Part shown: positions 1 to 64,000 of the stretch, one piece after another
Layout: each line of letters opens with the position of its first letter
How positions within the stretch are numbered: the first letter of the stretch is position 1
Source: an uncultured Acidobacteriota bacterium
GTDB lineage: Bacteria; Acidobacteriota; Vicinamibacteria; Fen-336
NCBI GenBank assembly: GCA_963720545.1
Contig: OY970399.1
Location: 2,720,001-2,784,000 of the forward strand
DNA length: 64,000 nt
Direction of reading: 5' to 3'
Notes under the pieces: model-generated
Told to the model about the DNA's origin: nothing
Seen by the model: the letters and a program-made list of their open reading frames with translations, nothing else
Databases searched by the model: none
Translations under genes and position numbers: made by a program

Positions 1-39
1 TCGATGAACATTGGCTGGCCCCAGTCTAGACTCGCTGCG

Positions 40-1593
40 GTGAACCCCAACACGACCGTGCCCGCGGCGTCGGCGACGCGCTGGGCCAAGGTCATCGATC
101 ACACCCGCTGCATCGGCTGCCACGCGTGCAGCACCGCCTGCAAGTCGGAAAACCTGGTGCCGCTCGGCGTCAACCGCACCTACGTGAAGTCCGTGGACGT
201 CGGCGTCTTCCCGAGCACCAGGCGCGCCTTCCAGGTGACGCGCTGCAACCAGTGCGAGCACCCGCCGTGCGTGTTCGCCTGCCCGACCTCGGCCATGTTC
301 CAGCGCCACGACGGCATCGTCGACTTCGACAAGTCGATCTGCATCGGCTGCAAGGCGTGCATCGCCGCGTGCCCGTACGACGCGATCTTCATCAACCCAC
401 AGGACAACTCGGCCGAGAAGTGCAACTTCTGCGCACAGCGGCTCGACGTCGGCCTCGAACCGGCGTGCGTCGTCGTCTGCCCGACCCAGGCGATCGTCGT
501 CGGCGACCTTGCCGATCCCGAGTCGCGCGTCGCGCAGTACGTCGGCCGCGACGTCGTGGCGGTGCGCCGGCCCGAGAAGAACACGGCGCCCAAGCTCTTC
601 TACAAGGGCGCGCACGCGGCGACGCTCGACCCGCTCGCCGCGCGCCGCCCCGACGGCGGCCTGTTCATGTGGAGCGAGCAGGGAAGCGGGCCGCAGAACG
701 TCACCTCCGGCTGGCCCGGCGGCGCCAACAGCGCGGCGGCGGCGCTCCTGTCCTACGACGTCCCGCACCGCGCGCCCTGGGACTATCGCGTCAGCCTCTA
801 CACCTGGACGAAAGGCATCGCGGCCGGCGCTTACCTGGTGCCGCTGCTGCTGATCCTCGCCGGCGCGCTCGAACCGCAGAGCGTGCTGTGGGTGTGGGCC
901 GCGCCGATCCTCGGCGGGACCTTCCTCGGCCTCACCGGCGCGCTCCTTCTCTGGGACCTGAAGCACCCTGAGCGCTTCTACCTGATCTTCACCCGCCCGC
1001 AGTGGCGCAGCTGGCTCACCAAGGGCGCCTTCATCATCACCGGCTACGGCATCGTGCTCGGCGTGCACTTTGCCGCGAGCCTCACGGCTCATCCCGAGCT
1101 GCGCGAGGCGCTGCGCTTTCCCGGGCTGGTGCTGGCGGCGCTGACCGCCGCGTACACAGCGTTCCTGTTCGCGCAGTCGAAGGCCCGCGACCTGTGGCAG
1201 AGCCCGCTGCTCTTTCCGCAGCTGCTGGTGCAGGCGACGCTGGCCGGCGCCTGCGCGCTGTCGCTCGTGCAGATTTTCCTCCCGGCGGACACGGGCGCGG
1301 CGGCGCCGGTGCAGGCCACGCTGCTGCGCGTCGCCGGCATCGCCGGCGGCATTCACCTGCTGCTGGTGCTCGGCGAGGTGCTCGTCGGCCACCCCACGGC
1401 GCACGCGCGGCTCGCGGCGCTCGAGATGACCAGGGGCCGCTACCGCACGTACTTCCGCGCCGGTGTCGCGTTGATGCTCGTCGGTGTGTTGACGCCGTGG
1501 CTCGGCCCCGTGGCCGCAGCGGCGGCGCTCCTCGGGCTGCTGGCCTACGAGCACGCCTACGTGCAGGCCGCGCAGGCGGTGCCGCTTGCCTGA
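40..1593 (+). CDS. Fused NrfC-like 4Fe-4S electron-transfer domain + NrfD/PsrC membrane anchor
   Basis: Four Cys clusters (CIGCHAC, CNQCEHPPC, CIGCKAC, CNFC) followed by about 8 TM helices with DLKHPERF NrfD motif. GTG at 40 preferred (TAGACT 7 nt upstream); the ORF track starts at 4. Confidence 0.88.
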   Translation: MNPNTTVPAASATRWAKVIDHTRCIGCHACSTACKSENLVPLGVNRTYVKSVDVGVFPSTRRAFQVTRCNQCEHPPCVFACPTSAMFQRHDGIVDFDKSICIGCKACIAACPYDAIFINPQDNSAEKCNFCAQRLDVGLEPACVVVCPTQAIVVGDLADPESRVAQYVGRDVVAVRRPEKNTAPKLFYKGAHAATLDPLAARRPDGGLFMWSEQGSGPQNVTSGWPGGANSAAAALLSYDVPHRAPWDYRVSLYTWTKGIAAGAYLVPLLLILAGALEPQSVLWVWAAPILGGTFLGLTGALLLWDLKHPERFYLIFTRPQWRSWLTKGAFIITGYGIVLGVHFAASLTAHPELREALRFPGLVLAALTAAYTAFLFAQSKARDLWQSPLLFPQLLVQATLAGACALSLVQIFLPADTGAAAPVQATLLRVAGIAGGIHLLLVLGEVLVGHPTAHARLAALEMTRGRYRTYFRAGVALMLVGVLTPWLGPVAAAAALLGLLAYEHAYVQAAQAVPLA

Positions 1594-4405
1594 ACGCTCG
1601 CCGCTTCGGCCGTACCCGCCGACCGACCGCTGGGACGACTGGGTCGAGCTCGACTCGCAGGCGTGGCCGCGCCGCGTCGAGAAGCGCTACGCGCTCATCC
1701 CCACGACCTGCTTCAACTGCGAATCGGCGTGCGGGCTGCTTGCCTATGTGGACAAGGACACGGGCGAGATCCGCAAGCTCGAAGGCAACCCGGAACACCC
1801 CGGCTCGCGCGGACGCAATTGCGCGAAGGGCCCGGCCACCCTCAACCAGATCCAGGATCCCGACCGCATCCTGTACCCGCTGAAGCGGGTCGGCGAGCGC
1901 GGCGGCAACGGCTGGGAACGGGTTTCCTGGGACCAGGCGCTCGACGACATCGCGGCGCGCATCCGCAAGGCGATCGTCGCGGGCCGGCCGAACGACGTCA
2001 TGTACCACGTGGGCCGTCCGGGTGAAGACGGCTACACCGAGCGCGTGCTGGCGGCGTGGGGCGTCGACGGCCACAATTCGCACACCAACATCTGCTCGTC
2101 CTCGGGCCGCGCCGGCTACCAGTTCTGGATGGGCCTCGACCGGCCGAGCCCCGACCACGCGAACGCCGACGTCATCCTGCTGATCAGCGCGCACCTCGAG
2201 TCGGGCCACTACTTCAACCCGCACGCGCAGCGCGTGATGGAAGCCAAGGCGCGCGGCGCGAAGCTCATCGTCTTCGACGTGCGCCTCAGCAACACCGCGA
2301 CCCACGCCGATCATTGGCTCGCGCCCTATCCGGGCAGCGAGGCGGCGATGCTGCTTGCGATCGTGCGCCACCTGGTCGAGACCGGCGCGCACAACCGCGA
2401 GTTCGTGCGCCGCTGGTGGAACTGGAAGGAGTACCTGCGCAGCGAGCGGCCGGGCACCGCGGTCACCTTCGAGAATTTCGAGGCGGCGCTGCGCGAGACC
2501 TACGCGAGCTACACGTTCGAATACGCCGCGCAGGAGTCGGGCGTCGACGCGGCAGCCATCGAGGAAGTGGCGCGCGTGGTGGCCCGGGCCGGCACGCGCT
2601 TCTCGTCGCACAACTGGCGCAGCGCCGCCGCCGGCAACCTCGGCGGCTGGCAGGTGTCGCGGTGCCTGTTCCTCATCAATGCGCTGCTCGGCGCGGTCGC
2701 GACCGAAGGCGGCACTTTCCCGAACGCGTGGAACAAGTTCGTGCCGCGGCCGATCCACACGCCGCCGCATCCGCCGAAGTGGAACGAGCTGACCTGGCCG
2801 ATCGAGTTTCCGCTGGCGATGAACGAGCTGTCGTTCCTGCTGCCGCACCTGCTCGCCGACGGCCGCGGCACGCTCGACGTCTACTTCAGCCGCGTCTACA
2901 ACCCGGTGTGGACCAACCCCGACGGCATGAGCTGGATCGAGGCTTTCAAGGATCCCGGCAAGATCGGGCTGCACGTGGCGCTGACGCCGACGTGGAGCGA
3001 GTCGGCGCAGTTCGCCGACTACGTGCTGCCGATGGGCATGGGGCCGGAGCGCCACGACCTGCATTCCTACGAGACGCACGATTCGCAGTGGCTCGGCTTC
3101 CGCCAGCCGGTGAAGAAGGCGGCGAAGGAGCGGCTGGGCGGGACCGTGAGCGACACCCGCGAGGTCAACCCCGGCGCCGTCTGGGAAGAGAACGAGTTCT
3201 GGATCGCGCTCTCGTGGCGCATCGATCCCGACGGTTCGCTCGGCATCCGCAGGCACTTCGAGTCGCAGGAAAAGCCCGGCGAGAAGCTCGGCGTGGACGA
3301 GTACTACCGCTTCATCTTCGAGAAGTCGGTGCCCGGCCTGCCCGAGCGCGCCGCCGCGGAAGGATTGAAGCCGCTCGAGTTCATGCGCCGCTACGGCGTC
3401 TTCGAAGTGGCGGCGGGCGTTGGCCCGGTCCACGAGCAGCCGGTGCCCGCGGCGGAACTCGAGGACACGTCGAAGGACGACCTCGACCGCGTCTTCACGC
3501 GCGCGCCGAAGCCGGCGCCGGTCAACATCGTGCCGATCCCGACGCCCGACGGCGATGCTGCCGGCCGGCGGCTCGTGGGCATCGACGACGACGGCGTGGT
3601 GCGGCGCGGCTTCCCGACGCCTTCGGGCCGCCTCGAGTTCTTCTCGAAGACGCTCAAGGACTGGGGCTGGCCCGAGTACGCGCTGCCGACCTACATCAAG
3701 AGCCACATCCACGCCGAGAACCTGAAGGCCGGCGAAATGCCCCTGATCGCCACCTTCCGCCTGCCGATCCAGATCCACACCCGCAGCGCCAACGCCAAGT
3801 GGCTCGACGAGATCGCGCACACCAACCCGCTGTGGATCCACACCCACGACGCGGAGCGCCTCGACCTGAAGACGGGCGACCTGGTGCGCGTCGAGACGCG
3901 CCTCGGCTACTTCGTGGTGAAGGCGTGGGTGAGCGAGGGCATCCGCCCCGGCGTCGTCGCCTGCAGCCATCACATGGGGCGCTGGAAGACGGGCGACGCC
4001 GGACAGCGGCAGATGATGCCGACCGTGGCGCTCGAGAACAGCGGCCGCCACTGGTCGCTGCGCCGCCGCGCCGACATCGCGCCGTTCGCCTCCGAAGACG
4101 CGGATACCGCACGCATCTGGTGGGCCGACGGCGGCGTGCACCAGAACCTGACCTTCGCGGTCCAGCCCGATCCCATCTCCGGGATGCACTGCTGGCACCA
4201 GGCGGTGCGCGTGCGCAAGGCCGAGCCCGGCGACCGTTACGCCGACGTCTTCGTCGACACCGAGAAGTCGCGCGGCGCCTACAAGGAGTGGATGGAGCGC
4301 ACCCGTCCCGCCCAGAAAGTCTCGCCCGACGGCCTGCGCCGGCCCTACTGGCTGCTGCGACCGCTCAAGCCCGCCCGCGACGTGTACAAGATCCCCGGGA
4401 AGTAG
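1586..4405 (+). CDS. Molybdopterin (bis-MGD) oxidoreductase catalytic subunit, DMSO reductase superfamily
   Basis: TCFNCESACG...NCAKG 4Fe-4S motif, RILYPLKR, ADYVLP, C-terminal molydop-binding domain (HTRS, LWIHTHDAERL). TTG start overlaps the upstream gene. Confidence 0.92.
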   Translation: MPERSPLRPYPPTDRWDDWVELDSQAWPRRVEKRYALIPTTCFNCESACGLLAYVDKDTGEIRKLEGNPEHPGSRGRNCAKGPATLNQIQDPDRILYPLKRVGERGGNGWERVSWDQALDDIAARIRKAIVAGRPNDVMYHVGRPGEDGYTERVLAAWGVDGHNSHTNICSSSGRAGYQFWMGLDRPSPDHANADVILLISAHLESGHYFNPHAQRVMEAKARGAKLIVFDVRLSNTATHADHWLAPYPGSEAAMLLAIVRHLVETGAHNREFVRRWWNWKEYLRSERPGTAVTFENFEAALRETYASYTFEYAAQESGVDAAAIEEVARVVARAGTRFSSHNWRSAAAGNLGGWQVSRCLFLINALLGAVATEGGTFPNAWNKFVPRPIHTPPHPPKWNELTWPIEFPLAMNELSFLLPHLLADGRGTLDVYFSRVYNPVWTNPDGMSWIEAFKDPGKIGLHVALTPTWSESAQFADYVLPMGMGPERHDLHSYETHDSQWLGFRQPVKKAAKERLGGTVSDTREVNPGAVWEENEFWIALSWRIDPDGSLGIRRHFESQEKPGEKLGVDEYYRFIFEKSVPGLPERAAAEGLKPLEFMRRYGVFEVAAGVGPVHEQPVPAAELEDTSKDDLDRVFTRAPKPAPVNIVPIPTPDGDAAGRRLVGIDDDGVVRRGFPTPSGRLEFFSKTLKDWGWPEYALPTYIKSHIHAENLKAGEMPLIATFRLPIQIHTRSANAKWLDEIAHTNPLWIHTHDAERLDLKTGDLVRVETRLGYFVVKAWVSEGIRPGVVACSHHMGRWKTGDAGQRQMMPTVALENSGRHWSLRRRADIAPFASEDADTARIWWADGGVHQNLTFAVQPDPISGMHCWHQAVRVRKAEPGDRYADVFVDTEKSRGAYKEWMERTRPAQKVSPDGLRRPYWLLRPLKPARDVYKIPGK

Positions 4406-4443
4406 GGGAAGCGAGAGGCGGCAGACGGGTACGGGAGGACGCT

Positions 4444-4857
4444 ATGTGGATTGTCTGGGCGTTGGTCTCGGCGTTGACGGCGGCGCTGGTCACGATCCTC
4501 GCCAAGGCCGCTCTCGCCGAGGTGCCGTCGAACCTGGCCACGGCGCTGCGCACCGTCGTGATCGTGCCGTTCGCCTTCGCGCTCGCGGCGCTCACCGGCG
4601 AAACCGCCCGCTTCGGCTCGCTGTCAAAGCGCACGCTGCTTCTGCTCGCCGCCTCCGGCCTCGCCACCGGCGTGTCCTGGCTCGCCTACTTCCGCGCCCT
4701 GCAGATGGCACCTGCCTCGAAGGTGGCGCCGATCGACAAGCTGAGCCTGGTGTTCACCGTGCTGCTCGCTGCGCTGTGGCTCGCCGAACCCCTCAGCCCG
4801 CGCATCCTGGTCGGCGCGCTGCTCATCCTGGGCGGTACCTGGCTGATCGTTGGTTAG
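4444..4857 (+). CDS. EamA/DMT family small transporter
   Basis: 137 aa, about 5 TMs, SWLAYFRAL...KVAPIDKLS motif; GGGAGG RBS before ATG 4444. Confidence 0.88.
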   Translation: MWIVWALVSALTAALVTILAKAALAEVPSNLATALRTVVIVPFAFALAALTGETARFGSLSKRTLLLLAASGLATGVSWLAYFRALQMAPASKVAPIDKLSLVFTVLLAALWLAEPLSPRILVGALLILGGTWLIVG

Positions 4858-4863
4858 GTTGAG

Positions 4864-4930
4864 GCCTGAGTTTCAGTGTTTGGGTTTCAGGCCCTGAGTT
4901 TCAAACGCGCTGAGGTTCACGCCCTGACTC
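4864..4930. repeat. Degenerate tandem repeat of about 14 bp with core TGAGTTTCA
   Basis: Cores at 4867, 4881, 4895, 4911 and a partial one at 4925, in a convergent intergenic gap. Confidence 0.6.
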
Positions 4931-4931
4931 T

Positions 4932-5396
4932 TTACGACCGAACGGCCGCCAGCACCTCGTCGGCGTGCCCGCCGACCTTGACGTTGTCCCAGCGCTTCTC
5001 CACCTTGCCGTCCCCGTCGATGAGGTACGTGGTGCGCGCGATGCCCATGAACTTGCGGCCATAGAGCGACTTTTCCTGCCACACGCCGTACTTCTCGGCG
5101 ACCGCATGGTCGGCATCGGCGAGCAGCGGGAAGTTGAGGCCGTGCTTCTCCGCGAAGCGCGCCTTGCTCTTCTCGTCGAGGATACTGATCCCGAAAACCA
5201 CGGCCTTGCTCTTCTTGAAGTTGGGCTGGAGGTCGCGGAAGTCGCACGACTCCTGCGTGCACCCCGGCGTGTCGTCCTTCGGATAGAAGTAGAGGATCAC
5301 CTGCTTGCCCGCGTAGTCGGACAGCTTGTGCGCCTTGCCGTCCTGGTCTTTCAGGTTGAACGCGGGCGCCTTCTTGCCGGGCTCGATCAGTGCCAT
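4932..5396 (-). CDS. bcp: Thioredoxin-dependent peroxiredoxin (Bcp/PrxQ)
   Basis: FYPKDDTPGCTQESCDFRD motif; GAGGAG RBS. Confidence 0.95.
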   Translation of the reverse strand: MALIEPGKKAPAFNLKDQDGKAHKLSDYAGKQVILYFYPKDDTPGCTQESCDFRDLQPNFKKSKAVVFGISILDEKSKARFAEKHGLNFPLLADADHAVAEKYGVWQEKSLYGRKFMGIARTTYLIDGDGKVEKRWDNVKVGGHADEVLAAVRS

Positions 5397-5442
5397 GTCG
5401 GTCGATGACTCCTCATGCTGCTTTGTCCACCTGTCATGTTCG

Positions 5443-5784
5443 TTAGCGCAGAGGTAGTCGCCGGCCGGTCAGAAGCATCTCGATACGGGCGAGACTCGCG
5501 CTTTGTTCCTTGTCGGATTGCTGCAGTTCGCCAAAAGCGGCCTTCAGCTCGCTCACATCCCTCTGAACAGCGCTCACTGTTTCCTGCAGGGCGCGCACGT
5601 CGCCATGCATCCCATAGAGCTGCGCCGCGCCAACGAACAACGTCGGGAGGAGGACGGCCGTGGCAACGCTGATCATCGCCTGCAGCCATTTTGGCGTTGA
5701 TTCAATGAACTTCTCTTCACGCAGCACGGGCCGCTCCTCGAGCTGGCGAACCTTGCGGTCCAGTTCGTCGAGTCGTGCCGCCAT
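5443..5784 (-). CDS. Hypothetical coiled-coil / single-TM protein
   Basis: Heptad-like segments flank one hydrophobic stretch (WLQAMISVATAVLLPTLFVGAAQLY); visibly lower GC than its neighbours; alternative GTG start at 5829. Confidence 0.6.
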   Translation of the reverse strand: MAARLDELDRKVRQLEERPVLREEKFIESTPKWLQAMISVATAVLLPTLFVGAAQLYGMHGDVRALQETVSAVQRDVSELKAAFGELQQSDKEQSASLARIEMLLTGRRLPLR

Positions 5785-5968
5785 TCGTTCCGAGTCGCTG
5801 CTCGAACTGTTCGAAGTCACGCTGCCCACAGTCTAGCCTCCAGCCGGCCGGGCGCCAGACGGCGCCCCCTCCAGTGACCGTATGGTCTCTCGTCACGCTG
5901 CCGCACAAGGTCCGCACGGCCAGAAAACTTCGAGAGAGCGGGCGACACCTCAAGTAGTTTCTGAAGCT

Positions 5969-5986
5969 ACTGTGTCCGGACACAGT
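5969..5986. promoter_or_regulatory. Perfect 18-bp palindrome 1 (putative operator)
   Basis: ACTGTGTCC-GGACACAGT. Confidence 0.6.
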
Positions 5987-6041
5987 GAAGGTGGCGCCCG
6001 CAGCAGGCCTGCGCGCGCAACAGACGCAGCAGAAGTGATGG

Positions 6042-6059
6042 ACTGCGTCCGGACGCAGT
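6042..6059. promoter_or_regulatory. Perfect 18-bp palindrome 2 (putative operator)
   Basis: ACTGCGTCC-GGACGCAGT; differs from copy 1 by one symmetric pair of substitutions. Confidence 0.6.
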
Positions 6060-6159
6060 AGGTTCTTACAACGGAGATCCCTCGGTCGCAGCGCAAGCGT
6101 TGAGCTCCTCGGGAAAACGGCGAGGTAGCGCAAGCGATGGAGGCGCTTCGGAAAAACGG

Positions 6160-7152
6160 CTAGAAGAGCTGCGTCACCTTGTAGAGGAGGGCGGCGACCA
6201 AGGCTGAGAACGGGATGGTGAGCACCCAGGCCCAGACGATGCGGCCGGCGACGCCCCACTTCACAGCGCTGAGGCGCCTGGTGGCACCGACGCCGATGAT
6301 CGCGCCGGTGATCGTATGCGTGGTGGAGACCGGCACGCCCGCAAGCGTCGCGCCGACCAGGGTGATGGCGCCCGCGGTCTCGGCGCAGAAGCCGCCGAAC
6401 GGCTGCAGCTTGGTGATCTTGCTGCCCATCGTCTTGACGATGCGCCAGCCGCCGAACATCGTGCCGAATGCGATCGCCGCGTGCGCTGAAAGGATCACCC
6501 AGATGGGGATGCCGGTGTCGACCGGCAGGTGGTTGGAGGCGATCAGCAGCCCGGTGATGATGCCCATGGTCTTCTGCGCGTCGTTGCCGCCGTGGCCGAG
6601 GCTGTAGAGCCCCGCGGAGATGAGCTGCAGCTTGCGGAACAGCGTGTCGAGCCGGTACGGCTGCCACTTGCGGAAGATCCAGGTGACCGTGACCATCAGC
6701 GTGAACGCGAGCGTCATGCCGATGAGCGGCGCCAGCACGATGAAGATCAGCGTCTTGGTCCAGCCGGAGACGATGAGCGCGGCAAAGCCGGCTTTCGCCA
6801 CCGCCGCGCCGGCATAACCGCCGATGAGGGCGTGCGACGACGACACCGGCAGGCCCCACCACCAGGTGAGCAGGTCCCAGACGATCGCGCCGAGCAGGCC
6901 GGCGAGGATCACCTCGGGGGTCACGATGCTGATGTCGATGAGGCCCTTGCCGACGGTCTTGGCGACGCCGGTGCCCAGCACGAAGGCGGCGACGAAGTTG
7001 AAGAACGCGGCCCACACCACCGCGCGCTGCGGCGACATGACGCGCGTCGACACCACCGTCGCGATCGAGTTGGCGGCATCGTGGAAGCCGTTGATGAAGT
7101 CGAAGGCGAGGGCGACCACGATGATGGAGACGACCAGCAGGTCGGCGGGCAT
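6160..7152 (-). CDS. pit: Inorganic phosphate transporter, PiT family
   Basis: NGFHDAANSIAT and GHGGNDAQKTMG signatures, PVSTTH. Confidence 0.95.
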   Translation of the reverse strand: MPADLLVVSIIVVALAFDFINGFHDAANSIATVVSTRVMSPQRAVVWAAFFNFVAAFVLGTGVAKTVGKGLIDISIVTPEVILAGLLGAIVWDLLTWWWGLPVSSSHALIGGYAGAAVAKAGFAALIVSGWTKTLIFIVLAPLIGMTLAFTLMVTVTWIFRKWQPYRLDTLFRKLQLISAGLYSLGHGGNDAQKTMGIITGLLIASNHLPVDTGIPIWVILSAHAAIAFGTMFGGWRIVKTMGSKITKLQPFGGFCAETAGAITLVGATLAGVPVSTTHTITGAIIGVGATRRLSAVKWGVAGRIVWAWVLTIPFSALVAALLYKVTQLF

Positions 7153-7170
7153 CGGCTGCGCGGTCCGTTC

Positions 7171-7821
7171 TCAGGCGTTCTTGATGACGACGTTGCTCAG
7201 GATGTGCGTGTAGTCCTTGCACGCGTCGCACGCTTCCTCGAGCCCCTCATAGATGGTCTTCCACTTGAGGATCTCGACGGGATTGCGCGACTCGGCCTTG
7301 AACAAGTCGGCGATCACGGTGTTGAAGAGCGTGTCGGCCTGGTTCTCGAGCTCGGAGATGCGCACCGTCGCGCCGCGGATCTCCTTCTCGTTGGCCAGGT
7401 TCCAGATGAGGCCCGTGGCCTTGTGGATCTGCTCGGCCATCGCCGTGATGATGGCCGCGAACTGCTTCAGCGCTTCGGGCGAGTCGGGCAGGTCGAACAG
7501 GATCAGGTTCTGCGCCACGCCCTCGACGTGGTCGACGATGTCGTCGAGGTACGAGGCGATCGAGCGGATGTCCTCGCGGTCGAAGGGGGTGATGAAGGTG
7601 GTGTTGAGCGCGTCGAACACCTCGCGCGCGATCTGGTCGCCGTCGTGCTCGATGGCGCGCAGTTCCACCATCTTGACGCGCCGGTCCTCGAGGTTCTGGA
7701 TGTGGGCGAAGTCATTGAACAGCCGCGCGGCGCGCAGCACGTTCTGCGTGTCGCGATCCAGGAGGACATGGAACTTCTCCTCCTTGGGCATGAACCACTT
7801 GATGATGCGGTCGACCTTCAT
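7171..7821 (-). CDS. DUF47 / PhoU-like phosphate transport accessory protein
   Basis: EHDGD...TFITPFDREDI...LDDIVD...LENQAD motifs; typical partner of pit. Confidence 0.92.
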   Translation of the reverse strand: MKVDRIIKWFMPKEEKFHVLLDRDTQNVLRAARLFNDFAHIQNLEDRRVKMVELRAIEHDGDQIAREVFDALNTTFITPFDREDIRSIASYLDDIVDHVEGVAQNLILFDLPDSPEALKQFAAIITAMAEQIHKATGLIWNLANEKEIRGATVRISELENQADTLFNTVIADLFKAESRNPVEILKWKTIYEGLEEACDACKDYTHILSNVVIKNA

Positions 7822-7855
7822 GACATTCCCATTGACAAAAGCGCGACATTTTGTC
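7819..7855 (-). promoter_or_regulatory. Pho-box-like TGTC direct repeats plus a 7-bp inverted repeat
   Basis: GACA cores at 7822, 7834, 7845 (11-12 bp period); GACAAAA-N8-TTTTGTC at 7834-7855. Confidence 0.45.
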
Positions 7856-7901
7856 GACGCGCGCGGATGCTAGCACGCGTTCTGCGGAGATTCCTCGCGC
7901 C

Positions 7902-9674
<1,773 letters not shown>

Positions 9675-9688
9675 CGGCTGCGACGCTT

Positions 9689-10378
9689 CTACCGTTCGTC
9701 CGCGGCGTCGATTCGATAACCGAGCGACTTCACCGTGACGATCCCTTGCGCCAGGCCTGGCAGCTTCTCGCGCAGCCGCCGCACGTGCACGTCCACCGTG
9801 CGGGTGCCCTCGGCATACGAGTAGCCCCAGACGCTCTCCAGCAGGTGCGCCCGCGACAACACCCGCCCGTGCGCGCGCAGCAGCGCCACCAGCAGGGCGA
9901 ATTCCTTGGCGGTGAGGTGCACCGCCTTGCCCTGCCAGCGCACCACGTGGCTCGCGGTGTCCACTTCGAGTTCGCCCAGGGTGAGGGTGGAACGGCTGGC
10001 GTCGCGCTGGCTGCGGCGCACCACCGCGCGCACCCGCGCCAGCAGCTCCTTGGGGGAGAACGGCTTGACCACGTAGTCGTCGGCGCCCATCTCGAGCCCG
10101 ACGATGCGGTCCGATTCGGCGGCGCGCGCCGTCGCCATGATCACCGGCGTGTCCTTGCTGCGGTCGTCGCGGCGGATCTCGGCGCACAGCGACAGCCCGT
10201 CGCCGCCGCGCAGCTGCAGGTCGAGGATCACGAGGTCGAAGACGGTGGCGCGCAGCCGCGAGCGCGCCTCGCCCGAGTCGCCGGTCGCGTCCACCGTCCA
10301 GCCGTCCTGGCGGAGGTAATGGACGATCAGCTCGGCGATGTCCGAGTCGTCTTCCACGACCAGCGCGCGCCTGCTCAT
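9689..10378 (-). CDS. phoB: OmpR/PhoB family response regulator
   Basis: VVEDD, LDLQL, GADDYVVKPFS, RTVDVHVRRLREKL; symbol inferred from context. Confidence 0.85.
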   Translation of the reverse strand: MSRRALVVEDDSDIAELIVHYLRQDGWTVDATGDSGEARSRLRATVFDLVILDLQLRGGDGLSLCAEIRRDDRSKDTPVIMATARAAESDRIVGLEMGADDYVVKPFSPKELLARVRAVVRRSQRDASRSTLTLGELEVDTASHVVRWQGKAVHLTAKEFALLVALLRAHGRVLSRAHLLESVWGYSYAEGTRTVDVHVRRLREKLPGLAQGIVTVKSLGYRIDAADER

Positions 10379-10433
10379 CCCTGCGCGCATCTTATCCGGC
10401 CCGTGCCGGAGGGAGCGCCTATACTCGCTGCGG

Positions 10434-11333
10434 ATGCGGGTGGTGGTCGCGGGCGGCACCGGTTTCATCGGCTCGCGGGTGGTGGACGAGCTGCTGCGCA
10501 CCGGCAGCGAAGCGGTGGCGATCGCGACGCGCGCTCCGGCGAAGGTGGACACGCGCGGCGGCCGCGTCACCGCGGTGCACGCGCCGGCCGGCGACGCGGC
10601 GGCCTTGCGCGCGGCGTTCGCAGGCGCCGCGGTGGTGGTGCAGGCCGTCCAGTTCCCGAATCACCCGGTGGAAAATCCGCGCCGCGGCCACACATATATG
10701 AAGGTGGATGCCGAGGGCACCGCCGCCGCGGCCGCCGCCGCGCGTGCCGCGGGGGTCTCGCGCTTCGTCTACTTGTCCGGGATCGGCGCCGGGCAGGGCC
10801 GCGAGCAGCCCTGGTTTCGCGCCAAGGACGCGGCCGAGGGCGCGATCCGCGCCGCAGGCCTGGAGCACGTCCTCATCCGGCCGAGCTGGATCTACGGCCC
10901 CGGCGATCGCAGCATGAGCCGCTTCATCGCGCTGTGCCAGCACCTGCCGGTGGTGCCGGTGATCGGCGACGGCGAGAACCGCGTCGCGCCGCTCTTCATC
11001 GACGACGTGGCGCGCTGTGTGGTCGCCGCGGTGCGCCGCCCCGATGCCCAAAACCGGGTGTTCGAGCTGGGTGGGCCGCAGGTGCTGAGCACCAACGAGA
11101 TCCTGCGCACGGTCCAGGACGTTCTCGGCAGGCGCCGGCCATTGCTCCACCAGCCGGCCGCCCTCGTGAAAGTGGGCGCCTGGCCGCTGCAGTTCCTGCC
11201 GAACGCCCCGCTTTCGCCGGCCGCCGTCGACTTCATCGTCCAGGAGGTGACGTTCGATCCGGTGCCGGCATGGGATTTCTTCGGCTTCCCGTTCACGTCG
11301 CTCGCCGAGGGGCTGCGTCGCTACGTTTCCTGA
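10434..11333 (+). CDS. NAD(P)-binding atypical SDR (NDUFA9-like)
   Basis: VVVAGGTGFIG, IRPSWIYGPGD, FELGGP. Confidence 0.85.
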   Translation: MRVVVAGGTGFIGSRVVDELLRTGSEAVAIATRAPAKVDTRGGRVTAVHAPAGDAAALRAAFAGAAVVVQAVQFPNHPVENPRRGHTYMKVDAEGTAAAAAAARAAGVSRFVYLSGIGAGQGREQPWFRAKDAAEGAIRAAGLEHVLIRPSWIYGPGDRSMSRFIALCQHLPVVPVIGDGENRVAPLFIDDVARCVVAAVRRPDAQNRVFELGGPQVLSTNEILRTVQDVLGRRRPLLHQPAALVKVGAWPLQFLPNAPLSPAAVDFIVQEVTFDPVPAWDFFGFPFTSLAEGLRRYVS

Positions 11334-11357
11334 GGCGTCCCCTATACTGAACTCTGG

Positions 11358-12566
11358 ATGAGCAGCACCTACTTCCAGAAGGGCTTCGGCCTCAAGGCCG
11401 CCGTCACGCCGATCCTCGCCGAGAGCTACGGCAGCGGCGTCGTGGAGCGGTTGAAGGCGCTCGGCTACAACGCCCGGGCGGGCGACCTGACGCTGAAGCT
11501 CGCGAAGGAATTCGGCTTCTGCTACGGCGTCGACCGCGCGGTCGAGTACGCCTACCAGACGCGCGAACGCTTTCCCGACAAGGCCGTCTACCTCTCGGGC
11601 GAGATCATCCACAACCCCGAGGTCAACGACCGCATGCGGCGCATGGGCATCCAGATCCTGCCCGAGTCGCACGACCCGGCCACGCGCTATGCCGGCGTCG
11701 GCGACGGCGACGTGGTCATCCTGCCGGCCTTCGGCGTGACCGTCTCCGAGATGGCCGACCTGCGCGCCCGCGGCTCGGTGCTCGTCGACACCACCTGCGG
11801 CAGCGTCCTCAACGTCTGGAAGAACGTCCACAAGTACGCGCGCGACGGCTTCACCGCGGTGATCCACGGCAAGCACTACCACGAGGAAACCAAGGCCACC
11901 GCGTCGCAGGCGCTGACACACGCGGGCGGGCAGTACCTCTGCATCCGCGACCTCGACGAAGCCGCGTTCGTCGCCGCGTTCATCCGTGGCCAGCATGACG
12001 ACCCCGCATTCCTCGAGCGCTTCGCGCACGCGGTGAGCCCCGGCTTTTCGCCGCGCCGCGACCTCGAGCGCATCGGCCTCGCCAACCAGACGACGATGCT
12101 GATGAGCGAGAGCCTGAGCGTGCAGGAGATGCTGCGCCAGGCGATGGCCGAGCGTTACGGGGAAGAGGGCCTGGCCGCGCGCTTCCGCGCCTTCGACACC
12201 ATCTGCTCCGCCACCCAGGAGCGCCAGGACGCGGTCTCCGACATGCTCCGAGCCGGCGGTCTCGACCTGATGATCGTGATCGGCGGCTACAACAGCAGCA
12301 ACACCCAGGCGCTCACGCGCATGTGCGCGTCGCAGCTGCCGACCTTTCACATCGACAGCGCCGCCTGCATCGAAGACGGCGGCGCGCTACGCCACCGCCT
12401 GGTGGGCGACAAGCAGGACACGCGCATCGAGTCGTTCCTGCCGGCCGCAATGGCGACGATCGGCCTCACCGCCGGCGCCTCCACACCCAACAACGTGGTG
12501 GGCGAGGTCCTGCAGCGGATCCTCGCCCTGCGCGGGCTCGACGCCTCTTCCCTGACCGCCTGCTAG
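11358..12566 (+). CDS. ispH: 4-hydroxy-3-methylbut-2-enyl diphosphate reductase
   Basis: GFCYGVDRA, IIHNP, DTTC, NQTT, DTICSATQERQ, SSNT, TAGASTP. Confidence 0.96.
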   Translation: MSSTYFQKGFGLKAAVTPILAESYGSGVVERLKALGYNARAGDLTLKLAKEFGFCYGVDRAVEYAYQTRERFPDKAVYLSGEIIHNPEVNDRMRRMGIQILPESHDPATRYAGVGDGDVVILPAFGVTVSEMADLRARGSVLVDTTCGSVLNVWKNVHKYARDGFTAVIHGKHYHEETKATASQALTHAGGQYLCIRDLDEAAFVAAFIRGQHDDPAFLERFAHAVSPGFSPRRDLERIGLANQTTMLMSESLSVQEMLRQAMAERYGEEGLAARFRAFDTICSATQERQDAVSDMLRAGGLDLMIVIGGYNSSNTQALTRMCASQLPTFHIDSAACIEDGGALRHRLVGDKQDTRIESFLPAAMATIGLTAGASTPNNVVGEVLQRILALRGLDASSLTAC

Positions 12567-12579
12567 GCGGCTTGCGCCC

Positions 12580-14061
12580 TCAACCCCGCGCGGGGTTGTT
12601 GACGTTGAGCTTGCTGTGGTTCCTTCCGTAGAAGAAGTACAGGAAGAAGCCGACGGCCATCCAGACGAACAGCCGGATCCAGGTGTCGAGCGGCAGCCCC
12701 AGCATCAGGCCGAAGGAAACCACGGCCGAAAGGATGGGAATGAACGGCACCATCGGCGTCTTGAACGGCCGCTCGAGGTTCGGGTGGTTCTTGCGCAGCG
12801 CGATGATGCCGAGGCTGACGATCACGAACGCGAGCAGCGTGCCGATGCTGACCAGCTCGCCGAGGATCTTGATCGGCACCAGGCCGGCGAACACCGCGAC
12901 GAACAGGCCGGTCGCGATGGTGGTGATGTAGGGCGTGCGGAAGCGCGGGTGGATGCGGCGCGCGAACTCGGGCAGCAGGCCGTCGTTCGACATCGAGAAC
13001 AGCACCCGCGTCTGGCCCAGCATCATCACCAGCATCACCGAGCTGAGGCCGGCGATGGCGCCGATCTTCACCAGGAACGGCAGGACGTTCAGCAGGCCGG
13101 CCCAGGCCGAGCCCTGCGCCGCCACCTTGGCCGCGTCGATCGCGACCGCCATCGGCGCCGGCGAGCCCAGCTGCGTGTAGGAGACGAGGCCGACCATCAC
13201 GAACGCCAGCAGGACGTAGAGCAGGGTGCACACCGTCAGCGAGCCGAGGATGCCGACCGGCATGTCCTTCTGGGGGTTCCTGGCTTCCTGGGCGGCGGTC
13301 GAAACCGCGTCGAATCCTATGTAGGCGAAGAAGATCTGGCCCGCGCCGCGCAGGATGCCGCTCCAGCCGAACTCGCCGAACTTCCCTGTGTTCGCCGGGA
13401 TGAACGGATGCAGGTTGGCCGTGCTGACGAACCAGATGCCGCTGACGATGACGAGCAGCACCACCGCCACCTTGACGATGACGATGGCCGAGTTCACGTT
13501 CGCCGATTCCTGGATGCCGACGACCAGCAGCCAGGTGACGAGCAGCGTGATGAGCGCCGCCGGCAGGTTGAACATGCCGGCGCTGCCGTCCGGCAGCGTG
13601 TTCCAGGGGCCGACGGTCAACGCCTGCGGAATGTCGATGCCGATCTCGTGGTGCAGGAAGCTCACCACGTATCCCGACCAGCCGACCGCGACGGTGGCGG
13701 CGCCGAACGCGTATTCGAGAACCAGGTCCCAGCCGATGATCCAGGCGACGAACTCACCGAGGGTCGCATAGCCGTAGGTGTAGGCGGAACCCGCGATCGG
13801 CACCGTGGAGGCGAACTCCGCGTAGCACAAGCCGGCGAGCGCGCTGGCGAAGCCGGCGAGCACCATCGAGAGGATGATGGCCGGACCGGCGTGCGCCGCG
13901 GCGGCGTTGCCGGTGAGCACGAAGATGCCGGCGCCGATGATCGCGCCGATGCCGAGAGTGACCAGGTTGACCGGGCCGAGCGCGCGCTTGAGCGTGTGCT
14001 CGCCGGTGGCTTCCGATTCAGCCCTGATCTGCTCGATCGACTTGGTTCTGAACAGCGACAT
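12580..14061 (-). CDS. APC-family amino acid permease (YhdG/CAT-like)
   Basis: LGIGAIIGAGIF, CYAEFAS, GSAYTY, FFAYIGFDAVST; GGAGG RBS; TTGCGC-17-TATGCT upstream. Confidence 0.95.
   Translation of the reverse strand: MSLFRTKSIEQIRAESEATGEHTLKRALGPVNLVTLGIGAIIGAGIFVLTGNAAAAHAGPAIILSMVLAGFASALAGLCYAEFASTVPIAGSAYTYGYATLGEFVAWIIGWDLVLEYAFGAATVAVGWSGYVVSFLHHEIGIDIPQALTVGPWNTLPDGSAGMFNLPAALITLLVTWLLVVGIQESANVNSAIVIVKVAVVLLVIVSGIWFVSTANLHPFIPANTGKFGEFGWSGILRGAGQIFFAYIGFDAVSTAAQEARNPQKDMPVGILGSLTVCTLLYVLLAFVMVGLVSYTQLGSPAPMAVAIDAAKVAAQGSAWAGLLNVLPFLVKIGAIAGLSSVMLVMMLGQTRVLFSMSNDGLLPEFARRIHPRFRTPYITTIATGLFVAVFAGLVPIKILGELVSIGTLLAFVIVSLGIIALRKNHPNLERPFKTPMVPFIPILSAVVSFGLMLGLPLDTWIRLFVWMAVGFFLYFFYGRNHSKLNVNNPARG
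12581..12598. terminator. Palindrome/hairpin at the junction of convergent ispH and permease genes
   Basis: CAACCCCGC-GCGGGGTTG, overlapping the permease stop codon; U-tract is weak. Confidence 0.4.
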
Positions 14062-14164
14062 TGATCCTCCGTGGGGACGTTTGGCGGCTCGCGTGGCGCG
14101 CTTTCAGACACGCGGAGCATAGGTCCCGGTTGTGGTCAGCGCAACCGGCAGCGGCTACATCGGC

Positions 14165-15088
14165 CTATTGAAGGCGACGCGCCGGTAGCGGCACGTTGCA
14201 CAGGTCGATCCGGCCTGCGGCGCGGCTGAACCATTCCTCGCGGCGGTTGCGCCGCGATTCGACCAGCGCCGCGAAGGTTGCCGTATCGGTGCGCAGCACC
14301 TCGTAGCGGGTGCGCTCGCCTTGCGGCACGTCCGCTTCCAGGCGCATCCCGGTGAGCGGGATGCGCTGTTCGGGCTTGTCGTAGAAGCCCATCGGCGCGC
14401 TGCCGCGCGGCAGCGACGACAGGAGTTCCATGCCGGCGATCACGCGGCCGAAGAGCGTGACGTTGCGGTCGAGCTGCCGCGGGTGATGGCCGATGACGAC
14501 GTACAGTTCGCGCCCGCCGCCGCTGTCGGGATCGGGGTTGCGGCCGGCGCCCACCATGCCGTAGCAGTGCGCGAGCCACGCGGCCTTCGCCTGCGGATCG
14601 CGCGCCGCGGGCATGCCGAAGGCGAAGCCGACCTCGGGCGCGTACACGTCGCCGTCCGGCAGCGCGGTCCACTGCGTCAGCCCTGCAGCCGGCCGCTCGA
14701 ACTCGGCCTTGGTGTTCGCGTTTGCGGCCTTCACCGCCTTGGCTTTCGCGGGCGTGTCCGAGTCGGGGTCGCCCCACTGGGTGACATAGTTGTCCTGGAC
14801 GCGGTTGATGGTGAGGCCGTCGTAGAACCTCTCCGCCATCAGCGCCTTGATGTCGCGGACGTGATCTGGTGCGAAGGCCGGGGCCAGCTCGATGACGACG
14901 CGGCCTGCGCCGCGTATCTCCATGTAGACGGTGTTCTGCGGGTCGAGCGCCCGCCAGTCGCCGGGCTGCGAAGCGTCCAGGACCTGCTGCATGGTCGTCG
15001 CCGGGGCTTTCGCCGCCTGCGCCGGCTGCGCTGCGGCGGCGAAGCCGGGGGTGAGGATCGCGGCAAACGCGAGGCAAGCCTTGTTCAT
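14165..15088 (-). CDS. Secreted cyclophilin-type peptidyl-prolyl isomerase
   Basis: Signal peptide; [42 protein letters not shown]. Confidence 0.88.
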
Positions 15089-16071
15089 AACGCTCCCGGG
15101 AGTTCCCGCGCGCACGCGCCGGCGCCCAGCAGCGCCAGCTTGTCGTTGAGGATGATGCGCACCGGCATGGATTGCAGCAGGCCGCGCATCCGGCCCTTGG
15201 CGAGGAAGCCCTCGAGGAAGGTGCCATCCGTCATCTTCGCCATGTTCTTCGGCGCGACCCCGCCGCCGATGTAGAGGCCGCCTCGCGCCATCGTCTTGAG
15301 GGCGAGGTTGCCGGCCTCCGAACCGTAGAGCGAAATGAACAGCGAAAGCGCCGCGACCGAGAGCGCGTCGCCGCCGCGTAGCCCTTCGGCGGAGATGACG
15401 GCCGAGGGATCGCCGCTCGCCATGCGCGCTGCGACCCCGGGCGACTCGGCGCCGCGGCCGGTGTCGCGCAGGAAGCGATAGACGTTGAGGAGGCCAGGGC
15501 CGGAGACGACGCGCTCCCAGCTGACGTGCTCGGTGAACTCGCGCGCGAGGAAGCGCAGCAACTCGATCTCGACCTCGTTGCGCGGCGAAAAGTCGGTGTG
15601 GCCGCCTTCAGCGGCCCACGGCCGGTGGCGCTTGCCGTCGAAGTAGAGCCCGGCTTCGCCGAGGCCGGTGCCCGCGGAGATGATCGCCTGGTTGCCGGCG
15701 GCGCCGCGTTCGCCCGGCTGCAGCTCCACCATGTCCTCGGGCCGCAGCAGGGTGAGCCCGTAGGCGTTCGCCTCGAGGTCGTTGATCAGGAGGGTCGCCG
15801 CCTTGCCAAGCAACGGGCGCAGCACGGCGGAGTCGATGGTCCACGGCAGGTTGGTGGCTGTGCACTTGCCGTCGCGGATCGGGCCGGCGATGCCGAAGCA
15901 GGCGGCGCGCACTTCGGGTCGGTGCTTGTCGAGGAACAGCCGCACGATCTCCTCGAAGGCCGCATGCTTGCGGCTCGGGTAGATCTCGATTGCCTCCGGG
16001 TCGCGCTGCTGCGGGTCGGTCCAGAGGGCGAGGATCGTCTTGGTGCCGCCGACGTCCCCCGCCAGGATCAT
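15085..16071 (-). CDS. glk: Glucokinase
   Basis: [39 protein letters not shown]. Confidence 0.96.
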
Positions 16072-16781
16072 GTGCGAAGACTACTCGCGGCGGCATCCAG
16101 GAGAAACACGCATTCGCGCGCCTCGCGGCCGACGCGCGCCACCGGCAGCGCCGACTCGGGATCGTCGAGCGCCGCGGCCATGACCGTGGCCTTGGCGGCG
16201 CCCATCGCCACGATGACGACGAGGCGTGCGGCGACGATGAACGGCAGGCTCAGCGTCAGGCGGCGCGGCGGGGCTTTCGGCGCATTGCGCACCGCCGCGA
16301 CGCGCGGGCCGGCCTGGTCGAGCACCGGGTGCCCCGGGAACAGCGACGCCACGTGGCCATCCGGGCCGACGCCGAGCAGCACGCAGTCGAGCGTGCCCTT
16401 CGCGCCGAGCACCGATGCGAGCGTCGCGTCGTAAGCACGCGCGGCGGCATCCAGGTCCTTCGGGTCGCCGGTCACCATGCCGTGAACCCGGCCGCGCCGC
16501 GCGCCGACCGGATCGAGCAGCAGCTGGCGGGCGAGGCCGTAGTTCGACTCCGGGTCGTGCGCGGGCACCGCGCGCTCGTCGCACCAGAAGAACTCGACCG
16601 CCGACCATGGGATGTCGCTGGCCGCGAGCATCGGGAAGAAGGTGGTCGCAACCGACCCGCCCGGCAGCGCCAGCGAACCGCGGCCGGTGTCGACGATGCC
16701 GCGGCTCAGCGCGCCACGCACCTGGCCGATGAGGGCGTGTGACATTTCCTGTACGGAGCCGATGATGACTTGCGGGGCCAT
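16068..16781 (-). CDS. pgl: 6-phosphogluconolactonase
   Basis: LPGGS, DERAVP, SNY, LLGVGPDGHVASLFP, PKAPPRRLTL; alternative start 16745. Confidence 0.93.
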   Translation of the reverse strand: MAPQVIIGSVQEMSHALIGQVRGALSRGIVDTGRGSLALPGGSVATTFFPMLAASDIPWSAVEFFWCDERAVPAHDPESNYGLARQLLLDPVGARRGRVHGMVTGDPKDLDAAARAYDATLASVLGAKGTLDCVLLGVGPDGHVASLFPGHPVLDQAGPRVAAVRNAPKAPPRRLTLSLPFIVAARLVVIVAMGAAKATVMAAALDDPESALPVARVGREARECVFLLDAAASSLRT

Positions 16782-16800
16782 GGCGCGGTAAGTTTCTCAC

Positions 16801-18864
16801 TTGACCACCACCAACGATATCGACGCCCTCAGCATCAACACCATCCGCACCCTGTCGATGGACGCGGTGCAGCAGGCGAACTCCGGACACCCCGGGACGC
16901 CGATGGCCATGGCGCCCGTCGCCTACACTTTGTGGCAGCGCCACCTGCGCTTCGATCCCGACAATCCGGTCTGGCAGAACCGCGACCGCTTCGTGCTGTC
17001 CATGGGGCACGCGTCGATGCTGCTCTATTCGCTGCTGCACCTGGCGGGGGTCAAGGCGGTGAACCCGAAGTACGAGGCGCTCGGCGAGCCGGCGGTGACG
17101 CTCGACGACATCAAGCACTTCCGCCAGCTCGACAGCAAGACGCCGGGCCATCCCGAGTACCGCTGGACGTCGGGCGTCGAAACCACCACCGGCCCGCTCG
17201 GCCAGGGGCTCGCGAACAGCGTCGGCATGGCGATGGCATCGCGCTTCCTCGCGGCCACCTACAACAGGCCGGGCTTCACGATGTTCGACTTCGACGTCTA
17301 CGCGATGGGCGGCGACGGCTGCTTCATGGAAGGGCTCTCGTCCGAGGCGGCGTCGCTCGCCGGCCACCTCAAGCTCGCGAACCTCTGCTGGATCTACGAC
17401 AACAACCACATCACGATCGAGGGCCACACCGAGCTCGCGTTCTCCGAGGACGTCGGCACGCGCTTCCAGGCCTACGGCTGGAACGTGGTGCGCGTCAGCG
17501 ACGCCAACGACACCGACCGCCTCGACCTCGCCCTCACCACCTTCAAGGAAACCGCCGACCGGCCGACGCTGATCATCGTCGACAGCCACATCGGCTACGG
17601 CGCGCCCACCAAGCAGGACACCCATACGGCCCACGGCGAGCCGCTGGGCGACGAGGAGATTCGCCTGGCGAAGACGTTCTACGGCTGGCCGCCCGACGCG
17701 AAGTTCCTGGTGCCGGACGGCGTGCGCGAGCGTTTTGCCGAAGGTGTGGGCGCGCGCGGGGCCAGGGCGCGCAAGGAATGGATGGCGCGCCTCGAGAGCT
17801 ACCGCCAGCAGTTTCCGGCGGAGGCCGAAGCGCTCGACCGCATGCAGCGCCGCAACCTGCCCGACGGCTGGGACAAGGACATCCCGACCTTCCCGGCCGA
17901 CGTCAAGGGCATCGCGAGTCGCGACTCGTCCGCGAAGGTGCTGAACGCCATCGCGCCGAACCTGCCGTGGCTTTTAGGCGGCTCGGCCGACCTGGCGCCG
18001 TCCACCAAGACGCGCCTCACGTTTCCGGGCGCCGGCGACTTCGAGGCCGGCAGCTACAGCGGACGCAACCTGCACTTCGGCATCCGCGAACACGCGATGG
18101 GCGCCATCCTCAACGGCATGTCGCTCTCCAAGGTGCGGCCCTACGGCTCGGGCTTCCTCATCTTCAGCGACTACGGCCGCGGCTCGCTGCGCCTCGGCGC
18201 GATCATGGAGCTGCCGGTCATCTACGTCTTCACCCACGACTCGATCGGCGTGGGCGAGGACGGTCCGACCCACCAGCCGGTGGAGCACCTTGCCTCGCTG
18301 CGCGCCATCCCGGGCCTGCTCACCATCCGCCCCGGCGACGCGAACGAAGTGGCCGAAGCCTGGCGCCTCATCCTGCAGCTGCGCCACGAGCCGGCGGCCC
18401 TCATCCTCAGCCGCCAGGCGCTGCCGACGCTCGACCGCTCGCGCTACGCGCCGGCCGCGGGCCTGCAGCGCGGCGCGTACGTGCTGGGGGACGCGCCGGG
18501 CGCGGCGCCCGAGGTGCTGCTGCTCGGCACCGGCAGCGAGGTGTCGTTGTGCGTCGCCGCGCACGAAGATCTGCTGGCGCGCGGGGTGCGCAGCCGCGTC
18601 GTCAGCATGCCGAGCTGGGAGATCTTCGAAAAGCAGCCGCAGGACTATCGCGACGCCGTGCTGCCGCCGCAGGTAACGGCACGCGTCTCGGTGGAGCAGG
18701 CCTCGACATTCGGCTGGGAGCGCTACGTCGGCAGCGGCGGGCGCAAGATCGGGATGCACACCTTCGGCGCCTCGGCGCCGCTGAAGGCGCTGCAGGGCAA
18801 GTTCGGGTTCGAGCCTGCCCGGGTCGTGGCCGCGGCGCTTGAGGTGCTCGGAAGAAAGGCGTAG
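16801..18864 (+). CDS. tkt: Transketolase
   Basis: [46 protein letters not shown] start. Confidence 0.97.
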
Positions 18865-18872
18865 CAGGAACC

Positions 18873-19319
18873 ATGCGACTCGCGATGAGCGCCGACCATG
18901 CGGGCTATGAAATGAAGGACGCGCTGGCGGCGCAGCTGCGCACCGCCGGCTACGACGTCTCGGACCTCGGCACCAACTCGGCGGCCGCCGTGGACTATCC
19001 CGACTTCGCGGCGGCGGTGGCGCGCGCGGTGGCCGGCGGCGACGCCGACCGCGGCATCGTCATCTGCGGCAGCGGGGTTGGGGCCTCGATCGCGGCCAAC
19101 AAGGTGCGCGGCGCGCGCGCCGGCTTGTGCCACGACTGCTATTCGGCGAAGCAGGGGGTCGAGCACGACGACATGAACATCCTGGTTCTGGGCGCCCGCG
19201 TCGTCGGCCCCGCGCTCGCGACCGAACTGGTGCGCGCGTTCCTCGCGGGAAATTTCAGCAACGAAGAGCGGCACGTGCGGCGGCTGGCGAAAGTCGCCGC
19301 CCTGGAGGAAGCACCATGA
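18873..19319 (+). CDS. rpiB: Ribose-5-phosphate isomerase B
   Basis: DHAG, DYPD, CGSGVG, ANKVRG, RHVRR. Confidence 0.95.
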
Positions 19320-22153
19320 ATCCGGTTGCAGACCTGCGCAATTTCGGCCAGGCCGTCTGGCTCGACTACATCCGCCGCAACATCATCAAGAACGGCGACC
19401 TGCGGCGCTACGTCGAGTCGGACGGGCTGCGCGGCGTCACCTCGAACCCCGCCATCTTCGAGAAGGCGATCGACGGCAGCAACGACTACGCCGAGCAGAT
19501 CGCCGAACTGAGCGCCGACGCGCGGCTCGCGCCGAAGGACATCTTCGAGGCGGTGGCGGTCAAGGACATCCAGGACGCTGCCGACGTGCTGCGGCCGGTG
19601 TACGACGAACTGGACGGCAAGGACGGCTACGTCAGCATCGAGGTGTCGCCCGATCTCGCGAACGACACCCAGGCGACGCTCGAGGAGGCGCGCCGGCTGT
19701 GGGCCAGGGTGGCGCGGCCCAACGTGATGGTGAAGGTTCCGGCCACCCACGCCGGCATCCCCGCGATCCAGGCGCTGATCACCGAGGGCATAAACGTCAA
19801 CATCACGCTGCTGTTCGGCCGCGACTTCTACGAAGCCGTGGCACACGCGTACGTCGCCGGCCTGCAGGCGCGCGCCGCCGCCGGCCACGACATCGCGCGC
19901 GTCGCGAGCGTTGCGAGCTTCTTCGTCAGCCGCATCGACACCGCTGTCGACAACGACCTGGCGGAGCGCGCCAAGGCGGCGAAGGGTGCCGACCGGGAAA
20001 AGCTCGAGCGGCTCATGGGCAAGGTGGCGGTCGCGAACGCCAAGCTGGCCTACGTGAGCTACAAGGAAATCTTCGCCGGCGCGGCGTGGCAGGCACTCGC
20101 GGCGAAGGGCGCGCGCGTGCAGCGGCTGCTCTGGGCTTCGACCGGCACCAAGAACCCGAACTACAGCGACGTCCTGTACGTCGAGGAGCTGATCGGCGCC
20201 GACACCGTCAACACCATGCCGCCGGAGACGCTCGCCGCGTTCCGCGACCACGGCAAGCTGGCCGCGACGCTCGAGGCGGATGTCGCGGGCGCGCGCGCGG
20301 TGCTCGCCGACCTCGAGGGCGTTGGCATCTCGCTGCAGAAGGTCACCGACGACCTCATCGAGGACGGGCTCAAGAAGTTCGTCGAACCGTTCACCAAGCT
20401 GCTGAAGGCGGTGGCGCGCAGGGCGCGCGAAGCCAACAAGGCGCACCTCAACACCCAGTCGCGCTCGCTGCCCGCGGCGCTCGAGGAGGCGGTGGCCGAG
20501 CGCCTGCGCCAGTTCGACGCGGACGGCGGCACGCGCCGCCTGTTCGCCGCCGATGCGTCCTTCTGGACCGGCAAGGACGAAGCCAGCTGGCTGGGCTGGC
20601 TCGGCGTCGCCGAGCAGCAGCTGGACGCTGCCGCGCAGTTTGCGGCGCTGCGCGAGGAGGCGCGGCGCGAAGGCTTCGACCACATCCTGCTCATGGGCAT
20701 GGGCGGTTCGAGCCTCTGCCCCGAGGTGCTGCGCAAGACCTTCGGCGTGATCCCGGGCTCGCCCGAGCTGCACGTCCTCGACTCGACCGACCCCGCGCAG
20801 ATCCAGGCGACCGAGGCCAAGCTCGACCTGAAGAAGACCCTCTTCATCGTCTCGAGCAAGTCGGGCTCGACGCTCGAGCCCAACATCTTCAAGGCGTACT
20901 TCTTCGACCGCGTGAACCTGGCGCTCGGCAACGGCAAGGCCGGCAGCCGCTTCGTCGCCATCACCGATCCCGGCTCGGCGCTGCAGAAGGAGGCCGAAGC
21001 CGATTCGTTCCGCCACGTCTACCCGGGCCTCAAGAACGTCGGCGGCCGCTATTCGGCGCTCACCAACTTCGGCATGGTGCCGGCCGCGGCGATGGGCCTC
21101 GACGTCGAGGCGCTGCTCGACGAAGCCATGCGCATGCTGCAGGCGTGCGCGCCCGGCGTGCCGGCAGCGGAAAATCCCGGCCTGGTGCTCGGCACGGTCA
21201 TGGGTGTGGCCGCGCAGCACGGCATCGACAAGCTGACGATCGCGGCCTCGCCCGGGCTTTCCGACCTCGGCGCCTGGCTCGAGCAGCTGGTGGCCGAGTC
21301 GACCGGCAAGAACGGCAAGGGCATCGTCCCGGTGGACCGCGAACAGCTCGCCGATGCCGCCGCCTACCACTCCGACCGGCTGTTCGTGTACGTGCGCCTC
21401 GATGCGGCGCCCGACGCGAAACAGGAAGCCGCGATCACGAGCCTCGAAGCCGCCGGCCATCCGGTGGTGCGCATCGGCGTCGCCACTCGCCAGGACCTGG
21501 CGGAGGAGTTCATCCGCTGGGAGATCGCGACCGCAGTGGCCGGCGCCATCCTGGGGATCAACCCGTTCGACCAGCCCGACGTCGAGGCAAGCAAGATCGC
21601 GACCCGCGCTCTCACCAACGAGTACGAAAAGACCGGACAGCTGCCGGCGGAGAAGCCGTTCTTCACCGACAACGGCATCAGCCTGTTCGCGGATGCGGCG
21701 AACGCCTCGGCGCTCGAGAAGCTGGTGGCGAAGCCTTCGCTCGCGGCCTTCCTCGAGGCGCACGTCGGCCGCGCCGGCAGCAGCGACTACTTCGCCCTCC
21801 TCGCCTACATCGAGATGAACGCGGCGCACGAGGCCGAGCTGCAGGCGATGCGCCACAAGGTGCGCGACGACCGCAAGGTCGCCACCTGCGTCGGCTTCGG
21901 GCCGCGCTTCCTGCACTCGACCGGCCAGGCGTACAAGGGCGGCCCCAACAGCGGCGTGTTCCTGCAGCTCACCTGCGACGACGCGAAGGACGTGGCGGTG
22001 CCGGGCAAGGGCTACACGTTCGGCGTCGTCAAGGCGGCGCAGGCGCGCGGCGACTTCCAGGTGCTCGCCGAGCGCGGGCGCCGGGCGCTGCGCGTGCACA
22101 TGAACGACGTGGCGAGCGGCCTGAAGACGCTGCGCAAGGCACTGGGGGCGTAG
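19316..22153 (+). CDS. Bifunctional transaldolase / glucose-6-phosphate isomerase
   Basis: [23 protein letters not shown] followed by [29 protein letters not shown]. Confidence 0.95.
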
Positions 22154-22156
22154 GCA

Positions 22157-23170
22157 ATGCAATTCGGCATGATCGGACTCGGCCGCATGGGCGCGAACAT
22201 GGTGCGGCGGCTGATGCGCGCCGGGCACGATTGCGTCGTCTGGGACCGTGCGTCGGCCGCGGTCGAGGCGCTCGCGAAGGACGGCGCCATCGGCGCCACC
22301 TCGCTCGCCGACTTCGTCGCGAAGCTGCAGGCGCCGCGCGCCATCTGCCTGATGGTGCCCGCGGCCTACGTGGACGCGTCGCTCGCCGAACTCGAGAAGC
22401 TGGTGGCGCCGGGCGACATCCTCATCGACGGCGGCAACTCGCACTATCACGACGACATCGCGCGCTCGAAGCGGCTCGGCGCCAAGGGCCTCCACTACGT
22501 GGACATGGGCACGAGCGGCGGCGTCTGGGGGCTGGAGCGCGGCTACTGCCTGATGATCGGCGGCGAGGACGACGTGGTGAAGCGCCTCGATCCGGTCTTC
22601 GCGACGCTGGCGCCCGGCGCCGGCGACATCGAGAAAACACCGGGCCGCGAGGGCCGGCAGAGCACCGCCGAGCGCGGCTACCTGCATTGCGGCCCCGCGG
22701 GCGCCGGCCATTTCGTGAAGATGGTCCACAACGGCATCGAGTACGGCCTGATGGCCGCGTACGCCGAGGGCTTCAACATCCTCAGCAAGGCGAACATCGG
22801 CAAGGCCGAGGCGCAGGCGCACGACGCCGAGACCACACCGCTGCGCCAGCCCGAGCACTTCCAGTACGACCTCAACCTCGCCGACGTCGCCGAGGTGTGG
22901 CGGCGCGGCAGCGTCGTCACGTCCTGGCTTCTCGACCTCACCGCGAGCGCCCTCGCCGCGAGCCCGAAGCTCGACAAGTTCGGCGGCAAGGTGTCGGACT
23001 CCGGCGAGGGGCGCTGGACGGTGGCGGCCGCCAACGACCTGGCGGTGCCGGCGCACGTGCTGACCGCGGCGCTGTTCGAGCGCTTCGCCTCGCGCGGCGA
23101 GGACGATTTCCAGAACCGGGTGCTGTCGGCGATGCGCTTCGGCTTCGGCGGGCACCTGGAGAAGAAGTGA
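22157..23170 (+). CDS. gnd: 6-phosphogluconate dehydrogenase (decarboxylating, short type)
   Basis: [43 protein letters not shown]. Confidence 0.96.
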
Positions 23171-24558
23171 AGCCGTCGCTGCCGCCGAGCGACGCGCTGG
23201 TCTTCTTCGGCGCCACCGGCGACCTCGCGTACAAGAAGATCTTTCCGGCGCTCCTCGGCCTCGTCGGCCGCGGCCGGCTCACGGTGCCGGTGATCGGCGT
23301 GGCGCGCTCCAGCTGGAGCCGCGAGCAGCTCATCGAGCGGGCAAAGGCGAGCGTCACCGAAGCGGGCGTGTACGACGCGGCGAACTTCGCGAAGTTCGTG
23401 GCGCTGCTGCGCTACGTGGACGGCGACTACTCCGACGCCGCGACGTTCGTGAAGTTGAAGAACGAGCTGGGCGGCGCCGCGCGTCCGACGCATTACCTCG
23501 CGATCCCGCCGAGCATGTTCCCGACCGTGGTGCAGCTGCTGGCCGAGGCGAAGTGCACCGAGGGCGCGCGCGTCATCGTCGAGAAGCCGTTCGGCCGCGA
23601 CCTCGCGTCCGCGGTCGCGCTCAACAAGACGCTGCACCAGGCGTTCGCGGAAAAGGCGATCTTCCGCATCGACCACTACCTCGGCAAGGAGGCGGTGCAG
23701 AACATCCTCTACTTCCGCTTCGCCAACTCGTTCCTCGAGCCGGTCTGGAACCGCAACTACGTCGAGAACGTGCAGATCACGATGGCGGAGAATTTCGGCG
23801 TCGCCGGCCGCGGCAAGTTCTACGAGGAGACGGGCGTGGTCCGCGACGTCGTCCAGAACCACCTGCTGCAGGTGATCGGCTTTCTCGCCATGGAGTCGCC
23901 GTCGTCGTCCACCCCCGACGCGATCCGCTCCGAACAGTCGAAGGTGCTGCGCACCGTGCGGCCGCTCGACGCCGCGAACCTGGTGCTCGGGCAGTTCAAG
24001 GGCTACCGCGACGAGCCCGGCGTCGCGCCGGAGTCGCAGGTGCCGACCTACGCGGCGGTGCGCCTTTTCGTCGATTCGTGGCGCTGGCACGGCGTGCCGT
24101 TCTACATCCGTGCCGGCAAGTCGCTTCGGGCGAGCGTCACCGAGGTGATGGTGGAGCTGAAGGCGCCGCCGCCGGTGGTGTTCGACGAAGCGGCGCCGGC
24201 CGAGGGCAATTATGTCCGCTTCCGGCTTTCGCCCCAGGTGGTGATCGCCGTGGGCGCGCGGGCGAAGAAGCCGGGCGAGGGCATGGTGGGCGAGCCGGTG
24301 GAGCTGTCGGTCGTCGATGACGACACCGAGGCGGACGGAGGACATCGCGTCGATGCGTACGAACGGCTGCTGGGCGACGCCATGATGGGCGACCCGACAC
24401 TGTTCGCGCGCCAGGACACCGTCGAAGCCGCGTGGGCCGTGGTCGATCCGGTGCTGGCGGCGCCGCTGCCCGCATATCAATACGACCCGGGTTCGTGGGG
24501 ACCGCGCGAAGCCGACGCGCTCGCACGGGACGTCGGCGGCTGGAACACCCCGGCATGA
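23167..24558 (+). CDS. zwf: Glucose-6-phosphate 1-dehydrogenase
   Basis: [35 protein letters not shown] overlap with gnd. Confidence 0.96.
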
Positions 24559-25241
24559 GCGCGGCCGCGCCCTTCACCCGGCTCTATCTCGTCCGCCACG
24601 GTGCCACGTCCCTCTCGGCCGAGAACCGCTTCGCCGGCGCCATCGGCGTCGATCTCTCCGACGAAGGCCGGGGCCAGGTCGAGCGCCTCGCCGCGCGTCT
24701 CACGGACCACTCGTTCGCGGCGGTCTACACGAGCCCGCTCGACCGTACCGTCGAGACGGCGCGGATCCTGGCGCGCCCGCACGCGCTCGAGTTGCAGAAG
24801 CGCGACGGCTTGCGCGAAATCAGCCACGGCCACTGGGAAGGACTGACGCGCGGCGAGGTCGAGAAGCAGTTCTGCGACGAATACACGGCGTGGGAAGAGG
24901 ATCCCTTCACCTTCGCTCCGGAGGGCGGCGAGTCGGGGGTGGCGGTTTTGGCGCGCGCCCTGCCGGTGATCCGCGAGATCGTGGTGGCCCATCCCGGCGA
25001 ACGGGTGCTGGTGGTCTCGCACAAGGCGACGCTGCGCCTGCTGATCTCGAGCCTCCTCGGCTTCGACGTGCGCGGCTACCGCGACCGCCTCGACCAGTCG
25101 CCGGCCTGCCTCAACGTGCTCGACTTCAAGGACGCGACGCGCGCCCGCCTGATGCTCTTCAACGATGTCTCCCACTACGCCTCGGTTCCGCGCCAGGCGA
25201 CGACGAACCTGTCGAAGTGGTGGGACAATCCTGTGCTCTGA
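24555..25241 (+). CDS. Histidine phosphatase (phosphoglycerate mutase-like)
   Basis: [27 protein letters not shown]. Confidence 0.92.
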
Positions 25242-25262
25242 CCGAAGTTTCCTGGAGGAACC

Positions 25263-26060
25263 ATGCTTCTCGAGGGCAAGTGCGGCCTCGTCCTGGGTGT
25301 TGCGAACAAGCGCTCGATCGCGTGGGGAATCGCGCAGGCCGCGACCCGCGAAGGTGCGCGCCTGGCGCTCACCTTCCAGGGCGAGCGCCTGAAGGAGAAC
25401 GTCGAAACGCTGGCCGCCGGCCTCAAGGATCCGCTGGTGCTGCCGTGCGACGTCACCAGCGACAACGACCTCGACGCGCTCGCGGCAGCGGTCAAGGACG
25501 GCTTCGGCGGCGTCGACTTCGTGGTGCACGCCGTCGCCTTCGCGCTGCGCGAGGAGCTCGACGGCCTGTTCCTCGACACCTCGCGCGAGGGCTACCGCAT
25601 GGCGCAGGACATCTCCTCGTACTCGCTCACGGCGCTGGCAAGGCGCAGCGTGCCGCTCATGGAAGGGCGCGGCGGCAGCATCTTGACGCTCTCCTACCTG
25701 GGCGGTGAGCGGGTCGTGCCGCACTACAACGTCATGGGCGTCGCCAAGGCGGCGCTCGAGATGTCGGTGCGCTACCTCGCCGCCGACCTCGGGCCGAAGG
25801 GCATCCGCGTCAACGCGATCTCGGCCGGACCGATCCGCACGCTCGCGGCCTCGGGAGTGCACGGCTTCGGCAAGATGCTCGAGCACCACCGCAACCAGGC
25901 GCCACTGCGCAAGAACACCGAGCTCGACGAGGTCGGCGACGCCGGCCTGTTCCTGATCTCGCCGCTGTCGCGCGGCATCACCGGCGAAGTGCTCCACGTG
26001 GACGGCGGCTTCCACGTCATGGGCCTGTCGGCCGACCTGTTCCCGGCGCCGCAAGCTTAG
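25263..26060 (+). CDS. fabI: Enoyl-ACP reductase
   Basis: GVANKRSIAWGIA, YNVMGVAKAALE, RVNAISAGPIRTLAA. Confidence 0.97.
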   Translation: MLLEGKCGLVLGVANKRSIAWGIAQAATREGARLALTFQGERLKENVETLAAGLKDPLVLPCDVTSDNDLDALAAAVKDGFGGVDFVVHAVAFALREELDGLFLDTSREGYRMAQDISSYSLTALARRSVPLMEGRGGSILTLSYLGGERVVPHYNVMGVAKAALEMSVRYLAADLGPKGIRVNAISAGPIRTLAASGVHGFGKMLEHHRNQAPLRKNTELDEVGDAGLFLISPLSRGITGEVLHVDGGFHVMGLSADLFPAPQA

Positions 26061-26068
26061 GCAGCGCG

Positions 26069-26605
26069 CTGCGCCTCCTCGGCGTTTCCGGCAGCCTGCG
26101 GGCGCGTTCGTCGAACACCGCGGCGCTCAACGCCGCGGTGCGCCTGGCGCCCGCCGGCGTGACCGTCTCGGTCTACGACGCTCTCGGCACGCTGCCGCAC
26201 TTCAACCCTGACCTCGACGTCGAGGGCATGGCGCCGCCGAGCGCGGTCGGGGAACTGCGGGCGCGGATCCTGGAGGCTGGCGGCGTGCTGTTCTCGACGC
26301 CGGAATACGCGCACGGCCTGCCGGGCTCGCTGAAGAACGCGCTCGACTGGCTGGTCAGCGATCCCGGCTTCTACGGCAAGGCGATCGGCATCGTCAACAC
26401 TTCGCCGCACTCGCGCCATGCGCACGCAGCGCTCCTCGAGACGCTTGCGACCATGGGCACGCGGCTGGTCCCAGCGGCGGTGGTGGAACTGCCGATACGC
26501 GGCCGCCACCTGGACGCGGACGAGATTGCGGCCGATGCCGAGCTGTCGGCTGTGTTGCGCGCCGGCCTCGCCGCGCTGGTAGACGCGGCCAGTGGCCAGT
26601 CGTAG
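26069..26605 (+). CDS. NADPH-dependent FMN reductase
   Basis: LLGVSGSLRARSSN lies upstream of the ORF-track GTG (26138); STPEYAHGLPGSLKNALDW. The CTG start at 26069 is inferred. Confidence 0.85.
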   Translation: MRLLGVSGSLRARSSNTAALNAAVRLAPAGVTVSVYDALGTLPHFNPDLDVEGMAPPSAVGELRARILEAGGVLFSTPEYAHGLPGSLKNALDWLVSDPGFYGKAIGIVNTSPHSRHAHAALLETLATMGTRLVPAAVVELPIRGRHLDADEIAADAELSAVLRAGLAALVDAASGQS

Positions 26606-26656
26606 CGCCGTCTTCGCTACCGGCCGCTGCGCGGCCGCTGCTAACCTCGGACCAGA

Positions 26657-29176
26657 GTGAAGCGTTTCCTGGGAGCGGCGGTCCTCGCCGTGTCGATGAC
26701 GGCCGCCGGCATGGCGCGTGTGTCCGCGCAGGAGCCCGCACCGCAGGCAACACCATCGCCGCAAGTGTCGCCGCCACCATCGCCTGAGGCTTCGCCGTCG
26801 CCGGTTCCCGAGCAATCGCCATCGCCTTCGCCGTCTCCCGGCGAATCGCCCTCGCCATTGCCATCTCCGGGGGAGTCGCCATCGCCAGCGCCGTCTCCCG
26901 GCCAATCGCCGTCGCCCGCGCCCGCGCCCACGCCGACACCGCTGCCGGCAGTGGCGCCGCCGCCCGCGCTCGAGGCGGGCAACCTCCGCGTGAAGGCGGA
27001 CCAACAGGACCACGAGGAAGGCCATTCCTGGTTCCGCGGCTCCTGTGACCTGCAGTTCGGCGACATGCGCATCAACGCCGACCAGTTCGACTTCTACATT
27101 CAGGCGCAACCCGACGGCACCGAGACGCGGCGCCTGGTGGCGACCGGCAACGTGGTCTTCATGCAGGGCGACGAACGCCTTGCCGGCACCGCGCTCGACA
27201 TGGACCTGAACACCGGCAAGGGCACGTTCGACCATCCGTACGGTTACGTAACGCCCGGGCTCCTCATCGAAGGCAAGACGCTGAAGCGCCTCGACCCGAT
27301 GACCTACTGGGTCGACGACCCGACCTTCACGTCCTGCTTCCAGCCGAACCCGCGCTGGTCGTTCCGCGCGTCCTCGGCGAAGATCAAGGTCGGCAAGAAG
27401 ATCACCGCGTTCAACACGCTGATGCGCGTCAAGTCGGTGCCGACGCCGGTGTTCTTCCCGTACTTCTCCTATCCGATCAGCCGCGACGGGCGCGGCACCG
27501 GCCTGCTGTTCCCGAAGTTCGGCTTCGGCGCCAACAAGGGCTTCGAGGTGGGCCTCGGCTTCTTCTGGGCGATGGGCAGAAGCGTCGACCAGACGTTCCT
27601 GTTCGACAACTACTCGGCGATCGGCTACGGCTTCGGCCACGAGTTCCGTTACGTCGGCCAGTCGGCGTCGCGCGGCGTGTTCAACACCTACTTCTTCAAC
27701 CAGAAGCAGGACTACCTGAACCGCCCGGCGCCGGGGAAGTGGGACTACGACATCGAGGCGAACGCGAACCAGCTGCTGCCGGGCAACGTCCGCTTCAACC
27801 TGCGCAGCCGCGAATACAGCAGCCTCGGCTTCCAGCAGCGCTTCCAGGAAAGCGTCAACATCGCGACCAACCGCAACCGCTATACGCAGCTGACGCTGTC
27901 GCGCGGCTTCGGCGGGGCGAACCTGAGCGCGGTGTACGACCGCAGCCAGACGTTCTACGGCGAGACCCGCTACGTGATCCGCCGCCACGTGCCGACCGTC
28001 CGGCTGCGCCAGGGCAACATCAAGTTCGGCAAGACCGGCATCGTCGGCAACTACGAGGTGAAGGGCGAGGGCCTCGAGAACGGCGAAATCTCGCAGCGCA
28101 TCGACACCGTGGTCGACTACAACCGCTTCGACGTCAACCCGGAGATCTCGCGCCCGACGAGCCTGTCGTTCCTGCAGCTGACGCCGCGCTTCCGCTATCG
28201 CGCCACCCGCTACAGCGCCAGCTACGGCGACGACCCCGCCACCGAGGACGTCGAGACCGACTTCTTCCTCAGGAACACGCCGATCGACCGCCGCTACTGG
28301 GAGTTCTCGACCGAGCTGCGCGGCCCCAACTTCTCCAGGGTGTTTGGCGGCATCGGCTCGTACAGCGACAAGATCAAGCACGTGATCGGTCCGGAGTTCA
28401 CTTACCAGTACCGGCCCGGCGGCGACATCGACCCGGTCGCGATCCCGCGCTTCGACGGCGACGACTACACCGTCGGCACCAACCAGATCACCTACGGCAT
28501 CTACCAGACGCTGCTCGCCAAGCGGCCAAGCCCGAGCGGCAAGCGCGTGCCCTACGAGTTCCTGTCGTGGCGCCTCCTGCAGACCTACTACGGCGACATC
28601 AGCCAGGGCGCGCAGAACAACGACCCGAGCTACGTGTCGAGCCCCTATGGCACGACGCCCGAGGGCAAGGTCATCCATACCTCGCCGATCCAGTCGCGCA
28701 TCCGCTTCCGGCCGGTGCCCTCGACCTCGACCGACTTCAGCGTCGAGTACGATCCCAACTTCAAGGCCTACAAGAGCATCCGCCTGTCGCAGTCGTTCGG
28801 CATCAACCGCTTCAACTTCGACGTCGGCTTCTACAAGAACAGCAACCTCAGGCTGATCGCCGAAGACCCCACCTCGGGCATCGGCGTCTATCGCAGCGGC
28901 ACCGCGCGCGCCTCGCTCACGCTCATTCCCAACAAGCTGGTGGTAGACGCGCGCGCCGACTACGACTTCCAGCAGAAGCGCCTGTTCAACGCCATCGCCA
29001 ACTTCAAGTACAACGTCCAGTGCTGCGGCATCGGCGTGCAGATGTACCAGAAGGGCCTGCTCGGCCCCGACGGCCAGGAAACCTGGGGCTTCAAGTTCAA
29101 CATCGAGCTCGCGAACATCTCCGGCCTCGGCGGCAACGGCGACCGCGGCGGCTCGCTGACGCGCCGCAACTACTGA
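26657..29176 (+). CDS. lptD: LPS-assembly outer-membrane protein LptD-like
   Basis: Signal peptide, OstA-like N-domain (ATGNVVF, FTSC..PRW), GLLFP motif, Tyr/Phe-rich beta-barrel, C-terminal QCC. Confidence 0.82.
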   Translation: MKRFLGAAVLAVSMTAAGMARVSAQEPAPQATPSPQVSPPPSPEASPSPVPEQSPSPSPSPGESPSPLPSPGESPSPAPSPGQSPSPAPAPTPTPLPAVAPPPALEAGNLRVKADQQDHEEGHSWFRGSCDLQFGDMRINADQFDFYIQAQPDGTETRRLVATGNVVFMQGDERLAGTALDMDLNTGKGTFDHPYGYVTPGLLIEGKTLKRLDPMTYWVDDPTFTSCFQPNPRWSFRASSAKIKVGKKITAFNTLMRVKSVPTPVFFPYFSYPISRDGRGTGLLFPKFGFGANKGFEVGLGFFWAMGRSVDQTFLFDNYSAIGYGFGHEFRYVGQSASRGVFNTYFFNQKQDYLNRPAPGKWDYDIEANANQLLPGNVRFNLRSREYSSLGFQQRFQESVNIATNRNRYTQLTLSRGFGGANLSAVYDRSQTFYGETRYVIRRHVPTVRLRQGNIKFGKTGIVGNYEVKGEGLENGEISQRIDTVVDYNRFDVNPEISRPTSLSFLQLTPRFRYRATRYSASYGDDPATEDVETDFFLRNTPIDRRYWEFSTELRGPNFSRVFGGIGSYSDKIKHVIGPEFTYQYRPGGDIDPVAIPRFDGDDYTVGTNQITYGIYQTLLAKRPSPSGKRVPYEFLSWRLLQTYYGDISQGAQNNDPSYVSSPYGTTPEGKVIHTSPIQSRIRFRPVPSTSTDFSVEYDPNFKAYKSIRLSQSFGINRFNFDVGFYKNSNLRLIAEDPTSGIGVYRSGTARASLTLIPNKLVVDARADYDFQQKRLFNAIANFKYNVQCCGIGVQMYQKGLLGPDGQETWGFKFNIELANISGLGGNGDRGGSLTRRNY
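26813..26932 (+). repeat. Intragenic 30-nt tandem repeat x4 encoding (Q/E)SPSPxPSPG
   Basis: Units start at 26813, 26843, 26873 and 26903 (last one degenerate) within a longer Pro/Ser linker. Confidence 0.85.
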
Positions 29177-29208
29177 CCAGGCGCAGCGTTAAGATCCCGG
29201 TCAACAAG

Positions 29209-30171
29209 ATGCGCGTATTGGTCACCGGCGCGTCCGGATTCGTCGGCCGGCACCTGGTCGAGACGCTGGCGCACGAGCGCGGCGAGGCGGCGGTCGCGGG
29301 CCTGGTGCGTCCGGGCACCGCGGCCGAGGGGCGCATCGAGACGATTCCCTGCGACCTCGACGACCAGTCGGCGGTGCTGCGCGCGCTGGAGCGCGCCCGC
29401 CCCGAACAGGTGGTGCATCTCGCGGCGCAATCGAGCCCGCGCCTCTCCTTCGAGGATCCCGAAGGCACGCTGCGCACCAACGTCTTCGGGCTGCTGCACA
29501 TTCTCGAAGCCGTGCGGCGGCTGGCGCTGCGGCCGCGCATCCTGGTGATCGGCAGCGCCGAGGAATACGGCGCCGTGGACGCGCAGGCCGGCCCGGTCGG
29601 CGAGGACGCGCCGCTTCGGCCGCGCTCTCCCTACGCCGCGAGCAAGGTGGCGCAGGCGGTGCTGGCGCGCCAGTATGCCGCGAGCCACGGCATCGACGTG
29701 GTCCTCACCCGCACCTTCAACCACACCGGCCCGGGCCGCGGCGAAGACTTCGCCGAGAGCTCGTTCGCGCGCCAGATCGCGCGCGTCGAGGCGGGCGCGC
29801 AGCCGCCGGTGCTGGCGGTCGGCAACCTCGACACCGTGCGCGACTTCACCGACGTGCGCGACGTCTGCCGCGCCTACGCGGCGCTGCTCGAGCGCGGCGT
29901 TTCAGGCGAGACCTACAACGTCTGCTCCGGGACCGGCGTGCGCATCGGCGCCATCCTCGACGAGCTGCTGAGCCTGGCGGCGGTGCGCCCCGACGTGCGC
30001 GTGGACGCGGCGCGCCTGCGCGCCTCCGACAATCCGGTGGTCGTCGGCAATCCGGCGAAGCTGCGCGCCGCGACCGCCTGGCAGCCGCAACTGCCGCTGC
30101 GCCGCACGCTCGCCGACCTGCTCGCTTACTGGCGCGAGCGCACCGGCTCGCCCGAGGCGGTTGCGCCTTGA
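29209..30171 (+). CDS. GDP-sugar SDR, GDP-4-keto-6-deoxymannose reductase (Rmd)/Gmd-like
   Basis: VTGASGFVG, HLAAQS, SPYAASK, RTFNHTGPG, GNLDTVRDFTDVRD. Confidence 0.85.
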   Translation: MRVLVTGASGFVGRHLVETLAHERGEAAVAGLVRPGTAAEGRIETIPCDLDDQSAVLRALERARPEQVVHLAAQSSPRLSFEDPEGTLRTNVFGLLHILEAVRRLALRPRILVIGSAEEYGAVDAQAGPVGEDAPLRPRSPYAASKVAQAVLARQYAASHGIDVVLTRTFNHTGPGRGEDFAESSFARQIARVEAGAQPPVLAVGNLDTVRDFTDVRDVCRAYAALLERGVSGETYNVCSGTGVRIGAILDELLSLAAVRPDVRVDAARLRASDNPVVVGNPAKLRAATAWQPQLPLRRTLADLLAYWRERTGSPEAVAP

Positions 30172-31154
30172 AGGTGCTGCTGACCGGCGGCACCGGCTTC
30201 CTCGGCAAGAACGTCGCGCGTGCCCTGGCCGCCGCCGGCTACGAACTGCGGCTGCTGGTGCGCGCCAACAGCAACCGCAGCCTGCTGCCGGAGAACGCCG
30301 AGTTCGTGAACGGCGACGTCACCGACGCCGGGTCGCTGCTGCGCGCGGCCCAGGGCTGCGGCGCGGTGCTGCACATGGCGGCGCTGGTGAAGATGTGGGA
30401 TCCGCAGCCGCGGCGCTTCGACGAGTGCAACATCGGCGGCTTGTGGAACGCCGTCGACGCGGCCCGCCAGGCCGGCGCGCGCCTCGTCTACACGTCGTCC
30501 TTCATCGCGGTCGGCCCCACCGGCACCGAGCCGGCCGACGAGTCTCAGGTGCATCCCGGCAGCGGCTACCGCAACGCATACGAACGCACCAAGGCGATCG
30601 CCGACAAGGTGGCGCGCGACGCGGCCAGCAGGGGCGCCGACATCGTCATGGTCTATCCCGGCGTCGTCTACGGACCAGGCGAAGTGACGGACGCCAACAT
30701 CGTGGTGAAGATGATCGTCGACCACATGCACGGCCGCTTCGCCGGCATCGTCGGCCCGGGCGACCGGTTGTGGTCCTACGCCTACGTCGACGACGTGGCC
30801 CGCGGCCACGTGCTGGCGCTCGAGAAGGGTCGCGCCGGCGAGCGCTACTTCCTGTGCGGCGAGAACGTCACCATGACCGGCCTGTTCGAAACGCTGCGCG
30901 AGCTGACCGGCGTGGCGCCGCCCACGCGCCACATCCCGTACGCGGTCGCGACGGCGCTGGGCGCTCTGCTCTACGGCTGGGCCGAGATGACCGGGCGTCC
31001 GCCGATCCTCACGCACGAAGTGGTCGGCGTCTTCAAGGAGCACTGGGCGTATGCCAGCGCCAAGGCCGGGCGCGAACTCGGCTACGCACCCGTGCCGCTG
31101 CGGGAAGGACTCGAACGCACGCTTGGGTGGCTCAGGCGCGAGGCGCTCGCCTGA
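30168..31154 (+). CDS. Extended SDR, farnesol-dehydrogenase (FLDH)/HpnA-like
   Basis: TGGTGFLG, HMAALVKMW, YTSSFIA, YERTKAIADK, YPGVVYGPG, VDDVARGH..ALEKGR.GERY; TTGA overlap. Confidence 0.85.
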   Translation: MKVLLTGGTGFLGKNVARALAAAGYELRLLVRANSNRSLLPENAEFVNGDVTDAGSLLRAAQGCGAVLHMAALVKMWDPQPRRFDECNIGGLWNAVDAARQAGARLVYTSSFIAVGPTGTEPADESQVHPGSGYRNAYERTKAIADKVARDAASRGADIVMVYPGVVYGPGEVTDANIVVKMIVDHMHGRFAGIVGPGDRLWSYAYVDDVARGHVLALEKGRAGERYFLCGENVTMTGLFETLRELTGVAPPTRHIPYAVATALGALLYGWAEMTGRPPILTHEVVGVFKEHWAYASAKAGRELGYAPVPLREGLERTLGWLRREALA

Positions 31155-32512
31155 GGGTCCCGCCCTCGGAAGCGGCCCGCAAGCTCATTCACATCGCGGC
31201 GGGCGGCTTCGCGTTCCTGCTGCGCGACCTCACCTGGGCACAGGCGATCGCACTGGGCGCCGCGGCCTGCGTGTTCAACGCCGCCGTCCTGCCGCGCATC
31301 GGCGGCAAGGGACTGTGGCGCGGCAGCGAGCTGGCGCGCGGCGCGGCGCCGGGAATCCTGTTCTATCCGCTCGCCGTGCTCGGGGTGGTGCTGCTGTTCC
31401 CCGACGAACCGTGGATTGCCGCCGCGGTGTGGGGGATCCTCGCGTTCGGCGACGGCACGGCATCGCTCCTCGGCCAGGCGCTTGGCGGCGCGAAGCTGCC
31501 GTGGAACGAACGCAAGAGCTGGTCGGGATTCCTTGCGTTCATCGTCTTCGGCACCCTCGGCTCGGCCTGCCTCGCGGCATGGACGCAGCGCCTGCCGCTC
31601 GTGGACGCCTGGCACACGGGGCTCGGCGTGCTGATGTTGCTGGTGGTCGTCGCCTGCGCCCTGGTCGAGACGCTGCCCACGACCCTCGACGACAACATCA
31701 CCGTGCCGGTCGTCGGCGCGTCGCTGCTGGCGCTCTTCGGCGGCGTTTCTTTCGAGGAGTACCTCGCGCAGCCCTACCTGCTGCCGCACCTCCTGCAGGG
31801 CCTGGTGGTGAACGGCGTGTTCGCGCTCGCGGCAAAGCGCGCCGGTTCGATCGACTGGCCGGGCGCTGTTTCGGCGGTGATCGTCGGCACGCTCATCACC
31901 ATCGGGCTCGGGCTCCCCGGCCTGCTGGTGATGATCGCGTTCTTCGTCATCGGCTCGGCGGTGACGCGGCTCGGCTACCGCATCAAGGCAGCGCGCGGCA
32001 TCGCCCAGGAAAAGGGCGGCGCGCGCGGCTGGAAGAACGCGTGGGCCAACGGCGGCGTGCCGGCGCTGCTCGCGGTGCTGGCCGGCATCCACGCCGCCGC
32101 CCTCGGCGGCCTCGACAAGGCAGTGCTGTTCGCCATCGCCTACGCCGCCGCGGTCGCGACCGCAGCCGCCGACACCTGTTCCTCGGAAGTGGGTAAGGCG
32201 TACGGCCGCCGCACGTTCCTCATCACCACGCTGCGCAGCGTCCCGCCCGGCACCGAGGGCGCCGTCAGCCTCGAAGGCACGCTCGGAGGACTGGCGGGCG
32301 GCTTCCTCGTCGCTGCCGTCGGCGCCTTCGGCGGCCTCTACCCGTGGCCGGTCAGCGTGCTGGTCGGCTTCGCGGGCCTTCTCGGCAGCCTCGCGGAGAG
32401 CGTCATCGGCACGGTTGCCGAGAAGCGCGGCTGGCTCGACAACGACCTGCTGAACGCGCTCAACACCGCGATCGGCGCGCTGCTCGCGGCGGCGATGACC
32501 CGTCTCTTATAA
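31151..32512 (+). CDS. Fusion: phytol/farnesol/dolichol-kinase domain + DUF92 (VTE6-like prenyl-phosphate kinase) domain
   Basis: N-half: RKLIHI, GDGTASLLG, KLPWNERKSWSG, VETLP..LDDNITVP. C-half: DTCSSEVGKAYG..TFLITTL, GTEGAVSLEGT, ESVIG. Start is CTG 31151 (CTGA overlap) or GTG 31127. Confidence 0.88.
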   Translation: MRVPPSEAARKLIHIAAGGFAFLLRDLTWAQAIALGAAACVFNAAVLPRIGGKGLWRGSELARGAAPGILFYPLAVLGVVLLFPDEPWIAAAVWGILAFGDGTASLLGQALGGAKLPWNERKSWSGFLAFIVFGTLGSACLAAWTQRLPLVDAWHTGLGVLMLLVVVACALVETLPTTLDDNITVPVVGASLLALFGGVSFEEYLAQPYLLPHLLQGLVVNGVFALAAKRAGSIDWPGAVSAVIVGTLITIGLGLPGLLVMIAFFVIGSAVTRLGYRIKAARGIAQEKGGARGWKNAWANGGVPALLAVLAGIHAAALGGLDKAVLFAIAYAAAVATAAADTCSSEVGKAYGRRTFLITTLRSVPPGTEGAVSLEGTLGGLAGGFLVAAVGAFGGLYPWPVSVLVGFAGLLGSLAESVIGTVAEKRGWLDNDLLNALNTAIGALLAAAMTRLL

Positions 32513-32530
32513 TCGAGGCCCCCCGACAAC

Positions 32531-33442
32531 ATGGCGAGCGGCAAAATCTATTCGGAGTTCGCGCGGCCGTTCACGCTGCTGCCGCCGGCGCTGGGCGTGC
32601 TGAGCGGTGCCGTTACGGCATGGGGCGCGCACCACACCAAAGAGCCGGTGACCGCGGCGCTGGTCGTGCCGGTGCTGTTCGGCACGCTGATGGCGGCGGT
32701 GCTCAATGCCTCCAACAACGCCGTCAACCAGATCTACGACCTCGACATCGACCGCGTCAACAAGCCGGGCCGGCCGCTGCCGAGCGGCCGCCTGAGCCTG
32801 CACGACGCGTGGCTCTTCACCATCGCCACCTGCGTGCTCTCCTGGGTGCTCGCGTGGTTCGCCTCGCCGCAGGGCCGCCGCGAGTGCTTCGTCATCGTCG
32901 TGTTCACGACGCTCCTGTGCTGGATCTACTCGGCGCCGCCGCTCTGGACCAAGCGCCGCGGCTTCCTCGCCAACCTGACCATCGCGATCCCGCGCGGCGT
33001 GCTGCTGAAGGTCGCCGGCTGGTCCACGGTCAAGACGGTGATGGACGCCGAGCCGTGGTTCATCGGCTCGGTGTTCGGCCTGTTCCTGCTCGGCGCCGCC
33101 TCCACCAAAGACTTCGCCGACATCCCCGGCGACCGGGCGGGCGGCTGCCGCACGCTGCCGATCCTCTACGGCGTGAAGAAGGCCGCATGGCTCATCGCAC
33201 CCTTCTTCGTCCTGCCGTTCTTCCTCATCCCGATCGGGGTGGGCGCAGGCATCCTCACCGGCAACGCGCTGCTGCTGAACGTGTTGGGCGCCCTGCTCAT
33301 CGTCTACGGCTGCTACACGGTCTACCTGCTGGTGCGCCGGCCCGACGACCTCGCGACCACCGAGAACCACCCCTCGTGGACGCACATGTACCGGATGATG
33401 ATGCTGGCGCAGGTTGGCTTCGCGCTCGCCTACTTGTTCTAG
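32531..33442 (+). CDS. UbiA-superfamily prenyltransferase (ChlG/homogentisate-PT/DGGGPS-like)
   Basis: NQIYDLDIDRVNKPGRPLPSG, YSAPP, KDFADIPGDRAGGCRTLP; multiple TMs. Confidence 0.92.
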   Translation: MASGKIYSEFARPFTLLPPALGVLSGAVTAWGAHHTKEPVTAALVVPVLFGTLMAAVLNASNNAVNQIYDLDIDRVNKPGRPLPSGRLSLHDAWLFTIATCVLSWVLAWFASPQGRRECFVIVVFTTLLCWIYSAPPLWTKRRGFLANLTIAIPRGVLLKVAGWSTVKTVMDAEPWFIGSVFGLFLLGAASTKDFADIPGDRAGGCRTLPILYGVKKAAWLIAPFFVLPFFLIPIGVGAGILTGNALLLNVLGALLIVYGCYTVYLLVRRPDDLATTENHPSWTHMYRMMMLAQVGFALAYLF

Positions 33443-33973
33443 CTAGTCGGCGTCGGCGTACTCGCCGACCACGACACGCGCGTGGCGCACCATGTGGCCG
33501 TCGAGCTTGTAGCCGCGCACGATCTCGCGCAGCACGTAGTGGTGGCGTTCGGGATCGTCGACGCCTTCCATCTGCACTGCCTCGGCGATTTCCGGGTCGA
33601 ACACCTTGCCGATCACCGGCACCCGCTCCAGGCCCTCGCTCTGCAGCACCGACACCAGCTGGTTGCGCACCAGGATCAGCCCCTCGGCCAGGCGTTCGTC
33701 CACACCCGTGCCCTGCGCGGCTTCGAGCGCGCGGTCGAGGTTGTCGAGGACCTCGATGAAGCGCAGCAGCAGGACCTCGCGCTCCTGGCTGAACTGCAGT
33801 TCGGCGTTTCGCACCTGGCGTTCGCGCAGCGTCTGGGTTTCCGCGCGCAGTGCGCGGATGCCCTCGAGGGCTTCGCCGAGCCGGCTCTCCGCAAGCTCCG
33901 CGCGCTGGCGATAGCCTTCCAGGTTCTTGCGCAGCGCGTCGGATTCTTGTGGAGTTCTCGGGGTTTCGGTCAT
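33443..33973 (-). CDS. grpE: GrpE-like nucleotide exchange factor
   Basis: Coiled coil, then VLDNLDRAL, FDPEIAEAV, RGYKLDGHMVRHARVVV. Confidence 0.88.
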   Translation of the reverse strand: MTETPRTPQESDALRKNLEGYRQRAELAESRLGEALEGIRALRAETQTLRERQVRNAELQFSQEREVLLLRFIEVLDNLDRALEAAQGTGVDERLAEGLILVRNQLVSVLQSEGLERVPVIGKVFDPEIAEAVQMEGVDDPERHHYVLREIVRGYKLDGHMVRHARVVVGEYADAD

Positions 33974-34091
33974 TGCTTGTGGCTGTCGCACGGCCCAACG
34001 AATCGCGTGGATCCAGGTGGTTGCTGAGTATAGCGACAAGCCTGCGAGAGCGCGGCTTTTGTCTCCGGCCGCGTGCGACCCGGATCACAAC

Positions 34092-35423
34092 TCAACGCGC
34101 ATATCCCGCGAGCATCAGCGTCACGTCGAGCAGGTTGGTGCCGGTCGGTCCGGTGCGGATCAGGCCGCCGATGGGCTCCAAAAACGATGCAGTGTCGTTC
34201 GCCGCGAGGTAGCTTGCGGGTGCGCGCAGTCCGGCGCGCACCGCCAGTGCCAGCGTCTGCGAGTCGGCGAAGGCGCCGGCAGCATCGCTGTTGCCGTCGA
34301 GGCCGTCGGTCGCGAGCGAGGCCAGCAGCGCCGGCACGCGCAGGGCCGCGAGCGGCTTCGCCGCCGCCACCGCCAGCTCGAGATTGCGGCCGCCGCGGCC
34401 CTGGCCGCGCCGCGTCACCGTCACCTCGCCGCCGGCGATGAGGCAGAGAGCCCGCCCGCCCGGGCGCAGGCCCGCGCTTTCGCGGCGCAGGAGGTTCGCG
34501 AGCCGCACGCCCGCGGCGGCGGCTTCGCCGTGCAGCTGCCGCTCGACGACGCGCGCCCGGAGGCCGCGCCGCCGCGCTGCGCGCAGGGCCGCGTTCACCA
34601 CGATGCGGTTGCTGCCGATGAGGCGCAGGCGCACCCGCCGGAACGCCGCATCGCCCGGCTTCGGCGTTTCGGGAGCTTCCCCGGCCATTCCCCTCGCCAG
34701 GTGGCGCGCGACGTTCGGCGGCGCTGCGATCCGGTGGCGCCGCAGCACCCGCACGGCGTCGGCGTAGGTGGTGGGGTCGGGCGAGAGCATGCCCGACGCG
34801 ATCGCCGCCGGGTCGTCGCCGAGGACATCCGAGAGCAGCAGGCCGCGCACGCTCGCCGCCTTCATGAGGCCCGCGAGACCGCCGCCCTTGAGTCGCGACA
34901 GGTGCCGCCGCACGACATTCATCTCGTTTATGGTGGCGCCGGCGCGCAGCAGGCTGTCGGTCAGCGCGCGCTTGTCGTCGAGGGTGACGCCCGCGACCGG
35001 CGCCGGCAGCAGCGCCGACGAACCGCCAGAGAGGAGCGCCAGCACCACGTCCTTCGCTTCGAGGCCGCGCGCCAGCATCTCGACCTGGTGAGCCGCGCGC
35101 ATGCCGCGCTCGTCGGGCAGGGGATGGGAGGTGATGAGGAGCGGCAGCCGCCGCAGCGGCACCGTGCCGGGCGCCTGGGCCACGACGATGCCGGCGTCGA
35201 TGCGCGAGCGCAACACCGATTCGGCCGCGGCCGCCATCAACGCCGCTGCCTTGCCGATGGCGACGATCACCAGCCGGCCGCCGCGCGGCACCGCCACCGG
35301 CCGCGCGCGCAGCTCGTCACGGACGAGGGCGAAGGGGTCGGCGGCGCGGCGCACCGCGGCCAGGATCGAGGACGCCTGGCGGCGCAGGAACAGCAGGTCG
35401 CGCCGCAATGCGGCGGGCTTCAG
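34092..35423 (-). CDS. Glycerate 2-kinase (DUF4147/MOFRL, TtuD-like)
   Basis: AIGKAA, HPLPD, LSGGSSAL, KGGGL, SDVLGD, GGE, GGRN, TDGLDG, TGPTGTN. Start is CTG 35423 or TTG 35408. Confidence 0.92.
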   Translation of the reverse strand: MKPAALRRDLLFLRRQASSILAAVRRAADPFALVRDELRARPVAVPRGGRLVIVAIGKAAALMAAAAESVLRSRIDAGIVVAQAPGTVPLRRLPLLITSHPLPDERGMRAAHQVEMLARGLEAKDVVLALLSGGSSALLPAPVAGVTLDDKRALTDSLLRAGATINEMNVVRRHLSRLKGGGLAGLMKAASVRGLLLSDVLGDDPAAIASGMLSPDPTTYADAVRVLRRHRIAAPPNVARHLARGMAGEAPETPKPGDAAFRRVRLRLIGSNRIVVNAALRAARRRGLRARVVERQLHGEAAAAGVRLANLLRRESAGLRPGGRALCLIAGGEVTVTRRGQGRGGRNLELAVAAAKPLAALRVPALLASLATDGLDGNSDAAGAFADSQTLALAVRAGLRAPASYLAANDTASFLEPIGGLIRTGPTGTNLLDVTLMLAGYAR

Positions 35424-35674
35424 TTGGCCCGAACGCCGCGCGTTTCGGAGAGGCGGGTGAGGGTGTCGAAGTTCCTGAGGAGCGCTTCGGCCTTGGCGGA
35501 AAATCCGTTCTGGCAGCACACCGCGGGCAGGTCGTCGCAAACCCGGCGCCAGGCCTTGTCCATGGCATCCCGGCGGGCTGCGGTCACGAGCCCGCTTTGA
35601 TCCAGGCACTGCAGGTGCTTCGTGAACTCTTCACGGTAGAAGTCCGTCAGTGCGCGGGTCTTGTCGATTTCCAC
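35420..35674 (-). CDS. Hypothetical 84-aa helical protein with 4 Cys
   Basis: Fills the gap between tsaD and glycerate kinase; GAGG RBS-like sequence and consensus promoter upstream of GTG 35674. Confidence 0.6.
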   Translation of the reverse strand: MEIDKTRALTDFYREEFTKHLQCLDQSGLVTAARRDAMDKAWRRVCDDLPAVCCQNGFSAKAEALLRNFDTLTRLSETRGVRAN

Positions 35675-35698
35675 AGGCCTTGGGGCACCTCTTCTTCG

Positions 35699-35727
35699 AG
35701 CGTAGCCGCACCCCGGTGCCTTGTCAA
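35699..35727 (-). promoter_or_regulatory. Sigma70-type promoter
   Basis: TTGACA(35727-35722)-17 nt-TACGCT(35704-35699). Confidence 0.7.
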
Positions 35728-35745
35728 CGATTGTGAACGTTCGTC

Positions 35746-36774
35746 TCAAAACATGGCCAGCTGGGGGTCGGCGTCGAGGCTCCAGTCGGCTCGCAAGCCG
35801 TTGGTGAAGTTGACGTAGCCCGCGGCGCCGATCATCGCGGCATTGTCGGTGGAAAGTGCGATCGGCGGCACATGGAGCGGCAATCGCAGCGCGGCGGCGG
35901 CCGCCGCGGCCTCCTTGCGCAGCAGCGAATTGGCGGCGACCCCGCCGCTCAGGATCAGGCTTCGTGGCCGGCGTTCCCGGGCGGCCTGGGTGAGCGCCGC
36001 GACCAGGGCATCGACGGCGGCGCGCTGGAACGAAGCGACCAGGTCCTTCACCGCGGCGCTTGCGTGTGACGAATCCGTGACGGGCTCGATGCCGGTCTTG
36101 CGCACGTGGTGCAGCACCGCGGTCTTGAGCCCGCTGAAGGAAAAGCCGGGCTGGCCGTCGCTCATCTTCGGCCGGCGGAATGCCACCGCGCGCGGGTTGA
36201 CGCCGGGCTCACGGCTCAGCTTGTCGATGATCGGGCCGCCGGGGTAGCCGAGGCCGAGGAGCTTCGCCACCTTGTCGAACGCCTCGCCGGCGGCGTCGTC
36301 GCGGGTCTTGCGCAGCAGCACGTAGGTGCCGAGCTGCGGCAGCTCGAAGAGGCTCGTGTGCCCGCCCGAGACGATGAGCGCCAGCGCCGGCAGTTCGATA
36401 TGCGCGCCGCCGAGGAACGGCGCCATCACATGGCCGGCGATGTGGTGCACCGGCACCAGCGGCTTGCGGGCGCCGAAGGCGATCGACTTCGCGGCTTCGA
36501 TGCCGACGAGCAGCGAGCCGACGAGGCCGGGCCCCTGCGTCACCGCGACCGCGTCGAGCGCGTCGAAGCCGAGCTGAGCTTCGGCCATGGCGGCGGCGAT
36601 CACCGGCCGCAGGTTCTCGAGGTGATGGCGTGCCGCCAGCTCCGGCACGACGCCGCCGTGCGGCGAGTGCAGCGCCGCCTGCGTCGCGACGATGTTGGAG
36701 AGCACCCGCCGCCCGTCCGCGATCACCGCCGCCGCGGTCTCGTCGCAGGAGGTCTCGATGGCGAGGAGCTTCAC
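35746..36774 (-). CDS. tsaD: tRNA N6-threonylcarbamoyltransferase
   Basis: LAIETSCDETA, GGVVPELA, VSGGHT, DDAAGEAFDK, FSFSGLKT, TDNAAMI; alternative GTG at 36780. Confidence 0.97.
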   Translation of the reverse strand: MKLLAIETSCDETAAAVIADGRRVLSNIVATQAALHSPHGGVVPELAARHHLENLRPVIAAAMAEAQLGFDALDAVAVTQGPGLVGSLLVGIEAAKSIAFGARKPLVPVHHIAGHVMAPFLGGAHIELPALALIVSGGHTSLFELPQLGTYVLLRKTRDDAAGEAFDKVAKLLGLGYPGGPIIDKLSREPGVNPRAVAFRRPKMSDGQPGFSFSGLKTAVLHHVRKTGIEPVTDSSHASAAVKDLVASFQRAAVDALVAALTQAARERRPRSLILSGGVAANSLLRKEAAAAAAALRLPLHVPPIALSTDNAAMIGAAGYVNFTNGLRADWSLDADPQLAMF

Positions 36775-36776
36775 GC

Positions 36777-37826
36777 TCACAGCGACGCGTGCGGCTCGAC
36801 CAGCTCGGCGAGGCTGCGCTCGTAGGGCGGAAAGGCGATGCCGCGCTCGGTGACGATGGCGCTCACGAAGCGGTGCGGCGTGACGTCGAACGCGGGGTTG
36901 CGCACCGCGACGCCCTCGGGCGCCATGCGCACGCCGCCGTGGTGCGTGATCTCGTCCGCGCCCCGCTCCTCGATCGCAATCGCGGCGCCGTTCGGCGTCT
37001 TGAGGTCGAGCGTCGAGATGGGCGCCGCGACGTAGAACGGCAGGCCGTGCTCCTTCGCGAGCACCGCCACCGTGTAGGTGCCGATCTTGTTGGCGACGTC
37101 GCCGTTGGCGGCGATCCGGTCGGCGCCGACCACGATCGCGTCGATCTCGCCGCGCGCCATCAGGTGGCCCGCCATGTTGTCGGCGATGAGCGTCGTCGCG
37201 ATGCCGTCGCGCAACAGCTCCCACGCCGTCAGGCGCGCGCCCTGCAGGTACGGGCGGGTCTCGTCGGCAAAGACCTGCAGCACGTTGCCGTCGCGCGCCG
37301 CCGAACGGATGACGCCGAGCGCGGTGCCGTAGCCCGCGGTCGCGAGGCCGCCGGCGTTGCAATGCGTGAGGATGCGCGACGGAGCGGTGAAGAGCGTGGC
37401 GCCGAGGTCGCCCATGCGCCGGCACGCGGCGAGATCCTCGGTTTCGATCGCGTGCGCCTCGCCTTGCAGTGCCTGCGCGAGCGCGGCGCCGTCCTGTCCC
37501 GCTGCCAGCTCGGCGTGGCGCCGCTGCATGCGCTCGACCGCCCAGGCGAGATTGACGGCGGTGGGCCGCGTCGCCACCAGTTCGGCGCAGGCTGCGGCCA
37601 GGCGTGCCGCACCCAGCGGCGCGGCACCGTTTTCGCGCGCGGCGAGTGCTATGCCGTAAGCCGCCGCGATGCCGATGGCCGGAGCGCCGCGCACCACCAT
37701 GGTGCGGATGGCGTCCGCCACCTCGGACACCGTCGCGCAACGCACCCAGGTCTCCTGCGAAGGGAGCTTGCGCTGGTCGAGCATCAGGACGGCGCCTTCG
37801 GGATCCCAGCGGACGGGTGCGATCAA
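36777..37826 (-). CDS. mtnA: Methylthioribose-1-phosphate isomerase
   Basis: LDQRKLP, VRGAPAIG, RPTAVNL, THCNAG, ETRPYLQGARLT, NKIGTY. Confidence 0.96.
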   Translation of the reverse strand: MIAPVRWDPEGAVLMLDQRKLPSQETWVRCATVSEVADAIRTMVVRGAPAIGIAAAYGIALAARENGAAPLGAARLAAACAELVATRPTAVNLAWAVERMQRRHAELAAGQDGAALAQALQGEAHAIETEDLAACRRMGDLGATLFTAPSRILTHCNAGGLATAGYGTALGVIRSAARDGNVLQVFADETRPYLQGARLTAWELLRDGIATTLIADNMAGHLMARGEIDAIVVGADRIAANGDVANKIGTYTVAVLAKEHGLPFYVAAPISTLDLKTPNGAAIAIEERGADEITHHGGVRMAPEGVAVRNPAFDVTPHRFVSAIVTERGIAFPPYERSLAELVEPHASL

Positions 37827-37873
37827 AGATTGGCCTCTCCTCGATGCTAGTATGCCCGGCTCCGATCCTCTCC

Positions 37874-39121
37874 ATGAGCGCCGAGCCTGCCCTCACCGTC
37901 TCCGCCGCACTGAACGCTGTCCTCGCGCGCGCCGCGCCGCTCGGCAACGAGCACGTCGCGCTCGAGGGCGTGCTGGGACGGGTGCTCACCGAAGCCATCC
38001 CCGCGGACATCGACATGCCGCCCTTCGACCGTTCGGCGATGGACGGCTTCGCGCTGCGCGCCGCCGACGCCGGTGCCGTGCCCGCGCGCCTGCGGGTCAT
38101 CGGCGAGGTGCGTGCCGGAGAGCAGTCGAGCCTCACGGTGGGACCCGGCGAGGCGGTCGCGATCATGACCGGCGCGCCGGTGCCGGCGGGCGCCGACGCG
38201 GTGCAGCAGGTGGAGAAGACCGCGGCGGGCGGCGGCTTCGTCGAGATCCTCGCGACCGTCGAGAGGGGCGCCAACATCGCGCCGATGGGCAGCGAGGTGC
38301 GCGCCGGCCACGAGATCCTGGCTCCCGGCCGCGTCATCGACCCCTCGACGGTTGCCGTGCTGGCGGCGGTGGGGCGGCATCACGTGCTCGTCGGCAAGCG
38401 GCCGACCGTTGCGATCCTCGCCACCGGCGACGAACTCGTGGCTTATCACCAACGGCCCGCGGCCGCGCAAATCCGCAACAGCAACGGCCCGACGCTGCGG
38501 GCGCAGGCGCTCTGGGCCGGAGCGCACGCCGTCGTGCTCGGCACCGCCCGCGACAACGAAGAGGCCCTCGTGCACGCGATGGAGCCGGGCCTCGACGCCG
38601 ACATCCTGGTGGTGTCGGGCGGCGTCTCGGCCGGCGCCTACGACCTCGTCGAAGACATCTTCGACAAGCTCGGCGTCATCGTGGAATTCCGCCGCGTCGC
38701 GATCAAGCCTGGCGCGCCGCTCGTCTTCGGGCACCGCGGCAAGGCGCTCGTCTTTGGCTTGCCGGGAAACCCGGTATCGACACAGGTCACGTTCGACCTG
38801 TTCGTGCGGCCCGCCATCCTCAGTATGCAGGGCGCCGCGGTGCTGGCGCGTCCGGCCGTTTCCGTGGTGCTCGCGGAGGCCGTCACCAACCGCTCGGGGC
38901 GCGAAGCACACCTGCCGGCGTTCGTGCGCAGTGTCGGCGGCCGGTTCGTCGCCGCCGTGCTGCCCTCGCGCGGCTCGGCCGACATCGTGCGCCACGCGCA
39001 CGCCAATGCGCTCGTGGTGATGCCCGCGGACCGCGTCGCGGCCGGCGCCGGCGAAATGGCGCCCGCCATCCTCATGGGAGCATTCCTCGAGAGGGGCGAT
39101 GGCAACAGCGAAGACATCTAG
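37874..39121 (+). CDS. moeA: Molybdopterin molybdotransferase
   Basis: PPFDRSAMDGFA, IMTGAPVP, TGDEL, SGGVSAG, KPG, LPGNPVS. Confidence 0.96.
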   Translation: MSAEPALTVSAALNAVLARAAPLGNEHVALEGVLGRVLTEAIPADIDMPPFDRSAMDGFALRAADAGAVPARLRVIGEVRAGEQSSLTVGPGEAVAIMTGAPVPAGADAVQQVEKTAAGGGFVEILATVERGANIAPMGSEVRAGHEILAPGRVIDPSTVAVLAAVGRHHVLVGKRPTVAILATGDELVAYHQRPAAAQIRNSNGPTLRAQALWAGAHAVVLGTARDNEEALVHAMEPGLDADILVVSGGVSAGAYDLVEDIFDKLGVIVEFRRVAIKPGAPLVFGHRGKALVFGLPGNPVSTQVTFDLFVRPAILSMQGAAVLARPAVSVVLAEAVTNRSGREAHLPAFVRSVGGRFVAAVLPSRGSADIVRHAHANALVVMPADRVAAGAGEMAPAILMGAFLERGDGNSEDI

Positions 39122-39620
39122 GGCAGGCGGCAAGGCCGCGAAACGACTGAGCCACGTCGACGCGCGCGGTGCCGTGCGCATGGTCGACGTCTCGCACAAG
39201 GACGCGAGCGTGCGCACCGCGGTGGCGCGCGGGCGGATCCGCATGAGCCCCGCTGCGGCGAAGCTCGCCGCCGCGAACCGCCTCGCGAAAGGCGGCGTCG
39301 TCGAAGTGGCGCGGCTCGCCGGCATCCAGGCCGCAAAGGCGACGTCGCAGGCGATCCCGCTCTGTCATCCGCTGGCTCTCAGCCACGTCGACGTCGCGAT
39401 AGCACCGCGGCGCGACGGTTTCGTGGTGGAGGCGCGGGTGCGCGCCGAGGCGAAGACCGGCGCCGAGATGGAGGCGTTGCACGCGGTGGCGGTCGCGGCG
39501 CTCACGCTCTACGACATGGTGAAGGCGGTGGACAAGTCGATGGTCATCGGCGAGATCCGGGTGATGCGCAAGACCGGCGGAACCAGCGGCGACTACAGTG
39601 CCCGCGGCCGCAAGCGCTAG
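39099..39620 (+). CDS. moaC: Cyclic pyranopterin monophosphate synthase
   Basis: MVDVSHK, IPLCHP, TGAEMEAL, YDMVKAVDK. Confidence 0.96.
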   Translation: MATAKTSRAGGKAAKRLSHVDARGAVRMVDVSHKDASVRTAVARGRIRMSPAAAKLAAANRLAKGGVVEVARLAGIQAAKATSQAIPLCHPLALSHVDVAIAPRRDGFVVEARVRAEAKTGAEMEALHAVAVAALTLYDMVKAVDKSMVIGEIRVMRKTGGTSGDYSARGRKR

Positions 39621-41700
39621 GGCAGCCCGCCTGCTCCCTTACCCGCAGGCGCCGCGCCTTGCGCACGTCGACGACTACCACGGCGTCGAGGTCGCCGATC
39701 CCTACCGCTGGCTCGAGGAGCCGGACAGCCCGCAGCTCCGCGAGTGGATCGCGGCGCAGAACGCGCTGACCGAGTCGTTTCTCGCGCAGGTGCCGCAGCG
39801 CGCCGCCATCAAGGCGCGGCTGACGAAACTCTGGAACTACGAGCGCTGGTCGCTGCCGTCGAAGGAGGGCGGGCGCTACTACTACGGCCGCAACGACGGA
39901 CTGCAGAACCAGAACGTGATCCTGGTGAGCGACACTCTCGACGGCGCCGGCGATGCGCGGGTCTTCATCGACCCGAATGAGCTTTCCGCCGACGGCACCC
40001 TGGCGCTCGGCGGGCTCAACGCCAGCAAGGACGGCCGCTACGCCGCCTACGCGACCGCGCTAGCCGGCTCCGACTGGCACGTGTGGCGCGTGCGCGACAT
40101 GGCCTCGGGCCAGGACCTTGCCGACCGCGTCGAGTGGAGCAAGTTCTCGGTCGCGGCCTGGAGCGGCGACTCGAAGGGCTTCTTCTACGCCGCCTTTCCG
40201 CCGCCAGGAGAAGGCGAGGAGTTCAGCGCCGTGAGCGCCGCGCCCAGGATCATGCATCACCTGGTCGGCACGGCGCAGGCGCAGGACCAGCTCGTCTACG
40301 AACGCCGCGACCAGCCCGAGTGGTACCTGAGCCCGTTCGTCAGCGACGACGATCGCTACCTGCTGATCGCCGTGAATCCGGGCCGGTTGATCCACAACGG
40401 CTTCTTCTACAAGGACCTGCAATCGCCCGGCGCGGCGGTCGTCGAACTCCTGGGCGGATTCGAAGCGCAATACAACTTCATCGGCAACGATGGCCCGCTC
40501 TTCTACATGCAGACCGACCTCGACGCACCGCGCGGCCGCATCGTCGCGATCGACACGCGCACCCCGGACAAGGCGAACTGGACCACGCACATCCCGCAGG
40601 CGGATGAGGCGCTGCTGAAGGCGAGCCTCGTGGGCGGCCACTTCGTGCTGCACTACCTGAAGGACGCGCGGTCGGTGGTGCGCATCTTCGACCGCAACGG
40701 TGCCTTCGTGCGCGAGGTCGAGCTGCCGGGCATCGGCACCGTGGACGGGTTCGACGGCCGGCAGGACGATCCGGAAACCTTCTACCTCTTCACCGGTTTC
40801 ACGACGCCCGCGGCCATCTATCGCTACGACGTCGCGACCGGGACCGGCACGCTCTTCAAGCAGGCGCGGGTCGACTTCGACCCGTCACGGTTCGAGACGA
40901 AGCAGGTGTTCTACGCGAGCAAGGATGGCACCCGCGTGCCGATGTTCCTGACGCACCGCAAGGGACTCGAGCTTGACGGCGCCAACCCGACGATCCTCTA
41001 CGGCTACGGCGGCTTCAACATCCCGCTGACGCCGGCGTTCTCGGTCGCGAACCTGGCGTGGGTCGAGATGGGCGGCGTGCACGCGGTTGCCTGCCTGCGC
41101 GGCGGCGGCGAGTACGGCGAGGCGTGGCACGTCGCCGGCACCCGGCTTCGGAAGCAGAACACCTTCGACGACTTCATCGCCGCCGCCGAATGGCTCACCG
41201 CGAAGAGGTACACGAGCGCCGCGCACCTCGCGATCCAGGGGCGCAGCAACGGCGGCCTGCTGGTGGGCGCCGCGATGACGCAGCGCCCGGAGCTGTTCGC
41301 CGCCGCGCTGCCCGGCGTCGGCGTGCTGGACATGATGCGCTTCCACAAGTTCACCGTCGGCTGGGGCTGGGTGGGCGACTACGGCTCGTCGGACGATCCC
41401 GCCGAGGCGCGGGCGCTGCGCGCCTATTCTCCGTATCACAACCTCGAGGCAGGCTCTTGCTATCCTGCGACCCTGGTGCACACCGCCGACCATGACGACC
41501 GTGTCTATCCCGCCCACAGCTTCAAGTTCGCCGCGGCGCTGCAGCATGCACAGTCGTGCGACCGTCCTGCGCTCATTCGCATCGAGACCCGCGCCGGCCA
41601 CGGCATGGCGACGCCCACGGCCAAGAAGATCGAGGAAACCGCCGACCTCTGGACGTTCCTGGTCGCGGTCCTCGGCATGAACCCGACTCTTGCGGCCTGA
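39598..41700 (+). CDS. Prolyl oligopeptidase (S9A)
   Basis: [38 protein letters not shown]; start uncertain. Confidence 0.95.
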
Positions 41701-41707
41701 CGAACCG

Positions 41708-41875
41708 ATGGCTGTCTGCCCCGAGTGCGACGCAAAGGTCGAAATCGACGAATACGACGTCGACAAGGGCGAAGTCATCTCCTGCCCCGAATGCGGCGTC
41801 GACCTCATCGTCCTGGGCCTGTCCCCCCTGGACCTGGGATTAGCTCCCAGAGAGGACGAGGAATGGCAAGAATGA
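41708..41875 (+). CDS. LysW-like zinc-ribbon amino-group carrier protein
   Basis: 55 aa, acidic, CPEC...CPECG, C-terminus EDEEWQE (canonical EDWGE). Confidence 0.8.
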   Translation: MAVCPECDAKVEIDEYDVDKGEVISCPECGVDLIVLGLSPLDLGLAPREDEEWQE

Positions 41876-42333
41876 GTGTCGCCGTCGTTTTGATCTCCCT
41901 CCTCACCCTCTCGCTGCCGGCGGCTGACGACACAGCGCTCGCTCCTTCCATCCTTGCACCCGCCGACATCCAGTGGCGTCCCGGCCCCGGCACCATCCCG
42001 GTCGGCACGCAGTTCGCAGTCATCCAGGGCGACCCGACCAGGCCCGGACCCTTCGCCATCCGCCTGCGTTTTCCCGCCGGTTATCGCATCCCGCCGCACA
42101 GCCATCCGGTGCCGGAGTTCCTCACGGTGCTCTCCGGCTCCATGCACCGCGGCGTGGGTGACTCCTTCGACGAGTCGAAGGGCCAGCTCGTGCCGACCGG
42201 CGGGTTCGCGGTCACGCCGGCCGGCGTCAACCACTTCGTCTGGACCACCGAGGAAACGGTCGTGCAGGTGCACGGCTTCGCCCCCGGCGGCGTCACCTAC
42301 GTGAACCCTGCCGACGACCCGAGAAAGAAGTAG
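41872..42333 (+). CDS. Secreted cupin-domain protein (DUF4437-like)
   Basis: Signal peptide, GDP...PPHSHP..E..TVLSG...H, YVNPADDPR; ATGA overlap. Confidence 0.85.
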   Translation: MSVAVVLISLLTLSLPAADDTALAPSILAPADIQWRPGPGTIPVGTQFAVIQGDPTRPGPFAIRLRFPAGYRIPPHSHPVPEFLTVLSGSMHRGVGDSFDESKGQLVPTGGFAVTPAGVNHFVWTTEETVVQVHGFAPGGVTYVNPADDPRKK

Positions 42334-42337
42334 AGAA

Positions 42338-42781
42338 ATGCGCCTCGCCCTTTCGTTGCTCCTCGCCGCATCCGCCTTGCTCGCTCCCGCGCCGCCCGCC
42401 GCCGCCCAGGCGCCGCCGGCAGCGAAGGCGTTCGTCATCGAGTACTACTACAAGGCGAAGTGGGGCCAGCTCGACGAGTTCCTGCGTCTCTTCAGGAAGA
42501 ACCACCTGCCGGTGCTGATGGAAGAGAAGAAGCTCGGCCGCATCGTCGACGTCGCGCTCGTGAAGCCCGTCTACCACGGCACGGAAGACGGCCGCTGGGA
42601 CTTCCGCGTCACCATCACCTGGCGCGACGCCGCCACCGCCCACGACGCGTTCGACACCACGCCGATCCTGACGAAGCTCTATCCCGACCAGGATGCGTTC
42701 CGCAAGGAAGAGCAGCACCGCTTCGAGCTGCTCGACGCCCACTGGGACCTGCCGATCGCGACGGTGCCGCTCGAGAAGTGA
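42338..42781 (+). CDS. Secreted hypothetical protein (possibly dimeric alpha-beta barrel)
   Basis: Signal peptide; EYYYKAKWG..EF, WDFRVTI, RFELLDAHWD; good codon usage. Confidence 0.78.
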   Translation: MRLALSLLLAASALLAPAPPAAAQAPPAAKAFVIEYYYKAKWGQLDEFLRLFRKNHLPVLMEEKKLGRIVDVALVKPVYHGTEDGRWDFRVTITWRDAATAHDAFDTTPILTKLYPDQDAFRKEEQHRFELLDAHWDLPIATVPLEK

Positions 42782-42782
42782 T

Positions 42783-43445
42783 CTAGGCACCGCAGGAGCG
42801 AGGGGCAGTTGAGCCGGGGTACGGGCGCGCCGTCCGGAACGAGTCAAATTGAGTCGTAAGACGCAACAGTTCGCGGTGCAGGCTTTCTTCGCCGGCGAGT
42901 TCGGGGTGGAAGGTGCCGGCCAGGATGCGGCCTTGGCGGATCAGCACCGGTTCGCCGTCGCGGGTGGCGAGCACCTCGACGCCCGGGCCGGTCGCGACGA
43001 TGCGGGGAGCGCGGATGAAGACGCCGCGTACGGTGCCGCCCAGGGTGGGTGCCGTGACCGCGCCCTCGAACGATTCGCGCTGGCGGCCGTAGGCGTTGCG
43101 TTCCACCACGGCGTCGATCAAGCCGAGAGAGGGCTGGTGCGGGCCGCGCGCTTCGCGCGCCAGCAGGATGGCGCCGGCGCAGGTGCCGAGGATCGCGCCG
43201 CCGCGCGCGGCGAAGCCGCCGAGCGCCTCGAACCAGGGCTCGGCGGCCATCAGCTTCAGCAGCGCCGAGCTTTCGCCGCCGGGGATCACCAGGGCATCGA
43301 GGCCGTCCAGGTGCGACACGCGCCGCACCTCACGCACTTCCGCGCCGAGTGCCTTGAGCATCGCCGCGTGTGCGGCGAAGTCGCCCTGCAGAGCCAGCAC
43401 GCCCACCTGGCGGCGGCGGACTGCGGCGAGCGGCTGTGCGGCCAT
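42783..43445 (-). CDS. pdxT: PLP synthase glutaminase subunit
   Basis: GVLALQGDF, PGGES, GTCAG, RNAYGRQ, FIRAP, FHPEL. Confidence 0.96.
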   Translation of the reverse strand: MAAQPLAAVRRRQVGVLALQGDFAAHAAMLKALGAEVREVRRVSHLDGLDALVIPGGESSALLKLMAAEPWFEALGGFAARGGAILGTCAGAILLAREARGPHQPSLGLIDAVVERNAYGRQRESFEGAVTAPTLGGTVRGVFIRAPRIVATGPGVEVLATRDGEPVLIRQGRILAGTFHPELAGEESLHRELLRLTTQFDSFRTARPYPGSTAPRSCGA

Positions 43446-43456
43446 TGCTGTAGCCG

Positions 43457-44349
43457 TTACCAGCCGCGGCCCTGCAGCTTCTCGGCGGCCGGGATCGACG
43501 CGGCGTCGAGCCCCTTCATCGCGCCGCGCAGGCCGCGCGACGTCTCGGCGACGATCGCCGCGTCGCGGTAGTGGGTGGTGGCGCGCACGATGGCCTTGGC
43601 GCGCGCGGCAGGATCGTCCGACTTGAAGATGCCGGAGCCGACGAACACCGCCTCCGCGCCGAGCGCCATCATGAGCGCCGCATCGGCCGGCGTCGCGATG
43701 CCGCCGGCCGCGAAATTCGGCACCGGCAGCCGGCCGCCGTCTTTCGCCACCTTGCGCACCAGCTCGTAGGGCGCGCCGAGGTTCTTGGCCTCGGTCATCA
43801 GCTCTTCGTCGCCGAGGATGGTCAGCCGCTTCAGGCCGGTGGTCACGGCGCGCATGTGGCGCACCGCCTCCACCACGTTGCCGGTGCCGGCCTCGCCCTT
43901 GGTGCGGATCATCGCGGCGCCCTCGCCGATGCGCCGCAGCGCCTCGCCGAGGTTGCGGCAGCCGCAGACGAACGGCACGCTGAACGCGTGCTTGTCCACG
44001 TGGTACTCGTCGTCGGCCGGCGTCAGCACCTCGCTCTCGTCGATGAAGTCGACGCCGAGCGACTCGAGCATGCGCGCCTCGGCGAAGTGGCCGATGCGGC
44101 ACTTGGCCATCACCGGCATCGACACCGCTTCCATGATCGCCTCGATGATCGTCGGGTCGGCCATGCGCGCGACACCGCCGTCGCGGCGGATGTCGGCCGG
44201 CACGCGCTCCAGCGCCATCACCGCCACCGCGCCGGCGTCCTCGGCGATGCGCGCCTGCGACGCGTCGGTCACGTCCATGATCACGCCGCCCTTCAGCATC
44301 TCGGCGAGGCCGGTCTTGAGCCGCAGTGTTCCTGTCACGTCGTTGGTCG

Positions 44350-44353
<4 letters not shown>
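43457..44353 (-). CDS. pdxS: PLP synthase lyase subunit
   Basis: [46 protein letters not shown]. Confidence 0.98.
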
Positions 44354-45795
<1,442 letters not shown>

Positions 45796-45801
45796 AGGGA
45801 G

Positions 45802-45842
45802 ACTATAGGATTGACACAATATAGGTGCAATACCTATATTGT
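45802..45842. promoter_or_regulatory. Overlapping divergent promoters with an 11-bp inverted-repeat operator
   Basis: (+) TTGACA 45811-18-TATATT 45835; (-) TTGCAC 45830-17-TATAGT 45807; IR ACAATATAGGT-N5-ACCTATATTGT at 45816-45842. Confidence 0.75.
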
Positions 45843-45846
45843 CACC

Positions 45847-47247
45847 ATGACAACGTGGGCACCGGATTTGAGCGATCGGAGCGGTCCGCGGTACCTGGCG
45901 ATCGCCGACGCGCTCGGTTCGGATGCCGCGTCGGGCCGGCTCAAGCCCGGAACCCGCCTGCCCACGCACCGCGACCTCGCCGACAAGCTCGGTGTCACGG
46001 TCGGTACCATCACCCGGGCTTACGGCGAAGCGCAGCGCCGCGGCCTCGTCTCGGGGGAGGTCGGGCGCGGCACCTTCGTTCGCCACCTCGCCGCGAGCCC
46101 CGACCTGCCGCTTGGCTCCTTCGAGCCGGGCGTCATCGACCTCACGGTGAACTACCCGCCGCCCGACCCCGACGAGGAACGCGCCCCCGACCTCGCGAAG
46201 ACGCTCGAGCAACTGTCACGGCGCCGCGACCTCGGCACGCTGCTACGCTATCCGCCCGAAGGCGGCGCCGCGCACCACCGCGCCGCCGGGGCCGCGTGGA
46301 TTCGCCGCGGCGGGCTCGACGCCGATCCCGACAACGTCATCGTTTCTTCGGGCGGCCAGCACGGCATGACCGCGGTGTTCGGCGGCATGCTGCGTCCGGG
46401 CGACACCATTGCCACCGAAGCGCTCACCTATCCCGGCCTGAAGGCGCTCGCGAACCTGATGCACCTGCGGCTGACCGGGGTGGCGATGGACGCCGGCGGC
46501 ATGCTGCCCGAGGCTTTCGCCGCGGCCTGCAAGGCCGGCGGCGGCAGCATCAAGGCGCTCTACACCGTGCCGACACTGCACAACCCGACCAGCGCGGTGC
46601 TGAGCGAGGAACGCCGCCGTGCGCTTGCCGCGATCGCGCGCGAGCACGAGGTGCTGATCGTCGAGGACGACGTCCACGGCCGCCTCATCGAGGGCGGACC
46701 GCGGCCGCTCGCCGCGCTGGCGCCGGAGCGCAGCGTCTACCTCACCGGCATCGCCAAGACCGTGGCGCCCGGGCTGCGCGTCGGGTTCGTGCACGCGGCG
46801 CGCCCCATCCTGCCGCGCATCGCGCGCGCCATCCGTGCGACGACCTGGATGGCCGCGCCGCTGATGGCCGAGATCGCGGCGCAATGGATCGACAACGGCA
46901 TCGCCGAAGAGTGGCTGCGCCGTCATCGCGCCGAAGCGGCGGCCCGCCAGAGGATCGCCGCTCGGGTGTTCCGCGGCCTGAGCGCCGACAGCCACCCGGC
47001 GTCCTACTACACCTGGCTGCATCTCCCGGACGGCTGGCGCGCCGAGACCTTCACCGCCGCGGCGCGGCGGCTCGGAATCGGCGTGATTCCGGCTTCCGTC
47101 TTCCAGGTGGGCAGGGGCGGCGGGGAAGCGGTGCGCATCTGTCTTGGTCCGGCGAAAGACCACGAGGAACTGCAAACGGCACTCGCTGCGCTCGCCGACC
47201 TGGCGAGCCACGGCGAGCCCTCGCTGAGCTTCGCGCCGGGACCCTGA
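45847..47247 (+). CDS. MocR/GabR-family regulator (GntR wHTH + PLP aminotransferase-like domain)
   Basis: LPTHRDLADKLGVTVGTITRAY, GRGTFV, HNPT, IVEDD, KTVAPGLRVG. Confidence 0.95.
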   Translation: MTTWAPDLSDRSGPRYLAIADALGSDAASGRLKPGTRLPTHRDLADKLGVTVGTITRAYGEAQRRGLVSGEVGRGTFVRHLAASPDLPLGSFEPGVIDLTVNYPPPDPDEERAPDLAKTLEQLSRRRDLGTLLRYPPEGGAAHHRAAGAAWIRRGGLDADPDNVIVSSGGQHGMTAVFGGMLRPGDTIATEALTYPGLKALANLMHLRLTGVAMDAGGMLPEAFAAACKAGGGSIKALYTVPTLHNPTSAVLSEERRRALAAIAREHEVLIVEDDVHGRLIEGGPRPLAALAPERSVYLTGIAKTVAPGLRVGFVHAARPILPRIARAIRATTWMAAPLMAEIAAQWIDNGIAEEWLRRHRAEAAARQRIAARVFRGLSADSHPASYYTWLHLPDGWRAETFTAAARRLGIGVIPASVFQVGRGGGEAVRICLGPAKDHEELQTALAALADLASHGEPSLSFAPGP

Positions 47248-47324
47248 AACCGGGGCGAATCGCAGGAAACCGTTGTGGGCGTGCGGCTTGTGTGGAGTAA
47301 CATCGGTCACTGGAGGCCGCAGCC

Positions 47325-47486
47325 ATGTTTGGTAGCTTAGGTTTCACAGAACTCCTCGTCATTCTGGCCATCATCATCCTGATATTCGGAACGAGCCGTA
47401 TCCCGGAGCTCGGCAAGGGCCTGGGAGAGGGCATCAAGAATTTCAAGAAGTCGATCAAGGGCGACGAAGACGAGAAGAAGGGGTGA
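47325..47486 (+). CDS. tatA: Twin-arginine translocase subunit TatA/E (53 aa; absent from ORF track)
   Basis: [53 protein letters not shown]. Confidence 0.93.
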
Positions 47487-47491
47487 GATTG

Positions 47492-48055
47492 ATGAAGAAG
47501 CTGGCGCTGGCCGTTGCGGTTTCCCTCGCGCTGCCTTTTGCAGCGTGCCACAAAGAAAAGCCCGTGGTGCAGGCGCCTGCGCCGCCCGAAACCGAGACCA
47601 CGCCTGAGGCTCCGCCGCCCGCGCCGGTGGCCGAGAGCCCCATCGTCAACACCGTGCCCGACGAGTACGCGCGCATCAAGGACATGTCGCTCGACGAGAT
47701 CAACCGCAACCTCGTGCCGACGCTGTTCCCCGACGTGCACTTCGACTACGACCGCGCCGAGGTGAAAGACCAGGACCGCGCCATCCTGCAGCAGAGCGCC
47801 GCGAACCTGAAGAAGTTCGACTTCCTCAAGATCACGCTCGAGGGCCATGCCGACGAACGCGGCACCGCCGAGTACAACCTCGCCCTCTCCGAGCGCCGCT
47901 CGCGCTCGGTGTTCGAGTACCTGGTGTCGCTTGGCATCGACGGCAGCCGCCTCAAGACCGTCGGCTACGGCAAGGAAATCCCGCTGTGCGCCGACGGCAC
48001 CGAAGAGTGCCATGCGCGCAACCGCCGCGGCCATTTCGCGGTGACCGGCAAGTAA
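47492..48055 (+). CDS. pal: Peptidoglycan-associated lipoprotein (OmpA-C domain)
   Basis: Lipobox FAAC, FDYD, EGHADERGTAEYNLALSERR, GYGKE, NRR. Confidence 0.9.
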   Translation: MKKLALAVAVSLALPFAACHKEKPVVQAPAPPETETTPEAPPPAPVAESPIVNTVPDEYARIKDMSLDEINRNLVPTLFPDVHFDYDRAEVKDQDRAILQQSAANLKKFDFLKITLEGHADERGTAEYNLALSERRSRSVFEYLVSLGIDGSRLKTVGYGKEIPLCADGTEECHARNRRGHFAVTGK

Positions 48056-48086
48056 CCCCCGAAGCCAGCGCAAGCCGGCCGCAAGG

Positions 48087-48125
48087 AGCCCGGGAACAGC
48101 CAGCACGGCTGTCCCGGGCTTTTTT
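48087..48125 (+). terminator. Rho-independent terminator after tatA-pal
   Basis: AGCCCGGG(A)ACAGCC-loop-GGCTGTCCCGGGCT followed by a T-run. Confidence 0.85.
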
Positions 48126-48158
48126 CTCTGGTACCCTTCTCTCCCCAAGGGGGCACAA

Positions 48159-48935
48159 GTGGACAGCTTGAACGCGCTTTTCCGGTGGCTGCACATCTTC
48201 GCCGGCATCATCTGGATCGGCATGCTGTACTTCTTCAACTTCGTCAACGGTCCGTTCGCCGCGACCATGGACGGCGAGACGAAGAAGAAGGTGGTCCCTG
48301 AGCTCATGCCGCGGGCGCTCTGGTGGTTCCGCATGGGCGCCGCGTGGACCTGGTTCACCGGGCTCTTCCTGCTGCTGCTCGTCTTCTACCACGGCCAGTT
48401 GATGTTCGATGGCGACAAGGGCTGGGGCGTCGAGGCGATCGTGATGGTGGCACTCGTGTTCGTCGCGCCGTTCCTCTACGACGCGCTGCACAAGAGCCCG
48501 CTCGGCAGGAACGCGCGCAACTTCGGCATCGTCTGCTTCGTGCTCGTCGGTGTCGTCTTGTGGCTGATGCAGGCGTGGGCCGGCTTCGGCTATCGCGCGG
48601 CGACCATTCACATCGCCGGCCTGTTCGGCACGGTGATGGCCTTCAACGTCTGGTTCCGCATCTGGCCGGCACAGCAAAAGATCATCACCGCGGTGAAGCA
48701 GGGCGTCGCCCCCGACGCCGCCCTGGCCGCGGTCGCTACTGCCCGCTCGCGACACAACGTCTACATGTCGGTGCCGCTCGTCTGGGGAATGATCAACCAG
48801 CACACCGTGACCGTGCCCTCGGCGATCGGCCTGCCGGACGGGCTCAGCTCGATGCTGTTCCTCGTCATCACCGCGCTCGGCTGGCACATCGTCTGGCAGT
48901 TGTACCGCCGCGCCGGCAAGGTCAAGGGGTTCTAG
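48159..48935 (+). CDS. PuuD/urate-oxidase N-terminal-like membrane protein
   Basis: RWLHIFAGIIWIG, WWFR..AAWTWFTG, GTVMAFNVWFRIWPAQ, RSRHNVY. Confidence 0.82.
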   Translation: MDSLNALFRWLHIFAGIIWIGMLYFFNFVNGPFAATMDGETKKKVVPELMPRALWWFRMGAAWTWFTGLFLLLLVFYHGQLMFDGDKGWGVEAIVMVALVFVAPFLYDALHKSPLGRNARNFGIVCFVLVGVVLWLMQAWAGFGYRAATIHIAGLFGTVMAFNVWFRIWPAQQKIITAVKQGVAPDAALAAVATARSRHNVYMSVPLVWGMINQHTVTVPSAIGLPDGLSSMLFLVITALGWHIVWQLYRRAGKVKGF

Positions 48936-48955
48936 CCCTGGTGTAACGGACGTTC

Positions 48956-48985
48956 TTGACAGACCCCGCAGCCACGACCTATTGT
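48956..48985 (+). promoter_or_regulatory. Sigma70-type promoter
   Basis: TTGACA-18-TATTGT, 9 nt before ATG 48995. Confidence 0.6.
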
Positions 48986-48994
48986 GTTCCTCGG

Positions 48995-49558
48995 ATGCAG
49001 GGCCGCAAGGACTACTACCAGGTGCTCGGCGTGCGGCGCAATGCGACCACCCGGGCCATCAAGAACGCGTTCCTGAAACTCGCCCGCCAGATGGAGGGCG
49101 AGGACCGGGCGCTCGACCGGCTCGCCGACCTCACGGCCGCGTACGAAACGCTGAGCGACCACGAACAGCGGCGCCGCTACGACGAAACCCTGCGGGTGGT
49201 CGATCCCGGCACCGGGGTTTCCTGGAGCTTCCTCAAGAACACCGACGGCCGCGAGCTGAAGCGGCCGGTGGAGCCGGGCTCGCTCTCGGCCGAGGTGTTC
49301 CTGACGGCGGCCGAGGCGCGCTCGGGCGGGATCGTCACGCTCGAAATACCGGTGCCCACCACCTGCTCGGAATGCTACGGCACGGGCGGCGCCGCGCTCA
49401 ATTGCTTCTCCTGCGACGGCGAGGGTGTCACCCACCACCGCATGCCGGTGCCGCTGCGCGTTCCCGCGGGTGCTCGCACCGGGATGGTGTTCCAGGTACA
49501 CCTCGACGATCCGCTGGTCTCGACGCTCTTCCTCACCGTCCACACGCGCTTCGTCTAG
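48995..49558 (+). CDS. Short DnaJ-like protein (J-like domain without HPD + two CxxCxGxG)
   Basis: KDYYQVLGV, AYETLSD..RRRYD, CSECYGTG, CFSCDGEG, VPAGARTG. Confidence 0.85.
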   Translation: MQGRKDYYQVLGVRRNATTRAIKNAFLKLARQMEGEDRALDRLADLTAAYETLSDHEQRRRYDETLRVVDPGTGVSWSFLKNTDGRELKRPVEPGSLSAEVFLTAAEARSGGIVTLEIPVPTTCSECYGTGGAALNCFSCDGEGVTHHRMPVPLRVPAGARTGMVFQVHLDDPLVSTLFLTVHTRFV

Positions 49559-49574
49559 CCGCGCGCCAGGGCTC

Positions 49575-50432
49575 TTACTGGCCGTCGATGCGGATCGAGC
49601 CGTCGTTCGTCTCGAGGCTCACGAGCGGGCCGCCGCCGTTCAGCTTGCCGCGCAGCGAATGGCCATCGTCGGCCCGGCGCTCGATCGTCAGGTCGAGGTT
49701 GCTCGAGACCCGGCCGTCGTCCGAACGCGCCATCAGGTCGGCCGCGAGGCCCCTGGGAAGGCCGAGCCGGATGGAGCCGTCCTGCGTGCGCAGGTTCCAG
49801 GGAGTCGCGACCTTCGAGCCGGTGCGCGCATCCACCTGGATGGAGCCGTCGGCGCTGGTGGCGTCGAGCCGGTCGAAGCGGCCGTTGATGGTGACACTGC
49901 CGTCCGCGGTCCTCGCGTCCACGTTGCCGCCAAGGTCGCTCATCCTTATCGAGCCGTCGGCCGTGTGCAGCCGGACGTCGCCGGTGAGGTCGGCGCCGCG
50001 CAGCGAGCCGTCGGCGCTCTCGATGTCGAGCTTGCCGCTCAGCGCCTCGGCGTCCACGGAACCGTCGGCGGTGCGCAGGGTGAGCGCCACCTTGCGCGGC
50101 ACCTGCAGCTCGACCTTGACCTGGCGGCGGCTGTTCCAGTTCCACCCCGACCAGGTGTGCTTCGGGAACACCACCTGGATGTCGACGCCGTCAGCGAGCT
50201 TGCGGTCGACGATCTGGATGGAGTCGCTGCCGCTGCCGCCGATGGTGTAGCCGACGGTGTGCACCTGCGCCGAGATCTCGTTGCGGTCCCAGCCGCGGAT
50301 GGTGATGCTGCCGTCGTCGGTGCTGACCCTGACGGTGCCGCCGGGCGTGCCGGGGTAGGTCTGCTGCCACTCGTCCGCCGCGGCGGCTGAAGCCAGGAGA
50401 GCGGTGAGCAGGAAGGCGGTCGGGATTCTCAT
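49575..50432 (-). CDS. Secreted DUF4097 beta-strand repeat protein
   Basis: Signal peptide; many T(A/D/Q/N)DGS(I/V) repeats spaced about 18-19 aa apart. Confidence 0.88.
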   Translation of the reverse strand: MRIPTAFLLTALLASAAAADEWQQTYPGTPGGTVRVSTDDGSITIRGWDRNEISAQVHTVGYTIGGSGSDSIQIVDRKLADGVDIQVVFPKHTWSGWNWNSRRQVKVELQVPRKVALTLRTADGSVDAEALSGKLDIESADGSLRGADLTGDVRLHTADGSIRMSDLGGNVDARTADGSVTINGRFDRLDATSADGSIQVDARTGSKVATPWNLRTQDGSIRLGLPRGLAADLMARSDDGRVSSNLDLTIERRADDGHSLRGKLNGGGPLVSLETNDGSIRIDGQ

Positions 50433-50438
50433 GCCCTC

Positions 50439-50467
50439 TACGACGCTGCCCGCGGCCCGGGGGTTCA
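50439..50467 (-). promoter_or_regulatory. Putative ECF sigma-factor promoter
   Basis: TGAACC-N16-CGTCGTA ending 6 nt before ATG 50432. Confidence 0.55.
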
Positions 50468-50495
50468 AAAAGAAGCGGCTTATAATCGCCCGACC

Positions 50496-51086
50496 TTGAA
50501 CGAAAAGGACATAGCCCGCGCCGTCGCCGACAGCCTGGCCCTGAAGCAGCGCTTTTTCGAGAGAAACGCCGGCCCCCTGGTGCGGGCGGGCGAGGCGATG
50601 GCAGCTTCGCTCCAGCGCGGGGGCCGGATCCTCACTTTCGGCAACGGCGGCTCGGCGGCCGACGCCCAGCACCTGGCGGGTGAGCTGGTCGGCCGGTTCC
50701 TCAAGGACCGCAAGGGGCTCGCCGCCCTGTCGCTCACCACCGACGCTTCGGTGACGACCGCCATCGCCAACGACTTCGGCTACGAGCGGGTGTTCGCACG
50801 GCAGGTGGAGGCGCAGGGCCGCGCCGGCGACGTTGCCGTCGGCATCTCCACCTCCGGCAACTCGCCGAGCGTCGTCACCGCGTTTCGCGCCGCCCGCGAA
50901 CTGGGCGTCATCACGGTCGGCCTCACCGGCCGCGGCGGCGGCGCGCTGCGCGAGCTTTCCGACCACCTCCTCGACGTCGAGCACGCCGAGACGCCGCGCA
51001 TCCAGGAGGTGCACACGATGGTGGTCCACTTCCTCTGCGAGATCATCGAGAGCCGCTGCGCCGGCGCCGGGAAAGCCGGGGCTTGA
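50496..51086 (+). CDS. gmhA: Sedoheptulose-7-phosphate isomerase
   Basis: GNGGSAADAQH, ANDFGY, ISTSGNS, RIQEVH; TATAAT at 50481. Confidence 0.95.
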   Translation: MNEKDIARAVADSLALKQRFFERNAGPLVRAGEAMAASLQRGGRILTFGNGGSAADAQHLAGELVGRFLKDRKGLAALSLTTDASVTTAIANDFGYERVFARQVEAQGRAGDVAVGISTSGNSPSVVTAFRAARELGVITVGLTGRGGGALRELSDHLLDVEHAETPRIQEVHTMVVHFLCEIIESRCAGAGKAGA

Positions 51087-53482
51087 GCGAAGCAGGCGTG
51101 CCGCGCCGCCGCCGCCGGGTGCTGCGTGCCACGGCGCTGACCCTCGCCGTCGTCGCCTTGCTGCTCGTGGCTGGAGGCTTCTGGGTACGCTCACAGGTGC
51201 GCGGCAGCCTGCCGGTCGTGGACGGCGAGCTGCGTCTTGCCGGCCTCGGCGCGCCGCTGTCGATCGAACGCGACGCGCGCGGCGCACCGATCATTCGCGC
51301 CGCGAACCGGCTCGACGCGGCGCGCGGCCTCGGCTTCGTCCACGGTCAGGACCGGTTCTTCCAGATGGACCTCCTGCGGCGGCGCGCGGCGGGCGAGCTC
51401 GCCGAGATCGTCGGTCCCGGCGTGCTGCGCGTGGACCGCGCCGCCCGCGTGCACCGCTTCCGCGACGTCGCGCAGCGGGTGGTGGCTGCGGCACCCGCAG
51501 GCGACGCCGCCGTGCTGCGCGCCTACACCGAAGGCGTCAACGCCGGCCTCTCGTCGCTGCGGGTGCGGCCGTTCGAGTACCTGCTGCTGCGCGTGGCGCC
51601 GCAGCCATGGCGCGAGGAAGACACGGTGCTCGCGATCCTCGCGATGTTCATCACGCTGCAGGACGACACGGGCAAGCGTGAATCGATGCTCGGCCTGATG
51701 CACGACACGCTGCCGGCGCCGCTCTTCGATTTCCTGACGCCGCAAGGCACCGAGTGGGACGCGCCGCTCGTCGGCTCGGCCATCGCCCAGCCGAAGGTTC
51801 CGGGTCCCGAGGTGCTGGACCTGCGCGGCACCAGACCGCTCCGCATCGCGGCGGACGCCGCCGGCGACGACGGCGCGGTTCCTGGCAGCAACAACTGGGC
51901 AGTGGCCGGAACCCACACCGAGCACGGCGGCGCTCTCGTCGCGAACGACATGCACCTCACCATCGACTCGCCGAACATCTGGTATCGCGCGGCGCTCGTC
52001 TACCAGGACGGCGGCGAGCAGCGGCGCCTCGTCGGCGTCACCCTGCCCGGCACGCCCGCGCTCGTGGTCGGCAGCAACGGTTACGTCGCGTGGGGCTTCA
52101 CCAACAGCTACGGCGACTGGACCGACCTCATCGAGCTCGAGCCGGTGACCGGCGACGACGATTCGTATCTCACGCCCGATGGGCCGCGGAAGTTCACGCA
52201 CACGGCCGAGGCGATCCGGGTGAAGGGCGCTCCCGACGCCACCCTCGACGTGGTCGGAACGATCTGGGGCCCGGTGATCGACAGGGACCACAAGGGCCGG
52301 CGGCGCGCGCTCGCGTGGGTGGCGCACCATCCCGAGGGTGTCAATCTCGGCTTCCTCGGCCTCGAGAACGCGCGTGACCTGGATGCCGCGCAAAAGGCCG
52401 CGGCGGCTTCCGGCATCCCGGCGCAGAACTTCGTCTGCGCCGATCGCTCCGGCCGGGTCGGCTGGACCATCATGGGCCGCATCCCGCGCCGTGTCGGGAT
52501 CGGCCGCCTGCCGGCTTCATGGCGAGACGGCAGCAGGCGCTGGGACGGCTGGCTCGCACCCGAAGAGTATCCGCGCATCGTGGACCCGCCGAACGGGCGC
52601 ATCTGGTCCGCCAACTCGCGCATCGTGGACGGCGAGATGCTGGCTGTGGTCGGCGACGGCAGCTACGACCTGGGCGCGCGCCAGAAGCAGATCCGCGACG
52701 ACCTGCTGACGATCGACAAGGCCGCCGAGAAGGACATGCTGCTGGTGCAGCTCGACGACCGCGCCTTGTTCCTCGCGCGCTGGCGCGAGCTGGCACTCTC
52801 GGTGCTGACGCCGTCGGCGCTCGAAGGCCACCCGCAGCGCGCCGAGTTCCGCGGCTTCGTGGACAACTGGAAGGGACGCGCGGCCGTCGAGTCTGTGGGC
52901 TACCGGCTGGTGCGCGCGTTCCGCCAGCGGCTCGCCCTCGAGGTGCTCGACGCGGTCACGCAGCCGTGCCTGGCGCTCGCGGCGAAGGACGAACACTGCC
53001 GCACCAACCAGTACGAAGGACCGCTCTGGAGCCTCGTCAGCCAGCGGCCCGCGCACCTGCTGAACCCCGCGTACCAGACCTGGGACGACCAGTTCCTGGC
53101 GGCGATCGACAACGTCATCGAAACGCTCACCAAGGGCGGCGCGCGCCTGTCCCGAAAGACGTGGGGCGACCGCAACGACCCGCCCATCGGCCACCCGCTG
53201 AGTGCCGCGGTGCCGTGGCTCTCGCGCTTCCTCAATATGCGGCGCCAGGGGATAGACGGCGACTCGAACATGCCGCGCGTGCAGGACTACCGCGAGGGCG
53301 CCTCGGAGCGCATCGCGATGTCGCCGGGGAAAGAGGAGCTGGCGCTCTTCCAGATGCCGAGCGGCCAGAGCGGCAACCCGCTGTCGCCGCACTACGCCGA
53401 CGGCCACGACGACTGGGTGCACGGCCGCGCCATTCCGCTGCTGCCCGGGACAAAGGTCAACACCCTGCGCCTCGTTCCCTGA
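51083..53482 (+). CDS. Penicillin acylase family (S45) Ntn-hydrolase with N-terminal anchor
   Basis: QDRFFQMDL.RR.A.G.LAE, GSNNWAV, ANDMHL, GQSGNP.SPHY. Confidence 0.93.
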   Translation: MSEAGVPRRRRRVLRATALTLAVVALLLVAGGFWVRSQVRGSLPVVDGELRLAGLGAPLSIERDARGAPIIRAANRLDAARGLGFVHGQDRFFQMDLLRRRAAGELAEIVGPGVLRVDRAARVHRFRDVAQRVVAAAPAGDAAVLRAYTEGVNAGLSSLRVRPFEYLLLRVAPQPWREEDTVLAILAMFITLQDDTGKRESMLGLMHDTLPAPLFDFLTPQGTEWDAPLVGSAIAQPKVPGPEVLDLRGTRPLRIAADAAGDDGAVPGSNNWAVAGTHTEHGGALVANDMHLTIDSPNIWYRAALVYQDGGEQRRLVGVTLPGTPALVVGSNGYVAWGFTNSYGDWTDLIELEPVTGDDDSYLTPDGPRKFTHTAEAIRVKGAPDATLDVVGTIWGPVIDRDHKGRRRALAWVAHHPEGVNLGFLGLENARDLDAAQKAAAASGIPAQNFVCADRSGRVGWTIMGRIPRRVGIGRLPASWRDGSRRWDGWLAPEEYPRIVDPPNGRIWSANSRIVDGEMLAVVGDGSYDLGARQKQIRDDLLTIDKAAEKDMLLVQLDDRALFLARWRELALSVLTPSALEGHPQRAEFRGFVDNWKGRAAVESVGYRLVRAFRQRLALEVLDAVTQPCLALAAKDEHCRTNQYEGPLWSLVSQRPAHLLNPAYQTWDDQFLAAIDNVIETLTKGGARLSRKTWGDRNDPPIGHPLSAAVPWLSRFLNMRRQGIDGDSNMPRVQDYREGASERIAMSPGKEELALFQMPSGQSGNPLSPHYADGHDDWVHGRAIPLLPGTKVNTLRLVP

Positions 53483-53496
53483 TAGCGTCCCGACCC

Positions 53497-56025
53497 ATGC
53501 GCTACCTTGCGGTTCTCCTGGCCCTCGTCCTCGCTCCCGCCGCTTCGGCCGCGGCACCGCGCGAACGGGTGCTGAAGCAGATCGCCGTGCCGCATCATTA
53601 TTACTACCGGGAGATGTACCTGCCGCAGGCGACCAGCGGCCCGAACGCAGTCGCGTGGTTTCCCGACGGCCAGTCGGTCGTGGTCGCGATGCAGGGTTCG
53701 CTGTGGCGCCACACCCTGAGCAGCGAGGCGGCGACGCAGCTGACCGACGGCCCCGGCTACGACAACCAGCCGGACGTCTCGCCCGACGGCCGGTTCGTCG
53801 CGTACTCGTCCTACCGCGGGGACGCCATCGACCTGCTGCTGCTCGACGTCGCGAGCGGCGCCACGAGCGTGCTGGTGAAGAACGGCGCGGTCAACGTCGA
53901 GCCGCGCTTTTCGCCGGACGGCAAGCGCATCGCATTCGTGTCCACCGTCTTCAACGCGCGCTGGCACGTGTTCACGCTCGCGCTCGATGCCAAAGGCGCC
54001 GCGGCCGGCGAGCCGCGGCGGATCACGAACGACAGCGAGACCGACCAGCGCTACTACTACAGCAAGTGGGACCACTTCCTGTCGCCGGTGTGGTCGCCGG
54101 ACGGCAGCGAGCTGATCCTGGTGGGCAACCACGGCCATGTCTGGGGCACGGGCGGCTTCTGGCGCATGCAAGCCGAACCGGGCGCCGCGGCGCGCGAGCT
54201 GCACTACGAGGAGACCAACTGGAAGGCGCGGCCCGACTGGTCGCCGGACGGCAAGCGCGTCGTCTATTCGTCGTATCTCGGCCGGCAATGGAACCAGCTA
54301 TGGCTGATGCCCGCTGCCGGTGGCGATGCCCTGCAGCTGACTTACGGCGAGTTCGACAACGTCGCGCCGCGCTGGTCCAAGGACGGCCGGCAGATCGCCT
54401 ACATCACCAACGAGGGCGGCAACACCGCGCTGCGCATCCTCGCCTTTCCGGGTGGCGCCGTCAGCCGGCCGCGGTTTCGCCACAAGAACTACAAGAACCC
54501 CGGCGCGCAGCTCGCCATCACCGTGACGGACGGCGCGCGCCCGGTGCCCGCGCGCATCTCGGTCACCGCAGCCGACGGCCGCGGCTACACGCCCGACGAC
54601 ACATGGCGGCATGCCGACGACGCCTACGTGCGCGGCGCGCGCGCGTTCGAGTATTCCTACTTCCACACCAGCGGCCGCGCGTCGCTGCGCGTGCCGGCCG
54701 GCTCCGAGCTGACGATCGAGGTGAGCCGCGGCCCCGAGTACGCAGTGCATACGCAGAAGCTGACGCTTGCCGCGGGCGCTTCACAGCGCCTCGCCGTGCC
54801 GCTGCGGCGCATCGACGACCTGCCGAAGAAGGGCTGGTGGAGCGGCGACGGCCACGTGCACATGAACTATGGTGGCGCCTATCGCAACGACCCGGCGCAC
54901 CTGGTGACGCAGATGCAGGCCGAAGACCTGCACCTCGTCGAGAACCTGGTGGTGAACAAGGAAGGGCGCATTCCAGACATCTCCTACTTCCGCCCCACCC
55001 CAGACCCGGCCTCGCGCCCCGGCTTCCTGCTGGCGCACGGGCAGGAGTTCCACACGAGCTTCTGGGGCCACACCGGGCTCCTCGGCCAGTCCGATCATTT
55101 CCTGCTGCCGGACTACGCGGGCTACGCCGGCACCGCAGCCGCGAGCCTCATTCCCATGAACTTCGACGTCGCCGACATGGCGCGCGCGCAAGGCGGCATC
55201 ATCGGCTACGTTCATCCATGGGACTACTATCCCGATCCCGCGAAGCGCGACGAGGCGCTCACCAACGAGCTGCCGGTGGACGCGGCGCTCGGCAAGGTGG
55301 ACTACTACGAGGTCGTCGGCTTCATCGACGACTATCTCGCGAACTCGAAGGTCTGGTACCAGCTCCTCAACTGCGGCTTCCGCATTCCCGCGGGCGCCGG
55401 CACCGACGCGATGGCGAACTACTCCTCGCTGCGCGGCCCGGTCGGCATGAACCGGGTGTTCGTGAAGGCCGGCCTGAAGCTCGAGCACGGCGCATGGCTG
55501 GCCGGGCTCAAGGCGGGCCGAACCTTCGCGACCAATGGGCCGCTGCTGTCGCTCGCCATCGACGGCAAGGAACCGGGCGCCGAGATCAAGCTACCGGCGG
55601 GCTCGCACACGCTGCACGCCGCCATGACGATGAAGTCGTACGTGCCGGTGACGAACGTCGAGCTGGTGCGAAATGGCGAAGTCATGGCCACGGCGAAGCT
55701 CGCGGCCGATGGCCGCTCGGCCAGCGGCAGCGCCGCGCTCGAGGTCAAGGAGAGCGGCTGGTACGTGCTGCGCGCCTGGAGCAAGGAGCCGCAGTATCCG
55801 GTGCTCGACGTCTACCCGTTCGCGAGCACCAGCCCCATCTACGTCACGGTGGGCGACGATCCGGTGCGCTCCGCGCGCGATGCGGCTTACTTCATCGCCT
55901 GGATCGACCGCGTCGCCGAGGCGGCGGGCAAGCACGACGGATGGGCCAGCGACGCGGAGCGCGCCACCGCGATGGAGCGGATCGCGGCGGCGCGCAAAGT
56001 CTTCACGGAGCGCGCTCAGGACTGA
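53497..56025 (+). CDS. Secreted TolB-like (PD40 repeat) propeller fused to a PHP-like CehA/McbA metallohydrolase
   Basis: Repeated P..SPDG..IA motifs; WWSGDGHVH, GQE, GH, HP, AGTDA, GRTFATNGP. Confidence 0.85.
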   Translation: MRYLAVLLALVLAPAASAAAPRERVLKQIAVPHHYYYREMYLPQATSGPNAVAWFPDGQSVVVAMQGSLWRHTLSSEAATQLTDGPGYDNQPDVSPDGRFVAYSSYRGDAIDLLLLDVASGATSVLVKNGAVNVEPRFSPDGKRIAFVSTVFNARWHVFTLALDAKGAAAGEPRRITNDSETDQRYYYSKWDHFLSPVWSPDGSELILVGNHGHVWGTGGFWRMQAEPGAAARELHYEETNWKARPDWSPDGKRVVYSSYLGRQWNQLWLMPAAGGDALQLTYGEFDNVAPRWSKDGRQIAYITNEGGNTALRILAFPGGAVSRPRFRHKNYKNPGAQLAITVTDGARPVPARISVTAADGRGYTPDDTWRHADDAYVRGARAFEYSYFHTSGRASLRVPAGSELTIEVSRGPEYAVHTQKLTLAAGASQRLAVPLRRIDDLPKKGWWSGDGHVHMNYGGAYRNDPAHLVTQMQAEDLHLVENLVVNKEGRIPDISYFRPTPDPASRPGFLLAHGQEFHTSFWGHTGLLGQSDHFLLPDYAGYAGTAAASLIPMNFDVADMARAQGGIIGYVHPWDYYPDPAKRDEALTNELPVDAALGKVDYYEVVGFIDDYLANSKVWYQLLNCGFRIPAGAGTDAMANYSSLRGPVGMNRVFVKAGLKLEHGAWLAGLKAGRTFATNGPLLSLAIDGKEPGAEIKLPAGSHTLHAAMTMKSYVPVTNVELVRNGEVMATAKLAADGRSASGSAALEVKESGWYVLRAWSKEPQYPVLDVYPFASTSPIYVTVGDDPVRSARDAAYFIAWIDRVAEAAGKHDGWASDAERATAMERIAAARKVFTERAQD

Positions 56026-57152
56026 GCGAGCGCCGCCAGCAGGTCGTCGGCCAGGTCCTGCGGGTCCTCGATGCCGACCGAGACGCGCACCAGGTCGGGC
56101 GGCGGCGCGAGCCGGGCGCGCAGTGCTCCCGGAATGCTCGCGTGCGACATCGCGCTCGGCAGCGAGATCGACGAAGTGACCGAACCAAAGCTCACGGCAA
56201 TGGCGAAGAGGCGCACGCCCTCGACCACCCGCCGCGAACGCTCCGCGTTGCCGGTGGTGAAGCTGAACACCGAGCCGGGGCCACGCGCCTGCGACTCGTG
56301 CAGCGCCCGTGCGGCGGATGAGGCGAGTGTCGGGTAGTACACCGTGCCCACTGCCTGTTGCTCGAGGACCCGGTTGGCCAGCAGCTCCGCGGTCTGGCTC
56401 TGGCGCGCGACCCGGAGGTCGAGCGTCTTCAGCCCGCGCAACAGCAGCCAGCAGTCGAAGGGCGCGAGCCCTGTGCCCTCGGCGTTGCGCAGGAACGCAA
56501 GCCGCTCGCGCAGCGCCTCGTCGTTGGTGACCACGGCCCCCGCGCTGATGTCGCCGTGCCCGCACAACGACTTGGTCGCGGAGTAGAGCACCAGGTGGGC
56601 GCCGAGCGCCAGCGGCCGCTGCAAGCGTGGCGAGAGCAGCGAGTTGTCCACCGCCAGCAGCACGCCGCGCGTGCTCGCGAGCGATGCCAGCCCGGCGAGG
56701 TCGGCGATGCGCAACAGCGGATTGCTCGGCGTCTCGGCGACGAGGAGCCGCGTGTTCGGGCCGATCGCGGCCGCGACCGCGTCGAGATCGGTCATGTCCA
56801 CGTAGCGCACGCCAATGCCGAGGCCGGGAGCGACGCGCGCCAGGAGGCGCGTGGTGCCGCCGTAGAGGTCGTCGCCGGCGAGGATCTCGCCACCCGCAGC
56901 GACCAGGCGAGTCACGGCCGCGATCGCCGCCATGCCGCTCGTGTAGCTGAGCGCGTAGCGCGCCTTCTCGAGCGCGGCCAGCTGCTCCTCCACCTGCGTG
57001 CGCGTCGGGTTGGCGGTGCGGGTGTAGTCGTACTCGCCGAATTCCAGCGCTCCCGGCTGGCGGAAGGCCGCGGTCTGGTAGAGCGGCGGCGTCAGGGCGC
57101 CGTAGGGGTCGCCGTTCTTTGCAAGCGCAACACAGCGGGTGGCGAACTTCAC
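56016..57152 (-). CDS. metC: Cys/Met metabolism PLP enzyme, probable cystathionine beta-lyase
   Basis: PLYQTA, YDYTRTANPTR, DDLYGGT, ETPSNP, SATK, VSFG; beta-lyase assignment is inferred. Confidence 0.78.
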   Translation of the reverse strand: MKFATRCVALAKNGDPYGALTPPLYQTAAFRQPGALEFGEYDYTRTANPTRTQVEEQLAALEKARYALSYTSGMAAIAAVTRLVAAGGEILAGDDLYGGTTRLLARVAPGLGIGVRYVDMTDLDAVAAAIGPNTRLLVAETPSNPLLRIADLAGLASLASTRGVLLAVDNSLLSPRLQRPLALGAHLVLYSATKSLCGHGDISAGAVVTNDEALRERLAFLRNAEGTGLAPFDCWLLLRGLKTLDLRVARQSQTAELLANRVLEQQAVGTVYYPTLASSAARALHESQARGPGSVFSFTTGNAERSRRVVEGVRLFAIAVSFGSVTSSISLPSAMSHASIPGALRARLAPPPDLVRVSVGIEDPQDLADDLLAALAQS

Positions 57153-57916
57153 GCGGCACCGCCTGCCGCTGCGTCCGCGGCCAGTGGCGCGGTACGGTCC
57201 GGCCCGCGGCCGACGAGAGTACGGTTGCCGGACGCGAGGGCCGCGATCTCGAATTCGAGAAAAGCCGCGCCGGCGAAGCGCACCGCCTTCGATTGCACGA
57301 CACGGGTGCCGACACGCAGCGCCGTGCCCCAGGTCGCGGTGTGATAGCGGCTCGCGGTCGCGTCGGTCGCGGGGTCGCCGCTGTACAAGCCGTCCACATC
57401 CTTGATGAGCCGGCAGCGCGCGCCGAGCGTGTGGGCGAGGAACAGCGCTGTGAGGTCGGAGCCGCCCCGGCCGAGCACGGTGGTGCGGCCGTCGCGGTCG
57501 CGCGCCACGAAGCCGGGCACGACCACCACGCCGGCAGCGAGCGCCTTGCGGATCGCTGCGGCGTTGACCGCGACCGCCTGGCCGTCGAGGAAGTCGCCTT
57601 CGCTGACGAGCCCGAGCTGCGCGGAATCGAAGAGGGTCGCCACCATGCCCGCTTCGGCCAGGGCCAGCGTGAGGAGCGCCGCGGCCGTGGCCTCCCCGGT
57701 CGCGAGAAGTGCCGCGAGCGCCTGCGGCTGCGGTGGCAGCCCGAGTTGTTGCGCGCGTTTCAGCAGGTCGTCTGTGACACCCCGGAACGCCGAAACCACT
57801 GCCAGCACCACAGCGCCGGCGACGCGCTCACGCACGATCTCCCGCACCACAGCGGGCAAGTCCCGCTCCGAGCGCAGCACCGAGCTGCCGAATTTCAGCA
57901 CCACGATGCGCGTCAT
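57149..57916 (-). CDS. Aspartokinase catalytic domain only (no ACT domains)
   Basis: VLKFGSS, VVSA..GVTDDL, LLATGE, VPGF, LGRGGSDLTA, DVDGLYSGDP; 255 aa. Confidence 0.87.
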   Translation of the reverse strand: MTRIVVLKFGSSVLRSERDLPAVVREIVRERVAGAVVLAVVSAFRGVTDDLLKRAQQLGLPPQPQALAALLATGEATAAALLTLALAEAGMVATLFDSAQLGLVSEGDFLDGQAVAVNAAAIRKALAAGVVVVPGFVARDRDGRTTVLGRGGSDLTALFLAHTLGARCRLIKDVDGLYSGDPATDATASRYHTATWGTALRVGTRVVQSKAVRFAGAAFLEFEIAALASGNRTLVGRGPDRTAPLAADAAAGGAA

Positions 57917-59091
57917 GACTGGAGCGCCTGGCGCAAGTCGGCGATCACGTCCTGCGGATCCTCGAGGCCGACCGAGACGCGGATCAGGCCTTCGGTGATG
58001 CCGGTGGCTTCGCGCTGCCGCAGCGGCACGGCGCCGTGGGTCATCGACACCGGATGGGTGACGATGGTCTCGGCCGCGCCCAGGTTCTCGGCGAGCGCGC
58101 ACAGCCGCACGCCGTTCATCACCGCGATGCCGGCCGCGGCGCCGCCCTCGACCTCGAACGCCAGCACCGCGCCGCCGCTGCGCTGCTGCCGCAGGGCGAG
58201 CTCGCGCTGCGGGAACGAGTCGAGTCCGGGATAGAGGATGCGGGTCACGCGCGGGTGCGCCTCGAGGAAGCGCGCCACCTCGAGCGCGTTGGCCGCGTGC
58301 TGGCGCATGCGCAGCGGCAGCGTCTTGGCGCCCTGCAGCGTCAGCCACGCGTTCCACGGCGACTGGATGGCGCCGATGCAGTTGCGCAGCAGGAACAGCC
58401 GCTCGTGCAGCGCGGCGTCGCGCGTGAGGAGCGCCCCGCCGACGGTCGCGTTGTGGCCCTCGATGAACTTGGTGGTCGAGTGCAGCACGATGTCGGCGCC
58501 GAGGTCGAGCGGCCGCTGCAGCACCGGCGTCAACAGCGTGTTGTCGACGACCACCACGGCGCCCGCCGCGTGTCCCAGCCGCGCGGCCAGCTCGATGTCG
58601 GTGAGCTTGAGCGTCGGGTTCGCGGGCGATTCGAGGAACAACAGGGCGGCGCCGCCGCGCAGCGACCCGGCCAGCGCCGCGGGGTCGGAGGCGTCCACGA
58701 ACACGGCGTCGACGCCGAACTTCGACAGCACCTGCTGGAACAGGCGCACGGTGCCGCCGTAGGTGACGTCGCCGATGACGGCGCGCGCGCCTTTTTCGAG
58801 CAGCGCGAGCGCCAGCGCGGTGGTGGCGCCGAGGCCGGTGCCGAAGGCGGTGCAGTGCGCGGCGTTCTCGAGCGCGGCGAGGCGACGCTCGAGCGCCGCG
58901 ACCGTCGGGTTCGACTGGCGGCTGTAGGTGTAGCCCTTGTGGACCCCGACCGCCTCCTGCACGTAGGTGGTCGATTGATAGATCGGGGTCAGCAGCGCGC
59001 CGGTCACCGGATCCGGCGCGGTGCCGGCGTGCAGCGCCACGGTTTCGATGCCTGTCGCCAGGCCCTCTGTCACGGGTGCGGTTGCGGTCAT
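57913..59091 (-). CDS. metB: Cys/Met metabolism PLP enzyme, probable cystathionine gamma-synthase
   Basis: PIYQSTT, YSRQSNPT, YGGT, ESPANP, HSTTKFIEGH, AENLG, RVSVGLED. Confidence 0.82.
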   Translation of the reverse strand: MTATAPVTEGLATGIETVALHAGTAPDPVTGALLTPIYQSTTYVQEAVGVHKGYTYSRQSNPTVAALERRLAALENAAHCTAFGTGLGATTALALALLEKGARAVIGDVTYGGTVRLFQQVLSKFGVDAVFVDASDPAALAGSLRGGAALLFLESPANPTLKLTDIELAARLGHAAGAVVVVDNTLLTPVLQRPLDLGADIVLHSTTKFIEGHNATVGGALLTRDAALHERLFLLRNCIGAIQSPWNAWLTLQGAKTLPLRMRQHAANALEVARFLEAHPRVTRILYPGLDSFPQRELALRQQRSGGAVLAFEVEGGAAAGIAVMNGVRLCALAENLGAAETIVTHPVSMTHGAVPLRQREATGITEGLIRVSVGLEDPQDVIADLRQALQS

Positions 59092-59122
59092 TGCAGGCGT
59101 CCTTTCGGGGCGGGTCGCGCCC

Positions 59123-59167
59123 AAAAAACAAAAAAGCCACCGCGGGGAGATCCCCAGGCGGTGGCTT
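59123..59167 (-). terminator. Attenuator (intrinsic terminator) in the met operon leader
   Basis: Minus strand AAGCCACCGC..GGGGA/TCCCC..GCGGTGGCTT then TTTTGTTTTTT, about 30 nt before the metB start. Confidence 0.9.
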
Positions 59168-59195
59168 CTTGGTGTCGTTACGATCCGGGTTCTGA

Positions 59196-59318
59196 CTAGA
59201 GCGTCTCGAACCTCGTCTCAGCGAACACGCCGCCGCCCGACGGACCGATGGGAATGCGCATCCACATGTGCATCGTGGTGGCCATCGAAACGGCGTTGGT
59301 GGTGGCGTTGCGGTTCAT
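59196..59318 (-). CDS. Putative 40-aa Met/Thr/Ile-rich leader peptide (absent from ORF track)
   Basis: MNRNATTNAVSMATTMHMWMRIPIGPSGGGVFAETRFETL*; AGGAG 6 nt upstream; directly precedes the terminator. Confidence 0.8.
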   Translation of the reverse strand: MNRNATTNAVSMATTMHMWMRIPIGPSGGGVFAETRFETL

Positions 59319-59329
59319 CTGAGGCTCCT

Positions 59330-59359
59330 AAGCTAACGTCCGGCTCGCGCTCGTGTCAA
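59330..59359 (-). promoter_or_regulatory. Sigma70-type promoter of the met leader
   Basis: TTGACA(59359-59354)-18-TAGCTT(59335-59330). Confidence 0.65.
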
Positions 59360-59396
59360 ACCGCGCCCCGCTCCGGTGTTAACGTGCGGCCAAACC

Positions 59397-61157
59397 ATGA
59401 GCATTGCGAAAGCCGCAACCGCACTTGCCGCCGCATTTCTTGCCACCGCCGCCGCAGCCGCCCAGCCGGGTCCGCCCACGCACTCGTCGCAGCTCGTCGC
59501 TTTGGTCGGAACCGACTATCTCGAGCACAACAAGGCGACGGACATCTCGCTGCAGATGAAGTTCGGGCTTCCGACCCTGCGATTGCCCGACGTGAGCCTC
59601 GCCGAAGAAGAGCGCGAAGCCGAATGGGCGAAGGCGCAGCTCGCCCGCCTCGAGGCGGCGAAGACAGCGGAGCTCAGCCACGGCGAGACGCTGTCGCTCG
59701 ACATCCTGCGCCGCCAGCTGCAGTTTCGCGTCGATGCGCCGCGGTTCTACTGGCTGAGCTTCGCCGTGACCCCTTACAACTCGCCGATCGGCACGGTCAA
59801 TCGTCTGTTCGAGACGCTGCCGCTGCCGGATGCCGCGGCGGCCGAGCGCTACGCCGCGCTCGTCAGGCAGCTGCCGGCTTTCTTCGATGCCCTGCGTGCC
59901 AAAGTCGAGGGCCAGGCGCAGCGCGGCATCCACCTGCCGCAGCCGGAAGTGGACGTGGTCGCCGGCTTCATGCGCTCGCTCGGCGGCAGCGGCGCCCAAA
60001 GCCCGTATGCCGTGAAGCCCGCGCGCCTCGCGTCGCTGCCGAGAGAGGCCGCCGCGCAGTTGACGAGTACGGTGGACGCGGCCGTCGCCAACGACATCAA
60101 CCCGCGGCTCGCCGCGTTCGCGGCGTATCTCGCGGGCGAGTACCGGAAGAAGGCCCCGGAGGCCGTCGGCGTAGGCCAGTATCCGGGCGGCCAGGAGTAC
60201 TACGCGTGGCTCGTGAAGTGGTACACGACCATGGAAGTGACGCCGCAGCAGGTGCACGACACCGGGGTGTCGCGCGTCTCTGCCATCGAGGCCGAGATGG
60301 CGAGGGTGCGCGAGCGGCTCGGCTTCAAGGGCACGGCCGCGCAGTTCCGCGCGAGCCTCAAGGCGAACCCGCGGTTCTTCCCGCGCACGCCCGACGAGAT
60401 CGGCGCGACGCTCATGGGCCACGTGCGGCGCATCGAGCCGCACCTCGACGCGTTCTTCCTCAGCAAACCGAAGGCACCCTACGGCGTGCGCCGCCTGCAG
60501 CCCGAACTCGAGGCCAGCCAGACGTTCGGCGCCTACAACCCGCCGACCGCCAGCGAGCCCGGCGGCTACTACTATTTCAACGGCTCGAATCTCAAGGAAC
60601 GCTCGCTGCTGAACGCCGCTGCGCTCACCTATCACGAGCTGGCTCCCGGGCATCACTTCCAGATCGCGAGCACCTACGAGAACCCCGACATCCCGCCGTT
60701 CCAGCGCGAGACCTATGACGTCGCCTACACCGAGGGCTGGGGCGAGTACGCGTCGATGCTCGCCGGCGAGATGGGCATGTACGAGGATCCCTACGACCTC
60801 TATGGCCGCCTCTCGATGGAAATGTTCATCGCGGTGCGCCTGGTGGTGGACACCGGCATGAACGCCTTTGGCTGGCCGCGCACCCGGGCCGTCGCCTACA
60901 TGCGCGAGCGCGAGATGGAGACGGACACCCAGATCGCGAGCGAGTCGCTGCGCTACTCGTGCGACATCCCGGGCCAGGCGCTCGGCTACAAGATGGGCGC
61001 CATCAGGATCCTCGAGTTGCGCGAAAAGGCCCGCAAGGCGCTGGGGCGCGACTTCGACATCCGCCGCTTCCACGCGGCGGTCCTCGGCAGCGGCTCGCTG
61101 CCCATGACAACGCTGGAGCGCCATATCGACTGGTTCATCGAGGAGGCAGCCAAATGA
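59397..61157 (+). CDS. Secreted DUF885 family protein (putative metallopeptidase)
   Basis: Signal peptide; HELAPGHHFQ, AYTEGWGEY, RLVVDTG, PGQALGYK. Confidence 0.92.
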   Translation: MSIAKAATALAAAFLATAAAAAQPGPPTHSSQLVALVGTDYLEHNKATDISLQMKFGLPTLRLPDVSLAEEEREAEWAKAQLARLEAAKTAELSHGETLSLDILRRQLQFRVDAPRFYWLSFAVTPYNSPIGTVNRLFETLPLPDAAAAERYAALVRQLPAFFDALRAKVEGQAQRGIHLPQPEVDVVAGFMRSLGGSGAQSPYAVKPARLASLPREAAAQLTSTVDAAVANDINPRLAAFAAYLAGEYRKKAPEAVGVGQYPGGQEYYAWLVKWYTTMEVTPQQVHDTGVSRVSAIEAEMARVRERLGFKGTAAQFRASLKANPRFFPRTPDEIGATLMGHVRRIEPHLDAFFLSKPKAPYGVRRLQPELEASQTFGAYNPPTASEPGGYYYFNGSNLKERSLLNAAALTYHELAPGHHFQIASTYENPDIPPFQRETYDVAYTEGWGEYASMLAGEMGMYEDPYDLYGRLSMEMFIAVRLVVDTGMNAFGWPRTRAVAYMREREMETDTQIASESLRYSCDIPGQALGYKMGAIRILELREKARKALGRDFDIRRFHAAVLGSGSLPMTTLERHIDWFIEEAAK

Positions 61158-62416
61158 AGGGCGCGAGGGGACGCCGCGAGTTCGTCAAGGCGGCAGGAGT
61201 TTCGGTGCTGGCGAGCGCCGCTGCAGGCGGCGCCGTGCGTGCCGCGCAAGCGCCCGCGGCGGCCAAAAGCGGCGGCAGCTTCGACGTGGCGGTGATCGGC
61301 GCCGGCGTTTTCGGCGCCTGGACCGCCCAGTGGCTCGCCAAGGCCGGGCGCAAGGTGGTGGTGATCGACGCCTATGGCCCCGGCAGCAGCCGCGCGAGTT
61401 CCGGCGGCGAGTCGCGCGTCATCCGCATGGCGTACGGTGAGGCCGAGCTGTACACGCGTTTCTCGCACCGCTCGCTCGGCTTGTGGAAGGAGTTCGCCGC
61501 GAAGACCGGCCAGACGCTGTTCTATCCGACCGGTGTCTTGTGGATGGCGCGCGACGAGGATCCGGTCGCGAAGGCTTCGCTCGGCGTGCTGGCGAAGCAA
61601 GGCATCGCCCACGAGAAGCTGACCCGCGCGCAGCTCGAGGCGCGCTATCGCCAGATCGACTTCGGACCGATCAGCTGGGCGATCTACGAACCGGACAGCG
61701 GTGTGCTGATGGCGCGCCGCGCGGTGCAGGCTGTGATGGCCGAAAACCGCAAGCTGGGCGTGTCGTACCTGCAGGCGCGGGTGCTGCCGCCCGAAGGCAA
61801 GGGCGCGCTCGCGCAGGTGACGACCAGCGACGGCCAGCAGGTGCAGGCAGGGCAATACGTGATCGCATGCGGCCCGTGGCTTCCCAAGGTCGTCCCCGCG
61901 GTGCTCGGCAACAGGATCTTTCCGACCCGCCAGGAGGTCTACTACTTCGGCCAGCCGGCCGGTGAGACGCGCTTCACGCCGCCGCAGATGCCGGTGTGGA
62001 TCGACGACATCGCCCAGTGGTACGGCCTGCCCGACGTGGAGAGCAAGGGCTTCAAGATCGCGGCGCATGCGGTCGGCGAAGCCTTCGATCCGGACAGCGG
62101 CGAACGGCGGGTCTCCACCGAAGGCATGACCGCCGCGCGCAGCTTCGTCGGCGAGCGCTTCCCGGCGCTGAAGGACGCTCCGCTCATCGCCTCCGAAGTC
62201 TGCCAGTACGAGAACAGCTCGAACGGCGACTTCCTCATCGACCGCCATCCCGACTTCGGCAACGTCTGGCTGGTGGGCGGCGGTTCGGGCCACGGTTTCA
62301 AGCACGGCCCGGCGGTGGGCGAGTACGTGGCGGCGCGGGTGCAGGACGGCAAGCCCGTCGATCCGCATTTCTCGCTCGCGACCAAGGGCACGCAGTTCAA
62401 GCGGGAGGTGACATAG
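61154..62416 (+). CDS. Sarcosine-oxidase (MSOX/SolA)-like flavoprotein with Tat signal
   Basis: GRREFVK twin-Arg, VIGAGVFG, SSGGESRVIR..YG, VCQYEN, GSGHGFK. Confidence 0.88.
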   Translation: MKGARGRREFVKAAGVSVLASAAAGGAVRAAQAPAAAKSGGSFDVAVIGAGVFGAWTAQWLAKAGRKVVVIDAYGPGSSRASSGGESRVIRMAYGEAELYTRFSHRSLGLWKEFAAKTGQTLFYPTGVLWMARDEDPVAKASLGVLAKQGIAHEKLTRAQLEARYRQIDFGPISWAIYEPDSGVLMARRAVQAVMAENRKLGVSYLQARVLPPEGKGALAQVTTSDGQQVQAGQYVIACGPWLPKVVPAVLGNRIFPTRQEVYYFGQPAGETRFTPPQMPVWIDDIAQWYGLPDVESKGFKIAAHAVGEAFDPDSGERRVSTEGMTAARSFVGERFPALKDAPLIASEVCQYENSSNGDFLIDRHPDFGNVWLVGGGSGHGFKHGPAVGEYVAARVQDGKPVDPHFSLATKGTQFKREVT

Positions 62417-63672
62417 TGCGCGGAGCACAACTGACGATCGCCGTGTGGTGCGCGCTGGCCTTGCCGTTCACAGCCGCCGGCACCGCCGCGGCTGCCGACG
62501 ACCCGGCCCTGGCGCGCGCCAACGCGCTCCTCGACAAGGTCCCGCTGGTGGACGGCCACAACGACCTGCCGTGGCTCATCCGCGAGTACCAGGACGCTCC
62601 CAACGACGTCCTCAAGTACGACCTGCGGCGCCACGCGCCTGCCGAGACGGACATCGAGCGCCTGCGTGCCGGCAAGCTCGCCGGCCAGTTCTGGAGCGTC
62701 TGGATCCCGGCCGAACTGAAGGAGGGCTTCGCGCGCACGCAGCTGGAGCAGATCGACCTGACGCGACGCATGATCGACGCGTATCCCGAGGCGCTTTCCT
62801 TCGCGACCCGCGCCAGCGACATCGCGGCCGCGAAGCAGGCGGGCAAGGTGGCGTCCTTCCTCGGCATGGAGAACGGGCTCGCGCTCGAGAACAGCATCGC
62901 GACGCTGCGCATGTACTACGACCTCGGCGTCCGCTACATGACGCTGACGCACACCCGGAACACCGACTGGGCCGACTCGGCCACCGACAAGCCGGTGCAC
63001 AACGGCCTCACTCCGTTCGGCAGGGAAGTGGTGCGCGAGATGAACCGGCTCGGCATGCTGGTGGACATCGCGCACGTCTCGCCGAAGGCGATGCACGATG
63101 CCCTCGACGTCAGCGAGGCGCCGGTGATCTTCTCGCACTCGAGCGCGCGCGCCGTCAACGACCACGTGCGCAACGTGCCCGACGACGTGCTGGCGCGCAT
63201 GGGCAAGAACGGCGGTGTGGTGATGGTGAACTTCATCCCCATGTTCATCTCCAGGGAGAACATGGTCTGGAGTGCAGGGTTGGAGCAGACGCTGCTCACC
63301 AACCCCGACCTCAACGCGGTGCGCAAGATCGAAGCGGAGTACCGCAAGACGCACGGGCCGGAGCCGCGGGCGACGCTGGCGCAGGTGTGCGACCACATCG
63401 AACACGTGGCGAAGGTGGCTGGCCATGACCATGTCGGCATCGGCAGCGACTACTGGGGCGGCTCGATGCCAAGCGGGCTCGAGGACGTGAGCAAGTACCC
63501 GTACCTGTTCGCCGAGCTGATCCGCCGCGGCTGGTCCGACGACGACCTCGCAAAACTCGCCGGCGGCAACCTGATCCGCGCGTTCGGCGACGCCGAGAAG
63601 GTGTCGGCGCGGCTGCGGGCGGCACGGCAGCCGTCGCTCGCGACGCTCGAAGCGCTCGACGGCAAGCGCTAG
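62416..63672 (+). CDS. Secreted membrane-dipeptidase family (M19) protein
   Basis: DGHNDLP, GME, MTLTH, EMNRLGMLVDIAH, SHS, RNVPDD, GIGSD. Confidence 0.93.
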   Translation: MRGAQLTIAVWCALALPFTAAGTAAAADDPALARANALLDKVPLVDGHNDLPWLIREYQDAPNDVLKYDLRRHAPAETDIERLRAGKLAGQFWSVWIPAELKEGFARTQLEQIDLTRRMIDAYPEALSFATRASDIAAAKQAGKVASFLGMENGLALENSIATLRMYYDLGVRYMTLTHTRNTDWADSATDKPVHNGLTPFGREVVREMNRLGMLVDIAHVSPKAMHDALDVSEAPVIFSHSSARAVNDHVRNVPDDVLARMGKNGGVVMVNFIPMFISRENMVWSAGLEQTLLTNPDLNAVRKIEAEYRKTHGPEPRATLAQVCDHIEHVAKVAGHDHVGIGSDYWGGSMPSGLEDVSKYPYLFAELIRRGWSDDDLAKLAGGNLIRAFGDAEKVSARLRAARQPSLATLEALDGKR

Positions 63673-64000
63673 CGGCGCTCCAGCAGCTTGCCGCCCTGCA
63701 CCCAGGTGTCGTCGCCCACCGTCACGGTGGCGTCGGCGAAGAAGTTCCAGCGCACGTAGCCGCCGGTGACGCTGCCGCCGAGCTCGCTGTTGTCGCCGAG
63801 CGACAGGCGCACGACCCCCGCGCCATAGCCGTAGTAGGGAATCCACGACCGGTCGTCGGGCACCGCGAGCAGCGGGTTGAAGCCGAGGACGAACTCGCGG
63901 AAGGCGCCGCCGGCGTTGCCGGCCTTCTGCATCTCGGCCTCCACCGCCTCCTGGCCGGCTTCGGCCGCGACCGCAACAACCCGGCCCTTCGCGAACGTCA
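63669..64000 (-). CDS. Partial CDS (3-prime end), possibly M29-like aminopeptidase
   Basis: Frame open to the window edge; EFVLGFNP, LSLGDNSELGG, ATVTVG..VQGGKL. Confidence 0.55.
   Translation of the reverse strand, partial: TFAKGRVVAVAAEAGQEAVEAEMQKAGNAGGAFREFVLGFNPLLAVPDDRSWIPYYGYGAGVVRLSLGDNSELGGSVTGGYVRWNFFADATVTVGDDTWVQGGKLLERR

Follow-up and report, generated by a model that had tools for sequence, protein, structure and literature searches.

A conserved gene block in Acidobacteriota encoding an FLDH-like SDR, a putative kinase-DUF92 fusion and an orphan UbiA-family prenyltransferase

The window, a 64,000-nt stretch of DNA from the genome of a soil acidobacterium of the Vicinamibacteria (G000, completeness 94.8%), carries three consecutive co-oriented genes, as an earlier note on this DNA had stated and as the ORF coordinates bear out. 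The first (30168..31154, + strand; TTG start, 328 aa, Pfam Epimerase/3Beta_HSD) encodes an extended SDR of an FLDH-like clade, the second (31151..32512, +; 453 aa) a two-domain membrane protein in which a putative kinase is fused to DUF92 (residues 222-443), and the third (32531..33442, +; 303 aa, Pfam UbiA) a UbiA-superfamily prenyltransferase of a subfamily without name. The fusion start and the SDR stop share 4 nt, and the UbiA gene follows the fusion after 18 nt. The fusion presumably uses a CTG start; its relatives begin with ATG, GTG or TTG near the same place. The trio forms the downstream end of a longer unit composed of lptD, an NDP-sugar reductase gene, SDR, fusion and UbiA. The NDP-sugar dehydratase/reductase gene (GDP_Man_Dehyd family; 29191..30171, +, start approximate) ends 4 nt into the SDR gene, and lptD (26657..29176, +), the single copy found genome-wide by tblastn, lies about 14 nt ahead of it. 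The unit therefore comprises at least five genes, an extent missed previously, and lptD heads it in many relatives. It is bounded by the convergent grpE (33443..33970, -), whose stop abuts that of UbiA. A promoter scan of the locus found none, and terminator-like sites occurred there at a frequency near chance.

The fusion is composed of a phytol/dolichol-kinase-like region (residues ~5-200) and a DUF92 region (~220-445; COG1836, VTE6-like), with a predicted structure of pLDDT 93. DUF92 (PF01940) was matched above cut-off with 195.5 bits, and in 49 of 49 members; the TIGR00297 score (191.4) was slightly below its cut-off of 205.85. Profile support for the N-terminal domain is weak, CTP_transf_1 (PF01148) matching 7 of the 49 members and not P0001. 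The residues R10, H14, G100, D101, K122, E173, D181 and N182 of this domain are invariant in the 49 members, and we take RKxxH, GDG, KS/TW and DDN to be motifs of VTE5/FOLK/SEC59-type kinases. Bacterial VTE5-VTE6 fusions were reportedly noted by vom Dorp in 2015. No solved structure was found for the fusion by sequence. A fold search, in which the N-terminal domain was barely covered, matched the C-terminal domain to CarS (Z 7.6, rmsd 3.5, 120 aligned) and CdsA (Z 6.4); both scores lie below Z 8, within the range of chance matches, and were set aside. As proposed earlier, the middle gene appears to encode a two-domain protein of the VTE5/SEC59 plus VTE6/DUF92 type. A fusion of SEC59 (COG0170) with COG1836 has already been described in archaea, in section 3.4 of PMC5898192. 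Compared by description, archaeal fusions such as Mbar_A3310, predicted there to be isoprenoid-metabolism kinases, have the same two-domain layout. However, the context given there is uppS, whereas here it consists of lptD, NDP-sugar genes, the FLDH-like SDR and an orphan UbiA.

The SDR has a Gly-rich loop, Ser and YxxxK, and all eight motif patterns tested from the list in the earlier note were found in it. It joins a streptophyte FLDH-like clade with support of 99/98 (99/86 in a 60-row tree), and a tree forcing the operon SDRs together with HpnA was rejected (AU p 0.036). The plant rows of the SDR tree are Morus, Rhynchospora and Netrium proteins and one more, which we assume from their motifs to be FLDH orthologues. 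HpnA belongs to the same extended-SDR group and its model, TIGR03466, is the best NCBIfam match, but the SDR scores below cut-off (245.8 bits against 367.65) and falls outside the HpnA clade, in a genome (94.8% complete) where no match to hopene cyclase (SQHop) was found. Its neighbours include no hpn genes. In another genome (G020) a weaker SDR match lies ~1 kb from shc, the operon SDR being elsewhere. On the score and the trees an assignment as HpnA or sugar epimerase was rejected, the SDR grouping with neither, and the claimed resemblance to FLDH stands, as the protein clusters with plant and algal FLDH-like proteins. The closest solved structure, 3WJ7, is entered as a 'putative oxidoreductase' and is, we believe, a fatty-aldehyde reductase. 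Judged from its sequence, the SDR is probably a prenal/prenol oxidoreductase.

The third protein is, by sequence, a member of an orphan UbiA subfamily near ChlG and DGGGP synthase. It carries the motifs NQxxDxxxD, YS and KDFxDxxGD and the invariant residues R155, K193 and N279/H280/W283/Y287, and its predicted structure has a pLDDT of 94. The best single-sequence matches are the (bacterio)chlorophyll synthases ChlG/BchG/BchK (PDB 9SAU). The ChlG residues contacting PPi and Mg, namely K39, N89, D93, D97, R104, Y159, K167, D219 and D226 (10.64898/2026.05.13.724888), align to the invariant R12, N66, D70, D74, R81, Y133, K141, D194 and D201. While all these positions are kept, the acceptor residues N218, Y181 and K221 are replaced: Y181 corresponds to the invariant R155 and the acceptor-binding N218 to the invariant K193, where DGGGP synthase too has K. 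A role as chlorophyll synthase was ruled out by scores below cut-off (129 bits against 313 and 107 against 212), by separation from the ChlG/BchG/BchK clade (support 98/99) and by the lack of any Mg-chelatase H (PF02514) match in this genome, the last agreeing with the earlier description of the host as non-photosynthetic-looking.

DGGGP synthase is both the best profile match (101.7 bits) and the top fold match of the UbiA model (PDB 6M31, TM 0.70), and the two share NKPxRPLPSG and KDFxDxxGD stretches. The agreement in fold and Asp-rich motifs is nonspecific, since these are common to the wider UbiA superfamily. Where the first motif of DGGGP synthase has D, our protein has Q; it also differs by the invariant R155 and scores under the family cut-offs (95/296, 79/353 and, for PRK12884, 127/269 bits); among the matches listed, none of 21 further loci members nor P0303 passed the DGGGP-synthase cut-off. 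The classic archaeal lipid route was ruled out, as GGGP synthase (PcrB, PF01884) had no match in this genome. Homogentisate prenyltransferase (HPT/HST; 92 of 226 bits) was likewise rejected on its sub-cut-off score and because HPPD was not found in this genome; HPPD is above cut-off in one of five carriers. Tocopherol cyclase gave no match in this genome in a search that also missed the cyanobacterial control. We take NQxxDxxxD to be an HPT-like motif. This likeness was not found in PMC10617047. MenA/MqnP, heme O synthase and DPPR synthase were dismissed on low model scores and on the existence of separate MqnP-like, CtaB and partial DPPR-synthase-like genes. Homogentisate, chlorophyllide and GGGP are thus disfavoured as acceptors, the genes supplying them not having been found here.

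The earlier proposal could also be examined through gene order, and synteny of the trio proved to be conserved across the phylum; of the contrary outcomes named in the note, the three open to a check by sequence were all absent. SDR, fusion and UbiA occur together in 27 of 30 relatives' loci (own locus counted), the others being two with the fusion alone and one contig end; in a second set the trio is complete in 18 of 20 genome loci and the other two end at a contig edge. All three genes lie within 3 kb of one another in 32 of 301 Acidobacteriota genomes. UbiA is carried by 99 of the 301, of which 98 have DUF92, within 3 kb in 71; these counts overstate independence, since the genomes are related. 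The SDR, counted as present at 200 bits or above, was found in 55 genomes, beside DUF92 in 44, and is missing at this cut from 48 of the 99 UbiA-positive genomes. When the operon is split, the SDR goes with the kinase: kinase and UbiA are apart in 27 genomes, with the SDR next to the kinase in 12 and next to UbiA in none. No paper describing this operon was found in a search of open-access articles.

Such conservation could reflect an old gene order with no single shared pathway, the block sitting amid the housekeeping genes fabI, lptD and grpE/clpB, which are also conserved neighbours. This is highly improbable in our view: the DUF92-UbiA adjacency survives inversion in 4 of the 71 genomes with spacing of at most 3 kb, unlinked genes are lost together with UbiA, and both a DUF92-UbiA fusion protein (P0303) and desaturase-UbiA fusions exist. 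We left out the apparent kinase-UbiA triple fusions P0294, P0295, P0304 and P0308, and likewise P0297, P0298 and P0305, all of which resemble products of frameshift read-through.

The fusion also persists in genomes without UbiA, where it follows NDP-sugar genes or lptD, a setting consistent with some other principal function. One genome (G192) has a full-length fusion with (bacterio)chlorophyll synthases in place of this UbiA. The fusion, being dolichol-kinase-like, might mainly re-phosphorylate long polyprenol carriers (undecaprenol) for LPS/O-antigen, SDR and UbiA being later additions to an envelope operon. Among 20 DUF92 loci away from or without UbiA, NDP-sugar genes adjoin 10 and lptD 7; both fusion domains were matched in 9 of the 12 UbiA-negative genomes examined; and archaeal DUF92 genes adjoin uppS (PMC5898192). 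We nevertheless consider this quite unlikely. DUF92 has no match in 170 of 301 genomes, yet lpxC is present in 297 of 301; carrier recycling, by established knowledge, needs no second phosphorylation to the diphosphate; and the presence of DUF92 in 98 of 99 UbiA carriers, as well as the SDR following the kinase, would be left unexplained.

What is new here is that unlinked desaturase-like and GGPP-synthase-like genes are gained and lost with UbiA. A di-iron desaturase-like gene occurs in 49 of 301 genomes, every one UbiA-positive, and in the own family in the same 15 of 24 genomes as UbiA; its domain is cleanly fused to UbiA in P0301/P0302. No conserved neighbours of this gene were found in 21 loci. 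Similarly, a second, GGPP-synthase-like gene, in which A takes the place of Y at the fifth residue ahead of the first DD motif, is present in 15/15 UbiA-positive and 1/9 UbiA-negative genomes of the own family. None of the 15 genomes in another family (f3), 12 of them UbiA carriers, has it. Lone UbiA genes are flanked by a synthase of this second type at one locus (L097) and of the IspA type at another (L066). The joint loss of both genes with UbiA in the own family points to an undescribed lipid pathway. Among the 99 carriers, 21 have SDR and desaturase, 28 the desaturase only, 30 the SDR only and 20 neither; there being no positive association, the desaturase was discarded as a source of prenal for the SDR.

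These genes also bear on a fatty-alcohol donor, where the SDR would reduce a fatty aldehyde, the fusion make alkyl-PP and UbiA a lipid with an ether- or ester-linked alkyl chain, on which the desaturase would act. DUF92 in 98 of 99 UbiA carriers would be expected if only the kinase made the donor, a domain of the fatty-acid-desaturase family is fused to UbiA, and straight-chain alcohols, stearol among them, are attached by the related BchK, which is supplied with alcohols in free form (PMC9066304, PMC7242693). However, the desaturase family also includes carotenoid and amino-acid hydroxylases, the GGPP-synthase-like gene disappears with UbiA within the own family, and lone UbiA genes have prenyl-PP synthases beside them. 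In addition, the SDR is akin to FLDH-like proteins and absent at the score cut from 48 of 99 carriers, and no acyl-reductase gene was seen among annotated neighbours. We regard this donor as improbable.

The order of the enzymes resembles plant salvage, in which FCLY, FLDH (At4g33360) and FOLK, or VTE5 and VTE6 feeding HPT/ChlG/MenA, belong to the same families and follow the same pathway order, prenal being released in plants by prenylcysteine lyase; the locus has an SDR of the streptophyte FLDH-like clade, a DUF92 domain and a UbiA enzyme as consumer. Unlike in plants, a single operon holds them, the kinases are fused and the host is non-phototrophic; the consumer differs from HPT, ChlG and MenA alike, and HPPD, tocopherol cyclase and Mg-chelatase H were not found in this genome. 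The earlier note suggested that the set could let its host scavenge farnesol, geranylgeraniol or phytol and do without the MEP pathway; we considered plant litter as the source. The enzymes present and their order agree with this, and prenol salvage relieves MEP inhibition in other organisms (PMC9782597). Still, a bypass as purpose is not supported, since dxr, ispH and ispA are present in this genome, together with the second short-chain and a long-chain prenyl-PP synthase. The own family keeps the second synthase where UbiA is kept (15/15 vs 1/9), and no recurrent transporter was found among the operon neighbours. Scavenging therefore seems a poor bet. The ispH gene is indeed at 11358 (11358..12566, +), an identity we assign from motifs we recognize. 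Nor did a self-contained three-step route hold, as the SDR is absent at the cut in 48 of 99 carriers, the fusion persists without UbiA and two unlinked genes track UbiA.

We lean, somewhat, towards prenyl-PP made de novo, with UbiA O-prenylating an anionic membrane acceptor and the SDR and kinase recycling released prenal or prenol; the operon would be the transfer step and recycling arm of a larger pathway to a prenylated membrane compound. MEP enzymes with IspA or the second short-chain synthase would supply FPP or GGPP. UbiA, whose modelled fold and catalytic residues are consistent with this chemistry, would use Mg2+ and prenyl-PP to prenylate an acceptor close to the membrane. The likeliest acceptor is a glycerophosphate-type lipid intermediate (ether, as for DGGGP synthase), and failing that a carboxylate (ester, as for ChlG). 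In about half of the carriers the di-iron desaturase/hydroxylase may then tailor the product or chain, as suggested by its fusion to UbiA and co-loss. Turnover would free prenal or prenol; given the kinship with plant enzymes, the SDR would reduce prenal, the N-terminal domain of the fusion would form prenyl-P with CTP and DUF92 would return prenyl-PP to UbiA. The recycling arm could also take in prenols from outside.

A 2022 review counts few identified kinases for prenols and prenyl phosphates, all of them from plants and cyanobacteria (PMC9782597). The fusion is a candidate, in one bacterial protein, for both steps, and the SDR is a putative bacterial relative of plant FLDH. Together with the desaturase-like and GGPP-synthase-like genes that track it, the orphan UbiA marks out a set of five to six genes. 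Its product can be sought by comparing carriers with non-carriers, in a phylum among the most abundant in soil. More speculatively, and we think it unlikely in this full form, roughly one in three Acidobacteriota, as well as some Planctomycetota and Omnitrophota, might make a hybrid membrane lipid that spans the lipid divide, in which UbiA ether-links geranylgeranyl or farnesyl to a bacterial glycerophosphate lipid without GGGP synthase, with di-iron tailoring, LptD-linked envelope genes upstream and a plant-like FLDH/VTE5/VTE6 recycling loop. An isoprenoid ether lipid in Acidobacteriota, if true, would matter both for the lipid divide and for the use of lipids as biomarkers. A product replacing LPS was ruled out by lpxC in 297 of 301 genomes, and one replacing hopanoids was rejected because the two are not mutually exclusive, hopene cyclase being above cut-off in one of five carriers tested.

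The three ORFs first described have the coordinates, the 4-nt overlap and the 18-nt gap claimed for them in the earlier note: an SDR (30168-31154, plus strand), a 453-aa membrane protein joining a putative VTE5/SEC59-like kinase domain to DUF92 (31151-32512, plus strand, start inferred) and, after the gap, a UbiA protein (32531-33442, plus strand). The fusion seems to be read from a CTG, with a 4-nt overlap (31151-31154) with the SDR stop; its relatives start with ATG, GTG or TTG near that place. The unit extends beyond these genes. Upstream lie lptD and then an NDP-sugar dehydratase/reductase gene, which the SDR start overlaps by 4 nt, and an opposite-strand grpE marks the end.

This operon is real and conserved. 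A match to the fusion was found in 32 of 41 related genomes. The synteny survey proposed in the earlier note found the three genes together in 27 of 30 loci, our own counted (in L013 and L015 the fusion stands by itself, and L024 is cut), and, counting SDR matches of at least 200 bits, in 32 of 301 phylum genomes, each at least 85% complete. Among titled loci, from Vicinamibacteria, Thermoanaerobaculia and other Acidobacteriota, 18 of 20 hold the block and the other two are cut. Phylum-wide, the UbiA subfamily (E ≤1e-30) was present in 99 genomes and DUF92 in 131, including 98 of the 99 UbiA-positive ones; these counts take each genome singly, although related genomes are not independent observations, and are uncorrected by a species tree. 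DUF92 lay at most 3 kb from UbiA in 71 genomes, four of them convergent, with UbiA flipped towards the fusion yet still adjoining it (L063, L077, L093, G175). The SDR was found in 55 genomes, 51 of them UbiA-positive, and adjoined DUF92 in 44; the cut of at least 200 bits was chosen after the scores were seen and divergent operon SDRs (L080, L088, L203) fall below it. In the 27 genomes where UbiA and DUF92 are split, some perhaps by contig breaks, the SDR was present in 16, adjoining the kinase in 12 and UbiA in none. Leaving out the unpublished positives G063 and G185 changes 99, 98, 71 and 32 to 97, 96, 69 and 31; G088, also unpublished, counts in the phylum total only.

Of 80 metagenome loci, 46 have 1.5 kb of sequence upstream of UbiA, and the fusion precedes it in 44 of these; the SDR does so in 26/35 and lptD in 19/26. 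In 40 loci across families, taken from 40 of the 99 UbiA-positive genomes, the genes near UbiA were the fusion (28), the SDR (20), lptD (20), NDP-sugar genes (12), an NPP-family gene (3) and a prenyl-PP synthase (2). By source names, the subfamily also occurs in Planctomycetota and Omnitrophota. In two families a 250-265 aa protein with no Pfam match lies 3′ of UbiA (L072:4177-4932, L084:4186-4980); the source genome, G000, has a match on its contig, C1, near 1420100-1420600. At one of the 40 loci UbiA is followed by an ICMT-family methyltransferase (L087:4279-4848), reminiscent of the plant prenylcysteine cycle; tblastn found no match to it in G000.

The best model for the SDR is the hopanoid-associated HpnA, at 245.8 bits vs a cut-off of 367.65, a cut-off exceeded by six ordinary-length proteins among 31 scanned. 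The best 150 50%-cluster representatives among SDR relatives include those six and proteins of Morus, Rhynchospora, Closterium and Netrium; identity to this streptophyte group is 41-44% (246-292 bits), vs 170-198 bits for HpnA. A 23-row tree united the operon rows with the plant rows at 99/98, and a tree constrained to place the operon SDRs with HpnA was rejected (AU p 0.036). A 60-row tree, its bootstrap incompletely settled, placed all 15 operon SDRs, four streptophyte-group rows and 20 unnamed rows in one clade (99/86), parted from HpnA by a 100/98 branch. The identical split was given by the first FastTree run (140 rows, 28 fragments or fusions having been removed by length and three restored). 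Both kinds of SDR occur in G020: one is a 177-bit match lying roughly 1 kb away from shc, the other is the operon SDR (485 bits). The plant rows, recorded as dihydroflavonol-reductase-like or Rossmann proteins, we take from their motifs to be probable orthologues of plant farnesol dehydrogenase (FLDH); on that footing the earlier grouping of the SDR with FLDH and not HpnA holds. FLDH reduces farnesal, preferring C15 over C20 (PMC13415981). The streptophyte proteins P0144, P0273, P0274 and P0156 form a sub-clade in or beside a mostly bacterial group with the operon SDRs, and plant FLDH may have come from bacteria.

In the fusion, DUF92 spans residues 222-443 and was found in 49/49 members. Invariant N-domain residues are R10, H14, G100, D101, K122, E173, D181 and N182, which are reminiscent of VTE5/SEC59 motifs. 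PF01148 matches seven of the 49 members (best 8.7e-7), the window protein not among them, and Atlas yields a lead of like kind. The structure model has pLDDT 93; CarS and CdsA match its C-domain weakly. UbiA is not required for the presence of the fusion: nine of the 12 genomes fetched that lack UbiA have both domains, frequently downstream of NDP-sugar genes and lptD, and the link to these genes persists though lipid A synthesis is intact. G192 carries the fusion alongside three (bacterio)chlorophyll-synthase-type genes. The same SEC59+COG1836 layout is found in Methanosarcina, where a kinase role was predicted and the context is uppS (PMC5898192), whereas here it is lptD and NDP-sugar genes. 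The VTE6 prediction came from COG1836 genes in photosynthetic prokaryotes (PMC9782597). All the parts belong to known families, and for archaea the fusion has already been published. The earlier note knew of no description as a bacterial operon, and the open-access literature, supplements aside (these may list bacterial fusions), yielded no paper on the operon or the UbiA subfamily; the portions consulted of PMC5694494 and PMC10617047 hold nothing further on bacteria. New here are a test of the FLDH placement, counts across the phylum, the acceptor-site residue swaps and two unlinked partners.

The UbiA protein fell short of every family cut-off, among them those for ChlG (129/313 bits), PRK12884 (127/269), BchG (107/212), DGGGP synthase (95/296) and HPT (92/226); 21 diverse members and the DUF92-UbiA fusion P0303 score alike. 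In a tree from which HPT rows are absent and in which both rows named DGGGP synthase sit on long branches, 19 members form one clade (84/94), separate from that of ChlG/BchG/BchK (98/99). DGGGP synthase is the first fold match of the structure model (pLDDT 94; TM 0.70). Residue roles were transferred by alignment from ChlG (preprint 10.64898/2026.05.13.724888): the PPi/Mg residues are retained and invariant across 68 rows, whereas Y181, N218 and D90 of ChlG correspond to R155, K193 and Q67. Since two fixed basic residues adjoin the ChlG acceptor place, the alignment suggests an anionic acceptor. UbiA enzymes group by acceptor (PMC9385802), and the homologues of DGGGP synthase in bacteria are presumed to have other roles (PMC7852524). 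G000, a single 4.09-Mb contig (completeness 94.8%), has no match for Mg-chelatase H, PcrB, HPPD, tocopherol cyclase or hopene cyclase, so that chlorophyllide, GGGP and homogentisate are without evident supply. It encodes MqnP-like, heme O synthase and DPPR-synthase-like proteins in genes of their own, the last a partial match (L054, C1:3182153-3182401, profile 15-97) that may be frameshifted. Two tandem squalene/phytoene-synthase-family genes (hpnC/hpnD-like) lie at C1:3378248-3379850 despite the unmatched hopene cyclase. On Acaryochloris plasmid pREB4, a DGGGP-synthase-named gene (L185, 5779-6666) adjoins hydrogenase maturation genes.

A search for longer UbiA forms gave 15 matches. In two of them, P0301 and P0302 (81% alike), a fatty-acid-desaturase-family domain is cleanly fused to UbiA; NPP (P0296, P0299) and DUF92 (P0303) are also fused to UbiA. 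G000 carries a stand-alone di-iron desaturase/hydroxylase-like gene of an unnamed subfamily, 50% identical to the P0301/P0302 domain (C1:3523699-3524709; L210:7700-8713, minus strand). It has three His boxes, and such named relatives as it has (GntB, CrtR, DesB) are weak matches. Among 301 genomes it was found in 49, each of them UbiA-positive (47/47 without unpublished genomes), and in 0/202 UbiA-negative ones. In the family of G000 it marks the same 15 of 24 genomes as UbiA; G009 and G021 keep the fusion, lack SDR and UbiA at the locus and lack the desaturase too. In another family, f3, it occurs in 15/15 and UbiA in 12/15, the three misses being genomes 75-88% complete. No conserved neighbours were seen among 21 desaturase loci. 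The other partner is a second, GGPP-synthase-like short-chain prenyl-PP synthase (C1:2277415-2278293; L211:7416-8294, minus strand), lying between genes identified by eye as SurA-like and purM. Ahead of its first DD motif Ala replaces the Tyr of IspA, as in GGPP synthases. Its orthologue occurs in 15/15 UbiA-positive and 1/9 UbiA-negative genomes of the own family and in 0/15 of f3; at a cut of at least 198 bits, fixed after the scores were seen, it occurs in 47 genomes of the phylum, of which 44 are UbiA-positive.

From the gene anatomy, folds, catalytic residues, kinship, synteny, fusions and shared presence or absence shown here, we infer a route in which FPP or GGPP made de novo would supply UbiA, which would O-prenylate an anionic acceptor at the membrane; in about half of carriers the product would be tailored by the di-iron enzyme, and SDR and fusion would turn freed prenal or prenol back into prenyl-PP, on the model of the plant FLDH-FOLK and VTE5-VTE6 loops. 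The MEP bypass put forward earlier as a possibility is not needed, since dxr, ispH and ispA are all present in G000; cultured Acidobacteria generally also have MEP genes (PMC5462960). A fatty-alcohol donor stays a live alternative to the prenyl donor, because UbiA seldom occurs without the kinase, a tie that is puzzling if de novo supply suffices, and because BchK takes straight-chain alcohols (PMC9066304 and PMC7242693).

An NPP/phosphodiesterase-family protein of G000 (C1:1396489-1398489; L209:12427-14499), one of several paralogues, is 42% identical to the operon-leading gene of L072, L080, L088 and L203, and its Pfam family is that fused to UbiA in P0296 and P0299.
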